This document shows, in pieces, positions 1 through 64,000 of a DNA stretch of 64,000 nt (position 1 is the first letter of the stretch; each line of letters opens with the position of its first letter). The translations under genes were made by a program, and so were the position numbers. The DNA comes from Carpediemonas membranifera BICM (Eukaryota > Protista > Fornicata). The stretch spans positions 124,001-188,000 of the forward strand of contig JAHDYR010000006.1 in the NCBI GenBank assembly GCA_019828565.1, given 5' to 3'. The notes beneath the pieces were generated by a model. That model did not search any database. It was not told the DNA's origin and saw nothing but the letters and a program-made list of their open reading frames with translations.

Positions 1-438
1 GTCATCGTGACGGATCCGCAGGTCATGAGCATGGAATATAGCCGTAAGAAGCAGGTATCGACACTCATGGTCCAGGAGATGCGGGCCCTCCTCTCTCCCC
101 GTGATTCTCTAGCCACGGAGTCCCGCAAGGCGCAGGTGGAAGGCTTTGCCGAGTCCTACCTTTCACCCGAAGAGAGGGAGAAGTGCGACGACGTCATAGC
201 TGACCTAGATATGACCAAATACCTGCCACAGGAAGAGATTGATGCTGCCAAGAAACGGTCCAAACGCAGAGGAACCTTGGGCCGCTATCAGGTTATGTCG
301 ACACAAAGCCAGAAGCTGGACGTGAGCAGGTCGGCCGGCTCTTTCCCTACAATGAAGGGCGAGGAGACAGTGCGGTGGGACTACACGGCAGAGTACGAGC
401 AGGGGCTGGGCGAGGATGGGGTCAGGACTGTCAGGTGA
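1..438 (+). CDS. Hypothetical protein, 3' part (truncated by window edge)
   Basis: Open frame from the window start to TGA at 436-438; no recognisable motif. Confidence 0.6.
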   Translation, partial: VIVTDPQVMSMEYSRKKQVSTLMVQEMRALLSPRDSLATESRKAQVEGFAESYLSPEEREKCDDVIADLDMTKYLPQEEIDAAKKRSKRRGTLGRYQVMSTQSQKLDVSRSAGSFPTMKGEETVRWDYTAEYEQGLGEDGVRTVR

Positions 439-876
439 CGGCCAGGCGGCTGAGTGTGGCGTGTTGGTAGTGTGGGTGGTGTTCTCTTATTCTTACTGCT
501 GAGGGTTGACTGGGTTTGACTTGTCGGTCGAGATTGTGACGGCTGTACAGTTGCTCTGTAAGTGCTCTCGCAAATCAATTTAAACAATCTTTCTCTAGCC
601 TCACAAGTCTCTTTACCAGTCAACTATGTCTCTGAGAACCGAATCTTCCGGTCTTGGTCAACGCTTGTCACCTGTGCCGCGGGGCAAACACACGGGAACC
701 ACAAGGCGGTAGCGGCCCAGTCGCGGCGGGTCTATTGCTACCCTAGAATAGCACTGGACGCCTTCATATCTCACGATAAAATACCGCAGATCGTCTGTAT
801 TTAGCGGGCGAGATTCGCGGCTGAGATTACTGTATCCAGATCTGGTTAGACACAAGTCCCTCAACAAGGCAAGACA

Positions 877-1998
877 ATGACGAGTCTCATGACGCAGGAG
901 CTTCACAACCTCCTTTCAAAGATCGGAACGTACCGACAGATGGACGTGGTCTCTGGGCAAATCCTCGAGTGTTTCCGCACATACAGCAACCTCAAGCCCA
1001 TTCTCGGGGTTATTCCTGCTCAATCAAGCCACTGCGTAGTTCTCCGCGGCACTGTGCCCATGTACTACCGCAACAACAAGTACAATATCCCCGTCGGCAT
1101 GTGGATCCCGACCACATTCCCCTCTTCCCCCCCGATCCCATATGTCCTCCCCACAGGAGACATGTTCATCCGCCCCAACCACCCCCAGGTCGATAAGTAC
1201 GGCAAGGTCACGCTGGACTACATCCACCCACGCAACTGGCGGCCAGGCCAGTCGACTCTGCTCGAGTCGGTCAATCAGCTGTGCATCGAGTTCGGGAAGA
1301 ACCCCCCGGTGAGCTCTGGCCCTTCTCCGAGCTCTGGTTCAGCCCAGCATCATCGCCCCCCGCCCCCGCAGCAGCAGCAGCCAGTATTCCAGCGGCCTGG
1401 GCAGTACCCCGCAGGCCAGTACCAGCATAAGCCGCAGCCCCAGCAGGAGAGAATGATGCTCCTCTCCCAGCTGAGCCAGAAGATGTTCAACGACCTCTCT
1501 GTTAAGCGCTCAGACCTTGTTCGCCACGGTAACACCGTCAGCAAGGAGATTGACAGCAGATGCGGCGAGGTCCAGCAGAAGCAGAGCATGGCTGGCAATA
1601 TGGCACGGGACCACAGCCAGCTGGAGACCTCGATCGGCCGCATGAAGCTTGCTATCGCAGACATTGACCGGCAGATTGCCTCCCTCGAAGCCTCCGCTGG
1701 TCCGGTCGACCCACACCAGAGAAACGCACTGGACGAAGCAACCGACCCCGATAACGCATCCCGCCGCCAGGTATCTCGTCTGACGGCAGAGAACCAGGCG
1801 CTCGAGGACGCCATGTACAAGATTTACGTGGCAATGTGTGACGATGAAGTCGAGCCGATCGACGGCTTGAAGTACATAAGAAAGCTCGCCAAGGAGCAGT
1901 TTTACGACAGGGCGCTGCTGTGGAAGATCGAGAAGACCCGCATGATGATGGCCAGGCGGGGCCAACCCCAGCAACCCCCGAGGCAGGCCGTGCAATGA
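877..1998 (+). CDS. TSG101: ESCRT-I subunit TSG101/Vps23
   Basis: UEV domain (LRGTVPMYYRNNKYNIPVGMWIPTTFPSSPPIPYVLPT, no catalytic Cys), Pro/Gln-rich linker, coiled coil and C-terminal steadiness box (AENQALEDAMY...YIRKLAKEQF). Confidence 0.93.
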   Translation: MTSLMTQELHNLLSKIGTYRQMDVVSGQILECFRTYSNLKPILGVIPAQSSHCVVLRGTVPMYYRNNKYNIPVGMWIPTTFPSSPPIPYVLPTGDMFIRPNHPQVDKYGKVTLDYIHPRNWRPGQSTLLESVNQLCIEFGKNPPVSSGPSPSSGSAQHHRPPPPQQQQPVFQRPGQYPAGQYQHKPQPQQERMMLLSQLSQKMFNDLSVKRSDLVRHGNTVSKEIDSRCGEVQQKQSMAGNMARDHSQLETSIGRMKLAIADIDRQIASLEASAGPVDPHQRNALDEATDPDNASRRQVSRLTAENQALEDAMYKIYVAMCDDEVEPIDGLKYIRKLAKEQFYDRALLWKIEKTRMMMARRGQPQQPPRQAVQ

Positions 1999-2106
1999 GC
2001 GTAGGGCCGTGCGGAAACAGCTGGAATTTGTAAAATGCGATTTCTGACCGATAATATCGGGGCATGAGGCGGTGGTGTCAGTCTACTGGATTATCCTTTC
2101 ATCCCC

Positions 2107-3519
2107 TCACCGCATGACCTTACCAGACCTCGTAAACATCAGATTCCTTGGGTCCACGGTCTCCTCCACCAGGGTCGTGTCCAGGCTCTCATCCAGCCCG
2201 CTCACACCCTCGCTGGCGTCTGACACCACCAGACTGTCGCCCCCAGAACCATCGCCCAGGCCTCGACCCACAGCTGGCCGCGTCCCAGCCCGTGTGCCCC
2301 CTGACCCCGCTGTGGCTGTGGGGACCGAGTGCATGGGACTGGCCATGATCGAGTCATCTTCTAAAACTGCCCATGACTCCTCGACCGACTGAGTGGTTGT
2401 GTCGCGTGGAACTGCCTGGACAGAGAGGGCGCGGGTCTCGGCCTCGTCAGTCTGTACCTCTACCCGTCGGGTTGTCACGGCGTCGGTCTGTGCACCTTGC
2501 TCTCGGTTGAGCCAGCCCATGTGTGACCCGCTCGCTTGTACGCCGACGTCCACTGGCGTTGTGTTCGTCCTGGCCCGGGTCTGTTGGAGTGACTGTGCCG
2601 TCTCAGCATATTTGGACTCGGTCATGGATTTGATTCGTTCAATTTCAGTCTGAAGGTCTTGTTCTATCTTATAACTCTCGTCGAGCTGACTGGCCACGCC
2701 GCGGAGCTTGGCCTGCTTCTGCTTGATGATACCCCGGAACACCTCCGCTTTCTTCGCCCTCTTTTCTCTCGCCTCGCTCATCTGTCTCGCCAGCAGCGCC
2801 TTCCTTGCCTCCAGATCAGCGGCGTAGTGTGCCCACACGATATTCAACACCCGCTCGGCCACCCTGGCCACAACAGGGTCGACCCCAGCCCTCTCCAGCG
2901 CCTCTATGTCCGGGGTTGAATCCAGTGTAATCCCAGTGAAGTCGATGACTGGGTTTTGCGGCGGCGTGTAGACCGCGGCTTGGAGTGGGGGGTGAGACGG
3001 GGGCAGGCGCCGCTTGGGGGTCTGGAGGGTGTCTATGACTGGACTATTGGATGACTGGAGCCAGACAGACACGGGCGAGGGTGAGACGCGTGGCCCGGTG
3101 CGAGTGGGGGCGGGGGAGGGGTCAGATGTGGCCATCAGTCGGGTATGGGAAGCTACTGGCGTCTCGCGAGTTTCTTTGGTTGTAGCTACTGGATTATTGC
3201 AAACGATGGAAGCTGCTTGGGGCTCTTGCTTGAGCGGAACATGCACCGTGCGCATTTTCTTCGTTTCGAGGAGGGAATCGTCTACATGCGGCGTTGGAGG
3301 CGACTCGTCAGGGATTGGCGGCAGCTTTTCTGGAGATGGTGAGTCTGTTTGCATGAAAGAGTTCGTAGTCTTCGCACCACGCTGCATTCGCCGAAGTTCT
3401 TCGAGAATCGACGCAGTCCTCAGAGGACGGCGAATAGACGCCATAAAGGCATCCTGATCAGTTGTATGTATCGCTTTGGCATCAGGTGGACGCATTGCAC
3501 CGCTTTTGACAGAAGGCAT
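2107..3519 (-). CDS. Hypothetical coiled-coil/disordered protein
   Basis: Long ORF (about 470 aa from ATG 3519) with a central coiled coil and Q-T-D/E-like repeats. Confidence 0.65.
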   Translation of the reverse strand: MPSVKSGAMRPPDAKAIHTTDQDAFMASIRRPLRTASILEELRRMQRGAKTTNSFMQTDSPSPEKLPPIPDESPPTPHVDDSLLETKKMRTVHVPLKQEPQAASIVCNNPVATTKETRETPVASHTRLMATSDPSPAPTRTGPRVSPSPVSVWLQSSNSPVIDTLQTPKRRLPPSHPPLQAAVYTPPQNPVIDFTGITLDSTPDIEALERAGVDPVVARVAERVLNIVWAHYAADLEARKALLARQMSEAREKRAKKAEVFRGIIKQKQAKLRGVASQLDESYKIEQDLQTEIERIKSMTESKYAETAQSLQQTRARTNTTPVDVGVQASGSHMGWLNREQGAQTDAVTTRRVEVQTDEAETRALSVQAVPRDTTTQSVEESWAVLEDDSIMASPMHSVPTATAGSGGTRAGTRPAVGRGLGDGSGGDSLVVSDASEGVSGLDESLDTTLVEETVDPRNLMFTRSGKVMR

Positions 3520-3704
3520 TCGGCGCTCTTGTCCGCGCACACATTCATAACCTGCGAAAAGTGACGCAACGGAGAGGCAGTCAACCTCAGGCACAGAGTG
3601 CAACACCAGGCCTCACCATACTCATCAATCCGCCGTTTTGGGCATTGTGCATAAACTGCACCAACAACAGCCCTGTTACCAGTCCATCACCACTGCGGCC
3701 TCAA

Positions 3705-5243
3705 ATGTCCGACCGAGCGTTAACTACACGTGCAATTTTCCGAAAAATCATACAAATCGTCTTATCAGCGCGCATTGATGCTGAGTTCCTACTCCCCGGA
3801 GCCACGCCTGCCGCAGACCTCTTCTCTCTTTCCCTACCATCAAGCGAGCTTATTAATCGCACGTTAGACGATATATTCGGTACATCTGCCGTCTCTCCCA
3901 CTGCGCTGTGCATCGACATTCTCACTGTTCCTCCTTCGCGAGCACCATGCCGTCCCCACTTCCTGCCAGGCACAGACTCGGACCAGGCCACCCTGCTTGA
4001 GCGTTGGACGTTCATCCGGCCCACTACCTCCACTATAGTACGGAGTCAGGACCGAGCAGCTGTTGCCTCGTTCTGTCGGCACCTCTACTCCCGTCTGAGA
4101 ATACTCCCGACCAGTTCGTTGGGATCTATAGCGACGCAGGTCGAGTCTACACTCGAGAACGCCGAGTTTGTTCGCATGCCCGTCCTCTTCGCGATTTCTC
4201 TCTCGCAGAAGTCCCCATCGATGATGTCTTTTGCAGCAAAGTCTTCCAGACTCACTATGTCGTCCCCGGCTGGCATGAAAGCAGAACTGCAGTTCCTTGC
4301 ACGGCCTGACGTTGAAGACGTAGTGAGAGAATCGATCCTTGCTTCCCAGAGTGGGTCAGGCCGTCCTGCTCAAAGATCTGCTGAAGACTTGCTTGATTTT
4401 GCAAACTCAAGCTCGAGTCGGCCTCACACAGTCATCGCCGACTTCTACTCTCCCCCGATCGAGAGCGTAATGATGGCACCAATTGTCGCGGGTCAGACTG
4501 ATAATGTTTTCCAGAGTGTACCGCGTGCTGAGCTCTCCGGCCTGTCCATGTCATCCGCAGCGGTCGACCAGATGTGGAATATCCCAGATACGTTTCCCCC
4601 GAACATGATGGCCGGCATCCGCCCCAAGGCCCCCCCCACGACAACACTGATGCCCCCGCCTATGTATGACCGTGAAGCGGCCTCACCGGGCGGCACTCAG
4701 CCCCATGCCACTTCTCTGGACGAGGAGATGGCCAGTATTCTGAAGACTCTGGTGATTGGGGACGAGCACGATCCGTTCAAACTGCCCGAGCTCGGTCCGA
4801 TCGCCCAGGATGAGAACTTGGCGCCGCTGATGAACTTTAACCTCACGAATAGGTACATGCCCCCGGACGTGGGTCGAAATAAGCTCAGGTCGCTCCCGAC
4901 AGCCCCGTTCACCGTGCCTGAGTATAGAACACCGCAGGATAAGAGCATCGATGACCTCGAGGGTGTGGGAGCCGCACTGCTCGCCCTGGAGTGCGCTAAA
5001 CGGGCTTTGGGCGTGCCTGCGTCGGCGAATGACATCCGCGTGACTCCAATGACTGTGGAACGAGATATTAATAGAGATTTACTCGCTGACCGCAATTCCG
5101 TGACAATATTCCCTGAAGACGAGGACTCGACCGACTTTGTGCTCCCCCCGGAGACACGGGACAACATCGAGGGCGTCTACTCCGACTACCGGGGTCGGGT
5201 TGGGCAATACAAGGACCTCGTCAAGTTCCTAGCAAATGGGTGA
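3705..5243 (+). CDS. ATG13: Atg13-like protein (N-terminal HORMA domain plus disordered tail)
   Basis: KIIQIVLSAR...DLFSLSL...LCIDIL...LLERW...FCRHLYSRLRILP follows the Atg13 HORMA motif order; low-complexity Ser/Pro C-terminus. Confidence 0.7.
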   Translation: MSDRALTTRAIFRKIIQIVLSARIDAEFLLPGATPAADLFSLSLPSSELINRTLDDIFGTSAVSPTALCIDILTVPPSRAPCRPHFLPGTDSDQATLLERWTFIRPTTSTIVRSQDRAAVASFCRHLYSRLRILPTSSLGSIATQVESTLENAEFVRMPVLFAISLSQKSPSMMSFAAKSSRLTMSSPAGMKAELQFLARPDVEDVVRESILASQSGSGRPAQRSAEDLLDFANSSSSRPHTVIADFYSPPIESVMMAPIVAGQTDNVFQSVPRAELSGLSMSSAAVDQMWNIPDTFPPNMMAGIRPKAPPTTTLMPPPMYDREAASPGGTQPHATSLDEEMASILKTLVIGDEHDPFKLPELGPIAQDENLAPLMNFNLTNRYMPPDVGRNKLRSLPTAPFTVPEYRTPQDKSIDDLEGVGAALLALECAKRALGVPASANDIRVTPMTVERDINRDLLADRNSVTIFPEDEDSTDFVLPPETRDNIEGVYSDYRGRVGQYKDLVKFLANG

Positions 5244-5537
5244 GGGGTGGTCGTAAATTATAGTGGTTTATGGCTCTCTTTGGGTTATGGATCAATTATC
5301 AGTTATGTGGCTTTTTAAGCAAAGCTGGACTGCCGCTGACGGATTTGTTGGTAGAATAATCGTTGGATATCAGTTTGCGACACGATAATCCAATAATCCT
5401 TGGATGGTGACCAGTAAGGGCTATACGAAGATCGTATTCGAGGCCCTACCAGCACTTGTGGTGTCAAGATGGGGGTCAATCAAATTCATTTTTGATCGAA
5501 TCGAACACCAACAACTCCTAACACCACACTGCCAGCC

Positions 5538-6323
5538 ATGGACGCGGAGAAATGGATGGCAAGTTACAAAACAACACGAGAGCTCTCAGAAAAGCTAGTA
5601 GACCTCGTTAGACAGAAGACAGCGGCGGAGAACGAGCAAGTCGCCTCCCAATTCCGCCTCAAGCTCAGAACACAGTCAAAATCGCTCGATCCACAGATCA
5701 AAGTGCTCAATGCGGACCTCCAGAAGATGCGTAGGAACCCTGTAGTATACCGCCTGACCCGCGCGGATATCCAGGAGCGGATGAAGCTCATGGACATCCT
5801 CAAGAAGCAGCAAGAGCTCATTGCCGTAGGAATCAACCCCACGCGCCAGAAGCCGACGCATTCCCAGAATACGAACCCTCTCTTCGAGTACAAGGAGACT
5901 TCGACGACCCAGGGGGCGAACAACATGGAGCTCATGGAGATCCAGCGGGAGATCATGGAGGTCAAGCACGGGGCCAAGCTCGATCAGATCAGCCAGCACA
6001 TGACTGATCTGAAGGAGATCGGAGTGACAATCGGGGATGAGCTCGACGAGGGTGACGAAATCATAGACACGCTCGACTCAAACATGACTGCGACCACAAA
6101 TAGACTCAAAGCGGCGGCCCGGCGGGTGGAGAAGACGAGGAAGAAGGTCCGTATCGGGTGGAAGATGCTCTGTCTCAACACGTGCGCCTTTGTACTCATG
6201 CTCGTCCTGGCCGTCACCGTGTTCATCCCGAACGACGGCATACTGAACGAGCACGAGGCGTCAGACGTGCCCGCTGCTGCGACGTCTCTTCTTCAGCTCA
6301 TGCCTTCATTAAATTTAGATTAG
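5538..6323 (+). CDS. Qc-SNARE, syntaxin-8/SYP5/syntaxin-6-like
   Basis: N-terminal helical bundle, SNARE motif (LDQISQHMTDLKEIGVTIGDELDE...LDSNM) and C-terminal TM helix. Confidence 0.82.
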   Translation: MDAEKWMASYKTTRELSEKLVDLVRQKTAAENEQVASQFRLKLRTQSKSLDPQIKVLNADLQKMRRNPVVYRLTRADIQERMKLMDILKKQQELIAVGINPTRQKPTHSQNTNPLFEYKETSTTQGANNMELMEIQREIMEVKHGAKLDQISQHMTDLKEIGVTIGDELDEGDEIIDTLDSNMTATTNRLKAAARRVEKTRKKVRIGWKMLCLNTCAFVLMLVLAVTVFIPNDGILNEHEASDVPAAATSLLQLMPSLNLD

Positions 6324-6555
6324 ACGACCACAAGAGATGGACGGTGTGGTATTTATATCGAGCGTTGCCCAACCTTGAGCTCAGACGCCAGTCTCAGGGG
6401 CAATGGGGGTCACGCTGCGGTAATAGTAGTTCATGTACAATGCGAGCAGTGGTGGCAGACTCGCGAGAGCTGGTGCATCAGCGATATGCTGGCCAGGATG
6501 ATGGGGATGCGGGCAGACACTTATAAGCTGACGAATATGCGAACTCTGTAGGCGA

Positions 6556-7683
6556 CCAGGCGCATATGGCGAAGGAGGCAGACATGACGCGTGGTCTTTC
6601 GGTTCGTCATCGCATGAGGCTTGACCGGCACAGTCATTGGAGGACGTGCACGTTGGAGTGAATAAGCGAGTACAAGGCTGGTTGGACATCGCAATGGTCC
6701 AAGTCAGTCTCGGGTGACCGACTGTCGCGAGTCGTTCTCAATGACGATGGATGCTCATGAGGCTCTTCAGCAGCTGGACGCCCACATCGCCTTGATTGAT
6801 GCCGATATAGCTCAGCTGAACGGCATGATGCTTATCGACGAGGACATCGATGCCCGTATCGTGAGCCTGGACAGAACACGCGCTCGTCTCGCTGCAATGC
6901 GCTCTTCAGAGCCCAAGAGCGGCAGGGACATCCAACGCGATGCAATGATTGGCTTGCATTCCGTCATTTCGCGCGACTATGTCGATTTGCCAGGCGATAT
7001 TCTCACCCCCATGCGAGAGGCCTTCACCCACGAGTTCGGCGAGGAGCTTCCGGACGAAGACGCCAAACCCGAGCCAGTCACGACCAATAAGGTGGCCAGC
7101 GCGCTCATGGCCCTCGACCTCCACCATCGCAGCGCCATCTGCTTTGTCAATAGGATTGTCGCGTTTCTTTATCACGGCCGCCAGCTGTCCATGAACGTCG
7201 AGCTCGCGGATGGCGAGGACCTCCCGGTCGCCCTGCACACGCTGAACCAGGGCGCGGTGTGGGCGTGTCTGGTGGGCGGCGGGGCCAACCCCGACCTCTG
7301 GGACAGGGTGCAGAAGAAGGCTCTGTCCGATGGAAAGAAGCAGTCACATATTCGTAGAAAGTTGCGTGCCGAGATGCATAACAAGATCTGCAAGGATCTC
7401 ATCCCCAAGGGCCTCGCCCCAACAGCCAAGTACCTCTGGTTCCTCTGCCGCAAATTCTTCTTCTCGCTGAACGTCGCCGAGAAGGACGGCGAGAGCTATC
7501 AGTACACAGTGTACGACAGATGCTACCACCACCGCATGTACATGGGCCGACTCTTCATGCTCGACACGATGCACCGCACCGCCCTCACCAGGGCTAGGAT
7601 GCCCAGGGCCCTCGAGGTCTACAGCCACGAGATCACACACATCGCCAGGACACCCAAGGGCCTGTGGGGCTGGGGACAGAACG
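6556..7683 (+). repeat. Dispersed duplicated segment, copy 1 (near-identical to 40491-41614)
   Basis: Direct comparison: same sequence from ccaggcgcatatggcgaagg to ctggggacagaacg with a few substitutions and a 4-nt indel. Confidence 0.95.
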
Positions 7684-8503
7684 CATACTATCAGCTGGGG
7701 TTCAAGTCATCTGGGTTCGTCGACCCGACCCGCCTCACCTTCCCCGCCTGTCCCAAGGTCGCCGAGCTCGAGGCCAGCCTGCCCCCTGGGAGAAGCACAG
7801 GATGGTGATTGATGTGTCAATGGAGTTTGACCAGACTTTTATCCTCACCCCAGTCGGTACTGTCATGGCTGGTGCGGATTCAACGCGGTATGTCGGCCCA
7901 GTCGAGTAGGAGAGCTGGTACCACTTCCACCCAGTCGCCGTGCCGCCTGGCTTTGTCCCAGATCACATTACATGAAGGGGGACTTCCATTCTCTCATTGG
8001 CCGATCGGCAGGTGATCGGCGGGAGAATTGGGCACCAGAATTAACCGACTGGCTTTAGCAACCTGACCTTCAGGGTCGACCAGATCATGCATGCTAATCT
8101 TTTTACCATATTCGTCTGTGGCCGCCAGCTGCTGTTCGCAGGTAAGGTTCACAAGCAATTGGCCCAGTCCGGCCTGCTGCCTGGATTCAATACGGGTAGC
8201 TACTGCCTCAAACCCGCTCCCCTCCGGTTCCCAGAGAGGATCAAGGGGTTGTTCGCATCCAACGATAACCTGATCTGGGTCACTGAGGACCAGACCCGGC
8301 TTGTTTCAGAGATGTATGGTGAACCGACTGTCATCCTCTTCGAGGTGAGTGCTTTCACCGGTATCTTCTTCCGTGACTCCTCTGGGCAGTGGTTTGGCGT
8401 GTCGCGTGTCTCGGGTGGGGTGGCTGTGATGAAGATGTGCAAGACGCCCAAGACTAGAGCAATCGCGATCCCCTCTGTGAACGTCGACCCGACGACCGAC
8501 TGA
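6741..8503 (+). pseudogene. RCC1/BLIP-II-like repeat family gene, disrupted (copy 1)
   Basis: GLWGWGQNAYYQLG RCC1-like motif; frameshift near 7785 (one C fewer than copy 2), in-frame TAG at 7907, remainder in ORF 8087-8503. Confidence 0.72.
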
Positions 8504-8775
8504 CGCGTGGAACTTGTGATCGCTTGTTGCTGTACCCTCTATAGTCTAAACGGCAATAGGCGATCATTATAAAGGTAGAAAAAAAAATTGAGGTCCTGCT
8601 TTCCATGCTTGACTGCGTCTGGCTTGCGCTTGAAAGATTTCCCACCTGGCCATTGGCGCAGGTGCCCTCCTTCTGGTTGTGAATCCCCATGGCCGATTCG
8701 TTAGAGCTCGATACGGGAGCCGGCGGACAGTTGGTACCGGGGTACGGCAACACTGACTAATAATTAAACTGCACA

Positions 8776-10422
8776 TCATATGAGGGACCCCATGGCGGCC
8801 TCAATGCCCCGGACCTGCTCCTGGAGGCCCTCCAGCTGGGCCTTGTACTGGCTGGTCTCCTCCTCGGCCTCCTCCGCGCGCTTCTGCCACGCCGCCGCAG
8901 CCGTCTCCGCCTCTTCTGCCGCGGCAGCCTTGGCCCGAGTCAGCGCGGTCTCCAGCTCGCCGACCCTGGCGTGCAGGTCGGCGTTCTCCCGTTCGTAGTC
9001 CCGCCGCAGCGCCTGCAGCCGGGCCTTGTGCTCGGCCTCGGCATCATTCATTGCCTCGGCCCTGTCGTTGAGCTGGGTCTTGGCGTCCCTCAGCATCCGT
9101 CTGTGGCTCTCAAGCTCTGTCTGCAGGGCCGCGTACTGGAGCTCTGTCTCCTCCGCCTGCTGCTGCTTCATCTTTAGCCCCAGTCGGTCCTTGCGGAGGG
9201 CCTCACGCTCGGCCTCCCGGTCGGCTTCCAACGTCTCCAAGGCCGAGACATACCGCGCCTTCTCCGCCTTGAGAGCCTGTCTGGCGCTCCTTGCCTCCAG
9301 CGCGGCGTCGTCCCGGAGCTGCTTTTCCTCGGCCTTCCACCGCTCAACCAGGGGACGCACTGCTGACGCCAGCCAGGTGTCCCGCTGGGACTCAATCTGG
9401 GCGATTGCCTCCTCCTCGACGACACTGACCTTGGCCTCGAGCTGTTTGACAAGCTCTGCCCGGTAGTCAGCAGATTCTTTGGCATATCCGGATCTTATAT
9501 CATTCAAAGCTGATCTTAGATTCGACCGCTCCTTCTCGAGAGCATCAACGAACCTCTCCTGTGTCGCTAGCTGCGTCCTCTCGTGTGCGGCCTTCTCCCC
9601 CTCGACCATTGTGTCGTAACGTTCTTTCTCCTCATCCAGGGCTCTCCTGTGGGACTCCCTGAGGATCTCCAGGTCAGCCTCGTGTCTTGCCCTCAGCTTC
9701 TTGACGTACTCGTCGTGCTGGGCGGCCTTAGCCTGCAACTCCCCGGCCATGCGCCGGTACTCTGCCTCGACCGCCCTCTGTCTGGTCATGTCGCCCTCCC
9801 TGTGGACATTGACGAGCATGCTGCTCTGCTGCTGAGCCATCGACGCCCGCAGCTCCTCGAGCTCCTGCTGGTGTCTCGCCTCGAGCTCGGAAACAGCCTT
9901 GCGGTGCTTCTGCTTCTCCTCGTCAATAGCAGCTGCCATGAATGGCTGCATTTTCTTCGTGGCATCCTCCTGGTACCTCAACCGCAGCTCCTTGGTCTCC
10001 AGCCGCAGCTTCGCCCGCTCTCCCTGGATCCGCTGCTTCACGGAGTTCAGAATAACCTCCTCCTGCCGCTTCTGCATGTCCTGGTACTTCGCTTTGAGCG
10101 TATTGAAGGCGGACGTTGCCTCGTAGTTCTCGGCCTTGATGCTCTCGAGCTGAGTGAGACAGCGCTCAAGAGTGCTCTTCATTTGGCCGATCTTCTCGTC
10201 ATATTGCGCACATTCTGCGGCATGCGCCTCGTCTTTTTCGCGGATCAGCTGTGCATGCTCCTCCTCCTGCACTCTTCGGTCTGTATTCGCGGCGATCTTC
10301 CGGTCCATGAGCTCCTGCTTCAGTCGTTGGATCTCAGTCTCCCTTTCTATGATTTTGAGCTTCAGCGAGTCCAATTCATGCCTCAGACGATCCGCAAAAT
10401 GCAGGATGCCATCACTCGCCAT
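8776..10422 (-). CDS. Long coiled-coil protein, possibly CEP131/AZI1-like centrosomal protein
   Basis: About 550 aa, nearly continuous E/K/R/Q/A heptads; family call rests on weak resemblance only. Confidence 0.6.
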   Translation of the reverse strand: MASDGILHFADRLRHELDSLKLKIIERETEIQRLKQELMDRKIAANTDRRVQEEEHAQLIREKDEAHAAECAQYDEKIGQMKSTLERCLTQLESIKAENYEATSAFNTLKAKYQDMQKRQEEVILNSVKQRIQGERAKLRLETKELRLRYQEDATKKMQPFMAAAIDEEKQKHRKAVSELEARHQQELEELRASMAQQQSSMLVNVHREGDMTRQRAVEAEYRRMAGELQAKAAQHDEYVKKLRARHEADLEILRESHRRALDEEKERYDTMVEGEKAAHERTQLATQERFVDALEKERSNLRSALNDIRSGYAKESADYRAELVKQLEAKVSVVEEEAIAQIESQRDTWLASAVRPLVERWKAEEKQLRDDAALEARSARQALKAEKARYVSALETLEADREAEREALRKDRLGLKMKQQQAEETELQYAALQTELESHRRMLRDAKTQLNDRAEAMNDAEAEHKARLQALRRDYERENADLHARVGELETALTRAKAAAAEEAETAAAAWQKRAEEAEEETSQYKAQLEGLQEQVRGIEAAMGSLI

Positions 10423-10578
10423 TCCGTCAGGTGATGAAACTCGTTTACGCACGTTACATAAAGATCGGCGCATATACATGGGAGGGCACAGGCGTTGTGT
10501 TGGCCATAGAACAGACTCAGTGCCTATTTACCGTATTCAACGATGAAACAGCCGACCCAGTCGACCTGACACAGCCAC

Positions 10579-12240
10579 TCAGATCGTTTTATTGTAGACG
10601 GGCGCAGACTTACGCCACTCCAGCTTATTGACTGCCGCGCTCAGGAGCAATCTAACAGTCGGCGAGAATCTCGCGGCGAACTTCCTCATCACGATCATGA
10701 GACCCTTGCGGAGAGGATATGAAAGCGTTTGCCAGAACCACTCACTCAGCGCTCTAACTTCGTCCAGCATCCTGCGGATCGGAGCATGCTCGGCTGGGTC
10801 GAAGTCGTTGGTTGGGTAAGACCGCATGATCCTCTTGTTCACGAGAGAGCACAGCATGGCATCAGTCTCTGCCTTGACAGCCTTGGCCATGGCGTCAGTA
10901 TCTTCTTCCTCCCTCAGCTTCGCGAGCAAGAGCCACGACCCCAGTTCCGCTGGCCCTTGTCGCCCCGGCGGTAGCGGGCGTAGTAGCGCTTCTCGGCAAG
11001 GTGTGGATGAGCTTATTGGCCTCAGTCAGGCCGCCCTTGGTATTCTTGAGGTCAGGCACGCGGAGATGCGCTTTGATAACAACAGTTTGAAAGTCGAAAT
11101 CCGGGTTGGCCTTCTCGGGATCTCCATGAAATGGAACCCGATGGGGGTACCAATAAGCCAAACGGACCAAGGGAGGGGGATCGACAATATGTTTCTTCAC
11201 AACATCCCGGGTGACACCAAGAGAGGCCAAGAACCTGTCGATGCTCTCGCTTGTGGCACTGAGCTTCCGTGATTCTTTGTTGAGTCTCTGGATGAGGGTC
11301 AGGCCAAGCTCGTCGAGAGTGTCACAAAGATCGTCCGCGATGGACTTCAGCGCGTCGATCAAACTGTCTCGAACGTCTTGCCGGGCAGTTTGGCTGAAGC
11401 AGTCGGTCACGACGTCGAACTGGTCCTTCAAGACTTCCTCGATGAGCCCCTCGCATCTGTCTGCCTGAACGGTTGACTTGGGGTGCTCCAGTTTCTGCTT
11501 GAACCACAAGATACAGGTATGCTTGACCGCTTCAAGGGCAGGCCAGTCGATCACATACCGAGTGTCATATCTGTTGATCCGATGCAGCAGTTTCTGCGGG
11601 TCGACCCAGGCGTACATCGCGTGTGCCTTCTGTTGGTCGCGTGTAAGGTGGTATCCCTCGCCATCAGGTGTCCCAATGTGCGGTTTGAGCCACTTATAGT
11701 CGTTCTCGTCGTCTCCCGTGAGAGGGTTGAGACCCCAGAAGATGACGTCAAACCAGTCGTAAAGGCCGGACTTGGGCTCGTCATCGCCCTCCCATAGGGC
11801 ATTGAACCTGTCGTACAGCTCCTTATACTCTTCCTCGGTGGTCTCCACTTCGGAAACGTCGTGCATGACGACCAGGATTCGAGTCTTGACCCGAGTGTCA
11901 GTCGGGCATGAAAACCTACGGAGAAGCTTGAACAGCTCCTTGAGGAGGTCCTCACCGTAGTTAGTGGGGTTGTTGTTGGCGTACTTGTTGTAGACGATGA
12001 GGTCGGCCAGAGCCAGGGCGAGCAGGGCGATCTGGTGATCGGCGTCAAGGGCGTTTGGGTCGGCGGCGTTGGACCCTTGGGTGTCCAGCACGTCAATGCC
12101 GTTGACCCTCTGGTGGTGGATGCCCAGTGTCTTGTTGGTGATTGGGGTCAGCCCTTTGGGGTTCGTCGGAAAAGCGGTGCCCATGGTTTTGTTGGCAGTC
12201 AGTGACTTGCGAGTACCGCAAGCGCCGATGAATGCAGTAA
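10579..12240 (-). pseudogene. Sey1/RHD3 (GBP/atlastin-superfamily)-like GTPase, degenerate or frameshifted
   Basis: In frame upstream of ORF 10895-12184: VTAFIGACGTRKSLTANKTMGTAF (P-loop position), then KTLGI, VLDTQG, ALLALALADLIVYN, ILVVMHD, LYDWFDVIFWGL. The C-terminus appears to continue in another frame (10579-10929). Confidence 0.62.
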
Positions 12241-12737
12241 CAAGGTTCGAATCATGCAGAATACGACTGAGACGCCATCTGCCAGTCGCGGTGCTGCGTG
12301 AAAAGAGAAATAAAGAACAAACAAGAAAGCTCTGTTGCCGTCGTTGCTATGACGGATATTGATGATCTGCTCTGCAGGCAATTCTTCCATTATCTGTTGC
12401 AATTACCACTTAATTTCCTGGTGTCACAGGAGCCATCGTCACAGGGACTGTTATGTGACGCACACCATAAATAAAGCAAATAGGTAAACCACAATATCCT
12501 CCGCTGTCGATACAGAGGGGCACAGTATTATAAACGAGCGATTACACCCTGCCCGAAGCAAGTCTGACGATCCTTGGATGCTGGTGGTTGACAAGTCTGA
12601 CGCCTTTCCCTCCCAGCCTACTCTCCTGAATCATCATAGTACTCCTTCAAGAAGTACTTGGCCTTCTTCAGTGTGAAGCTGTGCCACGATACACCACCCG
12701 AAGCGGGCATTGTCCCAGATGTACAAATGTTTACCGC

Positions 12738-13223
12738 TCACAGGCTCTTACCCATGAACTTGTATTTCGCGAACATCAGCCACCACTTGGACAGCTTGCC
12801 GTCGGCATCGAAGACAAGGGGGGCGAGCTTCGTGGCAATCTCGGCGCGCATCTTCTTAAAGCCGTTGACCCAGCGGTCTCTCTCGGTAGAATCCTGAGGA
12901 GCCGACAGGATGCCGCGGAGGACGAACTCGGCGTCACCGGGGGCGGAGAAGTTCTGCTGGGCAAGGACGTTGAGGACGTTGTACGCCGCCTTGGCGTCAG
13001 CGGGCTTCTTCATGTTCAGCTCAGTGAGGCACTTGCAGATGAAGAGGGTAAGATACACCATGGTGGTATCGCCGGGGCCCTTCATCTCAAACTGCTTGAC
13101 CAGGACGTTGGCCTTGAAGTTCTCGATGGCCTCCTGCGTAATGTCGTGCTCAGGGCCGAAAATGCCACATCCGCATGCAATATCTGCAGGAGCGACGCCG
13201 TTGAATGCTGAATGATACACCAT
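12738..13223 (-). CDS. ARPC3: Arp2/3 complex subunit 3 (p21-Arc)
   Basis: MVYHS, EAIENFKANV...FEMKGPGDTTMVYLTLFI, C-terminal SKWWLMFAKYKFMGKSL. Confidence 0.96.
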   Translation of the reverse strand: MVYHSAFNGVAPADIACGCGIFGPEHDITQEAIENFKANVLVKQFEMKGPGDTTMVYLTLFICKCLTELNMKKPADAKAAYNVLNVLAQQNFSAPGDAEFVLRGILSAPQDSTERDRWVNGFKKMRAEIATKLAPLVFDADGKLSKWWLMFAKYKFMGKSL

Positions 13224-13397
13224 TGGAGATATTTGTGAAAGGGTCGTTGTCTTCGCTGGGATGCATGAAAAAAAGTGTGGCGATTTCCAGAGGAGTACAT
13301 GGCGTGGCGAGACACCCCCCAGACTCGCACAGCTTGCATTCTGCCCCTCTCAGTGTTTTGTTCGCTCAAACGCGAGTCATTTTGCAGGGTGGCTTGA

Positions 13398-14354
13398 ATG
13401 AGCGATACGTCCTGCATTGACATCGACGACTTGGTATTCAACGATTGTTATCCAAGAACAACACCCGTTGGCGCCAGATACCCCGAACCAGTTCCTTCCG
13501 ACGCCGATGTGTTTGATCTCGACTCTGACGACGAAGAATCGTCCGTTCCGGTCACTAGGCCAATTGTGAAGCCTGTAGTAGCACTACCGCGTAGTACTGA
13601 GAGCATCCCAGGTACCAAGAAGTTCATTTCATCAGAGACGGCGGCCAAACTTCCGCAAGCGGATAAAACGCAGGAAGCAGAGACGCCTGCGGAGCCCAAG
13701 CCGATGCCCCCTGTCCGAATCCTCCCGAAGTACAAGGGCCCCGATATGTCCAAGCTCACAGCCTCCGAGCGGGCCGACAAGAACAGGGAGATCAAGGCCG
13801 AGAAGCAGGCCCGTGCAGAAGAGCGTGCCAGAGAGCGCAAGAAGAGGGAAGAGAACGGTGAAGCGGACAATGGGTCGGATACGGATGATTTCAACAAGGG
13901 TGGCGACACTTATGAGGTTGAACGGATCAAATCCCGTCGCTGGAACAAGAAGAAGTGCATGCATGAGTATCTCATCAAATGGAAGGGCTGGCCTGACGCC
14001 GCCGCCTCCTGGGAGCCCGAGACCAACATCCACCCCGTTCTTGTGCGGGAAGAGCAGCGAAAGCGGGGGGAGTTGAAGCAGGAGAAGAAGGGCCATCGCA
14101 GCAGCTCCATCATTCGGTCCCGTCGGAAGTGGTGGGATTTATGCAAGCCACTAACGCAGGGCAAGCTTGACCTCGACAGCGTCTCGCAGATTATCGCAGG
14201 AAGGGTTTCGGATGAAGGCATGCTCGAGCTCTGCGTCGGGACGGACGTGGGAGAGGATAGGTTCTGGGTCAGCGCGACCGCTCTGGCTGAAAAGAAGGCG
14301 GCGATGATGGCGATGTTTTATGAGAAGCACATCGTGTTTGGCCACGGAAATTGA
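13398..14354 (+). CDS. HP1/Swi6-like chromodomain plus chromoshadow protein
   Basis: Chromodomain YEVERIKSRR...EYLIKWKGWPDAAASWEPETNI; C-terminal chromoshadow-like FWVSATALAEK...MFYEKHIVF. Confidence 0.85.
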   Translation: MSDTSCIDIDDLVFNDCYPRTTPVGARYPEPVPSDADVFDLDSDDEESSVPVTRPIVKPVVALPRSTESIPGTKKFISSETAAKLPQADKTQEAETPAEPKPMPPVRILPKYKGPDMSKLTASERADKNREIKAEKQARAEERARERKKREENGEADNGSDTDDFNKGGDTYEVERIKSRRWNKKKCMHEYLIKWKGWPDAAASWEPETNIHPVLVREEQRKRGELKQEKKGHRSSSIIRSRRKWWDLCKPLTQGKLDLDSVSQIIAGRVSDEGMLELCVGTDVGEDRFWVSATALAEKKAAMMAMFYEKHIVFGHGN

Positions 14355-14506
14355 CACCAAGTTATTTTATTACGTTAAACTACTTGCCGAGGACCCAGGC
14401 TTATCTTATGTGATAGTGACGATCCCTCTATTCTTTCTTGATGGTCCAGTCGCCAAGCAAGACCAACCGCATACGGTAGAGAGTCGCATTTATACATCAT
14501 ATATCA

Positions 14507-17413
14507 TCAAATAATCTTATTGGGACTAATCTTCCCCTTGTTCCGTCGAGTCAGGGTCAGAGTGACCACCTCGTACAACACGCGGGACATATACACACCA
14601 AGCCCGCTAATCGATAAGTCAGCGGGCTCCGGCAACCGCCGTAATATAAATCCATATGGGATGGACACAGATCCAATGGCTATGCAGACTGCCCAGTCCC
14701 TCAACCCGAGCGGAGCGACCCGTACAGGGAGGTAAAAGACCTGGACGAGCAAGACTTGGGTGATCACGATGATGACCTGGACCGCCATAAACATTGTACT
14801 CGCGCCGACGCCCTCAAGAATGTTGCATCGATTGGTGTTGACTCGCCTGCAGTTGATTTGGTTGAACCATTGAAGGAATACAAAGGCGTTGAAGATGATG
14901 GTGCTCTTGTAGTATTGGTCAACGGCGGATACGGACTCGGCGATGCCGGAAACCAGCGGTGGTTCCGGCTCCGGGATGACTGCAGACAGAGTTGACAGCA
15001 CGACCAGCTGGAGCAACGCGTGGCCCAAGATGTCGCGCCACATGCGGTTCGATATCAAGCCTGACCCACGGCCGTGCGGCTTCTCTTCGAGGAGGCCCTC
15101 GTGGGGGCCCTCAGTGGCGAGGGCGAGGGCGGCGAGGGTGTCCATGATGAGGTTGACCCAGAGAAGCTGGACAGCGTTCAAAGGGGATTCGCCGAGAAAG
15201 AGAGCGCCGCATGCGGCAATGACGAGGGCCACGACGTTGACGGTGAGCTGGAACTGCAGGAACTTCCGGATGTTGTCATAAACTGCACGACCCCATAGGA
15301 TGGCCATTTCGACAGAGTGGAAGTTATCGTCGAGCAGGATGATGTCAGAGGCCTCCTTGGCGACCTCAGTGCCGCTGATGCCCATGGCAAGACCGACGTC
15401 AGCCTCCTTGAGCGCGGGGGCGTCATTGGCGCCGTCGCCCGTAACAGCTACGACCTCACCCATCGCCTGGAGCTCCTGGACGAGCCAATGCTTGTCCGTG
15501 GGAGACGACCGCGCCACAACGCGGAGACGGCCGACGATACGCTGGAATTCGTCACGCGACATGCCCCTCAAGTCAGATCCCTCGACCGCAATGTCTTCAT
15601 CAGTCATGATCCCAGCAGACTTGGCAATGCTGCATGCTGTCGAGATATGGTCGCCCGTGACCATGCGGACAGTGATCCCGGCTGCGTGACAGCGGGCGAC
15701 ACTCTCGCGAATCTCAGGACGGAGTGGATCTTCAAGAGATACGATTGCGGTCAGAATAAGATCTGATGGGGTGGGCTGGATCTCGGACGGCGTGGACTCT
15801 CGGTAAGCCAGTGCTATCGTCCTCATGCCTTGGAGATTGGCCTGGTCAATTGTATGCTTGAGACGGCTCCTATGATCATCTCTCAACTCAATAACAGATC
15901 CATCAGAATCTAAGATACGAGTGCATGACTGCAAGATATGTTCTGGAGCACCAATGACCGTCAGTCTTGTGGCGGTGTCACCATCCAGGATTTCACACGG
16001 CACCGGTGTTGAAACTGCATGGGTGAATTTGCGGTTGGAGTTGAAATACGGTGGCACGTGGATCTTAATCTGAGATTTGACATAATCTAAATCAGATACG
16101 GCGAGTCTGTTCTCATGTAATGCCCAAGTCGCGATTGCCGTCTCCGTACCCGACCCAACGAGGAATCTAGTTGCGGTGTCCTTGAAGCAGGAAGTGTTTG
16201 CCGTCGCCGCGACCAGGATGTTTCTCCTAGCCGCCGCAGAGAGGGTTTCTGGGTGGAGTACGGTGGCGACAGTCATCCTACCTGTGGTCAGGGTGCCTGT
16301 CTTGTCGGAGCAGATGTTGGTGGCGCCGCCCATGGTCTCGCAGGCACTGAGATGGCGGACGAGAAGGTTGTCCTTCATCATACGCTTCATGGAGTAGGCC
16401 AGTGAGATCGTCACAGCGAGGGGGAGGCCCTCGGGCACGGCGACGACGACGATGGTGACTGCGAGGATGATGAAGTCGATCCAATCGCTCCAATCTGACC
16501 AGTGGATCGTACCCTGGCTGAAGATACGAATCAACCACCGAATGCCCAGAATAACGAGTGTCAGAGTGGCTGATCCCATCCCAATGTACCCTACAAGCTT
16601 CGCCATGTCGTCGAGCTTCTCCTGTAGTGGCGTTAGGCCAGACTCGCCAGAGAGAGACGTCATGAGTCGCCCCCACTCGGTGTTCGTGCCGACCGCGATG
16701 ACAACAGCGGTTCCTGACCCAGATACGATGGTCGAACCGGATCTCAAGATTGGGTCATGTGTTCCCTTACCGACACCGCAGGCTTCGCCAGTGAGAGCGG
16801 CCTCGTTCGTCTCGAGGTTGTAGCACTGGAGGATAAGGGCGTCGGCGGGGAGGACATCGCCAGCAGATACGACGAGGATGTCGCCAACGACGACATCGGC
16901 AGTGTCGATGGCGTGTTTCGAGCCTGCTCGGACGACTTTGACCTGTCTGCGGTCTTTTGCAGCCTCTAGAGCCCTAAACTGGCGCTCCTTGGACCAGTCA
17001 TTGAACGCAGTGACAGTGCAGACGATGACGATGGCGGCGAGGATGGCTGCACCCTCGATCCAGTCCCACTTTCCATCCTCGTCGCTGCTGTCCTTTGGTA
17101 TGAACGATAGGCCGAAGGAGACAACTGCAGAGAGGATAAGGATGAGGAGAATGGGGTCTTCAAGACACTCGAGCCAAAGACGAACGAATGATTTGCTCGC
17201 TGGATGCGGATACTCGTTGCAGCCGAACGCCTCGTGGCGATCTGCGCATCCACTGTCAATATCAAGCTGAGAAAGGCCCTCGCGGCTCGTACAAAGCTTC
17301 TCTAGCAAGCCATCGACACCTCCAAGGGCAACCAGGTCCTCTTCCCGCCGGTTGGTGAGCTTATCGAGTGTAGATGCATCAACATGGAAGCGAGAAGGTC
17401 CGTTGGTGAGCAT
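14507..17413 (-). CDS. P-type IIB Ca2+-transporting ATPase (PMCA/Pmc1-like)
   Basis: VVAVPEGLPLAVT, CSDKTGTLT, MVTGD, VAVTGDGANDAPALK, QFQLTVN, QLLWVNLIMDTLAALALATE. Confidence 0.96.
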   Translation of the reverse strand: MLTNGPSRFHVDASTLDKLTNRREEDLVALGGVDGLLEKLCTSREGLSQLDIDSGCADRHEAFGCNEYPHPASKSFVRLWLECLEDPILLILILSAVVSFGLSFIPKDSSDEDGKWDWIEGAAILAAIVIVCTVTAFNDWSKERQFRALEAAKDRRQVKVVRAGSKHAIDTADVVVGDILVVSAGDVLPADALILQCYNLETNEAALTGEACGVGKGTHDPILRSGSTIVSGSGTAVVIAVGTNTEWGRLMTSLSGESGLTPLQEKLDDMAKLVGYIGMGSATLTLVILGIRWLIRIFSQGTIHWSDWSDWIDFIILAVTIVVVAVPEGLPLAVTISLAYSMKRMMKDNLLVRHLSACETMGGATNICSDKTGTLTTGRMTVATVLHPETLSAAARRNILVAATANTSCFKDTATRFLVGSGTETAIATWALHENRLAVSDLDYVKSQIKIHVPPYFNSNRKFTHAVSTPVPCEILDGDTATRLTVIGAPEHILQSCTRILDSDGSVIELRDDHRSRLKHTIDQANLQGMRTIALAYRESTPSEIQPTPSDLILTAIVSLEDPLRPEIRESVARCHAAGITVRMVTGDHISTACSIAKSAGIMTDEDIAVEGSDLRGMSRDEFQRIVGRLRVVARSSPTDKHWLVQELQAMGEVVAVTGDGANDAPALKEADVGLAMGISGTEVAKEASDIILLDDNFHSVEMAILWGRAVYDNIRKFLQFQLTVNVVALVIAACGALFLGESPLNAVQLLWVNLIMDTLAALALATEGPHEGLLEEKPHGRGSGLISNRMWRDILGHALLQLVVLSTLSAVIPEPEPPLVSGIAESVSAVDQYYKSTIIFNAFVFLQWFNQINCRRVNTNRCNILEGVGASTMFMAVQVIIVITQVLLVQVFYLPVRVAPLGLRDWAVCIAIGSVSIPYGFILRRLPEPADLSISGLGVYMSRVLYEVVTLTLTRRNKGKISPNKII

Positions 17414-17649
17414 GGTTCAGTGGTAGGTGAGAACACGCTGCTCAGGCGGTGTTGATAGTTTTAGCCCAACAGCTATTTAAGGTGATTTGGTCGCGATCTA
17501 GACCATCACTAGACTATGGCTCGAGAAGCAACACAGAGTACTAGCCTTTACAAGTCATCCCCGACCCTTATCTCACGATCATCACACCCTGCCCAGTCGA
17601 CCCAAACCTGACTCAGTCCTTGACATTTATTATCCAGGCTAGCTACCCC

Positions 17650-18951
17650 TCACCGCATGGGAAAGAGCTTCTTGATCTTGTTCACGTCCGGAGTCATCCC
17701 CGGCGAGGTGGGCTCAGACAGATGGCCGTGGGGTATGCGGCTCGGCGCCTTTTGCCCTGAAAGCGACCGGATGCGAGCTCGCTGGGACATCACGGTCCGC
17801 TCGAGCTCGACGTTCTTCTCCTTCAAAGCCTGAACCTCTAATTCATCGATGCTCAGAACATTAGAGTTGCCGGCCCCGCTGGTAATCCGCTCCGTGACAA
17901 CGGCGTTGTTCAATTCCTTAAGCTCCGACTGGAACTTCGCCAGGTCCGAGTGCCGTGCCTCACGCTCCTCGTCAAGAAGCCGCGTGAGCCGGTCAATCTC
18001 TTTCTGCATTTTGATTGACTCGATCTTCATATCTCTCTCGACCGTCTCTCGCACGCGGGCACACTCATTCTGTAGGTCCACAGCCCGGCTCTCGAGCTGC
18101 TCCATGTCCTGCTGTAGCCTCATGTTCTCTGCAATTAGCGTGTCGCATGCTTCTTCTAACCCTGCCTTATCCTGCGCGGACTCTGCCTGGGCGATCTTTG
18201 TCTTCTCAGCCTCGGCGTGGAGTTTCTTGATCTCATCGTGCAGCTTAGCGCACTCTTGCTTTGCCATGGCTTCTGCTGCGCCGCTGTCGTTCGAGCGATC
18301 ATCCCTCTCCTTCAACCTGGACTCGATCTCGACCACTCTATCCGCGAGACCGTCCGCCCTCGCCCGCTCCTCCCCAAGTCTACTCGCGCTCTCCTCGAGC
18401 TCCTTTGTAAGCCGCTCGATCTCCTCCCCAGGGCTTGGCAAGTCCGCGCCCGCACCCCACAGCTCGTGGTACCGGTCCAACTCAGCCTCTAGACGTCTAC
18501 GCTGCTTCTCGTGGCCTGCTCTGATCGCAGACACTTCCCGCTGGAGGCTCCGGAGCTGGTGCTCCATGGACTCAGCGCGGAGGCGTTCCTTGGAGCAGTT
18601 TTCTCGCTCAGTCGTAAGCTTGGCAGTCATTTCATCCACAACGTCGGAGCGGGACGCAATGAACGCGCGAAACTTCTCCCGCTCCTGTTGCATGAGCGCT
18701 TGGGACTCCTTGAGGTCTTTCTGAGCTCGCTTCAGCTCGACTTTGAGAAGCCGCTCCTTAACAGACTCCTGCTCAACGTCCTGGTCGGTCTTGGAGATGC
18801 TCTTCGGTCTCCTCAACGAATCGAAGGACGAGGCGCTGTCAGTACTCGGGAGTGTCGGTGAAGCGGTGGAAACATGGTCATAGTCGTCGGCATCCCGCAT
18901 AACACGGTAAGGAGAGCTGAGTGCTCGATGCTTACTTGAAAAATCGCTCAT
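17650..18951 (-). CDS. Hypothetical coiled-coil protein
   Basis: About 430 aa heptad-rich ORF from ATG 18951. Confidence 0.7.
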   Translation of the reverse strand: MSDFSSKHRALSSPYRVMRDADDYDHVSTASPTLPSTDSASSFDSLRRPKSISKTDQDVEQESVKERLLKVELKRAQKDLKESQALMQQEREKFRAFIASRSDVVDEMTAKLTTERENCSKERLRAESMEHQLRSLQREVSAIRAGHEKQRRRLEAELDRYHELWGAGADLPSPGEEIERLTKELEESASRLGEERARADGLADRVVEIESRLKERDDRSNDSGAAEAMAKQECAKLHDEIKKLHAEAEKTKIAQAESAQDKAGLEEACDTLIAENMRLQQDMEQLESRAVDLQNECARVRETVERDMKIESIKMQKEIDRLTRLLDEEREARHSDLAKFQSELKELNNAVVTERITSGAGNSNVLSIDELEVQALKEKNVELERTVMSQRARIRSLSGQKAPSRIPHGHLSEPTSPGMTPDVNKIKKLFPMR

Positions 18952-19152
18952 TAGACCAAGAAAGCTGTGTTGAAGCCGAAAGTAGTCTTCGAAGAACGAA
19001 AGAGCCAACTGCACCTCGAGTGATTCAAAGCAACTCTCCCCAAATCGACCGACTACGGTATCTAATCAGCGCTAGAGCAACGATACACCCTCCACTCCCG
19101 TCTAAAGCATTTAAAGACCATCGCCAAACAACATATCTTCAAGATGAACCAC

Positions 19153-20091
19153 TCAGCCTGCCCCCACGGTGGAGAAGAGGGTCAGGGGTAGTCCGAGGGC
19201 CAGGACAACGATGGCTAGCACTAGGATGACGAGCAGTACGCATATGATGATGTATATGATCTTACGGCCCTTTTTTTGGTGCTTGGCAGCCTTCGCCAGC
19301 TGCTTCACGCCCTTCTCGACGTGATCCTTTGCTACTGAGATGTTATCAGCCACGTGGTTGAGGGTTTCGCTCTGCTGGGCAACGAGGAAGAGGAATTGCT
19401 TGTGCATGTCGTGGAGCTCCTTGATGGACTGCGTCAGCTTCACAATGTCCGCATGCCGCTCCTTCGCCTCCCTGTACGCGTTCACCACCTCCGATGAGTT
19501 CCCGAACTCCTGCTGCATGGCCTGATCGAAGTCGGGATCACCGCTCATGACGCCGTCGACCACCATCTCAACCCTATCCTCGGGGATGGACATATCAGCG
19601 ATCTGGATCTGCCGCTTCAGTTGCTGGCGGAAGGCCTCGCGGTTGGCGGCCTGCATCTGTTGGAACTGAGTCACCACGCGGACCATCTCTCGGGATGTAT
19701 AGTCGTAGACGTTCTTACGGGACCGGAGCTCGACGTCAGTCTCGGGCCCGTCGTAGTTCTTGATCATTAGATCCATCTGCTTGAGTGTCTTTGTCACGAG
19801 TTCGATCTTGTTGCGACATTCCATCGTTTCGCGCTGGATTTGGCTTTCACTCGAGCCTGCTAAAACGTCACTGATCCTGATCGACGAGCTATCCCGTTTC
19901 TGTGCCTTAACAATGTTCTCAATGTGCTTTTCGATCCGCCCAAGCGTCTTCTTCGCCGTATCGGCAAGCTTCGAGAAGTCATCGCCGTACACATCCCCGT
20001 CCTCCTCGTCGAGGATCTCAGGAAGCCCAATTTCTACATCTACTTGTTCCACATCTGCGGTGGCGCTGCGCAGATCGGCGAAACGGTTCAT
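19153..20091 (-). CDS. Qa-SNARE, plasma-membrane syntaxin (syntaxin-1/SYP1-like)
   Basis: MNRFADL N-peptide, Habc region, ERHADIVKLTQSIKELHDM...LVAQQSETLNHVADNI and C-terminal TM helix. Confidence 0.92.
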   Translation of the reverse strand: MNRFADLRSATADVEQVDVEIGLPEILDEEDGDVYGDDFSKLADTAKKTLGRIEKHIENIVKAQKRDSSSIRISDVLAGSSESQIQRETMECRNKIELVTKTLKQMDLMIKNYDGPETDVELRSRKNVYDYTSREMVRVVTQFQQMQAANREAFRQQLKRQIQIADMSIPEDRVEMVVDGVMSGDPDFDQAMQQEFGNSSEVVNAYREAKERHADIVKLTQSIKELHDMHKQFLFLVAQQSETLNHVADNISVAKDHVEKGVKQLAKAAKHQKKGRKIIYIIICVLLVILVLAIVVLALGLPLTLFSTVGAG

Positions 20092-20412
20092 TACAGGATC
20101 AGGTGAGTGCCCGTTGAAGTGGATTCGTTTACGTTCGGTAACATAAACTCTGTAACAGCCTACACCAGGTTCGCCTCGCAAACACCAGGAGGGTGCTGAG
20201 GACAACGCGTCTTACTATTTTATCTTCTCTGACGGAGGAACCCGTACACGGGGACGCCGAGCGGCCTCTCCTGTGCGAGATCCTCCCGGAGGAATGGCTA
20301 GTCTCGGCTGGCCGTTTATAGTCACTACAATGGCTTATGTATATAAATCCAGTAACAGGCACGATAGCCCAACCTACCAGCCACGCGATTTACGTAAGCA
20401 TGTATAATCTCC

Positions 20413-21981
20413 TCACAACAACTTCTCACCAACTACCCACTCAAACCGGCAGTTCCCAGTGAGTGTGTGGATGAGAGACTCCACAAAGCCGTCTGGGGTG
20501 TCAGATCCAACGTCTGTGTCAACCTGGTAGTACTCCGGATCATGGGCCAACGGGTCAAAATAAATAAAACAACGATGCTGACCCATAAAATAATTCTTTG
20601 TGACGAGCATCTGGTGCGCTTCCGGCTTAAGCCAGAGGACCGAATAATGACTCTCGTTGAACACCACCCACACTGGTGTCTCGGGATACTTCATTCTCGG
20701 GCCAACAGCCATGTGTCCGTGGTGTTCATAAATAGTGAGCACACCGACCGGTCCCCTCCTTCCAATGCCGTGCAGGATGTACCCGTCGAAGTCCTGGTTG
20801 CCGTCATGGACTCCAGACACCGCTGAGCCCGTGAGTAAGAGGTGGACGAGGCCCTGGGTGCAGTAGTCATGCGTCCCAATGAGGCCGGGTGTGGTACCCT
20901 CGTCGGCATCGCTCATGACGTTCTCGGGGCCGCGGCTGAGTACGGCAGAGAGGGTGAGACTCATGATCGCTGAGCTGTCGGTCGCCCTGAAGAACGCGCC
21001 GTATGTTCGGACGGCGGCCTCGAGGTCTGAGACAGCTGTTGGCTGAACCACCGAGAACAGCGAGGGGCGGTGGAGCGGGGAGGGCACGTTCGCGTTCAAA
21101 GACTTTGGCACGATAAGTACGACTTGACCGTTGAGTCGAGTTTGTTTCCTTGTAGAACTCGGTGACACCCCAGCGGCGGTCAGGAGGATGTCAGCTATCG
21201 CTCCAGTGAATGCATCAGTGAGCTGGCCGTATCTCTCAGTCTTCATGGGCACGGGGTTGGGGTGGAAGAACAGCTTCCTGATCAGCATGGCCTGGACGCA
21301 CGCCACAACACCACATGGCCCGCCCTCTTGCTGGTAGAGCCCCCACCAGACAGAATCCGCCGTCGACCCGAGTACGTCCTTGTAGGTGGGGAAGCCGCCG
21401 TGCCAAGACGCGGGGAACTGGCCGGTTGCCTTGCCAAAGAGAGCCTGGCGGGCGAGGGTCAGGTCAATGTCAGATAAATCCTGCATGTGGCCGAATGAAA
21501 CGGTGTGAGGGTCTGTAGCAAAGCTGAGACTACTCGTACGGTGGATTCCCGGCTGGATGTTGCCGTCGATGAGGCCGAGAGAGGCGACATCTTCGACGAC
21601 GTCCTCAAAGATGACGTCGCTGGAAACAGGTGCTGATTGGCGTGGAGCAGCAGTGTGAGGGCGAGAAAATACGGGCTTGCTGAAGAGCATGTCTTCTGGC
21701 TCAGCCCTGGGCGGCGGTGACTGGGGTTTCCTGCGGGCGTTGGCCGCCTTGACGCGGCGAAGACCCTGCGAAGTCAAAGCAGCAAGGAGCGTGGCATTCT
21801 TAGCTTCTTTCATCGCTGAGTATGTCTTTCCAATCCCCAGGGAGTTGCAGATGTCGTGCCTGGTCATCTTGTTCGTTCGCGGAACCGCGGCGTCAAACTG
21901 AGCTCTGAGATCCTTCAGGTGATGTACAGCTAAGTATTCGCGTATGATTTCCTGAGCAAAATCTTCCGCGGCCGGATCCAT
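20413..21981 (-). CDS. MINDY4: MINDY-family deubiquitinase (MINDY3/4, DUF4205); N-terminus MINDY4-like
   Basis: GLYQQEGGPCGVVACVQA (catalytic Cys), LSAVLSRG, YCTQGLVHLLLTG, PVWVVFNESHYSVL (catalytic His). Confidence 0.85.
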   Translation of the reverse strand: MDPAAEDFAQEIIREYLAVHHLKDLRAQFDAAVPRTNKMTRHDICNSLGIGKTYSAMKEAKNATLLAALTSQGLRRVKAANARRKPQSPPPRAEPEDMLFSKPVFSRPHTAAPRQSAPVSSDVIFEDVVEDVASLGLIDGNIQPGIHRTSSLSFATDPHTVSFGHMQDLSDIDLTLARQALFGKATGQFPASWHGGFPTYKDVLGSTADSVWWGLYQQEGGPCGVVACVQAMLIRKLFFHPNPVPMKTERYGQLTDAFTGAIADILLTAAGVSPSSTRKQTRLNGQVVLIVPKSLNANVPSPLHRPSLFSVVQPTAVSDLEAAVRTYGAFFRATDSSAIMSLTLSAVLSRGPENVMSDADEGTTPGLIGTHDYCTQGLVHLLLTGSAVSGVHDGNQDFDGYILHGIGRRGPVGVLTIYEHHGHMAVGPRMKYPETPVWVVFNESHYSVLWLKPEAHQMLVTKNYFMGQHRCFIYFDPLAHDPEYYQVDTDVGSDTPDGFVESLIHTLTGNCRFEWVVGEKLL

Positions 21982-22034
21982 CGCACGTTCTCGTCCTTCG
22001 TTCGTTTGAAAAATCGCAGGTTAACCACGTCAAC

Positions 22035-22119
22035 CTTGTGCTATTGAAGGGTCCAACAATGTGTTTATACTGCGCAACAAACCTGTGGCCAACAATGCGT
22101 TTATACTGCGCAACAAACC
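22035..22119 (-). promoter_or_regulatory. 45-bp TATA-containing cassette (22035-22079) plus partial tandem copy (22089-22119)
   Basis: Identical to 34268-34312; the minus strand reads TGTTGCGCAGTATAAACACATTGTTGGACCCTTCAATAGCACAAG; lies 53 nt upstream of the MINDY ATG. The repeat is directly visible; the regulatory role is inferred. Confidence 0.55.
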
Positions 22120-22201
22120 CAACCTCTATATGTGCAGCATGCCAGCCATGTACTCGCCCGACGCCTCTTTATGCCAACATTCACTTCAATCTCCATCAAT
22201 A

Positions 22202-23030
22202 TCACATCATGTCGTCCAGCTCTGCCATGTCACCCACCTCCAGCTCAGACTCGGACTCGGGCTCCCGTTTGACTCCAGGCTCAGTCACAGGCATCTTCCT
22301 AACCACGGGCTCGTTCTTTTCGGGCTCTACTACGGCCTTGACCTTCGGCTTCGAGTACTGCAGCGTCACGGCTCGCATGGCCGGGTTGGACACGTGGAGC
22401 GTCTGCATAGGCCGGCTGGTCATCTCTATGTGCCGGCCCCGCTTCTCTATGATGGGCTTGGCCTCACCTCTGGCCTGAGCCGTGAGGGTCTCGGGCCGGC
22501 GGTTGCTGATCGCGGACTTCAGATCCTCGTTCTTGCGCTGGTTCGACTCTATGGCGTTCTTGACGTCCTTTGTTTCAGATCCTGGCCCGCCGGCTAGGAT
22601 TTGGATGAGCATGTCAATCTTCTGCCGATAATCGTACTTGCTGCTACGCTGACTGTTCAAAACTACGTGAGGGTGGATATTGGGACATACTAATCTCTTC
22701 TCTAGACGCGAGGAAGTCGTCGTAGTCGTCAATTGTCTCAAAGAACGTTTCGTCGAGCAAGAGCGCCTTCTCAATGATCTTACGGAAGTTCTCGTCTCGT
22801 TCCAACTCAGGGTCCTCGTATTGCTGATAAACGAAAGTCGTATACGTCTTGTAATCGTTGCAAGCGTCGCAGAACTGTCCGGAGCCTCCTGCCTTCTGTT
22901 TGCAGTCGTCACAAACGCGGATATGGCCACATTTTGAGATCAATAGCTTCATTTTCGGATTCAAATACTGTTCACGATGACAGAGACGGCATGATGAGCT
23001 GGAAATGAGCTCTGCTGCCAGCGTCGCCAT
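22202..23030 (-). CDS. MNAT1: CDK-activating kinase assembly factor MAT1 (two exons; intron 22663-22690)
   Basis: RING CRLCHREQYLNPKMKLLISKCGHIRVCDDC, then EDPELERDENFRK...DYDDFLASREEI; a 28-nt GTATGT...CACGTAG intron joins ORFs 22644-23090 and 22202-22930 in frame. Confidence 0.88.
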
Positions 23031-23138
23031 CACTGTGCACTTTATGTCAAAACCGATTATCGTCCGAACTACCCCTCTTCCGCCTACCACCCTCTACCAT
23101 GTGGCCCAAGCCTGCATTTTACAACTATAACTCCATTC

Positions 23139-24074
23139 TCAATCAAAGTTGAGTCTCTCGAGCACACGATTGATGCTGGCCCCGATAAAGGGGACGACGC
23201 GCTTGAACGGCCCAGTCGCCACATCTTTCATAAACTGCACGAAGACATTCTTGTTGACAAGATCCCGCATCGCTTCAGCGACAAGAGCCTGTCTCATCCC
23301 GGTCTCAAGTCCCTCAATCATCGTTATGTCGAGTCCAATGTCCGGTACATGCTTAAGTAAATCACCCACGGGTAGCTCCATAGGCAGATCTGGGTCCATG
23401 CCGAGTTTCTGGGCGATCGGCTTGAAGTGCGGGATCATATCCGAGATTAGCATGAACGCCGAATCAGCCTGCATTCCCTCGCTCACCACGAGGGTGGTGA
23501 TCTTTGCCAGGACCACTGACAGGGCAGCGGGCAGTGTCGTAGTGAGCATAGCAGCGCACAGGGCAGCGGTACGGTTCTTCTCGAGCCCCTCATTCAATAT
23601 GGCCACAGTCTGCTCATTGCCGTCGATAACGTGTACTGCGCCGAGCAGGGGACCTGCAGCGGCCATGGAGTGTGTCCAGTGGGCAAGGTCGTCGAGGAGT
23701 GCCGTGAATGAGATGATGCTGTAGCTCAGGTAGATACCAGCCTCGTCCTCAGGGTCAAGGGGCGTGGGCGGCATCGTTACCAGTCCAGTAGCGCTGCGCT
23801 GGAAGGCCTTGAGGTACTCTTCGGGGAGGACGCGGCAGATGAAGCCGTAGTCGGTGGGGTTTCTGCGGAGATTGTTGGAGTGCCACTCGGTGATCTTCTC
23901 GTCATCTACAACTACGAACAGGTTAATCGTCCGATCACCAGTCACTACGTTCACTGGCTGATGAAGGTCCCCGTATGCAAGAACCAGGCGCAAGCCGGGG
24001 CCATGAAACCTATCACTGATTGTGTTGATTAATGTATCGTCTAGTTCTATGCCATTGTCGTTCGTTGGGTCCAT
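23139..24074 (-). CDS. TAM41: Divergent Tam41/Mmp37-like protein (mitochondrial CDP-DAG synthase family)
   Basis: LAYG, LFVVVDD..EWHSNNLRRNPTDY, YSIISFTALLDDLAHW...AG.L, NRTAALCAAML follow the Tam41 motif order. Confidence 0.72.
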   Translation of the reverse strand: MDPTNDNGIELDDTLINTISDRFHGPGLRLVLAYGDLHQPVNVVTGDRTINLFVVVDDEKITEWHSNNLRRNPTDYGFICRVLPEEYLKAFQRSATGLVTMPPTPLDPEDEAGIYLSYSIISFTALLDDLAHWTHSMAAAGPLLGAVHVIDGNEQTVAILNEGLEKNRTAALCAAMLTTTLPAALSVVLAKITTLVVSEGMQADSAFMLISDMIPHFKPIAQKLGMDPDLPMELPVGDLLKHVPDIGLDITMIEGLETGMRQALVAEAMRDLVNKNVFVQFMKDVATGPFKRVVPFIGASINRVLERLNFD

Positions 24075-24305
24075 CTTTTGTTGTGGCCTGAACGGGCGAT
24101 GAATGGGGCTTTGTATAATCTGCGCACTCTGAGTCCAATGAACTGGTACTGGCGCTGCCCCTGCCCGAGAGTGCCATGTGCCCCTCGACACAACCCAGGT
24201 CACACTCCTCCCATGCTCAGTCTACTCCGACCAGCAATATCCCCACTGACCTCTCAATGACCCAACTCCCTCCAATCTCACATCAAACGCATCATTTTAC
24301 AGTCC

Positions 24306-24887
24306 TCATTCCTCGTCCTCGTCGTCGTAGGTGTACCTGATCTCGGAAGGATCCTTGACCTCGTGCCACACATAGTCCTGCCGGGTGACACTCATTCTAT
24401 CCTCGGGGAGGATCCCGCCACTGTTCAGGTGGATGTGGCTCTCACGAAGGCCAAGCTCGACAGACTTTTGGATGGCATCGCGCTGCTCATCGGGGGAAAA
24501 GGGGTGGAAGTTCCTCTGATAGTCCGTCTGCGCCATTTGGGAGTCGGCGCTGGATAGCACGATGGAGGACTTGCGGATGTGAGACGAATCGATGGCGTTG
24601 GGGCGAGCTTCCTTCGGATCCATGGGTACCTGTGTGATTGTGATCAAAGTGGGGGGACGAACGTAGTTGCGCTTCATTTCGGAAACATAGTAGTCATTGG
24701 GATTCGAGTTATCGCCGAGGTTGAAGTGGGAAACGCGCAGGGTCTTCCGAAGCTCCACGGCCTCCTGGACGGATGCTTCCTTCAGATCGTGGGGCACAAA
24801 GGATTCTGCGTAAACAGACTTGGCATTGTTCTCGCTCCCAGCCATGGCGAGAGAAATGTGGGAAGCATAAAGTCTCTTCTTCGACAT
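24306..24887 (-). CDS. SAXO/TEX45-like ciliary microtubule inner protein
   Basis: Repeated SHFNLG/SHIHL and SEMKRNY/TDYQRNF/SVTRQDY (Mn-motif-like) units. Confidence 0.55.
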   Translation of the reverse strand: MSKKRLYASHISLAMAGSENNAKSVYAESFVPHDLKEASVQEAVELRKTLRVSHFNLGDNSNPNDYYVSEMKRNYVRPPTLITITQVPMDPKEARPNAIDSSHIRKSSIVLSSADSQMAQTDYQRNFHPFSPDEQRDAIQKSVELGLRESHIHLNSGGILPEDRMSVTRQDYVWHEVKDPSEIRYTYDDEDEE

Positions 24888-25305
24888 TTGTTGTTAGTTG
24901 GATGAGCTAGAAAATTTCGCAGAATAAGGTCTCTTTGATCTAGTCCCACGATAGCTACTGGGACCAGCCAGAGCTAGAAATGATGAGAAATGATAGCACA
25001 TATGCGCATGCTAACATTTGATTTCGAGAATGTCAGACAGAAGTTGAAGGCAGGTGAATGAGAAGCATTTCAACGGCAATCACATCCGCCGACCACTAAG
25101 GACTCGATTCAGTCATCCCGCTGTCATATCAAGAGCGACGAGGGGCACGGCCGGTATCGCGCAGATTATGTTTCAAACACGAGCGCGGAGGAGTGAACTC
25201 GGATGCAGATTGACACACAGGTCCGGCCCGAATGTATGGAGGTTCCTCTATCTAACTTATTCAGATCCATTGCTCCTTGATCGCCTGAATGCCTTCGATC
25301 GTCAG

Positions 25306-25767
25306 ATGGAAAGGAATGCGTTCGTTTCCAACCTATACAAAGAGACTGGGGACATATCATCTCCGAGGCTAGCCATAGAGTCGTCCAAAAACGCCTCGTT
25401 ACTTTCAAACGCCGTTCTCGCTGAATCCATCGCCGCCGTCGCCAGCAAACAAGACTCCGTTGACAGCCTCCTTTCAACCCTCAAGGACGCAATCACACAA
25501 ACATCCGCCCACCCGACACTCCCTGCGCCCGAGGAGGTGACTTGGGCCCGCATGGAGGCCGTCCTCCGAGGCGGTCAGTCCATGGTCTGGGCCGACCTAC
25601 CTGAGCCCCCGACCGCCCCAGTAGACGCGACCAAAGCTGCTGAGGAGACTACTGAGGGCCAGGGTGGGTATGACGAGGATATGGCGATGGACTCTGGCAA
25701 GGATGAGGGGGGCAGCGACTATTCACCTGGAAGCGAGCCCGACGACGATGTCGACATGGGGGAGTGA
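25306..25767 (+). CDS. Hypothetical protein with acidic C-terminus
   Basis: About 150 aa ORF from ATG 25306; start uncertain. Confidence 0.55.
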   Translation: MERNAFVSNLYKETGDISSPRLAIESSKNASLLSNAVLAESIAAVASKQDSVDSLLSTLKDAITQTSAHPTLPAPEEVTWARMEAVLRGGQSMVWADLPEPPTAPVDATKAAEETTEGQGGYDEDMAMDSGKDEGGSDYSPGSEPDDDVDMGE

Positions 25768-26243
25768 GAGTTGTGTGTATAAAGGACAGCGCGCTTTGGG
25801 CGATGTTGGTGGTGTTGCACTTCTTGGTCGGCTGGGACAACGCCGCGCCTGTCCGCTTTTTGTGATAGTAAGATTTGAAGCCGGCATGAAGAACACCTGT
25901 GGCAGCTTAGTACGCTAGTCCTTGATAATTTGCTTGAATCATACTCCAGGACCCGAGGCTGCCGGGTCGATTGTGTGGGATCATCTCGAGTCCAAGGCCA
26001 CCGGTGGTCGACCAATCAGAAATAGCTGTGACGACTCTGCGGTCGAAGAGCAGTTCTGTCAATAATAAAAACTGCGTCTCATACATCTTTAACAGTAACC
26101 GTGCCCAGTTAATGTAACTGAGAGACGGGTCGGGTCAGCTCATGTCAATGCCCCGTTCAACCACTTCCACTGTTGTGACGCGCCGAGAGCTTCAGTACTG
26201 TAATAGTGGCCACCCAAGTCACCCTATTCCAACCACTTATCAT

Positions 26244-29200
26244 TTACATAGGCTCTCTCTTAACATCCTCTTCCCACGCACCCTCCCACTTGAGGTCCAC
26301 TGCCCGCCGCCTGCCGTCATGAATCTCGCCCCCGAAGTCCACATACTCATACTTCAGCTGAGGTGACGTGTCAGCCAGCAGGACGAAGTCGTTCATCTTG
26401 ATTCCTTGGCCAATCGCCCAGGTCTTGCTGCTCTGAGGCACACGGAGGACTGAGCGAGCGAACTGAAGCTTGGCCGCGCCGTGATTATCTTCCTCTTGCG
26501 TCGACCGCTGCCGCCGACCAAGGATGTCTCGCGTGTTGATAGACGGGAGTGCTATCTTCATCCAGACGAGGTATGGACAGTGCACTCCCTCCTCAAGGAT
26601 CGCGAAGGGCGCCTTGAGCTCGAGGGACGTCAGCGACGTCATCCACACCAGCATGTCTTTCTGACTCACCCCGGACCTGCTTGCCCGCCGTGCCAGGGCA
26701 GATAGGTCGATGCCCTGGTTGCTGTACCAGCTTCTTGTCTCAATGGGGGCGTCCGCGTGGGTGTCGTTGGACATCTTTGGGTGAGGGGCGATGATGCGGA
26801 GGTCGCGGACGGTGGTCAGCTGGCGGAGCAGTGATGACGTCTCTCGGAGTGTATCGCGTGTGATTTTTTGGAGCTTGAACTTCCACTCGTTGTCTATCGC
26901 GTCCACAGGGCGGGGGAAGACCTCATCCTCAATCTCGAGGCTGAATCTCTTCATATCCGGGAACCAGAGCTCTGGTACAACCCTAGGCCGTGTCTCCGCG
27001 ACCGCCTCGTCTCGGTTGAATGTTTCAAAGTACGAATCAGAGTTCTTCTTCTTCTCGAGCTCACGGATGGGCCTCAGGTAGACCCCGGACAGCTCAAGCC
27101 GGGTGAGGCCCCTGGGCAGAGTGTCAGTCGCCACATAGTGCTGCGTTGGGTCAGCATGGCCTTTGAAATCGACCGAGAGTACTCTTAGGGGTCTGGGGTC
27201 GTCTCCTGACTTGAACACCGCGTCGTACGCCTCCTTGGCGTGCTGGTACCGGGCGTCTGTCTGCTGCTTGGCCATGGCGTCGTCATACGCCAGCTGAGCG
27301 TCTCTCAGTCGGGTCTGGGCAGCTGTGAAGTACGGGTTGGCCGCCAACTCTGCCTTGGCCGCTGTGAGCTCCATGGCAGCCTTCTTATACGACAGGCTGA
27401 CTCGGTCGAACTCCCTGACCATCAACTCGTGCTTACCTATGATCACAGCAAGCTGACTCGGCGCTCCGACACTCGCAACCTGCACGTTGGGCAGGAACGG
27501 TGTCACATGGAGTTCGACTGTTGTGGTCGGGTCAAATTCGACTGTGTGGACCCGGATAGTGGAGTCAGAGTCGCACGTGACTGCGGACTTACTGACAGAC
27601 AGTCGGTCGAGGTCTGCGCCGTTCAGGTCAGCGAGGTTGAGCCGGCCTGGGTAGCTTGCGATGTCGAGCTCCTGCACCCCCTGGAGTGAGGCGGGTAGGA
27701 CGGTGTTACTGAGACATAATGTGCGGAGATTAGGGCCCATGGTGTCTGGGATCGCCATGCACTGGGAGGCATGGAGGTACTGGGGAGTGAACGTGGCCGT
27801 GGAAAGGTCAAACCCGGTCAGCTCAGCCACGGCAACACTCTGGGCGATATCTGCGGCCGTGACACCGTACGGGGCGTCCATCGTCAGCCAGCGGAGACCG
27901 GGCAGACCTACCAGCTGCCTAGGCACTGCCCCAGCCTTACCCAGGGCCCGCACCTCGACTCGGCGGATGGAAGACGGCACAGTGCCGGGCCCGTTGTCGG
28001 ACAGGGGCTTGATGGCGACCCCTGTGGACTTGACTGATTCAACTCCGTCAAGGCGGGTCAGGTCGATTGCCGTGCCCGGAGCGGGGCTGGTGGAGGCGGT
28101 GTCGAAGGTGAGCAGGGCTCTGCTGGAGTCCCCGGCGAGGGCGAGGCTCTTCAGCTCGGGCGTGTAGACAGAGTAGGGTGTGGCATTGTCAATCGGTGGG
28201 AAGAACATGAGAGAGAGGTCGACATGCTTCAGACGCCGCATCTCCGTCCTCGTCGCGGGCACCCTGACCTTGATCTTCGATCGTTGGTCATCGTTCGTGC
28301 CGCTGTGCAGTTTAAGGTAAGTCAGAGTGGGAGGGAAGTCATCCATGGTGAGGCGGAGCTCCTCGTTGCAGATGGAGCGGTCGATGATGAGCGTGGTCAG
28401 CCCCGCGGAGTCTCGGATGTGGGGTGTAGGGTTCCTGAGGATGCTACGTAACTCGTAAATCGGGTCGACCTCGGCCAGTTCCTTAAAGTGCAGTTTCCGG
28501 ATGTCCGGCATGGAGATCATGCTCCACTTGAACTGCTTCTCCCTGAACTTCTTGCCCTTGTTCCTGTTAGTGATGTTTGCCTCGACTACCTCCTTGTAGT
28601 TGGAGTTGGACCTCGTACCCTTCATCGTCCACTCCTCAATGTCACGGATCACCTCGTGGGTCGCCTCATGCAGTTGTCTGGTGTTGGTTCGCGTGTCAGC
28701 TTGGAAGCCTGAGAGGCGAAGCTCGGGTGTAGAGAGAGAGCGGAGCCGTCCGCCACAGTTCCGGATGGAGTTCACGAGCTTCAGCAGGCTGAGCACGCGG
28801 GAGTGACTCGGGTTCGACTTCATCAGATCGAGTTTTGCCAGATTAGACCACATGGCGTCACCCTGGATCATCTGGTTGCGAATCTGCAGCTCCTCCACAC
28901 CATGGACTCTTCTGGGTCCCCCGGGCTTCTGGATGAGCTGCTCGAGTCTGATCGCCTTGCCTGGGTCATCAGCCCCGTCATCTCCGACGTGGTCGTAATC
29001 GAGGTTTGCCACGCGGCGTACGTTCGTCAGGAGCTCTCTCACGCTAGCGCAGCTCCACCAGAAGGAACCACGGTGGTCTAGGGCGATCGTGTGGACTTCT
29101 TTGAGGGCTGGGGCGAGAGCGGCTGCTGCCCACTTGGCGACGACGAAAGAGGGGGCGTCGGCCTCCTTGGAGTCTGCCTGCTCAGTCTTGACATCCGGGT

Positions 29201-29969
29201 CGTACTTATCAGCCGGCTGGCCAGATTCGGCAGCGAGGAATCTGGCGGCGAGATCAAAGAGGAGTCGGCGGAGGTCGGCCACGTCGCCCTCGCCCTTCAC
29301 AGCGTCTGAGGCCTCGGAGAGGGCAGCAAGGAGCTTCTTCGGAGGCATGCTGAAGGGTTCGGCGGGGTTCTTGAACTTCAGCACGAGCTTTGTCTTCAGC
29401 GGGTTGAACTGTTGATCGGATGCAGCGGGGCGGACGTTGGTGCTGGAGTGGACAACGGCCCTGGCCAGAGAGACTGCGTCCTTGCCAATCTTTTCAGGAT
29501 CAAAGGTCTCGATGGCCTCAGGATCAAGGTCTGCGAGGTCCTGAAGCTTCATAGCCATGTCAATCGAGGGGTTCGACACGCACTTGATAAACAGCGCAAT
29601 CGTGCGCACAGGACTGGTGTACTTGCTTGTGCTGGAGAAGAGAGCTCTGGCAAGGACCTCCTCGCTGACGTCGTTGCCCTGCGGAGCGCGCTCGATCATC
29701 GAACGCGGCATGAGGAACATCTTCTGGATAGAATCCACAACTACGAAGCGCGGGCCCTCAAGCTTAAGCGTATGCTCGTAGAAGATGCGGCCCCAGAGCT
29801 TTGGGTTCTTCGTAATCTCTTCGACACTGTTCGCGGCCTGTTGCTCAGCAGCACGGCGCTGTGCTTCAGCCCGTTCTTTTTGTTCCCTCTCTTTCGCCTG
29901 TTGTGCTCTTTTTTGGCGATACCGATCCATCCAAAGAGGAAAGTTGTCCGGATTTGTGCAGTTTTGCAT
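26244..29969 (-). CDS. Large hypothetical protein with degenerate leucine-rich repeats
   Basis: 1241 aa ORF; recurrent LxxLxL units (PPTLTYLKL, LKHVDLS, PELKSLAL, PNLRTLCLS, PRGLTRLELS, TSLTSLELK). Confidence 0.75.
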   Translation of the reverse strand: MQNCTNPDNFPLWMDRYRQKRAQQAKEREQKERAEAQRRAAEQQAANSVEEITKNPKLWGRIFYEHTLKLEGPRFVVVDSIQKMFLMPRSMIERAPQGNDVSEEVLARALFSSTSKYTSPVRTIALFIKCVSNPSIDMAMKLQDLADLDPEAIETFDPEKIGKDAVSLARAVVHSSTNVRPAASDQQFNPLKTKLVLKFKNPAEPFSMPPKKLLAALSEASDAVKGEGDVADLRRLLFDLAARFLAAESGQPADKYDPDVKTEQADSKEADAPSFVVAKWAAAALAPALKEVHTIALDHRGSFWWSCASVRELLTNVRRVANLDYDHVGDDGADDPGKAIRLEQLIQKPGGPRRVHGVEELQIRNQMIQGDAMWSNLAKLDLMKSNPSHSRVLSLLKLVNSIRNCGGRLRSLSTPELRLSGFQADTRTNTRQLHEATHEVIRDIEEWTMKGTRSNSNYKEVVEANITNRNKGKKFREKQFKWSMISMPDIRKLHFKELAEVDPIYELRSILRNPTPHIRDSAGLTTLIIDRSICNEELRLTMDDFPPTLTYLKLHSGTNDDQRSKIKVRVPATRTEMRRLKHVDLSLMFFPPIDNATPYSVYTPELKSLALAGDSSRALLTFDTASTSPAPGTAIDLTRLDGVESVKSTGVAIKPLSDNGPGTVPSSIRRVEVRALGKAGAVPRQLVGLPGLRWLTMDAPYGVTAADIAQSVAVAELTGFDLSTATFTPQYLHASQCMAIPDTMGPNLRTLCLSNTVLPASLQGVQELDIASYPGRLNLADLNGADLDRLSVSKSAVTCDSDSTIRVHTVEFDPTTTVELHVTPFLPNVQVASVGAPSQLAVIIGKHELMVREFDRVSLSYKKAAMELTAAKAELAANPYFTAAQTRLRDAQLAYDDAMAKQQTDARYQHAKEAYDAVFKSGDDPRPLRVLSVDFKGHADPTQHYVATDTLPRGLTRLELSGVYLRPIRELEKKKNSDSYFETFNRDEAVAETRPRVVPELWFPDMKRFSLEIEDEVFPRPVDAIDNEWKFKLQKITRDTLRETSSLLRQLTTVRDLRIIAPHPKMSNDTHADAPIETRSWYSNQGIDLSALARRASRSGVSQKDMLVWMTSLTSLELKAPFAILEEGVHCPYLVWMKIALPSINTRDILGRRQRSTQEEDNHGAAKLQFARSVLRVPQSSKTWAIGQGIKMNDFVLLADTSPQLKYEYVDFGGEIHDGRRRAVDLKWEGAWEEDVKREPM

Positions 29970-30156
29970 GAAAAAATGTTCACAGTCGAGTCGAGGTCTG
30001 GACGAGACGGTAGCATGTCAAACACGGGCAACGGGTGGCAATCTGCATGGCCGTGAGCCTATGTTGTTCGGTTCTGACTCGAGCGCCCAAGTTGCGTGCG
30101 AGGAACGACTCAGGCTGACTCCCACTCCGCCAGCATCGAGTCTTGCTTGTAAGGGC

Positions 30157-30185
30157 ATTATTATTATTACTATTCATTATTATTA
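30157..30185. repeat. Imperfect (ATT)n microsatellite
   Basis: attattattattactattcattattatta. Confidence 0.7.
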
Positions 30186-30331
30186 ATGGGTGTGGGGAGC
30201 ATTAGGGTCGACGTCTCTCCCCAGGGGGGCAGTTCGGTCGTTCGCATCATCACGGGTGGGGCGACACAAGGGAACCACCCAACACAGGAAGCGTCATTTT
30301 ACTAGTACAACTAACCTAACCCCAGCTACCT

Positions 30332-30898
30332 TCACCCCTTCTTCCCAAGTGCAGAAACTTTGAGCCGCGACCCAGCCGGCTTTTTCGCCCCTTTCGCTCG
30401 ACCATATGGTACATCAGCAGCCTTGGGGGCAACGTTGATAGTCACCTCGTCGTCATGCATGGCTAGTGTGTTTGTAGGGGAAAACGGGACATCGGTGAGA
30501 GGTCTGTCGCCGCCATCGCTGGGGGTGCAGCCGAACGTGCTGCTAAACATCGTACTATACTGCTCGCTGCTAGGGGGTGGCCTGGACCCTGTAGCCTGGG
30601 CGCTGAGCTGGGCCCTGGAGAGAGGCGAGGCGACGGCGAGCGGCTGGACGGGCACAGAGGGCGCGGAGAACTGCAGCCCGGCCACGGGGATCTGTGATAC
30701 GTGGCTAGTTTGCGCGTATTGCGGCCGGGATGTGGGAACATGAGTTTGAACTTGCGTTCCGAAGACGGTAGAGCGATGTATGTCATCACGCTGCTCAGTG
30801 CGGTCCTGGAACGACTCAATGATTGTATGCGATGGTAATGAAGACTTCTTGCGGAGCTTGAAGTACTCCTCTGCGTTCCATGTTGATTTTGGAAGCAT
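30332..30898 (-). CDS. Hypothetical disordered protein
   Basis: About 190 aa Ser/Pro/Thr-rich ORF from ATG 30898. Confidence 0.5.
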   Translation of the reverse strand: MLPKSTWNAEEYFKLRKKSSLPSHTIIESFQDRTEQRDDIHRSTVFGTQVQTHVPTSRPQYAQTSHVSQIPVAGLQFSAPSVPVQPLAVASPLSRAQLSAQATGSRPPPSSEQYSTMFSSTFGCTPSDGGDRPLTDVPFSPTNTLAMHDDEVTINVAPKAADVPYGRAKGAKKPAGSRLKVSALGKKG

Positions 30899-31074
30899 CA
30901 GTCGCTCGCTTCCTCGAAATTTCGACTCACGACTGTGGTGCTGCTGCGAGTCGGGTCCTACGACGTTACAATCGCTCGGCCAGCCCAATTTACCGTGATT
31001 CCCAAGACTTTGTCAGCTCTTCAATCTTCTCCAGCTGGCCAGACCATCGGCGTCCAACGCTTTACTTTGCTACA

Positions 31075-32955
31075 TTACATTCCAGGGTCAACCGGCCGTT
31101 CTGCCGGCTGCGAATCGAACATCATCAAGGCCGGAGTCGCCTGAGGCTGTCCGCGCTGCCTCGGCGGCCCCGACTCCCTTGCCCGACCCAACCCCACGGG
31201 TCCCACTGAGGGGGTCGCCGGTCCGGGGGCTCCTCCCGTGCTGAAGACAAGCCCTGACTCCCGGGGTGACTGAGGGAAGGTCGGTGGGGCTCGGGGAGAG
31301 GTCACCGCGCTCGAGCGGTTGCTGAAAGACGCCAGACGACGCTGGCCTTCCATCGCCTTTTCCACCGCCTCTCTGGCAGCCCGAATCGCTTCTTTGTGCG
31401 ATCGCGGCCGAGACGGCGGCCTCAGCACCTCCACCCTTGAATTCGACGGGGCCCTCGACAGGGTCGCCTCCGCCTGTTCCCACTTGGTCCCAACCGATAG
31501 CCCAGGTTCCGGGGGCTCAGAGCCCGCCGGAGAGGCCATGGGCGAAGGTCCAGAGGCGAGGGCATTCATCTTGGCAATAGCCTCGCCGACGTTGGGGGCG
31601 GCGCTCGGGTAGTATCCTGGTCTGGAGAACGGGTCTGTGTGGTCTATCGCCTGGCTTGATAGCGACTGAGATTGAGCGGGGATAGAGATCATCGGCACAA
31701 CCATGTCCGGCATGATTGCTCTCTTTGGTGTGACCGGCCGAGATCTGGTACGGGGAATCTCGGGTATATCTGAGACCGACGACCCGGCCCGACTGTGGGA
31801 AAGTTCATATGACATCTCAGGCGGAGACATCGCCGTAACCGGCACCTGAACTGGGCTGGCGACGGGCATACGACGCTCTGCGGCCCTGGGCGTCGTCCTC
31901 ATGGCCTGGGGGAGACGGTGGATGTCTGGGGTGCTCGGCTTGTCCCTCAGCTCGCGGCGGGAAGGCCTAGACATCCCTGTCAAGTTGGGCGAGCACAGTT
32001 CAGAGGCTGGGGTGCGTGGCCGAAGGGGGTGGTGGAAGGGCGTGTCGCGTGTTGGACTGCTGGTGCTCTGGGCGATTGAGAATGTGGAGGGCGTGGGGGA
32101 GGCTGGCGGTGTAGTCTGGGTGCATGCCGCAACGGCAGTGCCAGTCGGGGCGGCAGGGGGCTCGGCAATCTCCTCGCGCTCCTCTTCGTGCTCGCTAGCG
32201 ACTGAGTTGGAGTCGCTGCTTTCATCTTCTCTCTTTGATTCATCATTGGGTTCAGCGCTGGCTTGACCATCATTCCCATTGTCATCCTGCTCCGTCTCTG
32301 GGTCGGAATCTGTCTGCTTATCACCGAGCACGATGGGGTCGTCTGCCAAGATGGAGGCCACTGCAACGAGGTCCGCGGGCTCCATCCCCATGTCTCCGGC
32401 TGCGGGGGCGGGGGCGGGGCTCTCATCGCCGACCGGGGGCTCATCATCCTCGGGGACTGCCGGTTCGATGACCTCGGACAGTTCTGTATCCTCCAGCTGG
32501 CTGGGCTCCACCGCTGCCTCGGACTCTGGCTCAACAGGTTCCGTGGCCTCTTCTGGCTCCTGGGCCTCGGGCAGGAGGTCATGGGGCTCTGCCTGAGGTG
32601 TAGGGTCAGCAGGCTCGGGCTCTTGGAATTCATAGGGCTCAATCTGGACCTCTTCTAACTGTTCTACCGTGTCTTCTGTCTCAATAGGCTCGGATTCGGG
32701 AGAATCGTCGTTTTTCGCTTCTTGAAGGGGTGGAATTCCGTCATACGGCAGCCGGGTAGCTCCATCGCGTAGCTTTTGACGCACAAGAATGCTATCTGCG
32801 AACACATCACTGAATAACGGCATCTGCTCACCCTCTAGAGGCTCAGGAATCACGGCTTCTCCGTTAGGCACGACACTAGACCTTGCGTAGGACAACTCGT
32901 AGTGCATTTCGTCAGTTCCATAGATGGAGAGAAATGCAACATCGCTAGTCGTCAT
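31075..32955 (-). CDS. Hypothetical acidic/Pro-Ser-rich disordered protein
   Basis: 626 aa ORF, low complexity. Confidence 0.7.
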   Translation of the reverse strand: MTTSDVAFLSIYGTDEMHYELSYARSSVVPNGEAVIPEPLEGEQMPLFSDVFADSILVRQKLRDGATRLPYDGIPPLQEAKNDDSPESEPIETEDTVEQLEEVQIEPYEFQEPEPADPTPQAEPHDLLPEAQEPEEATEPVEPESEAAVEPSQLEDTELSEVIEPAVPEDDEPPVGDESPAPAPAAGDMGMEPADLVAVASILADDPIVLGDKQTDSDPETEQDDNGNDGQASAEPNDESKREDESSDSNSVASEHEEEREEIAEPPAAPTGTAVAACTQTTPPASPTPSTFSIAQSTSSPTRDTPFHHPLRPRTPASELCSPNLTGMSRPSRRELRDKPSTPDIHRLPQAMRTTPRAAERRMPVASPVQVPVTAMSPPEMSYELSHSRAGSSVSDIPEIPRTRSRPVTPKRAIMPDMVVPMISIPAQSQSLSSQAIDHTDPFSRPGYYPSAAPNVGEAIAKMNALASGPSPMASPAGSEPPEPGLSVGTKWEQAEATLSRAPSNSRVEVLRPPSRPRSHKEAIRAAREAVEKAMEGQRRLASFSNRSSAVTSPRAPPTFPQSPRESGLVFSTGGAPGPATPSVGPVGLGRARESGPPRQRGQPQATPALMMFDSQPAERPVDPGM

Positions 32956-33033
32956 TAACTTATTGGCTCGGACGTGTCGTCTTCAACTGAATTTTCCGCA
33001 GTTTAACCGGAAACAAACTTAAACTGCGTCCTT

Positions 33034-33469
33034 ACACAGCTCATTTGCATTTGTTCGTTTACATAAATCAGTATCGGAAGACTGCAGTATCTCACTCGTC
33101 TGCCCCTTCTGCCGCGCGAGGTTCCGTAGAACTCGCTACACGAGGCGCACGATGCGATGCCACAACCCGAATTGTCAAGGTGCTCCATGGTACAGACAGC
33201 AACGCCTCAATTCCGATCCTACATCCACTTGGCTCAATCTCTCCCACAGAGACAAGACTGCTGCACAGAACATCTTGGATTGCGGCCTCATGACGGATGC
33301 ACAGTATCAAGCCAGTGCTTTCAGAAATCCAGCCCGTCTTCCCAACTATAACCCCAATACACCAATTACGGCTAACCAGCCGCTAGTCTTCGCCTCCGGG
33401 CAAGCTAATTGAAGTGGAGAGACGCAGTGCTTGCACTGTGCACTCTATGATACTTCACACAGCTCATTT
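33034..33469 (+). mobile_element. Putative non-autonomous Fanzor-derived insertion bounded by a 13-bp direct repeat
   Basis: acacagctcattt at 33034-33046 and 33457-33469 brackets the Fanzor remnant and its downstream hairpin. Confidence 0.5.
33065..33412 (+). pseudogene. Fanzor/TnpB-family nuclease 3' remnant (RuvC-II, Zn finger, RuvC-III)
   Basis: One frame reads VSEDCSISLVCPFCRARFRRTRYTRRTMRCHNPNCQGAPW...LNLSHRDKTAAQNIL, clearly paralogous to the 54015-54330 segment. Confidence 0.85.
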
Positions 33470-33470
33470 A
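33400..33470 (+). ncRNA. Candidate omegaRNA scaffold of the Fanzor remnant
   Basis: Directly 3' of the Fanzor stop; hairpin GUGGAG-AGA-CGCAGUG-CUUG-CACUGUG-CA-CUCUAU (33414-33448). Confidence 0.38.
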
Positions 33471-33485
33471 GTTAGTGCCTCATTC

Positions 33486-34220
33486 TCACAAATTGTACAT
33501 ATCCTGGAGTATCCGCATTGTATCGTCCGGGTTAGCGACCTTATGGCCGACTGTCCTGGGGTGCTCATACAGTTCATGATCGTTCCCACCGACGTCAGTT
33601 TTGTCTCCGAAGAAGTGAATCGTGTAGTCATCCGGGATGAACTGGAGGCAGTACGTCTTGTCCCAGCCCTTAGGGTAGATGTCCACTGAGATCTGCCCAC
33701 CGATGGCAAAGTTCAGATCCCACGTGCCAAAGAGCGTGTTCATCAGCTCCACATACTTCTTACGAATGTGGTGCACGCTGTCATACTCCTCGAATGCATC
33801 CCGCTCTTCCTGGCTGACCCCACGACCACAGGGGGAGACGTTGAGCAAGCCCTTGCGGTACTCAAAGAAGGTCCCGCGCTTGACGGGGAGGCGGACATCG
33901 GCAAAGTGCCGCATGGATTCGTTCATGAGGGTTTGGAGCCTGTCCTCGCCGAGGGCCGTGGCGAATGAGCCTTCGTGCTGAAGCTCGTTGTTCTTATAGT
34001 AAACGAGGCCGTTCTCGCTGAAGACGTACTCGAAGTCGCGCATGAAGCGCTCTCCAAGCTGCTCCTTCTGCTTCGAGAGGTCGGAACCGCCCACGATGCC
34101 GAGTGATACGCCTTTCTCCTTCTTCAGCTGAAGCAGGAGATTGTAGAGAGCGTTTGTGACCATACACCGCGGTTTTGTGAGTGTTCCATCCACGTCAAAC
34201 AGGAGAAGCGTCCTCTTCAT
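33486..34220 (-). CDS. PMM: Phosphomannomutase (eukaryotic HAD IIB, Sec53/PMM2)
   Basis: FDVDGTLT, VGGSD, SENG, KRGTFFEYR, GGQISVD, GWDKTYCL, FFGDKT..GGND. Confidence 0.97.
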   Translation of the reverse strand: MKRTLLLFDVDGTLTKPRCMVTNALYNLLLQLKKEKGVSLGIVGGSDLSKQKEQLGERFMRDFEYVFSENGLVYYKNNELQHEGSFATALGEDRLQTLMNESMRHFADVRLPVKRGTFFEYRKGLLNVSPCGRGVSQEERDAFEEYDSVHHIRKKYVELMNTLFGTWDLNFAIGGQISVDIYPKGWDKTYCLQFIPDDYTIHFFGDKTDVGGNDHELYEHPRTVGHKVANPDDTMRILQDMYNL

Positions 34221-34267
34221 TCACTGACCGTTTTCGTTGTTGTCAAGTGCATTTTTAGCCAGGGCAA

Positions 34268-34312
34268 CTTGTGCTATTGAAGGGTCCAACAATGTGTTTA
34301 TACTGCGCAACA
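34268..34312 (-). promoter_or_regulatory. 45-bp TATA-containing cassette, second copy
   Basis: Identical to 22035-22079; 47 nt upstream of the PMM ATG in the same orientation. Confidence 0.55.
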
Positions 34313-34417
34313 CAACTGCCGGGTCTACAACGCCTCAGCAGGCGCAGGTGACCGCTCCTACTAATATCCCCCCTCCCGCTGACACCGCGGTCGCCCAGAC
34401 CGTGGACCCGAGTCAGA

Positions 34418-34440
34418 GTTTGATGTTTGATGTTTGATGT
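34418..34440. repeat. Short tandem repeat (GTTTGAT)x3
   Basis: gtttgatgtttgatgtttgatgt. Confidence 0.75.
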
Positions 34441-34680
34441 GTCGTCTCCTCCCGGTGACGCAGTGGTGTCGCTCTGGGTGTGGACTTGAGTCAGTCGGAC
34501 ATGCCGGCCTACATGCTTCTTTGCGTTGTATGTAGATGTGGTCATTTAGCCTGGTGGTTAACAAGGGTGACGGAATAAAAAAGATTTTTAGCCAGGCTAT
34601 ACGAAGGAATCAGGACCATTGTGGTAGTGGGTTTTTTTCAGACGCCACTATTCGCTTATATTTACTCCTCTGCATCCGAC

Positions 34681-36391
34681 CTACTCCCGCTGTGCAATCG
34701 GGATGTAGCTATCAAGTGCCACCGTCACGCGCTGGTTCTGCGTGGGCAGAACCGACTTCCTCCGCATCTTAAGGTGAGGACTACGGGGCGACGGCGACTT
34801 GACGACCGCCTCCTCCTCCTCCGAGTCCGTGTCAAGCTCAGGCTCGGACGACTCGACCTCTTCTCTCGCCTTGCTCTGCATGGGAAAGCGGGGGACAAAC
34901 TTGGGGGCAAGTGAGGCCCGTTCAGCAGCAAGGGCGGCGAGCTCGGGGTCCTTACCAGCAGCAATAAGGCTGAGAGCGTCCCACTTCTCCTGCTTGTGCA
35001 CGACTGAGGCCGAGTCGTCCTCAATAACTCCCTTAAACTGCTCAGCACATTGGTTGAACAGGGTGGCATCCAGCCCCATGAGTGTCTTAAGGGCGTTAAA
35101 GGTGTATGAGAGAATAGTCTGGTTCCAGTGTGTCTTAGTGTTGTAGCAGAGGGGGTGGAACAGGATGGGGATCGCCCGCTCGTATGTGGACGCGATATGA
35201 GCCGCGACGACCTCGTTGTTGTTAATGAGGGTGAGCGCCCTCTCCGCGATGTGGAAGTGGGTACTGGACACGCACTGGCCGAGTAGCGTGAGGACGGGGT
35301 CGAGGATCCTCGAGAACTCAGCGGGAGGCGTTAGCTCGAGCAGGTCCTCGAGCTCGTTGAGGAAGAGTACGGCCTTGGGGCTGCTAGTGATTGGCCAGTA
35401 GCGGAGGAGGGCCTTGACGATGGGTTCAATGAGGTGCGTGTCCTTCTCGATAAACTGGGTGACGCAGTACGAGAGCTGCACGTGGAAGTGGGTGATGACG
35501 TCGACACGGTGGAGCGGCATCAGTGTCTTGTGGAGAAAGTTCAGGTGCTCGGGCTTGAGTGGAAGGGCGAACCCGTTGATGATCGAGCCGTAAATCTCCA
35601 AAAACTCGCTGATTCCGCTGAACCGCATGCTGTGGTGGGTGAAGTGGTACATCGTCGCGTTCATCGTGCGGCGGATGAACGCCCGATACGCCATGAGTTT
35701 GGCGTAAAGCCAGTGGAGTGCCGTCTTGAGGTAGTCCCGCTCGCGGGGGTCCTCTGAGTCGAAGAGGGCGATCATCTGGGTGACGAAGCGAGAGTCGATG
35801 TGTTTCTTAGCAACCTTGGGGTCTATTTCTGGAGAGATGATAAAGCGCAAAAAAATGTCATAGACGAGCTGGAGAACAGGCCAGTTTTGCTCCAACTTGG
35901 GCTCATCCTCCTCGGGGTCGAAGATCTCGAGGTCTGCAGTCGGTTTCGGGAGCGGCCTGAAGATGTTGGCAGCAACCATTCGAATGAGGGTGGCGAGAAC
36001 CGTGCTGTCCTTGAAGACTGAACGCGTCTGGTTGATGTAGTCTACGATGTCTTCGAGGGTGCGGCGCTTGATATCCATGGCTTGGGCCACTGCTGGGGCC
36101 ATGTCGGTGCCAATCGGATTGACGGCAGAACACTGTTCAAGTTTTCGGATGAAAAGTGCTGTGCGATCAGGTGCCGGGACTTCGCTGAACTTTGGGAGAA
36201 GAACTATCTCTGTGAGAATGATATTTGAAGCATTGGGATCGCTCTTGAACGACAGAACAGAAAGTTTCTCCTTAACGATCGAACTACGACGGTGCCGTCT
36301 CCTGGGCTGTAGGGTAAGCTTAAATCGTTGTACAAACAGTTTGACCGGAGGCTTTTGTGTTCGCCTTCACGCGGTCCCCACGAAAGGCCAT
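34681..36391 (-). CDS. PP2A regulatory subunit B' (B56); intron 36307-36337
   Basis: LFIRKLEQC, NIFRPLP, WPVLQLVY, LFDSEDPRERDYLKT, SIINGFALPLKPEH, HFHIAERAL; removing a 31-nt GTTTGT...CTACAG intron gives the start MAFRGDRVKANTKASGQT-PRRRHRRSS. Confidence 0.95.
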
Positions 36392-36562
36392 GTGTTGGTC
36401 GTTTGACTTCAGCCTACAGTCGCCTGCTCGGGAAACCAGGAGGGCGCAAGCCAGGGTTGCCGCCGGCATCTAGCGAGTGGAAGCCACGTGTAAATGCAGA
36501 TTTTTGGCGGCGTTGGTGCTGGCAGTTTTAGGCTTGTGTGGCGTCGGGAACGAGATTGGAGC

Positions 36563-37240
36563 ATGAACCGTTCAAGAGGAACAGCTGTTTCGCTTGCAAA
36601 CTTGCTTGATTCTCGCATTGCCGATATTATTGCCGCCAAGCCTTTTGGAAAGACGCTTGAAGAGTCCTTGCGTGAGTGCGGCCAATGGCGCGATCCCGAG
36701 ACAATAGAAGGCGAAGAGGGCCAACCAGGCGATCAAGTATACGAGAGGAACGTTGCTGGTTCATCTGTGCAGGTCGGCGACAAGGGCTTGAACGCTCGGT
36801 CCTTCACGTCCTGGACGCAATCCCGCCGCTGGTCCAAGAATGAGACTAAGCTCTTCTACAAGGGTGTACAGTGCTTTGGTACTGATTTTGATGGCCTGGC
36901 ATCAGTTTTCCCCAACCGGAGCAGGCTAGAGGTCAAACGCAAGTTCACCCGTGAGAGAAAGAAGCCCTCTTGCGTCTCACTAGAAACTTTCCTGAGCTAT
37001 CAGGACATGCACCGTGACCCCACTTCTGTCCCCGAGTTCGCTGACGCCTGGGAAGAGCTCCAGGAGCAGGCTAGGTCCACCCAGAACATGACTGCGGAAG
37101 AAATCCTGGCCGCAGACGAGGCTGAGCGTGCAGCGTTGGCGGCACAGCGGAGCAGGGCATCAAACGCAGCCGCTGACCTGGATGGCGCGCTAATGTCCGA
37201 GGAGGAGGAGGAGGAAGAGGGCGACTTCTTCGGGTATTGA
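36563..37240 (+). CDS. BDP1: TFIIIB subunit B'' (Bdp1), SANT/Myb domain
   Basis: NARSF...RWSKNETKLFYKGVQCFGTDF...FPNRSRLEVKRKFTRERK. Confidence 0.85.
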   Translation: MNRSRGTAVSLANLLDSRIADIIAAKPFGKTLEESLRECGQWRDPETIEGEEGQPGDQVYERNVAGSSVQVGDKGLNARSFTSWTQSRRWSKNETKLFYKGVQCFGTDFDGLASVFPNRSRLEVKRKFTRERKKPSCVSLETFLSYQDMHRDPTSVPEFADAWEELQEQARSTQNMTAEEILAADEAERAALAAQRSRASNAAADLDGALMSEEEEEEEGDFFGY

Positions 37241-37447
37241 AGCAGGCGGTTTACATGGTTTATCAGTGTTTATGTTAATCCTCATGTAAATGGTCATGCC
37301 TTAGCTCAGGGCGGGCATGGTCGAGTTATGTGGGAGGGTCCTGGTCCTCGGGCTGGGGGTCTGTTCATGGACAACCAGACGGCATGTATCAAGCCACCCT
37401 ACCATACTTTCTACACCATCTTTTCTACCATTTACCTGTGCTACTGA

Positions 37448-38293
37448 TTACCTGCTGAAGAAATGCAGGTTCCGGGGCATTTCCTCGCCAGGCACCCTTG
37501 GATGCTCAGCCCACCATGCCCGCTCCTCTTCGCTGATGAGACCGAAGTTGAGGTCGTCGTGCTCATAACCCTTGACCTCAACGTCAAAGCCGAACCTGCC
37601 AAAGAACGTCTCTGGTTCCTCAATAGCAGCATCAGTGCGGGGGGGAGCTGCCCACTTGGACCACTCAGTCAGGAGGGGCTGGCCTGACTCGGCAGTCATG
37701 TATGCGTTGTTGAACACATCGCCAACAACCTTGGAGCCCGGGGCGGAGAGAGTCTCGATGGCTTGGAGCAGGCGGACCTGGTCGGTGGGCGGGATGTACA
37801 TCAGAAGGCCTTCGAGTATCCAGAGAGTCGGCTGTGATGCGTCAAAGCCGCCGTTGGTCAGTGCTGTGGGCCATATCGTCTCGGGAGAAGCAAGGTCGGC
37901 CGCAACCTCGATAACTTGAGGTCGAGGCTCAAGAATAGTCTTCCTAAAGTCAATTACGTCGGGAAGGTCAACATTGAAGACGCGGACTCCCTCTAAGAGG
38001 CGGTGGGAGCGGGAGTCCCCACCGCAGCCAAAGACTACAACTTGACGGCAACCACCGGCAGATACTGCTTCAACGGCAAAGTTGTCGAACGCTTTGGTTC
38101 TAATTGCGACGTAGTCAGCGAGAATGTTCACAGTGGTGCCCACCTGGGTTGCGATGGCCTCCATGAACTCCTTCCCGAAGTCTCCAGCAAACGCCTGGGC
38201 ATATGGATCCTGGAATAGAGCCTTATCGCCCTTTGCATGCTCTAGATACCTTCCGTATGCGATATACTGGGCTGTTTTCCCGAATTTGTCCAT
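37448..38293 (-). CDS. SAM-dependent methyltransferase, LCM/TIGR00027-like
   Basis: LFQDPYAQAFAG, AIRTKAFD, RQVVVFGCGGDSR, PTLWILEGLLMY. Confidence 0.9.
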   Translation of the reverse strand: MDKFGKTAQYIAYGRYLEHAKGDKALFQDPYAQAFAGDFGKEFMEAIATQVGTTVNILADYVAIRTKAFDNFAVEAVSAGGCRQVVVFGCGGDSRSHRLLEGVRVFNVDLPDVIDFRKTILEPRPQVIEVAADLASPETIWPTALTNGGFDASQPTLWILEGLLMYIPPTDQVRLLQAIETLSAPGSKVVGDVFNNAYMTAESGQPLLTEWSKWAAPPRTDAAIEEPETFFGRFGFDVEVKGYEHDDLNFGLISEEERAWWAEHPRVPGEEMPRNLHFFSR

Positions 38294-38489
38294 GTGTGCT
38301 TTTTGATGAAATCTGAGATTCTCTGACTGCCGCGGACCACCCAGAACCCCTCGATCAGACTATTGAACGCCGGAGAAAACAGGATGAGGACAACACGTCT
38401 CCGCTGGGCCGATTCGGCCCAGCGGCAGCGTTTCTCCTTAACCTGCACGAAACACAACCGGAACACTGCCGATCTCGCTCCCTGGAGGA

Positions 38490-39986
38490 ATGTATCACAA
38501 TCGTGGAGCACAAATGGTTGGCGATTACCGACTAGAACGCACTTTGGGGAAAGGATCGTTTGCCAAGGTCAAGCAAGCCGTGCATTCCAAGACAGGCGAG
38601 CGCGTCGCCATCAAAATCATCTCCACGAAGGATGCGAATCACCATGCGTTACGTAGGATCAAAACTGAGATATCTGTTCTTCGCCTGCTCAGTCATCCTA
38701 ACGTGATCCAGCTCAAGGAGGTCTTCGCCTCCGAATCCCGCATCTTTCTCGTGATGGAGCTCGTCAGTGGGGGCGAGCTGCTCGACAGACTGGCTGTAGA
38801 CCGTGTATTCCCTGTAGATGTGGCTAGGAAGTACATGATCCAGCTGCTGTCCGCCATCGACCATTGCCACAAGAAGGGCATCGTCCACCGTGACCTGAAG
38901 CCCGAGAACATCCTGCTGGACGAGCACGGCAACGCCAAGGTCTCGGACTTTGGTCTGTCAGCGCTGTACGAGCAAGGCTTCAGGGCCACAGTCCTCGCCA
39001 CTGCATGCGGGTCGCCCCACTACGTCGCCCCCGAGGTGGTCTCCAGAGGAACGTACGACGGCCGTGCCGCCGACATCTGGTCCATGGGCGTGCTGCTCTT
39101 CGTGATGCTGACGGGCACGGTCCCCTTCTCGGCCCAGAACATCAAGGCCCTCTTCACGAAGATCAAGGGCGGGTCATTCGTCATTCCAGACCACGTTCCG
39201 GCCGACGCCCGGTCCCTAATCGAGCGTCTCATCGTTGTCAACCCTGCCGATCGTGCCACCATGGAGGAGGTCGCTGCCCACCCATTCTTGCATGGGAAAC
39301 TCGGGGTCCTGCAGCCGACAGCTCCTGTGGTCCCAGAGATGGGTGACGGTTCATTGTCGCGTGTGATTGTGACAGATCATGTCATGGACGCCGTCCTTAG
39401 CTTGCTCGGGTCCGAGGACAAGGGCGCCAGCCTACCCTCGCTCAACGCGTTCGATCTGATGGGTATGTGTGGTATCATTGGATCAGATAGCACGATGCTT
39501 GATGCTAGCAAGCTTGTTATGGTCACTGCAGGATCTGTGTGCGAAGCTATGCCTCTGGTCGTGAGTAAGATGACGGCCATGTTCGGCAAGGATGTCCGTT
39601 TTGTGCAGCTTACCCATCTAGGGAAGCTAAAGTGCACGGTTGACCTGCCCAACCTCATTACGGTCAGGTTCAACGTGCAGTTTTATAATACTGCCCCCAC
39701 GTTTACAATGGGTTTATTTATCAAGCAGCAGGGGCCTCGTCTCGAGTTCCTTCGCACTGCTTACGATGTGATTGCAGCGATCAGGGATGATTCGGCCGTT
39801 GAGACTCTGTCTAGCGACACCGAGAGCGAGGAGGGGGCCACACAGGCGACGGAGTTGATGTCGAGTGACACGGTGACAACCTCGGAGGGCATCGTTGAGA
39901 TCGACCACAGTCAGATCGCGGTGCTGAGTGAGGCGTCGTTTGCCCTCCCGCCGGACAGCTTCATTGACGTTGATGGCATTGATTGA
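38490..39986 (+). CDS. SNF1-related Ser/Thr kinase, CIPK-like (NAF motif)
   Basis: LGKGSFAKV, VHRDLKPEN, DFG, CGSPHYVAPE; C-terminal LNAFDL. Confidence 0.9.
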   Translation: MYHNRGAQMVGDYRLERTLGKGSFAKVKQAVHSKTGERVAIKIISTKDANHHALRRIKTEISVLRLLSHPNVIQLKEVFASESRIFLVMELVSGGELLDRLAVDRVFPVDVARKYMIQLLSAIDHCHKKGIVHRDLKPENILLDEHGNAKVSDFGLSALYEQGFRATVLATACGSPHYVAPEVVSRGTYDGRAADIWSMGVLLFVMLTGTVPFSAQNIKALFTKIKGGSFVIPDHVPADARSLIERLIVVNPADRATMEEVAAHPFLHGKLGVLQPTAPVVPEMGDGSLSRVIVTDHVMDAVLSLLGSEDKGASLPSLNAFDLMGMCGIIGSDSTMLDASKLVMVTAGSVCEAMPLVVSKMTAMFGKDVRFVQLTHLGKLKCTVDLPNLITVRFNVQFYNTAPTFTMGLFIKQQGPRLEFLRTAYDVIAAIRDDSAVETLSSDTESEEGATQATELMSSDTVTTSEGIVEIDHSQIAVLSEASFALPPDSFIDVDGID

Positions 39987-40490
39987 TGGGGCAATGATGG
40001 TGATTGGGCGATTGGATGTGTCGAAATGATTAGGGGTTTAAATTGTTTGTCGTTTGGGCATGATCTGATAGTCTCGAGAGAGTTGGAACTCAGGCGCGGT
40101 GGCTTAGCATGTCGACTTGCCATGCAGGGTCGACCCGACGGTGTGTTGATATCACATGCGTTCATCTCCCCTGGCTGGTCCCCCTAACAGTATTATCTTG
40201 GACCAGTCACTCGGCCTCAGAGGGAGTCCTTGCAGTGAGTGCAAGAACAACCCATGGATGGCAAGCAGCGGATGCAAGGCGAGACGACATGCCATCCGCA
40301 CGATCATGTAACCCGGACGATGAACTGGAGGAATGGCTGCTCCCAGGTGCCGCATCTGACATGGCGTCAGTGCTTCGATACACAAGTCACACACAGACAA
40401 ATGACACAAGTCGAACACGACCCAAGATGGTGTGCCTCGTGGTAGGCACCCGGAGCGGGCAAAGATGGAGAACGCTATCTTAAGGAGCGG

Positions 40491-41614
40491 CCAGGCGCAT
40501 ATGGCGAAGGAGGCAGACATGACGCGTGGTCTTTCGGTTCGTCATCGCATGAGGCTTGACCGGCACAGTCATTGGAGGACGTGCACGTTGGAGTGAATAA
40601 GCGAGTACAAGGCTGGTTGGACATCGCAATGGTCCAAGTCAGTCTCGGGTGACCGACTGTCGCGAGTCGTTCTCAATGACGATGGATGCTCAGGAGGCTC
40701 TTCAGCGGCTGGATGCCCACATCGCCTTGATTGATGCCGATATAGCTCAGCTGAACGGCATGATGCTTATCGACGAGGACATCGATGCCCGTATCGTGAG
40801 CCTGGACAGAACACGCGCTCGTCTCGCTGCAATGCGCTCTTCAGAGCCCAAGAGCGGCAGGGACATCCAACGCGATGCAATGATTGGCTTGCATTCCGTC
40901 ATTTCGCGCGACTATGTCGATTTGCCAGGCGATATTCCCACATGCGAGAGGCCTTCACCCACGAGTTCGGCGAGGAGCTTCCGGACGAAGACGCCAAACC
41001 CGAGCCAGTCACGACCAATGAGGTGGCCAGCGCGCTCATGGCCCTCGACCTCCACCATCGCAGCGCCATCTGCTTTGTCAATAGGATTGTCGCGTTTCTT
41101 TATCACGGCCGCCAGCTGTCCATGAACGTCGAGCTCGCGGATGGCGAGGACCTCCCGGTCGCCATGCACACGCTGAACCAGGGCGCGGTGTGGGCGTGTC
41201 TTGGGGGCGGCGGGGCCAACCCCGACCTCTGGGACAGGGTGCAGAAGAAGGCTCTGTCCGATGGAAAGAAGCAGTCACATATTCGTAGAAAGTTGCGTGC
41301 CGAGATGCATAACAAGATCTGCAAGGATCTCATCCCCAAGGGCCTCGCCCCAACAGCCAAGTACCTCTGGTTCCTCTGCCGCAAATTCTTCTTCTCGCTG
41401 AACGTCGCCGAGAAGGACGGCGAGAGCTATCAGTACACAGTGTACGACAGATGCTACCACCACCGCATGTACATGGGCCGACTCTTCATGCTCGACACGA
41501 TGCACCGCACCGCCCTCACCAGGGCTAGGATGCCCAGGGCCCTCGAGGTCTACAGCCACGAGATCACACACATCGCCAGGACACCCAAGGGTCTGTGGGG
41601 CTGGGGACAGAACG
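40491..41614 (+). repeat. Dispersed duplicated segment, copy 2 (near-identical to 6556-7683)
   Basis: Direct comparison; 4-nt deletion near 40937 relative to copy 1. Confidence 0.95.
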
Positions 41615-42580
41615 GACATGGCCAGCTGGGTTCAGGTCATCTTGCTTCAACCCGACCCGCCTCACCTTTCCCGCCTGCCCAAGTGACGTGAGCATTTTCT
41701 TTACTTTGCGTCCGAGCCACCTAAGTTCGTCGAGCCAACCCACCTCACCATCACAGTCTGTCCCAAGGTCGCCGAGCTCGAGGCCAGCCTGCCCCCCTGG
41801 GAGAAGCATACGATGGTGACGGATGTGTCGATAGATATGTATCGGTCGTTCATACTCACCACAGTCGGCACTGTCATGGCGGGCGATGGTGCAAGTTGGT
41901 TTATTGGCTTTAACAATGATGTGGACGATCACGACTTCTACCCAATTGCCGTGCCCGCTGAATTTGTCCCAGATCACATCATGCAGGGTGACTGGACTGT
42001 CGTCCTCTCAATGGGCGATCGGCAGATGATCAGTGTATTGAACAAATGCGGCCAGCTGGGACTGGGGCACAAGCATGAGATGACTGGGTTCGAGGAACTG
42101 CCCTTCAGGGTCGACCGGATTATGGTATCCGATAGCAAGACCTTCAACGTATTCCTCAGTGGCCGCCAGCTGCACTTCGCTGGCGAAGTTCCCGCTCACA
42201 TCTTTCTGTCAGGCCTGCTGCCTGGATTCAACAAGGACGACAACTGTCTCACAGCATCTCCGCTCCGGTTCCCAGAGAGGGTCAGGCGGTTCTATTGTGA
42301 TCCTTTTGCACTTGTCTGGGTCATTGAGGGCCAGGCCCATGTTTGTCAGAGACGTGGTGTGCGTGTTACGTTCGTACGGTTCGGTATCTCTTTCGAGGCG
42401 ACTGCATTCATCGGCAAATCCTTCTGTGACCAGTCCGGCCAGTGGTTTGAGATGTCGACCGACTCGGATGAAGGGGGTGAGATGGTGGAGTGCGATGCGC
42501 CCGGGTTTATCGATGAAATCAGCATCGTCTACGTCGACCCGTGGACCGCGGGCGTGCGCGAAGAGACGAACGAACTGTAA
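40676..42580 (+). pseudogene. RCC1/BLIP-II-like repeat family gene, disrupted (copy 2)
   Basis: GLWGWGQNGHGQLG and NKCGQLGLG motifs; split over ORFs 40649-41125, 40942-41691, 41595-41819 and 41813-42580. Confidence 0.72.
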
Positions 42581-42675
42581 AATGGACATTGACTCCAGCT
42601 TGAGTCGGGTCCCAGTCATTACCTGCGACAACGTGATCCATGTTCAGCGGACATGGGAAGAGAGGACAACCTGAG

Positions 42676-44076
42676 TCAATGACCAGCAACAGCCATAATC
42701 CATCCCCCCTCGTTCCTCAAAAGCCCCACAGCCGCGGGCCCGACCATCCTCAGAGTCCCGAGTCGCGCCGAGTCAGTCATAACCTGCACAAGGATCCCGA
42801 GATCATGCTCAGTCAGGCCAGCGTAGTCACAAGCGAGGTCCGTGGGGACGGCAACAAGTGCCGCGCCTGTTGTATCAGCGATCAGTGCCAGGTTGTACCC
42901 ATCCTGCAAGTCAGGGGGCCGACTGAGCCCCATCCGACGCATGAGTGCAGTAAACTGCGGGGTCGAGAGCCGGGTTGGGTCAAGGAAGGCCAAGTATCCA
43001 GCCGACACTGCCGCCCTGAGGGAGCCGTGGGCTGACCGGAGCTGGGCCACCGTCACGGCGTGGGGAGCGGTCAGTCTGATCGACTCAGCCAGCCCAGCGA
43101 TGGTAGACGGGGGTGATGTCTTCAGATGAAGCGTGTCGTTGATGATCACGCTCTGCCCAGCGCTCAGTGGCACAGAGGGCAGCACTTGGTCCACTGTAAA
43201 CTGTGGTATAATCCTAATAAATGAGTTGCGGTCAATGATGCAGTGGAGGCCGTCCAGGTCGACCCACAGGCGGACATCACCCACACGCACCATATCACAA
43301 GTCTTGGCGGCGTGTGCTAAGTCAGGTCCATATTCAACATCCGGGCGTGAGCCAATTCTTGGCAAATCTACTGTGGCGTATCGAATCTCGAGATTATGTC
43401 CTGCTCTTCCATTGACTAACACCGGCCCACCGCTCCACTCTGGCACAGTTACATCAGTCAACAAAAATCCACCCGGAGTTACTGAGTCGAGCACGACTCT
43501 GCCGACTACTCCACTAATGTATATGGGTTCTGGGACATGGCCGAAGGGGGCGTGGCCGAGAACAAGGGAGCGGAGCCTGATGTCGGTCTCTCTGAGCGAT
43601 TGGGCGATTGTTGGGTGGGTGCGGATGGCTGCGTGTATTGGCGCGAGGCTTCGTAGCGCTGCGTCGTCTGTTTCAGCCCATGGGACGTTTGCTCTCAGGG
43701 TGAGGGTTTCGCGGTCCAGGATGGCCAGCGCGACCCTCCGTCGACTGGGATTTGACACAATAACTTGCCCGTCAACTGTGCTGGCCGTAGCATTGGCTAT
43801 TCGAATGATATCGCCGGGCTTGCAGAGCGGAGCGAAAGAAGCTGTGGAGAAAATGTTCGCTTTGACAGTACCCGTCCCCCCACCGTCTCGTGCCATCTCC
43901 AGCTGCAGCCCAGCCATCATCTGCCGCTTGTCTCCGCCAGGCCTGTGGGAAACGATTACCTCGGTCACCACAGCGAGGATAGTAACGGATCCAATGGCCG
44001 TAGGAAGGTCGTCAAAGCTGTGACGGACAGACTGGAATGTGCCCAGTGCCTTTTTGCGGCCGCGTATGGTTGCCAT
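42676..44076 (-). CDS. POT1: POT1/TEBP-alpha-like telomeric OB-fold protein
   Basis: VTILAVVTE...VKANIFS....PLCKPGDIIRI...VDGQ resembles POT1 OB1; a second OB-like block (DMVRVGDV) follows. Confidence 0.6.
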   Translation of the reverse strand: MATIRGRKKALGTFQSVRHSFDDLPTAIGSVTILAVVTEVIVSHRPGGDKRQMMAGLQLEMARDGGGTGTVKANIFSTASFAPLCKPGDIIRIANATASTVDGQVIVSNPSRRRVALAILDRETLTLRANVPWAETDDAALRSLAPIHAAIRTHPTIAQSLRETDIRLRSLVLGHAPFGHVPEPIYISGVVGRVVLDSVTPGGFLLTDVTVPEWSGGPVLVNGRAGHNLEIRYATVDLPRIGSRPDVEYGPDLAHAAKTCDMVRVGDVRLWVDLDGLHCIIDRNSFIRIIPQFTVDQVLPSVPLSAGQSVIINDTLHLKTSPPSTIAGLAESIRLTAPHAVTVAQLRSAHGSLRAAVSAGYLAFLDPTRLSTPQFTALMRRMGLSRPPDLQDGYNLALIADTTGAALVAVPTDLACDYAGLTEHDLGILVQVMTDSARLGTLRMVGPAAVGLLRNEGGWIMAVAGH

Positions 44077-44552
44077 GGTGATGGTGGGCTGGGTGCGGGG
44101 GTTTCTGACCTTTAACTGGAAATCCTGGACGGAGTTATTGGTCCTATCAAACAGTTCTTTCGTCCGTCGTTCTCTTTGGGACTTCAATAGTGTGGTTCTG
44201 CAGAAGTTGTGCAGTAACACTGCCTGGGAGCCTGTGAACTTGGTCACCTCGGGCAGTGTAGAGAATGGAAAGGCCCACGTGACTTCTACTGCAGCAAGCA
44301 GGTTCTCATTCACGCGTTCGTACTGCAGAGCTGTGATTGCTTGAACACATAGAACTCGATCAGGCCCGGAGCTGATCATCGCTCGCTAAACATGCACGCC
44401 CGACTCAACCGACTGCAAGCATGACTCAGTGTCCTCGGCATCACCCGGGCGCCAGTAGGTCAACACATAGTCAGTATCATTTACTCCTCGAAGCAGACAT
44501 CCCGAGCTATTTCGGCTGTTTGATCGCATCCGGCAGGCCTCGCTCGAGGCCG

Positions 44553-44906
44553 TCACAGAAGCTTGAGCCGCTTGGTATAGGACCTGACCGTGTCTCTCAC
44601 GCCGATCACTGCGAGGGCACTGGGGATGTTCTCGGGCTGCTCGACCCAGAGATGGCTGAGCAGGGTCTCGTCGGCGGCGATTTTCGCAGCGAGGTTGCGC
44701 AGCTTCTCTTCAGTTGCGATTCCACAGACAACTGTGGTCATTCCCTCGTATTCGGCGGTGTACTGCGCCAGTAGGGGATGATCAGAGCCATGCTGTGCCC
44801 ACAGCGCGTTGGAAGCATGGGAGACCTGTGAGCAGATGGCTCCCATTGGCCAATCCAGATCTTTGCGAACAATCACCGCCTGAATAACGTCGGTACCTTC
44901 GCTCAT
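44553..44906 (-). CDS. PTRHD1: Peptidyl-tRNA hydrolase 2 family, PTRHD1-like
   Basis: QAVIVRKDLDWPMGAICSQVSHAS...HLWVEQPENIPSALA...KRLKLL. Confidence 0.9.
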   Translation of the reverse strand: MSEGTDVIQAVIVRKDLDWPMGAICSQVSHASNALWAQHGSDHPLLAQYTAEYEGMTTVVCGIATEEKLRNLAAKIAADETLLSHLWVEQPENIPSALAVIGVRDTVRSYTKRLKLL

Positions 44907-45095
44907 TCGATGTTTGAGCTTTTTGCCTTTCTTCAAGGTTTCATCTCCGAGCGCTCGCCGACTTGGGTCGTAGAACACGCCGGCTGTGTGCGTCTGGATG
45001 ACTCCCGCCGTATACGGCTCAACCGCCCATCATTTCTTCTCTGGAGTCGAGTGCAGTCTTGCGCCAAAACCTCCCGCCGAGAATCTTCTGCGCCA

Positions 45096-48000
45096 ATGCA
45101 CCTGACAAAGGTGATTTTGGATGGCTTTAAGAGCTATTCTGAGCGAACGGAAGTGAAAGGCTTCGATCCGCAGTTCAACGCCATCACAGGCTTCAACGGC
45201 TCCGGAAAATCCAACATTCTCGATGGTATCTGCTTTGTGATGGGGCTTACGGACCACGGACGCATGCGTGTTACTAACTACCAGGAGCTGATCTACAAGT
45301 CCGGCGCCCAGCACGTCTCTAGCGCCTCGGTCACTCTTGTTTTTGGCGGTGATCCTACAACCTTCCCCCGGCCCTATCAGGACCGTGAAGAGCTCACTGT
45401 GACCAGGAAGACGATCCTCAGTGGTACCAGCAAGTACCTTATCAATGGAAAGAACGCCACTCAAAAGGCAGTCCACGATTTGTTCCAGAGCGTCGGCCTC
45501 AACGTCAACCAGCCCCAGTTCCTCGTGATGCAGGGCAAGATCGCCCAGATCCTCGGCATGAAACCCGATCAGATCATGCGTTTGATCGAGGAGGCGGCTG
45601 GCACTCGGATGTATGAGACCAAGAAGGCCGAGGTCCAGAAGGTCTTCTTCCAGAAGGAGAAGAAGATCGCTGAGATCGACCTACTCCTCAAGGAAGACAT
45701 TGAGCCCCGCCTAAAGCAGCTCAACGAGCAGCACGCCATGTATGAGCGTCAGAAGGAGGCCCGCGAGGAGCTTGGCGGCCTCAGGAAGCAAGTCGCCGTG
45801 CAGACCTTCCTTCACGCCCAGAAGAGCGCCGCAGACGCAGAGGAGAGCAGCGCCCAGGCAGCAGACAACGAGGCCCGTCTCCAAGAGCAGCTCGAGCGCC
45901 TCGAGACCGAATACGCAGAGGTCAGCGAACAGTTCGATGAACTCAGCAAGAACTCCGACAACGAGGCCATCCAGAAGGCACAGGCAAAGCTGAATAAGGC
46001 CAAGTCGGAGGCAGCGGCTGTCGCAGGTCGGCTCCAAGGTGTGGTCGCGAACGCCAAGGAGGCACAAGCGAACGCCGCTGAGAACGAGAAGAAGCTCGGT
46101 CAGCTCAAGGCGACCATTGCTTCCACCCGAGCCGAGCTCGAGAAGGCCGAGGCGGACAAGACATCGGCTGACACCCGACTCGAGGAGGCCCGGACCGCAT
46201 TGGCAGCAATCACGGCTGCCCGACGCGCCGCCTCTTCTGGTGTGATCATCCTTGAGGGCGGGCAGACCTGCACCAAGCCCCAGAGGATCGCCCAGCTCGG
46301 TACGATGGAAGCTGACACAGTCCAGGCTATGGGAGCGGTCCAGGACGAGGTCAGGCTGCTCCAGGATGCCGTAGAGGCCGCCCAAGAGGCCATGAACGCT
46401 GCTGAGGCAAGCAGAGCATCCAAACAGTCCGCTCTCGACGCAGCCCGCCGCGCCCTGACCGATTTCGAGGCCGAGCACGGCAACAGAGACGCCCTCTCCC
46501 GCCGTCTCGCGGATGTGACTCGGGACATTGACTCTGCTCGGGACAGGGCCAACTCGGCCACGGACGGCGACTCTCGGGACACGGTGCTCTTCTCATACCG
46601 CAAGCCCCGCAGCCCGTCATTTGACCCGACCAAGGTCCATGGTGCCCTTGCCGAGCTCGTGGAGGTGCTTGACGAGCACATAGCCGCAGTCGAGGCCTCA
46701 GGCGGCGCTCGTCTGTTCAACGTAGTCTCTGATAACTACGACACGGCCGAGACGCTGATCCGGGAGAAGTGCCTTGATCGCCGGACGACGTTCCTGCCCC
46801 TAGATCGGATCGGGGCCAAGAAGATCGACCCCCGACTGTCAGAGATCATCAACGAGAAATACGGCACACCTGCAGTCGACTCTATTTCCAAGTCGGCCAA
46901 GTCTGCCGGAATTCCGGAGAAGCAGTTCCGTAAGGTCGTGGGCCATATCTGGGGTGACGTCGTCATCTGCCACGACCAACACCTCGCTGCCGAGCTCGCA
47001 ATCAACCGCCACTGCAAGGACGTCCCCAAGAACGCCCAACGGCCCCGCACTGTCACGACTGACGGCCAGCTCTTCCACCCTGGCGGCACTATGACTGGCG
47101 GCCAGAGATCCAAGAAGAAGTCCGTCTTCCAGAACTTGGCGGCAATGAGGCGTCAGAGAGAGGTGTTGACCCGCCTCATGGACGAACTTGCTGAGCTCGA
47201 GGCTGAGCGGGAGCAGCTTGTGAAGCTTATTGACACCCACGCCGGGCTCCGGAGAAGTGTTGAGGACTTGACTCAGGATGACTTTGACTCGACGACTGCT
47301 GAGCTGACTCGGGCCAGGTCAACTCTGGCCAGACGCGAGGGCGAGGCGTCTGTGCTCGAGGGCCGGCTACAGTCCATCCAGGATGAGCTCCGCGCTCTCC
47401 AAGCGACGGGGGACGATGCCGAGTCTGGGGAGCTCGTATCCCAGCGCGAACAGGCCCTCAGCGTCGCTTCCAAGGCCCAGAAGAAGGCTGAGCGTCTCTT
47501 CATGGGTCTTACGAGCGAGCTTGCAGCCGCTGAGGACGAGCTCGCCTCCCTCGCCGCCTCTGTTGCTGACACGGACAAACAGATCGAGATCACGGCGTCC
47601 GAGGTTGCCGACCTCATGGCGACGAAGACCCGCCTCGACATCGACGTGAGCAAGGCACAGGAGGAGACTGCCGCCCTGCTCGACGAGGCCGCCTCAAGGG
47701 ACCAGGAGGTCGACTCCCTCGGCAAGACCCAGCGGAGACTGGGGAAGCAGGTCGGGCAGGTCAAGGCACAGCTCACGAACGCCGCCGAGTCCGCCAAGAC
47801 GGCTGCATCCAACGCGTCTATCACTGCGAAGGCTATGAGACAGGCAGAGGCAGCGCTGTCCAAGACCCGCACGAAGGTCCCGGAGGACGCCGAGGTCATG
47901 CCCGACTTCGCGGCTCTCCAGAAGCACCTCGGGTCACTAGAGGAGACTCTGGGGACGGAAATCGATCGGTCAGTGATTACTCGCAGCAAGACTGCCCAGG

Positions 48001-48539
48001 TCGAATTTGACGAGCTCAAAAAGCGCCGTGAGACTGTTCTTGCTGACAAGGACAAGATTGAGGCCGTCATTGTTGACCTTGATGGAAAGAAGAGGGTCGC
48101 CCTCGAGCAGACCCTCACCCAAGTATCAGAGGAGTTCGGGGTCATGCTGGGCATCATGCTGCCCGGCGCGGGTGGCCGTCTTGACGTCGTCGACAACCGC
48201 GACCTATCCCAGGGCGCTGAGATCAGAGTCTCGCTAGGCGGGGCATGGAAGGAGTCACTCGGCGAGTTGTCTGGCGGTCAGCGGTCGTTGTGTGCCCTCG
48301 CGCTGATCCTCAGTCTGCTCAAGATCAGGCCCGCGCCACTGTATATCCTGGATGAGATCGATGCTGCGCTGGATCTGAATAACACCCAGAACATCGGAAA
48401 ACTGATCAAGAGCAGATTCGGTCAGGCGCAGTTCATCGTCGTTTCCCTCAAGGAGGCGATGTTCGATAACGCCAACGTGCTGTTCAGAGTCAACTTTGCA
48501 GACGGCACAAGCAAGGTGACCCGGCAGTCGACGGTGTGA
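45096..48539 (+). CDS. SMC2: Condensin subunit SMC2
   Basis: DGFKSY, FDPQFNAITGFNGSGKSNILD, LNVNQPQFLVMQGKI, hinge, WKESLGELSGGQRSL, PAPLYILDEIDAALD. Confidence 0.96.
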   Translation: MHLTKVILDGFKSYSERTEVKGFDPQFNAITGFNGSGKSNILDGICFVMGLTDHGRMRVTNYQELIYKSGAQHVSSASVTLVFGGDPTTFPRPYQDREELTVTRKTILSGTSKYLINGKNATQKAVHDLFQSVGLNVNQPQFLVMQGKIAQILGMKPDQIMRLIEEAAGTRMYETKKAEVQKVFFQKEKKIAEIDLLLKEDIEPRLKQLNEQHAMYERQKEAREELGGLRKQVAVQTFLHAQKSAADAEESSAQAADNEARLQEQLERLETEYAEVSEQFDELSKNSDNEAIQKAQAKLNKAKSEAAAVAGRLQGVVANAKEAQANAAENEKKLGQLKATIASTRAELEKAEADKTSADTRLEEARTALAAITAARRAASSGVIILEGGQTCTKPQRIAQLGTMEADTVQAMGAVQDEVRLLQDAVEAAQEAMNAAEASRASKQSALDAARRALTDFEAEHGNRDALSRRLADVTRDIDSARDRANSATDGDSRDTVLFSYRKPRSPSFDPTKVHGALAELVEVLDEHIAAVEASGGARLFNVVSDNYDTAETLIREKCLDRRTTFLPLDRIGAKKIDPRLSEIINEKYGTPAVDSISKSAKSAGIPEKQFRKVVGHIWGDVVICHDQHLAAELAINRHCKDVPKNAQRPRTVTTDGQLFHPGGTMTGGQRSKKKSVFQNLAAMRRQREVLTRLMDELAELEAEREQLVKLIDTHAGLRRSVEDLTQDDFDSTTAELTRARSTLARREGEASVLEGRLQSIQDELRALQATGDDAESGELVSQREQALSVASKAQKKAERLFMGLTSELAAAEDELASLAASVADTDKQIEITASEVADLMATKTRLDIDVSKAQEETAALLDEAASRDQEVDSLGKTQRRLGKQVGQVKAQLTNAAESAKTAASNASITAKAMRQAEAALSKTRTKVPEDAEVMPDFAALQKHLGSLEETLGTEIDRSVITRSKTAQVEFDELKKRRETVLADKDKIEAVIVDLDGKKRVALEQTLTQVSEEFGVMLGIMLPGAGGRLDVVDNRDLSQGAEIRVSLGGAWKESLGELSGGQRSLCALALILSLLKIRPAPLYILDEIDAALDLNNTQNIGKLIKSRFGQAQFIVVSLKEAMFDNANVLFRVNFADGTSKVTRQSTV

Positions 48540-48685
48540 GTCATGCCGTGGCCGTGGAGGCCGCGGCGTGGATGGTAAATGCATATTGGACCTTTCGTTG
48601 GGCCACGCCATTGTCATGTCGGACCTTATCCGGGCCGGTGTGTGACATTGCAAGAGGTCGCAGTTTAGCCGCATCGGCGAGAACA

Positions 48686-49054
48686 ATGTCATCAATTTTC
48701 CAACAACGTCTTGAACAACACGCCAGTAAGGCCAAAGCGCTACATTCAACGACAGAGTCCCTCGGGATGGCGGCGCTAAAGAACGTAGACCAGTATGCGA
48801 AAGAACTCGTCGGGGAGACAAACAAGGACATCAACACACTCTTTAGCAACCAGAGACAGATCCAGCAGCTTGTTAAGCAGATTCAGGCGCGTCATATGGC
48901 CATCAACAAGCAGTCGCAGACCTTCCTTTCCCTCATCGAGTCATTCAACACCTCAGTGGCAGAGCTTGGGGACGTCAAGTCCTTCATCCACACCACACAC
49001 GCCAACATGTGCGCTGTGGCGGATAATCTGAAGTTTATCGAGAGCAACATGTGA
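48686..49054 (+). CDS. BLOC1S1: BLOC-1 subunit 1 (BLOS1/GCN5L1)
   Basis: About 120 aa coiled coil; LFSNQRQI...FNTSVAELGDV matches the BLOS1 signature. Confidence 0.82.
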   Translation: MSSIFQQRLEQHASKAKALHSTTESLGMAALKNVDQYAKELVGETNKDINTLFSNQRQIQQLVKQIQARHMAINKQSQTFLSLIESFNTSVAELGDVKSFIHTTHANMCAVADNLKFIESNM

Positions 49055-49247
49055 GTCTTTGCCGGATGACAGCTGCAACACAGGGCGACTCCGTAAACTA
49101 GATTTGTTAGCCCATCGCTGTCTATACGACAAGGTAGATGACTCTAGGCTACTGCGACGAGTCTCGCCGTGTCATTTTATTGCCTTAGCGGAGGCGTTCT
49201 TTTTTTTCGACAACAGCTTTTTTCATGCAGCATCGATCACGAGAATC

Positions 49248-50585
49248 ATGGCTAAGCTCATCACTGGCAAGCAGTCTCCTTTCGGCAAGTACGCCGAGCT
49301 CGTCGCTAAGCACTGCGGCATCGCCCTCGATGTCGAGTACGTCGCTGACATGAAGCAGATCAAGGTTTGTCATACGCCCGCTCTTATGCGGCCTCCAATC
49401 GCTTATCCAGTCTGAGGAGCACCTCAAGCTTAACCCTCTCGGCAAGATCCCCGTTCTTGTTCTTGACAACGGTGCCGCTCTCTTCGAGTCCGACAACATC
49501 GCCATCGCTCTCGCTGAGATGGCTCCCGCCCTCAACCTCCTCGGCTCCTGCTTCGTTACCCGCGGCCAGGTTCGCCAGTGGATGTTCTCCATCTCCACCG
49601 ACCTCGAGACCAAGATGTGGCCCTGGCTCGCTCCCATGATCGGCTACGCTCCCTTCAACGGCCTCCTCGTCAACAACGCCAAGAACGACTCTCTCGCCTA
49701 CTTCAAGGTTCTTGAGGCCCACCTCGAGAAGAACACCTTCATGGCCGGCCAGCGCCTCACCCTCGCTGACTTTGCCCTTGTTGCCATCCTCGATGTCTAC
49801 TTCCGCCACCTCATGGAGAAGAAGCTCCGCGACCAGTACCCCGCTGTCGTCCGCCACTTCAAGATGATGTCCGAGCTCCCCGCTTACGTCGAGGTCTACG
49901 GCGCCCCCGTCCTCTGCGAGAAGGCCCCCCAGCCCCCTAAGAAGGAGACCCCCAAGAAGGAGGCCAAGAAGCCCGCTGCCAAGAAGGAGGAGAAGCCCGC
50001 TGAGCCCAAGAAGGCTGAGAAGAAGGAGGACCCCCTCGCTGCCCTCCCCGCCCCCAAGTTCCCCATGGATGAGTGGAAGCGCCAGTACTCCAACAACGAC
50101 ACCCCCGACGCCATGAAGTGGCTCTGGGAGAACCTCGACGCCGCTGACTACTCCTTCTGGAAGTGCACCTACAAGTACCAGGACGAGCTCAAGGTCGGCT
50201 TCATGACTGCCAACCTCTGCTCTGGCTTCATCCAGCGCTGCGACCCCATCCGCAAGGTTGCTTTCGGTAGCTTCAACAGTTTGTTACGAACGATTGTGAG
50301 ATCATGTCACATCGGCCCATCGTTTCTTACACAGTCACCAAGGACCTCAAGGAGGACCACCTCGACATGTTCGGCGTCTGGATGACCCGCGGCACTGAGC
50401 TCCTCGAGGCCTTCACCCCCGGCTCCGACTGCGAGATCGCTGATGCTGAGAACTACACTTTCGAGAAGCTCGACCACACCAAGCCGGAGGACAAGGCCTT
50501 CATCGAGGACGTCTTCGCTTGGGAGTCTGCCAACAACTTCGGCGGCCAGTACGGCGAGGTTCTTGAAGGCAAGAACTTCAAGTAA
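49248..50585 (+). CDS. EEF1G: Elongation factor 1B-gamma (3 exons; introns 49365-49410 and 50279-50334)
   Basis: GST-like N-domain (LNPLGKIP, LFES), Lys-rich linker, MDEWKRQYSN, GFIQR, GKNFK; two GTTTGT...CAG introns restore the frame; strong codon bias. Confidence 0.96.
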
Positions 50586-50695
50586 GTAAATTGCGTTGAT
50601 TCATCCAAACTTCGATTGAGCATCAGATGCTCTCTTACCTTTGCTAGCATCATCAAGCCCGTCCCATCCAACCCAGCAGACCAACAACACTTTAC

Positions 50696-52699
50696 TTAGA
50701 GATCAGCGAGCACACTCTCGTCGACCCGCTGAGCCATCGTCACCTCCATCCCACTCGCCTTGAGCTGGGCCCTGCGGATGGCCAAGTCAGCGTTGTCATC
50801 ACGCGCCCATGCTCTACGTGCCACGCCGTTACACACATCCCACTGCAGCATCTGGTCTGCTCTACGGTCAGCGTCGTCTGAACCGTCGAGCATGAGTCCG
50901 AAGCCGCCGTTCATGGCCAAACCCCAGCCAGTACCGCCGCCGTTGTGGATGGACGTCCACGTGGCACCCCTGAAGGAGTCGCCGATGACGTTTTGGATGG
51001 CCATGTCCGCGCAGGTTTGGGAGCCGTCATAAATGTTGGACGTCTCTCTGAAGGGCGAGTCGGTGCCGCTGACGTCATGGTGGTCGCGACCAAGGACGAT
51101 AGGGCCCTTGAGACGGCCATCGCGGACAGCGGCGTTGAACTCCTTAGCGATGTGGCGGCGGCCGAGGTCGTCGGAGTACAAGATGCGGGCCTGGGAACCG
51201 ACAACGAGCTTGTTCTCGCCCGCCTGGGTGACCCAGGTGAGGTTGTCCTTGTACTGGCCGTACGTAGGCTTGGGGCAGTCGTCGGCATTCATCAGGGTGA
51301 CAATGGCGTCGGCGGCAATCTTGTCGGTAAGCTTCAGGTCGGCAGGATCATTGGACGTGCAAACCCAGCGGAAAGGACCGAACCCGAGGCCGAAAATGAA
51401 CCCCATGACGTCCTGGACGTAGCTGGGGTACTTGAAGCCGCTATGTGTCGTGGCATCCTTGATGTTGGCTCCGGCCACGCTTGCCTGGTGAAGGAAGCAG
51501 TTTCCGTAGTCGAAGAACGCCATGCCCTTGGCCGTGAGCTTGTTGACCGCGTTAACATGCCGCACCAGCGATTCGTGCACCTTTTCCTTAAACTGCTCGG
51601 GTGACTCAACCATGAGTTTGTTGGCCTCGTCGAAGCTCATGCCGGCAGGGTAGTAGCCGCCCTGGTAGGGGTTGTGGAGTGACGTCTGATCGGACCCGAG
51701 GTCGACCTTGATGTCGTCCTCCTCGCCGAGTCTCTCCCACAAGTCGACGACGTTGCCCTCGTAGGCGATGCTCATGGGCTTCTTGGCAGCGCATGCCTTG
51801 CGGATCATGTCCATGAGCTCGTCGAGGTTGGAACTCGACTCCATCACCCAGCCCTGGTTCTTCCGCTTGAGAAGGGCGCGGCGGTCGACCTCGGCGACGA
51901 CGGTGACGCAGCCCGTGATCACACCAGCCTTGGGTTGTGCGCCGGACATGCCGCCCAGGCCAGCAGTAACGAAGAGTCTGCCAGCCGTGCCCTCGACCTG
52001 ATGGTACCGCCGGAAGGCGTTAAGGACAGTCAACGTGGTCCCGTGAACAATGCCCTGGGGTCCGATGTACATGAAGGACCCGGCCGTCATCTGGCCGTAC
52101 TGCGTGACGCCCAGGGCATAGCCCTTGTCGTAGTCGGCGGGGGTCGAGTAGTTAGGGATAACCATGCCGTTGGTGACAACAACACGCGGGGCATCGGGAT
52201 GGGAGGGGAATAGACCGTGGGGGTGACCACTGTACATGGCGAGGGTCTGCTGGTTGGTCATTGTGCAGAGGTAGCGCATGGTAAGAAGATACTGGCCCCA
52301 GTTCGAGAAGACAGAGCCGTTGCCGCCGTACGTGATCAGCTCGTGGGGGAACTGGGCCACTGCCTTGTCGAGGTTGTTCATGATCATCAGCATGATGGCC
52401 TTGGCTTGCTCGCACTTGCCGGGATACTCGCTGATGGCGTGAGCACGCATGGGGTAGGCAGTGGGACGGAAACGGTACATGTAAATATGACCATAGTCGT
52501 CGAGCTCCTTCGCAAACTCCTTGGCAAGCTCGGAGTGGAGCTTCTTGTCGAAATAACGAAGGGCATTGGCGATTGCAAGCTTGCGTTCATCGGCAGAGAG
52601 CTTAACAAAGCGCTTGGGGGCATGGGGAACGCTGTTATCGATGCCCGGGTGCTCCGGAAGCTCAGTGGGAATACCGTTGGTGAGAATGTCGAGGATCAT
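50696..52699 (-). CDS. UROC1: Urocanate hydratase (long, UROC1-type)
   Basis: GQMTAGSFMYIGPQGIVHGT, GLGGMSGAQ, SDQTSLHN, LGRDHHDVSGTDSPFRETSNI, HNGGGTG. Confidence 0.96.
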   Translation of the reverse strand: MILDILTNGIPTELPEHPGIDNSVPHAPKRFVKLSADERKLAIANALRYFDKKLHSELAKEFAKELDDYGHIYMYRFRPTAYPMRAHAISEYPGKCEQAKAIMLMIMNNLDKAVAQFPHELITYGGNGSVFSNWGQYLLTMRYLCTMTNQQTLAMYSGHPHGLFPSHPDAPRVVVTNGMVIPNYSTPADYDKGYALGVTQYGQMTAGSFMYIGPQGIVHGTTLTVLNAFRRYHQVEGTAGRLFVTAGLGGMSGAQPKAGVITGCVTVVAEVDRRALLKRKNQGWVMESSSNLDELMDMIRKACAAKKPMSIAYEGNVVDLWERLGEEDDIKVDLGSDQTSLHNPYQGGYYPAGMSFDEANKLMVESPEQFKEKVHESLVRHVNAVNKLTAKGMAFFDYGNCFLHQASVAGANIKDATTHSGFKYPSYVQDVMGFIFGLGFGPFRWVCTSNDPADLKLTDKIAADAIVTLMNADDCPKPTYGQYKDNLTWVTQAGENKLVVGSQARILYSDDLGRRHIAKEFNAAVRDGRLKGPIVLGRDHHDVSGTDSPFRETSNIYDGSQTCADMAIQNVIGDSFRGATWTSIHNGGGTGWGLAMNGGFGLMLDGSDDADRRADQMLQWDVCNGVARRAWARDDNADLAIRRAQLKASGMEVTMAQRVDESVLADL

Positions 52700-52994
52700 T
52701 GTGTTGTGGTCCAGTCGGGTCAATTCGAATGCATCTCGAGATTTGCGCTACTATATGACTCCATCATGCCATTATGGACAGTGAACGAGTGTGGGTTGCC
52801 ATTCAGCCCCTTTTTTGACCTCTGTAGGCAGCGATCGGGGTAGGCTTGATTCAGGACAAGAATGCCGCAATAGGCCAGGGTGGAGCCATGCGAGAGTTAC
52901 TAGCAACGTGTGCCACAGGAATTTAACATAAACGGGCATCCAAATGGCGTCCTGACCGTGTGTAAGCTGACGGTGTTCATCAACTCTCCCTGCA

Positions 52995-53741
52995 TTAGTC
53001 AGTGAATCTGATAGTCTCATCCGCAAAGATCTCGTTGTAGCATGCCGCCATGATGGTCGGGATGTCTTTCGCCAGGCTGACGTCTACCCTGGTGTTCTCA
53101 GACAGGTCCTCCAAGGTCTCGGTGAAGTCCGCCGGATCCGTTCCCATGTGATAGCCGAGCAGGGCCAGCTTGTGTGTCTTGTCAACTGCATTGACCTCTT
53201 CGAGGAAGTAAAAGCTCTGCACCGGCTTGCCTGGAGCCCGCACAGTCTCGGCTCGAAGAACACGGCGGCCGGGACCACTCGCACGTTTCATCCTGGCCAC
53301 TGGGTGGTCGGGACTGACGTATTCCGGGAGCCATCCGATCAAGGAGCCGACCTGATGCTGGAAGACCTTGTTGTCCCGCTTGGAAGTGTCCTCTGTATCG
53401 TGAATGCGGGCCTTAAGGTACTCTGCAAGCTTCTTTGTACGCATGAACTCGGTCTCGAGCTCGACTGGGGCTGCAGCTCCGTGTTGTTTGATGTCGGCGA
53501 GGCGGGCGCGGAGGGAGGCAGCTTCTTCCTTGAGAGCATCAAATTCTACCATATGCGCTTCATGAGCCCATTTGAGAGGGTTCTCGGACATATGCATGAC
53601 GATATAGGACGGAGCAGCTACCATCTTCATCGTCATCGTAGCTTCAAACGTGTTGTCCGTGCCATCTCCGTAGAAATCAGACAAATCAGCCTCAAGGTCT
53701 TCAATATCGATCACATCGTAATCCTCGTTGTCGCTACCCAT
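52995..53741 (-). CDS. Hypothetical protein
   Basis: About 250 aa from ATG 53741; the upstream in-frame extension overlaps the candidate omegaRNA and is probably non-coding. Confidence 0.65.
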   Translation of the reverse strand: MGSDNEDYDVIDIEDLEADLSDFYGDGTDNTFEATMTMKMVAAPSYIVMHMSENPLKWAHEAHMVEFDALKEEAASLRARLADIKQHGAAAPVELETEFMRTKKLAEYLKARIHDTEDTSKRDNKVFQHQVGSLIGWLPEYVSPDHPVARMKRASGPGRRVLRAETVRAPGKPVQSFYFLEEVNAVDKTHKLALLGYHMGTDPADFTETLEDLSENTRVDVSLAKDIPTIMAACYNEIFADETIRFTD

Positions 53742-53889
53742 CACAATGTGAAATACCGCCCTTCTTGCCCGAATTGTCAGTTTTGACCCAGGATCTGACT
53801 GACTGAGCGTTCGGGCAGCCCAGGGCCAGTGGGGCCGGTGTATAGTCAGGTATGTATAAGGGTTACCGCTTGTGCCGCGCAGGATTAGA

Positions 53890-54014
53890 ATTGTTGAGTC
53901 CAAAACACACAGTGATCCAAGCAGCATCAGGATCGCAGTGTGGTTCATCATACTCTATCAATCGTGCGCTGCATATCACGCGCGCTGTAGCGCGTGCTTG
54001 CTCAACTTAGCAAG
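53890..54014 (-). ncRNA. Candidate Fanzor omegaRNA
   Basis: Three hairpins immediately after the Fanzor stop: 53997-54014, 53977-53996 and 53906-53942. Confidence 0.45.
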
Positions 54015-55152
54015 TTAATGATAGCGAGGAAGAGCACCTCTCTGGGAGTCGTAGTGGAAAGGAGATTGCTCTATCTGATCTGAAGTTGCATCGTAGGTGC
54101 ACCAAAGGATGTTCTCGCTGGCGCTCTTATCTCGGTGAGAGAGATTGAGAAGCATGTCTCTCTGCTCGGGATGCCGACGTAGCCGTTCAACGCGCCATGG
54201 AGCTCGTCCAGCCTCCCTCGCACGCGGGATTCTGGCAGAGCATGGTGCGGTGTGTGTGCACCACACGTCTGAAGTGTGCTTTGCAGTATGGGCACACGAT
54301 GGAAGTGCGGAATTCGGAGACCATCGTGACAGTCACGACGACGTTGTGCCGGAGCATTATGCCAGGAAGTGCTCGAGCAAAGTGGCGGTACGGAGCACAG
54401 GAGGGAGTGCCGGCGGAACAAAACAGTGCAGCCCCATACGCGACTTCGAGGTGAATGGGCTCCAGGGGGCGCCCGCCGAGATCATCCAGGAGTTGACGTC
54501 CAGCCCGGGCGAAGTGCTTCTGACGCAGACAGTGATTGGCAAAAGTCGCACGGCGGAAACACTTTCTCGTCCCCTCGTTGATGTTCTGAACGATGTTCTC
54601 ATGGACAAACCTAATTGACTGTTTGAGAGCCTCTAGACTTGTCGTTTTGAACGATGCTGCGCTCATATTCACGCGGAAAGAGGGGGTGGCAGTGTAGCTC
54701 ACTCTGCCCGTCTGAGCGGCGGATCGTGTAGCCGCCCAGCGACCGAGCACCAGGGTCGAAGCCCATGAGAGCTTGAATGTCCGGGGCAGGAGTAGCCTCG
54801 GCGTCATCCTGACCGAGCCGAGCCCGCTTGTTGCTGTTACCCTTTTTGTACGTGGGCCGGTCAGCCACCCGACCGCCACCGTATTTCTCGCGACCCACCC
54901 AAACCGTCACAGCAACAGAGACCCCGTCAGTCTTCACAGAGAGCACTCTGCGGAGCTTGGTGACGTCCGTGAGACGCCGGCAATGGACGACAGATGAGCG
55001 CGTAACAGATTCCTAGTTTCTGCTGGAGCGAGAACCAAGATCCCGCCCAGAACCGTCGCTCTTACCATCGCCGACGCCCTCATGTCCGCTACCCTTCTGG
55101 TGTACGACAGGTGGGCCGTCAGACTGAACCTGTTCAGTCCTCTGGAGTTCAT
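54015..55152 (-). pseudogene. Fanzor1-like RNA-guided RuvC endonuclease, frameshifted and 5'-truncated
   Basis: Joined frames: SVKTDGVSVAV; LMGFDPG (RuvC-I D, 54755-54757); VAYGAALF; VSEFRTSIVCPYC (RuvC-II E, 54313-54315); CQNPAC; HRDKSASENIL (RuvC-III D, 54129-54131). Confidence 0.9.
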
Positions 55153-55256
55153 CCCAGGGGGGTCGACAGCTTAAGTCACCTTTACATGAATCCTCCACAT
55201 AAACCTCTAAATACCACACCGCTCCTGACATAAACTGCACTTTGAAGGAACCTCTG

Positions 55257-58200
55257 ATGGCCAGTGCTCGTGAAACGCCTGTCCTAAAGGCTCTTAGAGA
55301 GATCAAAGACTATACTGGTGCGTTTGACGACTTCCTCGATCGCATATCTGCGCTGTGCGTTGACCGTGACTCCGCCACGCAGCTTCTCACGATTTTGAGT
55401 GGAGAGAAGACAGTTGTGCAAGTAGAGACACCATCACTGAGCATTACCCTCACCATTGAGGCACTGGCTGGCGTTTTGAATAACATTCACCGCACAGACA
55501 CTGGGAGGCGCGATGGCGCTCTTAATGATCATGACGTACGCATTATTGCGGCCTCTGCAAGGCTGATCACAGCGCTCTGCCAGTATGACTTCGGATATGA
55601 GAAGATCAAGCAGCTCTGTGGCGAGTATTGCTTTGAAGCAGTCGTTCGAGCAGTCCTCCGCCCCCAGCCCGAGATTCCCCTCCCCATCAAGGCCGCCATT
55701 ATGGGTCTCGCCACCGTCCTGGCAGTAGAAGGCCGTTCCCGTGACCCTGCATCGCTTGCCCTTGACCTGCTGGACGTGGCCCGGCGTCAGTACACCGAGG
55801 TCGTCGAACGCGACGGCAACGTCGACTTCAACACAGCGCTGTGCGAGGCATTGACCACTTTCATACCTATCGCTACCCAGTCGGACAAGAAGCCGGACGC
55901 CCCCCGCCATGCCATGGCATACGTCGCCAGGTGTCTCGCCCGCCTCTCTTCAGTGCCAGCGTCGCCCGAGGCCCGGCTCAAATGGCTCACGCATGCGTGT
56001 CTGGCCCTAAGTACCGCGGTTGAGTGCCCCAAGGTCGAGGCTGCTGTACTCGGAGAGCTCACACGCGAGAGTCTGCGGGTGATGACGGTCGAGGCCGCCA
56101 GGGTCGCCCACGCATCCAGATCAGGCGCACAGCCCACCCAACAGGCCCTGTACTGCGTCCGTGCAATCGCACACCTCCTTGCCCTCCTCTCAGGCCGGGT
56201 CTCTGCCCGTCGTGGGCTCGACGCCGCCGTGGAGCTGTTCAACCTCTCCGTCTCGGGCACTGAGGTCGACGCCCTGCCCGCCCTCGTCGCATTTATAGAC
56301 ACGACCGTGGAGAAACCCGAGTCTCTCCGCTGGACGCCCAACATTGCCCCTCTCGCCGAGTCTGTGCTCAAGGTCGTCAAGTTCAGCATGACCCGCACCC
56401 CAAACGCCCACACATCCCTCTCCAGTGGCCCTCTCGCCCAGTCCAACCGCGAGAAACTTGTCGCCGCCCTCCAGTCGCCAGTTCTCTTCCCGATCGTCAG
56501 GGAAACCGTCACCGGGTTCGGGGGCTGGGTGCTGGGCCTCGACTCAGACATGGCCGGGGTCCGCCAGCTCTTCAGCACCCTCCGCGGGGACGAGGACACC
56601 AGCCCAGAGACCATGGCTCGGGTGTGGTCCATGGTCGTCGCCATACTTAGCTCCAGCAACAAGCGCAGGGGCCAGGCCGACCGTCTCCCCGCCCTGCCCG
56701 ACCTAGAGGCGCTGGCGATGGACTCCCTGGCACTGGCCCACCACAGGCTGACGGACCCCGACTACACACTGACTGCGGACCCCGTAGACGTCGCCCACCT
56801 CGCTGATGTGGCGGGCAGCGTGTATCTAGCAATCGCCCAGCTCCTCCACGCCGACCCCAGCCCAGCCCTGGCCCAGTTCGCCGTCAGTCGGCTGCCCACG
56901 GCGTTCCTCGGCCTCAGTGAGACGAGCGGCAGCACCACCCTCGCATACGGCACATACGCCCTGCTCGGCATGCTCGTGGCCCAGGACGCCGTGCCACTGG
57001 CCGACCTGCTCACCACCATTGAGGCCGTCCTCTACTGCCTCGGCGTCGGTCTCCACACCTCTCTGGCCGAGGTCCTGCCGACGATCTCCCAGGGCTTGAA
57101 GCGCGTGCTGGCCAACTCCACCGACGCCTTCGCCCTGTTCCCCGTGACGGCAGTGTTCAACTCCCTGACGGCGTACTTCTCCCTCGTCACGTCACTACCG
57201 CACGCCCCGGTCAGTGTCGTCAACGGCGTCCTCGGCGGGCTCATTGGCTTCCTGCACTACGCCTTTGGAGCCGCCCGCGCCGTTTCCCCGGTCCCCAATC
57301 TCTCCGTTGACCTCACAGCCCTCGTTGGCCAGGCTCTCAGCCCCGACGGCATGCCCGGGATCTCCCCTGTCATCGCAGCCCTCGTGCAGCTCTCCAAGGG
57401 TCCCGCCGGGCAGTGCCTGCTCGCTGCTGAGGCCATCACCCTCCTCATCCAGGCGGCTGGCACTCGGGCGGTGGCCGTGACTATCGCTGACGCCCTTCCC
57501 GTCCTCGTCGGGCGACTGGGCGATCTCGCGGTCATGACGCACGGGTCAGCCGAGGGTGCGGCCGACGCCCAGGCCGTGCTCGACATGCTCCACGTGCTGC
57601 AGACGATCATTGCATTCTCGGACCCCGACCTTGCCGTTGATTTGATCAAAAGCTCGAGGATTGTTGAGAAAATCTTCAGATCGTCAAGGCCTGGAGCCCC
57701 ATCCGTCTTCCACAAGCTCATTGGCGCTCTGCCCGTGGGTGCCCCGTCTGGCACCCTCGCGCACGTCGCGACACCCGCGGACTTCTACTACATCGCCCTG
57801 ACGCGGGTCGCCCAGCTTCTCTCGGCCATCGTCGCCCACCTTCGCTCCCCTGCCGAGCTCGCGGGTATGCTTGAGGCCTGCACCGCGATGATCACCCACC
57901 TTGCATGGGCCGACCTCCACTCGGGCTGCGACACCATCGCCGTGCAGCTCTCGACGGCTATGATGACCATCGCTTACTACTCTGTCGGCCACACCAAGGC
58001 CGGGGACATCAGAGCCGCTGTCGTGAGTCAGTACCCCACCGTCATCGCCCATTGCCTCGCCGCGTTGCCCGGCCAAGAGAACCAGGCGCCCATGGTCAAC
58101 CTCGTCGCGAAGTCGATCCGCGCACTTTATGCCTGTGTCGAATGGAACGTTTCCGAGGCACAGGTTCAGAAGCCTATGCCGCCCGTCGTCATGGAGGCGA

Positions 58201-58448
58201 CTAAGAACGCTCTTGCGCACTTTACAGTCCGCATTGACACGGAGCAGTTCACGCACGCGTGGGTCGACGTCATTGAGGCGGCTCTTATGGTTCTCTTCCT
58301 CTCCGGCGACGACTTCAAGGGCATGACCACCGTTGTGGGCCGGCTAACTGCCTGGTACGACTCTGTGTGTTCCTCGGACAGGGAGGCCTCTAAGTCGAGG
58401 CCGATGACTGTGCTGCACACGGTGCTGAACAGGGTCACGTCGGGATGA
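55257..58448 (+). CDS. Large alpha-solenoid (ARM/HEAT-like) protein, possibly Nup205/Nup192-like
   Basis: About 1060 aa, Ala/Leu-rich helical; family assignment tentative. Confidence 0.65.
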   Translation: MASARETPVLKALREIKDYTGAFDDFLDRISALCVDRDSATQLLTILSGEKTVVQVETPSLSITLTIEALAGVLNNIHRTDTGRRDGALNDHDVRIIAASARLITALCQYDFGYEKIKQLCGEYCFEAVVRAVLRPQPEIPLPIKAAIMGLATVLAVEGRSRDPASLALDLLDVARRQYTEVVERDGNVDFNTALCEALTTFIPIATQSDKKPDAPRHAMAYVARCLARLSSVPASPEARLKWLTHACLALSTAVECPKVEAAVLGELTRESLRVMTVEAARVAHASRSGAQPTQQALYCVRAIAHLLALLSGRVSARRGLDAAVELFNLSVSGTEVDALPALVAFIDTTVEKPESLRWTPNIAPLAESVLKVVKFSMTRTPNAHTSLSSGPLAQSNREKLVAALQSPVLFPIVRETVTGFGGWVLGLDSDMAGVRQLFSTLRGDEDTSPETMARVWSMVVAILSSSNKRRGQADRLPALPDLEALAMDSLALAHHRLTDPDYTLTADPVDVAHLADVAGSVYLAIAQLLHADPSPALAQFAVSRLPTAFLGLSETSGSTTLAYGTYALLGMLVAQDAVPLADLLTTIEAVLYCLGVGLHTSLAEVLPTISQGLKRVLANSTDAFALFPVTAVFNSLTAYFSLVTSLPHAPVSVVNGVLGGLIGFLHYAFGAARAVSPVPNLSVDLTALVGQALSPDGMPGISPVIAALVQLSKGPAGQCLLAAEAITLLIQAAGTRAVAVTIADALPVLVGRLGDLAVMTHGSAEGAADAQAVLDMLHVLQTIIAFSDPDLAVDLIKSSRIVEKIFRSSRPGAPSVFHKLIGALPVGAPSGTLAHVATPADFYYIALTRVAQLLSAIVAHLRSPAELAGMLEACTAMITHLAWADLHSGCDTIAVQLSTAMMTIAYYSVGHTKAGDIRAAVVSQYPTVIAHCLAALPGQENQAPMVNLVAKSIRALYACVEWNVSEAQVQKPMPPVVMEATKNALAHFTVRIDTEQFTHAWVDVIEAALMVLFLSGDDFKGMTTVVGRLTAWYDSVCSSDREASKSRPMTVLHTVLNRVTSG

Positions 58449-58963
58449 GGCTGGATCAATAGGTTAAACGGACGGCTTTTGCTGGTTGGATTTACATTGA
58501 TCTCCAGGTGCCCTAATGCTCACTCATTGATGGGCAGAATCATGTCTGACTTAAGAAGAGAGCAGGGAGGCAGGGCATTGTTGCGAAGTATTAGACAGTT
58601 GACTGACCATCACCCCCTGAACCAATTTGCCAAAACCTGCACTCGACGACTGCAGAAAAGACGAAACCGGCATCGTGAATTGTTGGAGCAGAGAAAGACC
58701 GATTTTGTAGCGCTTTATGCATACAAGCACTGATGCATATCAGATGCGGCTGGCCGGGGCCATTTTTCTTCTTCTTCATCTTTATGGAATTGGTGGAGCT
58801 ACAGCGAGAACAACTGGGTGGCCCTCAACCCGACTAGCTATGTTAGTATGACCGCGACCAAGTACATCGCCTGGTAACCCACAGATGTACATAACTCCAC
58901 CGTAAACCGTAAACGCTCACCACCAAATGACCTGGCTGTAGAACACAGTGACAAGCAAACAAC

Positions 58964-59884
58964 ATGAAGGTTCTTGTTACTGGAGGCGCAGGCTTCATTG
59001 GGTCTCACGTTTGCGAGCATATGCTCCGGGATGGCCACACGGTGATCGTGTTCGACAACCTTTCTTCTGGGAAGCTGTCCAACATCGATGGCTTGTTCAA
59101 TCAGTATCCGATCTCGTTTATTAAGGGCGATATCACGTCTGAGACCGATCTTCAGCTCATTCCCGCTTGCGACGCCGTCGTGCACCTGGCGGCGGCGATC
59201 TCGGTCATCGAATCGATGTCTAACCCCCGCAAGTACGAGGAAACGAATGTTGAGGGTTCCCGCAAGGTCTACGAGTGGGCCAAGAGCCATGGGGTGACAA
59301 CCATCGTCTCTGCGTCGTCTGCGGCCGTCTACGGCGACGCACCGCCACCTCTCGACGAGTCGGCGGCCAACGGCGGCCTCTCCCCATACGCCCAGACGAA
59401 GTTCGAGATGGAGAAGGTGGGACGCCAGTTTGAGTCGTTGAAGTGCCACTACCTGCGCTTCTTCAACGTCTACGGCCCCCGGCAGGACCCGACGTCGCCC
59501 TACACTGGCGCCATCTCCATATTCATGGACAGATCGACCACTAACCGCGACATCACCGTCTTCGGCGACGGCGAGCAGACCCGCGACTTTGTCAGCGTCT
59601 CTGATGTTGCTGCGGCCATTAAGATGCTCATCACCACCCCCGACCTCGAAAGGCAGACCCTGAACGTCGGCACCAGCTCAACCATCAGCATCAATGAGCT
59701 GGTTGACGTCATTCTCGTACTCACAGGCTCGAAGAGCAAGGTGACCCACGGAGATGAGCGGGCCGGCGAGATCAAGCACTCGTGCGCCAACACGGACGCT
59801 ATCCGCCGACTTGGCTGGGCCCCGAATGTGGAGCTGCGGGATGGTCTGGGCGAGCTCGTGGAGTGGTTTGTGGGCCAGCAGTAA
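58964..59884 (+). CDS. NAD-dependent nucleotide-sugar epimerase (UDP-glucose/GlcNAc 4-epimerase-like extended SDR)
   Basis: VTGGAGFIGSH, SSAAVYG, SPYAQTK, LRFFNVYGPRQDP, GDGEQTRDFV. Confidence 0.93.
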   Translation: MKVLVTGGAGFIGSHVCEHMLRDGHTVIVFDNLSSGKLSNIDGLFNQYPISFIKGDITSETDLQLIPACDAVVHLAAAISVIESMSNPRKYEETNVEGSRKVYEWAKSHGVTTIVSASSAAVYGDAPPPLDESAANGGLSPYAQTKFEMEKVGRQFESLKCHYLRFFNVYGPRQDPTSPYTGAISIFMDRSTTNRDITVFGDGEQTRDFVSVSDVAAAIKMLITTPDLERQTLNVGTSSTISINELVDVILVLTGSKSKVTHGDERAGEIKHSCANTDAIRRLGWAPNVELRDGLGELVEWFVGQQ

Positions 59885-60033
59885 ACTGCCGCGACTGTCT
59901 CTTTGCTGTTTGTGGGGGGAAAGGGAATGGAGTAGAATATGGTTATGGCAGGCTCGGCACGTCATACAGCGCTGCAGATGCCCTGTTTGGACCCCTCCAT
60001 CCATTTCGCAGATTATGTCATCATGATTTCGGA

Positions 60034-61773
60034 ATGTCTCGGTCTCAGTCATGGGAAGCCCTTCGACGCGAAATAGACATCGGAATCCTGAAAATTACCG
60101 AGGAGACACTCCGCGAATCAGTCATTGATCTGTTGCGCCTCAATCTCATTCGGGGAAGGACAGTGTTCAGTCGTAAGATCCTCCACGAGCAGCTGCAGCA
60201 CCCAGATCTTACGAAGCTGTATGCATGCGCCATTGCGATCATCGATTCGAAGCTCCCTTGTGTGGGTGAGGTTCTCCTCCAGCTGATTGCAAACGCTCTC
60301 ATCGATGCCGTCTATCCACAAAAGAACCGCATCATTGCAGTCCGCCAGCTATCGGACCACGACACGGTCGAGCGTACGCTCATGCTACTCCACCGCTTAG
60401 CCCTCCACGGCGTCACCACCCACGCCCTGCTGCTTGACGTGGCACAGACGCTGCTGGAAGAAGGAGGCAGTTGGATCGGCGTGCTGTGTGACTTCTTGGC
60501 CACAGCAGCGCCGTACCTGGCCTCAGTGGCACTGGAAGATGAGGAGGAGGGCGAGTCTCTCTCTCTCTTTGACGCTCTCGTCGAGGCTGTTCAAGAGGTC
60601 GGGGCTGGAGACGACGGCGTGCTTCAAAGCAAGGTAGATATGGTCTCTTCGCTGCACCCAAAGCCTAGTTCAAGCTTAGAGGCCAAATACGACATCATCG
60701 CACGCTCTGTCGACCCGCATGGGGTCAGTCTGCCCGATCCGCAGTCAAGGTACCAGATGCCGGCACATCTCAAGAATGATTACCCAAATCTCAAGATGCA
60801 TCAGGATATTTATTCTGATTGGGCTGATCGAGCCCTCCCAGCCGTCCCAGAGGCCGAGGGGACGATTGTCGAGGACGCCGAACAGGTCCGGGAAGACGCA
60901 GCGAGAGCTCGGGCCGAAGAAGCGAGACTGGCGGTCGTCAAGCAGACGTGGATTGCTCTCAAGTCCTCGATCGCCAACGAGGGCGCCCATCATCTGACCA
61001 AGATCCTGGAGCAATCGGTGCGAGGCGGTATGGACCGGCGTTCAGTCATCAAGACGATGCTCGACACGATCGTCCTCGGCATACGGCAGGAGCGGCGGGC
61101 CGAGAGACACTTGGGGCAGACTTACCTCGAGTGGAGCAGAGCTAGTCTGCTCACCAGGCAGATTCTCAAAGAGTACTATGACTCATTTATTCATCAATTG
61201 ATTACAATGACTGAAGACGATCCCGAGCCCTTCCAGGAGGGTCAGGCGAGCCGTGTAGCCCGATTCTACGTCCAAATGACCGAGGAGCCCCCGGCCCTCC
61301 CTCTCGCGAGCGTTCTCGCCCCCCTCGATCACACCGTCGATGACTTCCTCGAGGATGGCCCCAGGAGGTTCTACAGGACATTCCTGGGCCAGCTCTGGGG
61401 TGCCCTGGCGGCTGGGTACGGGAGGGAGCTGGACGAGCTGCTCACGGTACTGTGGGAAGAGGGGAAGATCATGAAGCTGTTGCCCTGGCCTATTGACACC
61501 GACGACGCGCCATTCGTGCAGCTTGTTATGGTGCTCATCGAGGCTGAGGTCAAGGAGGTATATCCTGACGTTTTTGCCACTCTCGAAGCCGGATTGTTCG
61601 CAAAAATGAAGCAATCAATTGATTCACTCAAACCTGCGCCGGAGAGTGACGACGGGTACACGTATGATGAGACGTACGACAGCGGCGACGAGAGCCCTTC
61701 CCCCATGGCCAAGCGGGCGCCAGTGGGTGGCGGGGCGTTCCCTACTGGTTATGTGCACCCGTCACGGTTATGA
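60034..61773 (+). CDS. CWC22: Pre-mRNA splicing factor CWC22 (divergent)
   Basis: SWEALRREI...LLRLNLIRGRTVFSR...LYACAIAIIDSKLPCVGEVLL matches the CWC22 MIF4G start. Confidence 0.85.
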   Translation: MSRSQSWEALRREIDIGILKITEETLRESVIDLLRLNLIRGRTVFSRKILHEQLQHPDLTKLYACAIAIIDSKLPCVGEVLLQLIANALIDAVYPQKNRIIAVRQLSDHDTVERTLMLLHRLALHGVTTHALLLDVAQTLLEEGGSWIGVLCDFLATAAPYLASVALEDEEEGESLSLFDALVEAVQEVGAGDDGVLQSKVDMVSSLHPKPSSSLEAKYDIIARSVDPHGVSLPDPQSRYQMPAHLKNDYPNLKMHQDIYSDWADRALPAVPEAEGTIVEDAEQVREDAARARAEEARLAVVKQTWIALKSSIANEGAHHLTKILEQSVRGGMDRRSVIKTMLDTIVLGIRQERRAERHLGQTYLEWSRASLLTRQILKEYYDSFIHQLITMTEDDPEPFQEGQASRVARFYVQMTEEPPALPLASVLAPLDHTVDDFLEDGPRRFYRTFLGQLWGALAAGYGRELDELLTVLWEEGKIMKLLPWPIDTDDAPFVQLVMVLIEAEVKEVYPDVFATLEAGLFAKMKQSIDSLKPAPESDDGYTYDETYDSGDESPSPMAKRAPVGGGAFPTGYVHPSRL

Positions 61774-61948
61774 GGTGCTGATGGTCTTATGTGTCTTATA
61801 TACTGATTCAAGTGGGGATGTCCACTTGTCACTGTTGTTCAGCTGGATTGTGGTTTAAACGGGGTTAGTCGACAAGAGAGGTTTAAAATGGGCACAAAGC
61901 GCGCCAAACTCACATAAAACACAATAACACCGCAGCAACCATCAGGAC

Positions 61949-63085
61949 TCATTCATCCACTGGCCGCGGGACTTCATACCCAGCTACCGCCAGCTCGTTC
62001 TGGTCCACTCCGCCGAGGAAGGCGAAGTTCATGTCCGGCTTGGCTGGTGCAGCCTGTCGTGGCTTTGGCCTGCTCTTTGGCCGTGGCCCGAGTCTGGTCT
62101 TCGATACAGCTCCGCCAGTCGTCATTGTACCCGGTTGACCCGAGACACGCGACCGACCCCGGCTTATTGGGCGGATTGCCGGAGTAACAGATGCCGGCAA
62201 CGGCTTTTCACTCCCTCCGCTGCTTTGACTGAGGCCTTGATCTCTGACCTGCTCGAGACGCCGCTTCATGTGCGCTAGCTTGTCCCTCGCCTCCTCAGCA
62301 GCCGACTCGGCCTCAGCCTGGCGTGACGCAGCCTTCTCAGCGGCAGCATAGGCGTCATCCCGTTCACTTTCAGCCTCCTCGGTGCGTCTAGCATACTCAG
62401 CGGCTGTCTCGAGGTTGGATTGGGCCTTCGCCTCTACCTCAGCAAGGTCGGCCTGAAGTCTGGCAATCTCCGCCTTGTCTGCGGCAGTCTCCTCCATCCC
62501 AGCCTTAACGTGCGCGTAAATCTGGTTCAACACTCTAGGGTCGACCTCCACGGTCTTGCCAGTGGCAATGGCGAGGTGCATCTCGCTGGCCCAGTCACCG
62601 CTCATGTCCCCAACAGGCAGGGAGACGGCTAACTGCCTCCCTGCATTGTCATGGACCTCCTCCGTCTGCGTGTGGGATGTACAGGAGACGTGCTTAAGCT
62701 CCTGCAGCTCGGCCTCGAGGGCTTCGAGTTTAGATGTCAGCCGGGCATTCTCTGCACTCTGTACCTGAAGGCGTGTGGCTAGCTGATCCTTGTCCCGCTT
62801 CGATCGGGCTTCGGCGCCTCTGAGAGAAAGGACTAATGTCTGGAGGTCTCGGATCTGCTCTTGGTAGCTCACAAGCTCCTCACTATGCTTGCATAGTACG
62901 CTCTTGAGCTCATTTTGACTATCCTCGTTGTGTTTTGCGACTTTTGCCCTGAGATTTTCGATCTCGGCGTCTTTGCTGACGAGTGCCTCATCCATTTCCT
63001 CGATTTCCTTGTCTTTGTGCCTTAATTCAACCAATAGTCTCTTGGCAAACGCATCTAAGCGCTTCACCTTCTCTCGTTCATCCAT
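61949..63085 (-). CDS. Hypothetical coiled-coil protein
   Basis: About 380 aa heptad-rich ORF from ATG 63085. Confidence 0.68.
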   Translation of the reverse strand: MDEREKVKRLDAFAKRLLVELRHKDKEIEEMDEALVSKDAEIENLRAKVAKHNEDSQNELKSVLCKHSEELVSYQEQIRDLQTLVLSLRGAEARSKRDKDQLATRLQVQSAENARLTSKLEALEAELQELKHVSCTSHTQTEEVHDNAGRQLAVSLPVGDMSGDWASEMHLAIATGKTVEVDPRVLNQIYAHVKAGMEETAADKAEIARLQADLAEVEAKAQSNLETAAEYARRTEEAESERDDAYAAAEKAASRQAEAESAAEEARDKLAHMKRRLEQVRDQGLSQSSGGSEKPLPASVTPAIRPISRGRSRVSGQPGTMTTGGAVSKTRLGPRPKSRPKPRQAAPAKPDMNFAFLGGVDQNELAVAGYEVPRPVDE

Positions 63086-63224
63086 ACCGTGATCAGGAGG
63101 ACGTCGGCAAAACTGCGCCGTCGTTGACACCACTACCGCCCACATCGGCATGGAGGCGCGCTACCAGCCGCCCCAACACCACACTATCAGACGCTAAACC
63201 TGTAATAATCTGTTTATCCGATTC

Positions 63225-64000
63225 TTAGACACTGACCTTCCAGAGCAAGGCACTGCCCTTCGCCATGCCGGCCGCCAGGAATACAGACTCCGGGCTATGC
63301 TGGCTCCAGCGCATGACCGCGCACGGGTTAGTATTGCCCCCAGCAGGCCAGTTGGGGACGACGGAGTTCCGCTTGACGTCGAACACTCGCATCCCGCCCC
63401 TCGTCTTGGAGTGGAGCGCGAGGAGATTCTTACCGGCCACCAGACCCCAGGCTAGGCCTGTGATCTCGTCCACCAGTGACCGTGAGATCGACCGGGTGGG
63501 TTTGACTGAGTCGCTCGGCCGGGACTTCGCCTTGAGTTTGTCCAGAACATCAGCGGCACGATATATGTTCACCACGCCGTCCTGGGCACCCACAGCAAGC
63601 CATCCGCCGTCGATCGACCACTTGACAATGGCTCTTCCGATGTTTCCCGAGTCACTGAACTGCACCCGACTCCTTCCAGACATGATGTCGACCAGGGCAA
63701 CCTTGCCGCCCTCCCCCGCAAGGGTAATGATGCCTGGGTAGTTTGGTACTGTTTCCATGTCTGAAACGGGGAAGGAGACGCGCAGGCTCTTCACCACGGC
63801 GTTGGACTTGTAGTTGACGATGTGGACCTGACTGTCGCCACCGTGGAAGGCCACACGGACCTCCCTCTCGCTGCCGTTGCCGTTGAGGATGATGAAGTGA
63901 CCGTGGTCAGCCAGGGCGCGGGTATCTCGACCTGTTCCCGTCTTGATCCCGGCGCGGCGGGTGACCTTGTTCGTCTCGAGGGAGTACTCGTAGTAATAGG
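63225..64000 (-). CDS. UTP18: U3 snoRNP WD40 protein UTP18-like, 3' part (truncated by window edge)
   Basis: WLAVGAQDGVVNIY...KPTRSI..LVDEIT...VVPNWP...FLAAGMAKGSALLWKV matches the UTP18 C-terminus. Confidence 0.78.
   Translation of the reverse strand, partial: YYYEYSLETNKVTRRAGIKTGTGRDTRALADHGHFIILNGNGSEREVRVAFHGGDSQVHIVNYKSNAVVKSLRVSFPVSDMETVPNYPGIITLAGEGGKVALVDIMSGRSRVQFSDSGNIGRAIVKWSIDGGWLAVGAQDGVVNIYRAADVLDKLKAKSRPSDSVKPTRSISRSLVDEITGLAWGLVAGKNLLALHSKTRGGMRVFDVKRNSVVPNWPAGGNTNPCAVMRWSQHSPESVFLAAGMAKGSALLWKVSV

Follow-up and report, generated by a model that had tools for sequence, protein, structure and literature searches.

A probable Fanzor1-type mobile element of Carpediemonas membranifera, represented by an internally deleted copy and by numerous relatives in the genome

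The window analyzed here is a stretch of 64,000 nucleotides from the genome of Carpediemonas membranifera BICM (contig JAHDYR010000006.1, positions 124,001 to 188,000 of the forward strand), and coordinates refer to it unless another locus is named. Read along the minus strand, the locus starts with the host-side motif GCAGTTTATG (55229-55238), which is of the GCAsTTTAwG type and lies 5 nt upstream of the 5' copy of the target-site duplication AGCGG (55219-55223, minus strand). An identical AGCGG is present as the 3' copy at 53866-53870 on the same strand. Between the two, the element begins with its 5' terminus TGTGGTATTTAGA (55206-55218, minus strand), the 5' end common to the subfamily A copies described below. 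It is followed by a 3' fragment of an unrelated repeat, here called repeat X, at 55010-55205 on the plus strand, which contains the terminal ~55 codons, with the stop codon, of a plus-strand ORF ending at 55174. Adjacent to this fragment and situated between two deletions, 38 nt of the Fanzor 5' UTR (leader) are retained on the minus strand (54972-55009; 97% identical to 4210-4247 of the reference L031rc).

The Fanzor1-like coding remnant occupies 54015-54971 on the minus strand and corresponds, by alignment to an intact copy, to residues ~320-642 and the stop codon (54015-54017). Along this remnant we find KTDGVSV (54914-54934), GFDPG with the RuvC-I aspartate (54749-54763; D392 of the intact protein), which is invariant in the alignments and aligns to DPN of SpuFz1, and VAYGAALF (54421-54444). 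These are followed by SEFRTS with the RuvC-II glutamate (54301-54318; E547), aligned to DEYKTS of SpuFz1, by the zinc finger CPYC...CQNPAC (54220-54294; C554, C557, C573 and C578, with CPYC at 54283-54294 and CQNPAC at 54220-54237) and by HRDKSASENIL with the RuvC-III aspartate (54105-54137; D605), aligned to NRDMLSTCNML of SpuFz1. The 3' untranslated tail (53871-54014, minus strand) is a candidate omega RNA scaffold, and its last 41 nt (53871-53911) repeat the 5' terminal sequence of the element in direct orientation. A previous sequence-only reading of this stretch had named these motifs in several minus-strand frames and had regarded the three RuvC acidic codons and the four zinc-finger cysteines as intact. 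All of them are indeed present in the window copy; the motifs occur in the same order in an undamaged ORF of 642 aa at another locus of the genome, and the acidic residues and cysteines are invariant in the relatives.

In the alignment, the window copy is 94% identical to the intact copy. An internal deletion of 1120 nt, covering parts of the leader and the ORF, has removed codons 1 to ~319, and the internal copy of the terminal repeat was deleted as well, while both ends of the element are kept. The N-terminal part is therefore largely missing, as stated before, but by internal deletion and not by truncation. Relative to the intact copy, the coding remnant as assembled furthermore carries three frame-shifting indels, with 2 nt missing between 54967 and 54966, 23 nt missing between 54699 and 54698 and a 10-nt insertion at 54206-54215, in agreement with the at least three frame breaks counted earlier; the insertion, which had been placed at 54204-54213, is the same event within the ambiguity of the alignment. 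Because codons 1 to ~319 are absent and three frame-shifting indels are present, the window copy cannot make the protein, and it is by itself an ordinary dead remnant. The frame 54934-55152 had also been counted as a piece of the Fanzor. Fanzor motifs are absent from it, and it does not code for Fanzor: at 55010 and above it is the antisense of the repeat X fragment, 54972-55009 is the 5' UTR, and below this it reads Fanzor sequence out of frame. The second copy mentioned in the sequence-only reading does exist, at 33091-33461 on the plus strand, but it is a 3' remnant of a different subfamily (B), consisting of the last 370 nt of such an element with the exact 3' end. It is 96.6% identical to L046 and gives a protein-level match at 33068-33352 (plus strand); a blastn search of the window revealed no second copy at the DNA level, and this one is visible at the protein level only.

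In the genome of 24.2 Mb and 69 contigs, tblastn with the longest window piece gave at least 155 protein-level matches (370 first-look candidates), which group at ~75-100% and at ~47-54% identity to this piece. The copies are spread over many contigs and lie next to eukaryotic genes. One fully intact ORF was found among the copies examined, L028:1318-3243:-, which encodes 642 aa without an internal stop. The copies fall into three subfamilies, with B and C being 41-50% identical to the A protein: subfamily A comprises L028 and the window copy at 54 kb, subfamily B P0013, P0014, L046 and the window remnant at 33 kb, and subfamily C L043 and L044. The residues D392, E547, D605, C554, C557, C573 and C578 are invariant in the three subfamilies and in six distant outside relatives (12 sequences). 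That a Fanzor family has been active in this lineage, as proposed previously, is borne out by the number of matches, the mutual identity of copies of 93-97%, perfect 5-bp duplications at nine of eleven copies and the presence of at least one intact ORF.

Named proteins matched in the databases are from Carpediemonas membranifera only (84-98% identical), and they are mostly annotated as 'hypothetical', with two entries as 'transposase' in UniRef and one as 'cytosine deaminase'. In a limited literature search, neither a paper nor a supplementary table was found that connects Fanzor or TnpB with Carpediemonas or Metamonada. The name Carpediemonas is absent from the searched supplements of two Fanzor survey papers, metamonads are not mentioned in the survey texts searched or in Bao and Jurka 2013 (PMC3627910), and the Carpediemonas genome paper does not mention transposons. 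Apparently, the family is an undescribed, divergent and abundant Fanzor1 lineage with an unclassified type of carrier element.

The assignment to Fanzor1 was approached by profile searches. Pfam gave nothing significant on the four window pieces searched separately (PF07282 with E=0.12 on one piece) and no family on the intact 642-aa protein. Likewise, phmmer with the intact protein returned no match in the PDB, where the best match of a Carpediemonas-only profile was Cas12f at E=0.2. Against 1.84 billion representative proteins, the Carpediemonas-only profile yielded 39 matches, eight of them to proteins that are not Carpediemonas-like (E 1e-8 to 7e-4). All eight match PF07282 (Cas12f1-like TNB domain), seven above the curated cut-off and P0045 with E=0.0084; the Carpediemonas proteins are connected to PF07282 through these outside relatives only. 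A joint profile, A2, consisting of the Carpediemonas sequences and six outside sequences, was searched against the PDB. Its best matches are the three solved Fanzor1 proteins SpuFz1 (E=4.6e-25, 337 profile positions aligned), GtFz1 (E=3.4e-21) and PpFz1 (E=2.5e-20), followed by the Mimivirus Fanzor2 (E=1.5e-6), by TranC and Cas12f (1e-4 to 3e-4) and by TnpB (0.03-0.05). As the Carpediemonas proteins alone reach neither Pfam nor the PDB, the Fanzor1 assignment rests on the profile that includes the six outside sequences. Used alone, the outside proteins reach SpuFz1 weakly (P0046, E=4e-4) or not (P0045), and therefore much of the A2 signal is carried by the Carpediemonas sequences.

In the A2 alignment with SpuFz1, correspondence is seen for the TDG strand, for RuvC-I (DPG in Carpediemonas, DPN in SpuFz1), for E-x-x-TS-x-x-CP-x-C, for the pair of cysteines that follows and for RD-x-x-A-x-N. 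Fanzor1 proteins hold the guide RNA and read the target-adjacent motif with N-terminal WED and REC domains. Of the N-terminal part, A2 aligns the TDG strand and some of the helical region with Fanzor1, in a part of the protein where the predicted model (residues 1-380) mostly has a pLDDT below 50. Two motifs had been proposed as typical of Fanzor1. In the joint profile, TDGVSV aligns to TDGASVSV of SpuFz1 and TDGVSISF of GtFz1, in keeping with this proposal; YGxAxF aligns to a less conserved G-x-W stretch in SpuFz1 and GtFz1 and is not a clean signature.

The full-length AlphaFold model has a pLDDT of 56.5 with a confident RuvC core. In a Foldseek search of this model against the PDB, the top five matches are Fanzor1 structures (E 3.6e-6 to 6.7e-4), followed by Cas12o, Fanzor2, Cas12p, Cas12f and TnpB, with low TM-scores of the model to Fanzor1 of 0.21. 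A model of residues 301-642 (pLDDT 64.7, pTM 0.65) matched the RuvC domains of Cas12o, g, X, b, i, h and f in the VIA fold search with Z 8-10.8 over 175-229 residues, a modest margin over the unrelated-model background of Z 7-8. SpuFz was found at rank 44 of the VIA list with Z 7.6, and this search does not separate the Fanzor, TnpB and Cas12 branches. Overall, the predicted structures and the profile matches support a fold of the TnpB/Cas12 superfamily, within which the sequence signal appears to single out Fanzor1. The earlier interpretation as a decayed Fanzor is supported by the joint-profile matches to the three solved Fanzor1 proteins and by the fold searches, and the segment 53871-55218 on the minus strand is very probably an internally deleted, dead copy of a Carpediemonas membranifera mobile element that is non-autonomous and has a single gene, encoding a Fanzor1-type nuclease.

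Comparison of copies defines a complete unit of ~2.44 kb (L031 reverse strand, 4046-6484), which consists of a 366-nt leader, the 642-aa ORF and a 144-nt tail. The ORF is the single long one; neither a transposase, a recombinase nor another second gene is present in the 2.44 kb unit. The 5' end of the element reads TGTGGTATTTAGACTCAAC..., and its 3' end, ...CTGCGCAGCACA, is sharply defined and followed by unique sequence in 24 copies. Thus delimited, the element has the ends 5'-TG...CA-3', and in subfamily A the 34-41 nt at its 5' end recur in direct orientation at its 3' end. The sequences of subfamilies B and C are different but follow the same plan of TG...CA ends, ~30-nt direct repeats and a pyrimidine run after the 5' repeat, and in all three subfamilies a polypurine run is found on the antisense strand by the 5' repeat. 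A 5-bp target duplication is perfect in nine of eleven subfamily A copies and was also recognized by eye at L028 (CTTAC) and L023 (CTCGG); it is present in both of the two subfamily B copies and in two of three subfamily C copies. A duplication of 5 bp suggests that the insertion is carried out by a DDE-type transposase or integrase provided in trans. The majority of copies have lost internal sequence and retained both ends, as is usual for cut-and-paste DNA elements.

The host-side motif GCAsTTTAwG occurs 4-6 nt upstream of the duplicated 5 bp in eight of eleven readable 5' flanks of subfamily A and in two of three of subfamily C. There are 11 matches to it in the window, as compared to 0.28 expected, and in the window and at several loci divergently oriented host ORFs, read from the sequences, start 20-100 nt from the insertion. 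The motif is probably a regulatory element of the host. A role as target-adjacent motif of the nuclease was considered and rejected, because five variable bases separate the motif from the flank-derived sequence and because new loci could not be recognized by a guide originating from a single locus. Seen on the antisense strand, the carrier also has LTR-like traits, namely 41-nt TG...CA direct repeats, the polypurine run and the 5-bp duplication. LTR retroelements are recognized by long identical terminal repeats, by a primer-binding site at the 5' repeat and a polypurine tract at the 3' repeat, and by a duplication of 4-6 bp. A pure LTR retroelement was not favoured, since a primer-binding site was not seen beside the repeat and X is present in only one of the two repeats. 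To our knowledge, the terminal repeats found here are far shorter than any known LTR.

At least 40 occurrences, 97-100% identical, were counted for the ~130 nt adjoining the 5' terminus, which are the fixed outer end of the longer repeat X. An ORF of X lies on the strand opposite to the Fanzor and has 109 tblastn matches, with the longest open frames being 311-392 aa. In Fanzor copies, the X fragments range from 15 to more than 470 nt and form a nested series with a constant outer and a variable inner end, and the junction between X and Fanzor is always at TTTAGACTC, after 3-5 T. L026 contains a 15-nt insert of X type, bordered on both sides by a 17-nt duplication of which 4 nt are host DNA. 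This duplication extends into the host flank, and therefore X entered a Fanzor element that was already resident. Searches of Pfam, the protein atlas, the PDB and homologues gave no protein family for X, and none of the 1519 candidates of a genome-wide RVT_1 search was tied to it. Its ADL...IDVTV stretch may be reminiscent of the restriction-like endonuclease domains of site-specific non-LTR elements. The best reading of X is that of a site-specific element, 5'-truncated like non-LTR retrotransposons, which targets the 5' tip of subfamily A.

Furthermore, the 3' end of the element was analyzed for a possible guide RNA. The last 210 nt fold better than shuffled sequences (z = -2.7); over the three subfamilies, the z-values of the 3' ends are -2.7, -2.7 and -3.65. 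Among the near-identical copies, which are too alike for such an analysis, 0 of 45 pairs in the 3' tail show a compensatory change, and Rfam gave no match at 53700-55400. By homology with SpuFz1, intact members of the family would make a Fanzor1-type protein that binds an RNA transcribed from the last part of the ORF and the adjoining tail. Read-through of this RNA into the flanking DNA would serve as the guide, and the split RuvC site (D392, E547, D605) would cut DNA that matches the flank. Such breaks may then be repaired from the element-bearing copy, by which the element would be kept or spread in a host that has no end joining. Ku and DNA-PKcs are missing in metamonads, and recombination is thought to be essential for their break repair (PMC8516963); repair from an element-bearing copy would be favoured because these factors are absent.

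Several other explanations have to be weighed against this interpretation. The A2 profile also matches Fanzor2, TnpB and Cas12f, and the fold searches do not separate the branches, so that a Fanzor2/IS607-type or prokaryotic TnpB element, introduced by bacterial contamination or recent transfer, has to be considered. It is highly improbable: the E-values for Fanzor1 are ~15-19 orders of magnitude better than those for Fanzor2, the copies stand beside eukaryotic genes on many contigs, the 2.44 kb unit lacks a recombinase gene, and the 5-bp target duplications do not fit IS607 or IS200/IS605, which make no target duplication (PMC3627910). Alternatively, the protein might have kept the TnpB/Fanzor fold and no longer be an RNA-guided nuclease, having become a DNA-binding or regulatory factor of the transposon or a guide-free nuclease. 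The very high divergence of the family, with no Pfam match even for the intact protein, as well as the missing Rfam match and covariation would agree with this idea. We consider it quite unlikely, as neither the three RuvC acids nor the zinc finger vary between subfamilies with only ~45-50% identity, which speaks for conservation of the active site, the 3' end folds better than shuffled sequence in each of the three subfamilies, and the closest solved relatives are active RNA-guided nucleases (PMC10432273).

A different question is whether the element might move via RNA, with an antisense Fanzor transcript being copied by a reverse transcriptase of X and the X fragment representing the primer-proximal part of a chimeric insertion. 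The one fixed outer and the variable inner ends of the X fragments, their constant junction at TTTAGACTC with 3-5 T before it, the 5-bp duplication that encloses the whole composite, and the antisense polypurine run adjoining the 5' repeat in all three subfamilies are what such a process would leave behind. However, the L026 duplication with its 4 nt of host flank places the arrival of X after that of the Fanzor element, the ends and duplications are the same in subfamilies B and C, where X is lacking, most copies show the DNA-transposon pattern of internal deletions between two retained ends, and no reverse transcriptase was found in X by Pfam, the protein atlas, the PDB or homologue search. 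Movement via RNA is thus unlikely.

For the DNA element with a Fanzor1-type gene, which is the reading we prefer, a more far-reaching proposal can be made tentatively. The carrier could possibly, though we would not call it probable, be a new kind of Fanzor element that depends on an integrase-like enzyme aimed at promoters, whose 5' end is the specific landing site of a 5'-truncating retroelement-like repeat, and whose Fanzor would, as this host lacks end joining, make cuts that are mended by copying. This proposal is based on the absence of inverted repeats beyond TG...CA, the direct repeats of 30-41 nt in all three subfamilies, the antisense polypurine run, the 5-bp duplications and the fixed 5-nt distance to GCAsTTTAwG, a motif common near gene starts.

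Fanzors form the eukaryotic branch of the RNA-guided nucleases related to TnpB and Cas12, and they attract interest as compact genome editors. The family described here would extend Fanzor1 to the Metamonada, a supergroup not mentioned in the survey papers searched, and it is divergent enough to have escaped Pfam and the annotation of the genome itself. In this small genome the family is numerous and of recent age, and it offers an intact gene of 642 aa for experimental work. The host, which lacks canonical end joining (PMC8516963), would offer a natural setting for a transposon nuclease acting where breaks need recombination repair.

When compared with known systems, ISDra2 TnpB and the miniature Cas12f proteins (PDB 8BF8/8EXA, 7C7L and others) appear to share the same RuvC and zinc-finger core, as judged from the predicted models (Z ~8 for Cas12f, Foldseek probability 0.99 for TnpB). 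The sequence signal for TnpB is marginal (E 0.03-0.05), and TnpB differs in being a prokaryotic protein of ~400 aa that resides in IS200/IS605 elements without target duplication. The features of Fanzor2 and IS607-type elements, a serine-recombinase partner and the lack of a target duplication, are not those of the Carpediemonas element. P0046, a protein of 646 aa encoded on a 58 kb contig of a forest-soil metagenome, is among the two nearest outside relatives (E=9e-7 to the Carpediemonas-only profile, ~21% identity) and matches PF07282 and DUF8286; judging by its densely packed neighbours, with genes for GIY-YIG, H-lectin and ubiquitin-conjugating enzyme proteins, the contig may belong to a large virus.

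Within Fanzor1, the CMe-1A element of Cyanidioschyzon merolae (Bao and Jurka 2013, PMC3627910), an example of the 'non-autonomous' Fanzor1-only families, with which we compared by description only, is likewise multi-copy, has a Fanzor1 as its only gene and lacks a transposase of its own. GtFz1 of Guillardia theta and PpFz1 of Parasitella parasitica (PDB 9CER and 9CF0) are larger proteins with weak likeness beyond the RuvC half, although the alignment to GtFz1 extends into the N-terminal helical region (profile positions 41-518). SpuFz1 of Spizellomyces punctatus (PDB 8GKH, 9CEU-9CEZ; PMC10432273) is the best match by profile and by Foldseek and is of similar size. Its identity to the family protein is only 11-13% in structural alignments and its carrier differs, the one in Carpediemonas belonging to another, unclassified type. 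SpuFz1 has its active site at D383, N385, E541 and D606 (PMC10432273), and the catalytic positions of the two proteins nearly coincide, with D392/E547/D605 in the Carpediemonas protein corresponding to D383/E541/D606 in SpuFz1.

The 5' end of the decayed Fanzor copy in the window contains a fragment of a second repeat, here called repeat X (55010-55205, plus strand), the open reading frame of which runs antisense to that of Fanzor. Further copies of repeat X were found at the loci L025 (L025:275-750) and L034 (L034:5200-5614). The copies share a constant outer end, while their length is cut to between 15 and more than 470 nt depending on the copy, and repeat X is always positioned at TATTTAGA, within the 5' tip of Fanzor elements belonging to subfamily A. 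In these respects repeat X behaves like a site-specific non-LTR retroelement, for which we consider it a candidate. Immediately upstream of a Fanzor copy on contig C8 of the C. membranifera genome (G000:C8:930999-935577), three X copies are arranged in tandem with a period of 2080 nt, an array that would be consistent with successive insertions, each into a target restored by the one before. Across the whole genome, a first look for the reverse-transcriptase domain PF00078 yielded 1519 candidates, many of them within open frames of 900-1440 amino acids. Transposons go unmentioned in the C. membranifera genome paper.

On the host side, the motif GCAsTTTAwG marks the places where Fanzor elements of subfamilies A and C have inserted. 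This motif occurs 11 times in the 64-kb window as compared to 0.28 expected occurrences (at 3650, 15277, 23037, 23229, 28307, 28482, 33018, 35032, 51587, 55229 and 58122); some of these occurrences precede the start of an ORF by 20-110 nt, and others fall within ORFs, in the sense direction.

Subfamily B is represented in the window by a 3' remnant with a precise 3' end (33091-33461, plus strand), which is flanked by two minus-strand ORFs (31075-32955 and 33486-34220). At locus L050, a subfamily B element on the minus strand ends at L050:3863, and an A/X composite follows 2 nt further 3', with TGTGGTATTTAGAGGG as its 5' tip; this arrangement is a nested or adjacent insertion. The copy at L011:442-2181 is chimeric, combining a subfamily A C-terminal half with a subfamily B-like N-terminal half, which suggests recombination between Fanzor subfamilies.

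Both NCBI and UniRef list a Fanzor fragment of 532 amino acids encoded on contig C18 (P0001) as 'cytosine deaminase', a label that is probably a misannotation; in the zinc finger of this fragment, CPYC is replaced by CPYR. Among the nearest relatives of the Fanzor family outside Carpediemonas is P0046 (L051:6001-7941), which contains DUF8286 and the Cas12f1-like TNB domain PF07282. It is encoded on a densely packed 58-kb soil-metagenome contig, where the neighbouring genes include those for GIY-YIG, H-lectin and ubiquitin-conjugating enzyme proteins, and this contig may originate from a large virus.
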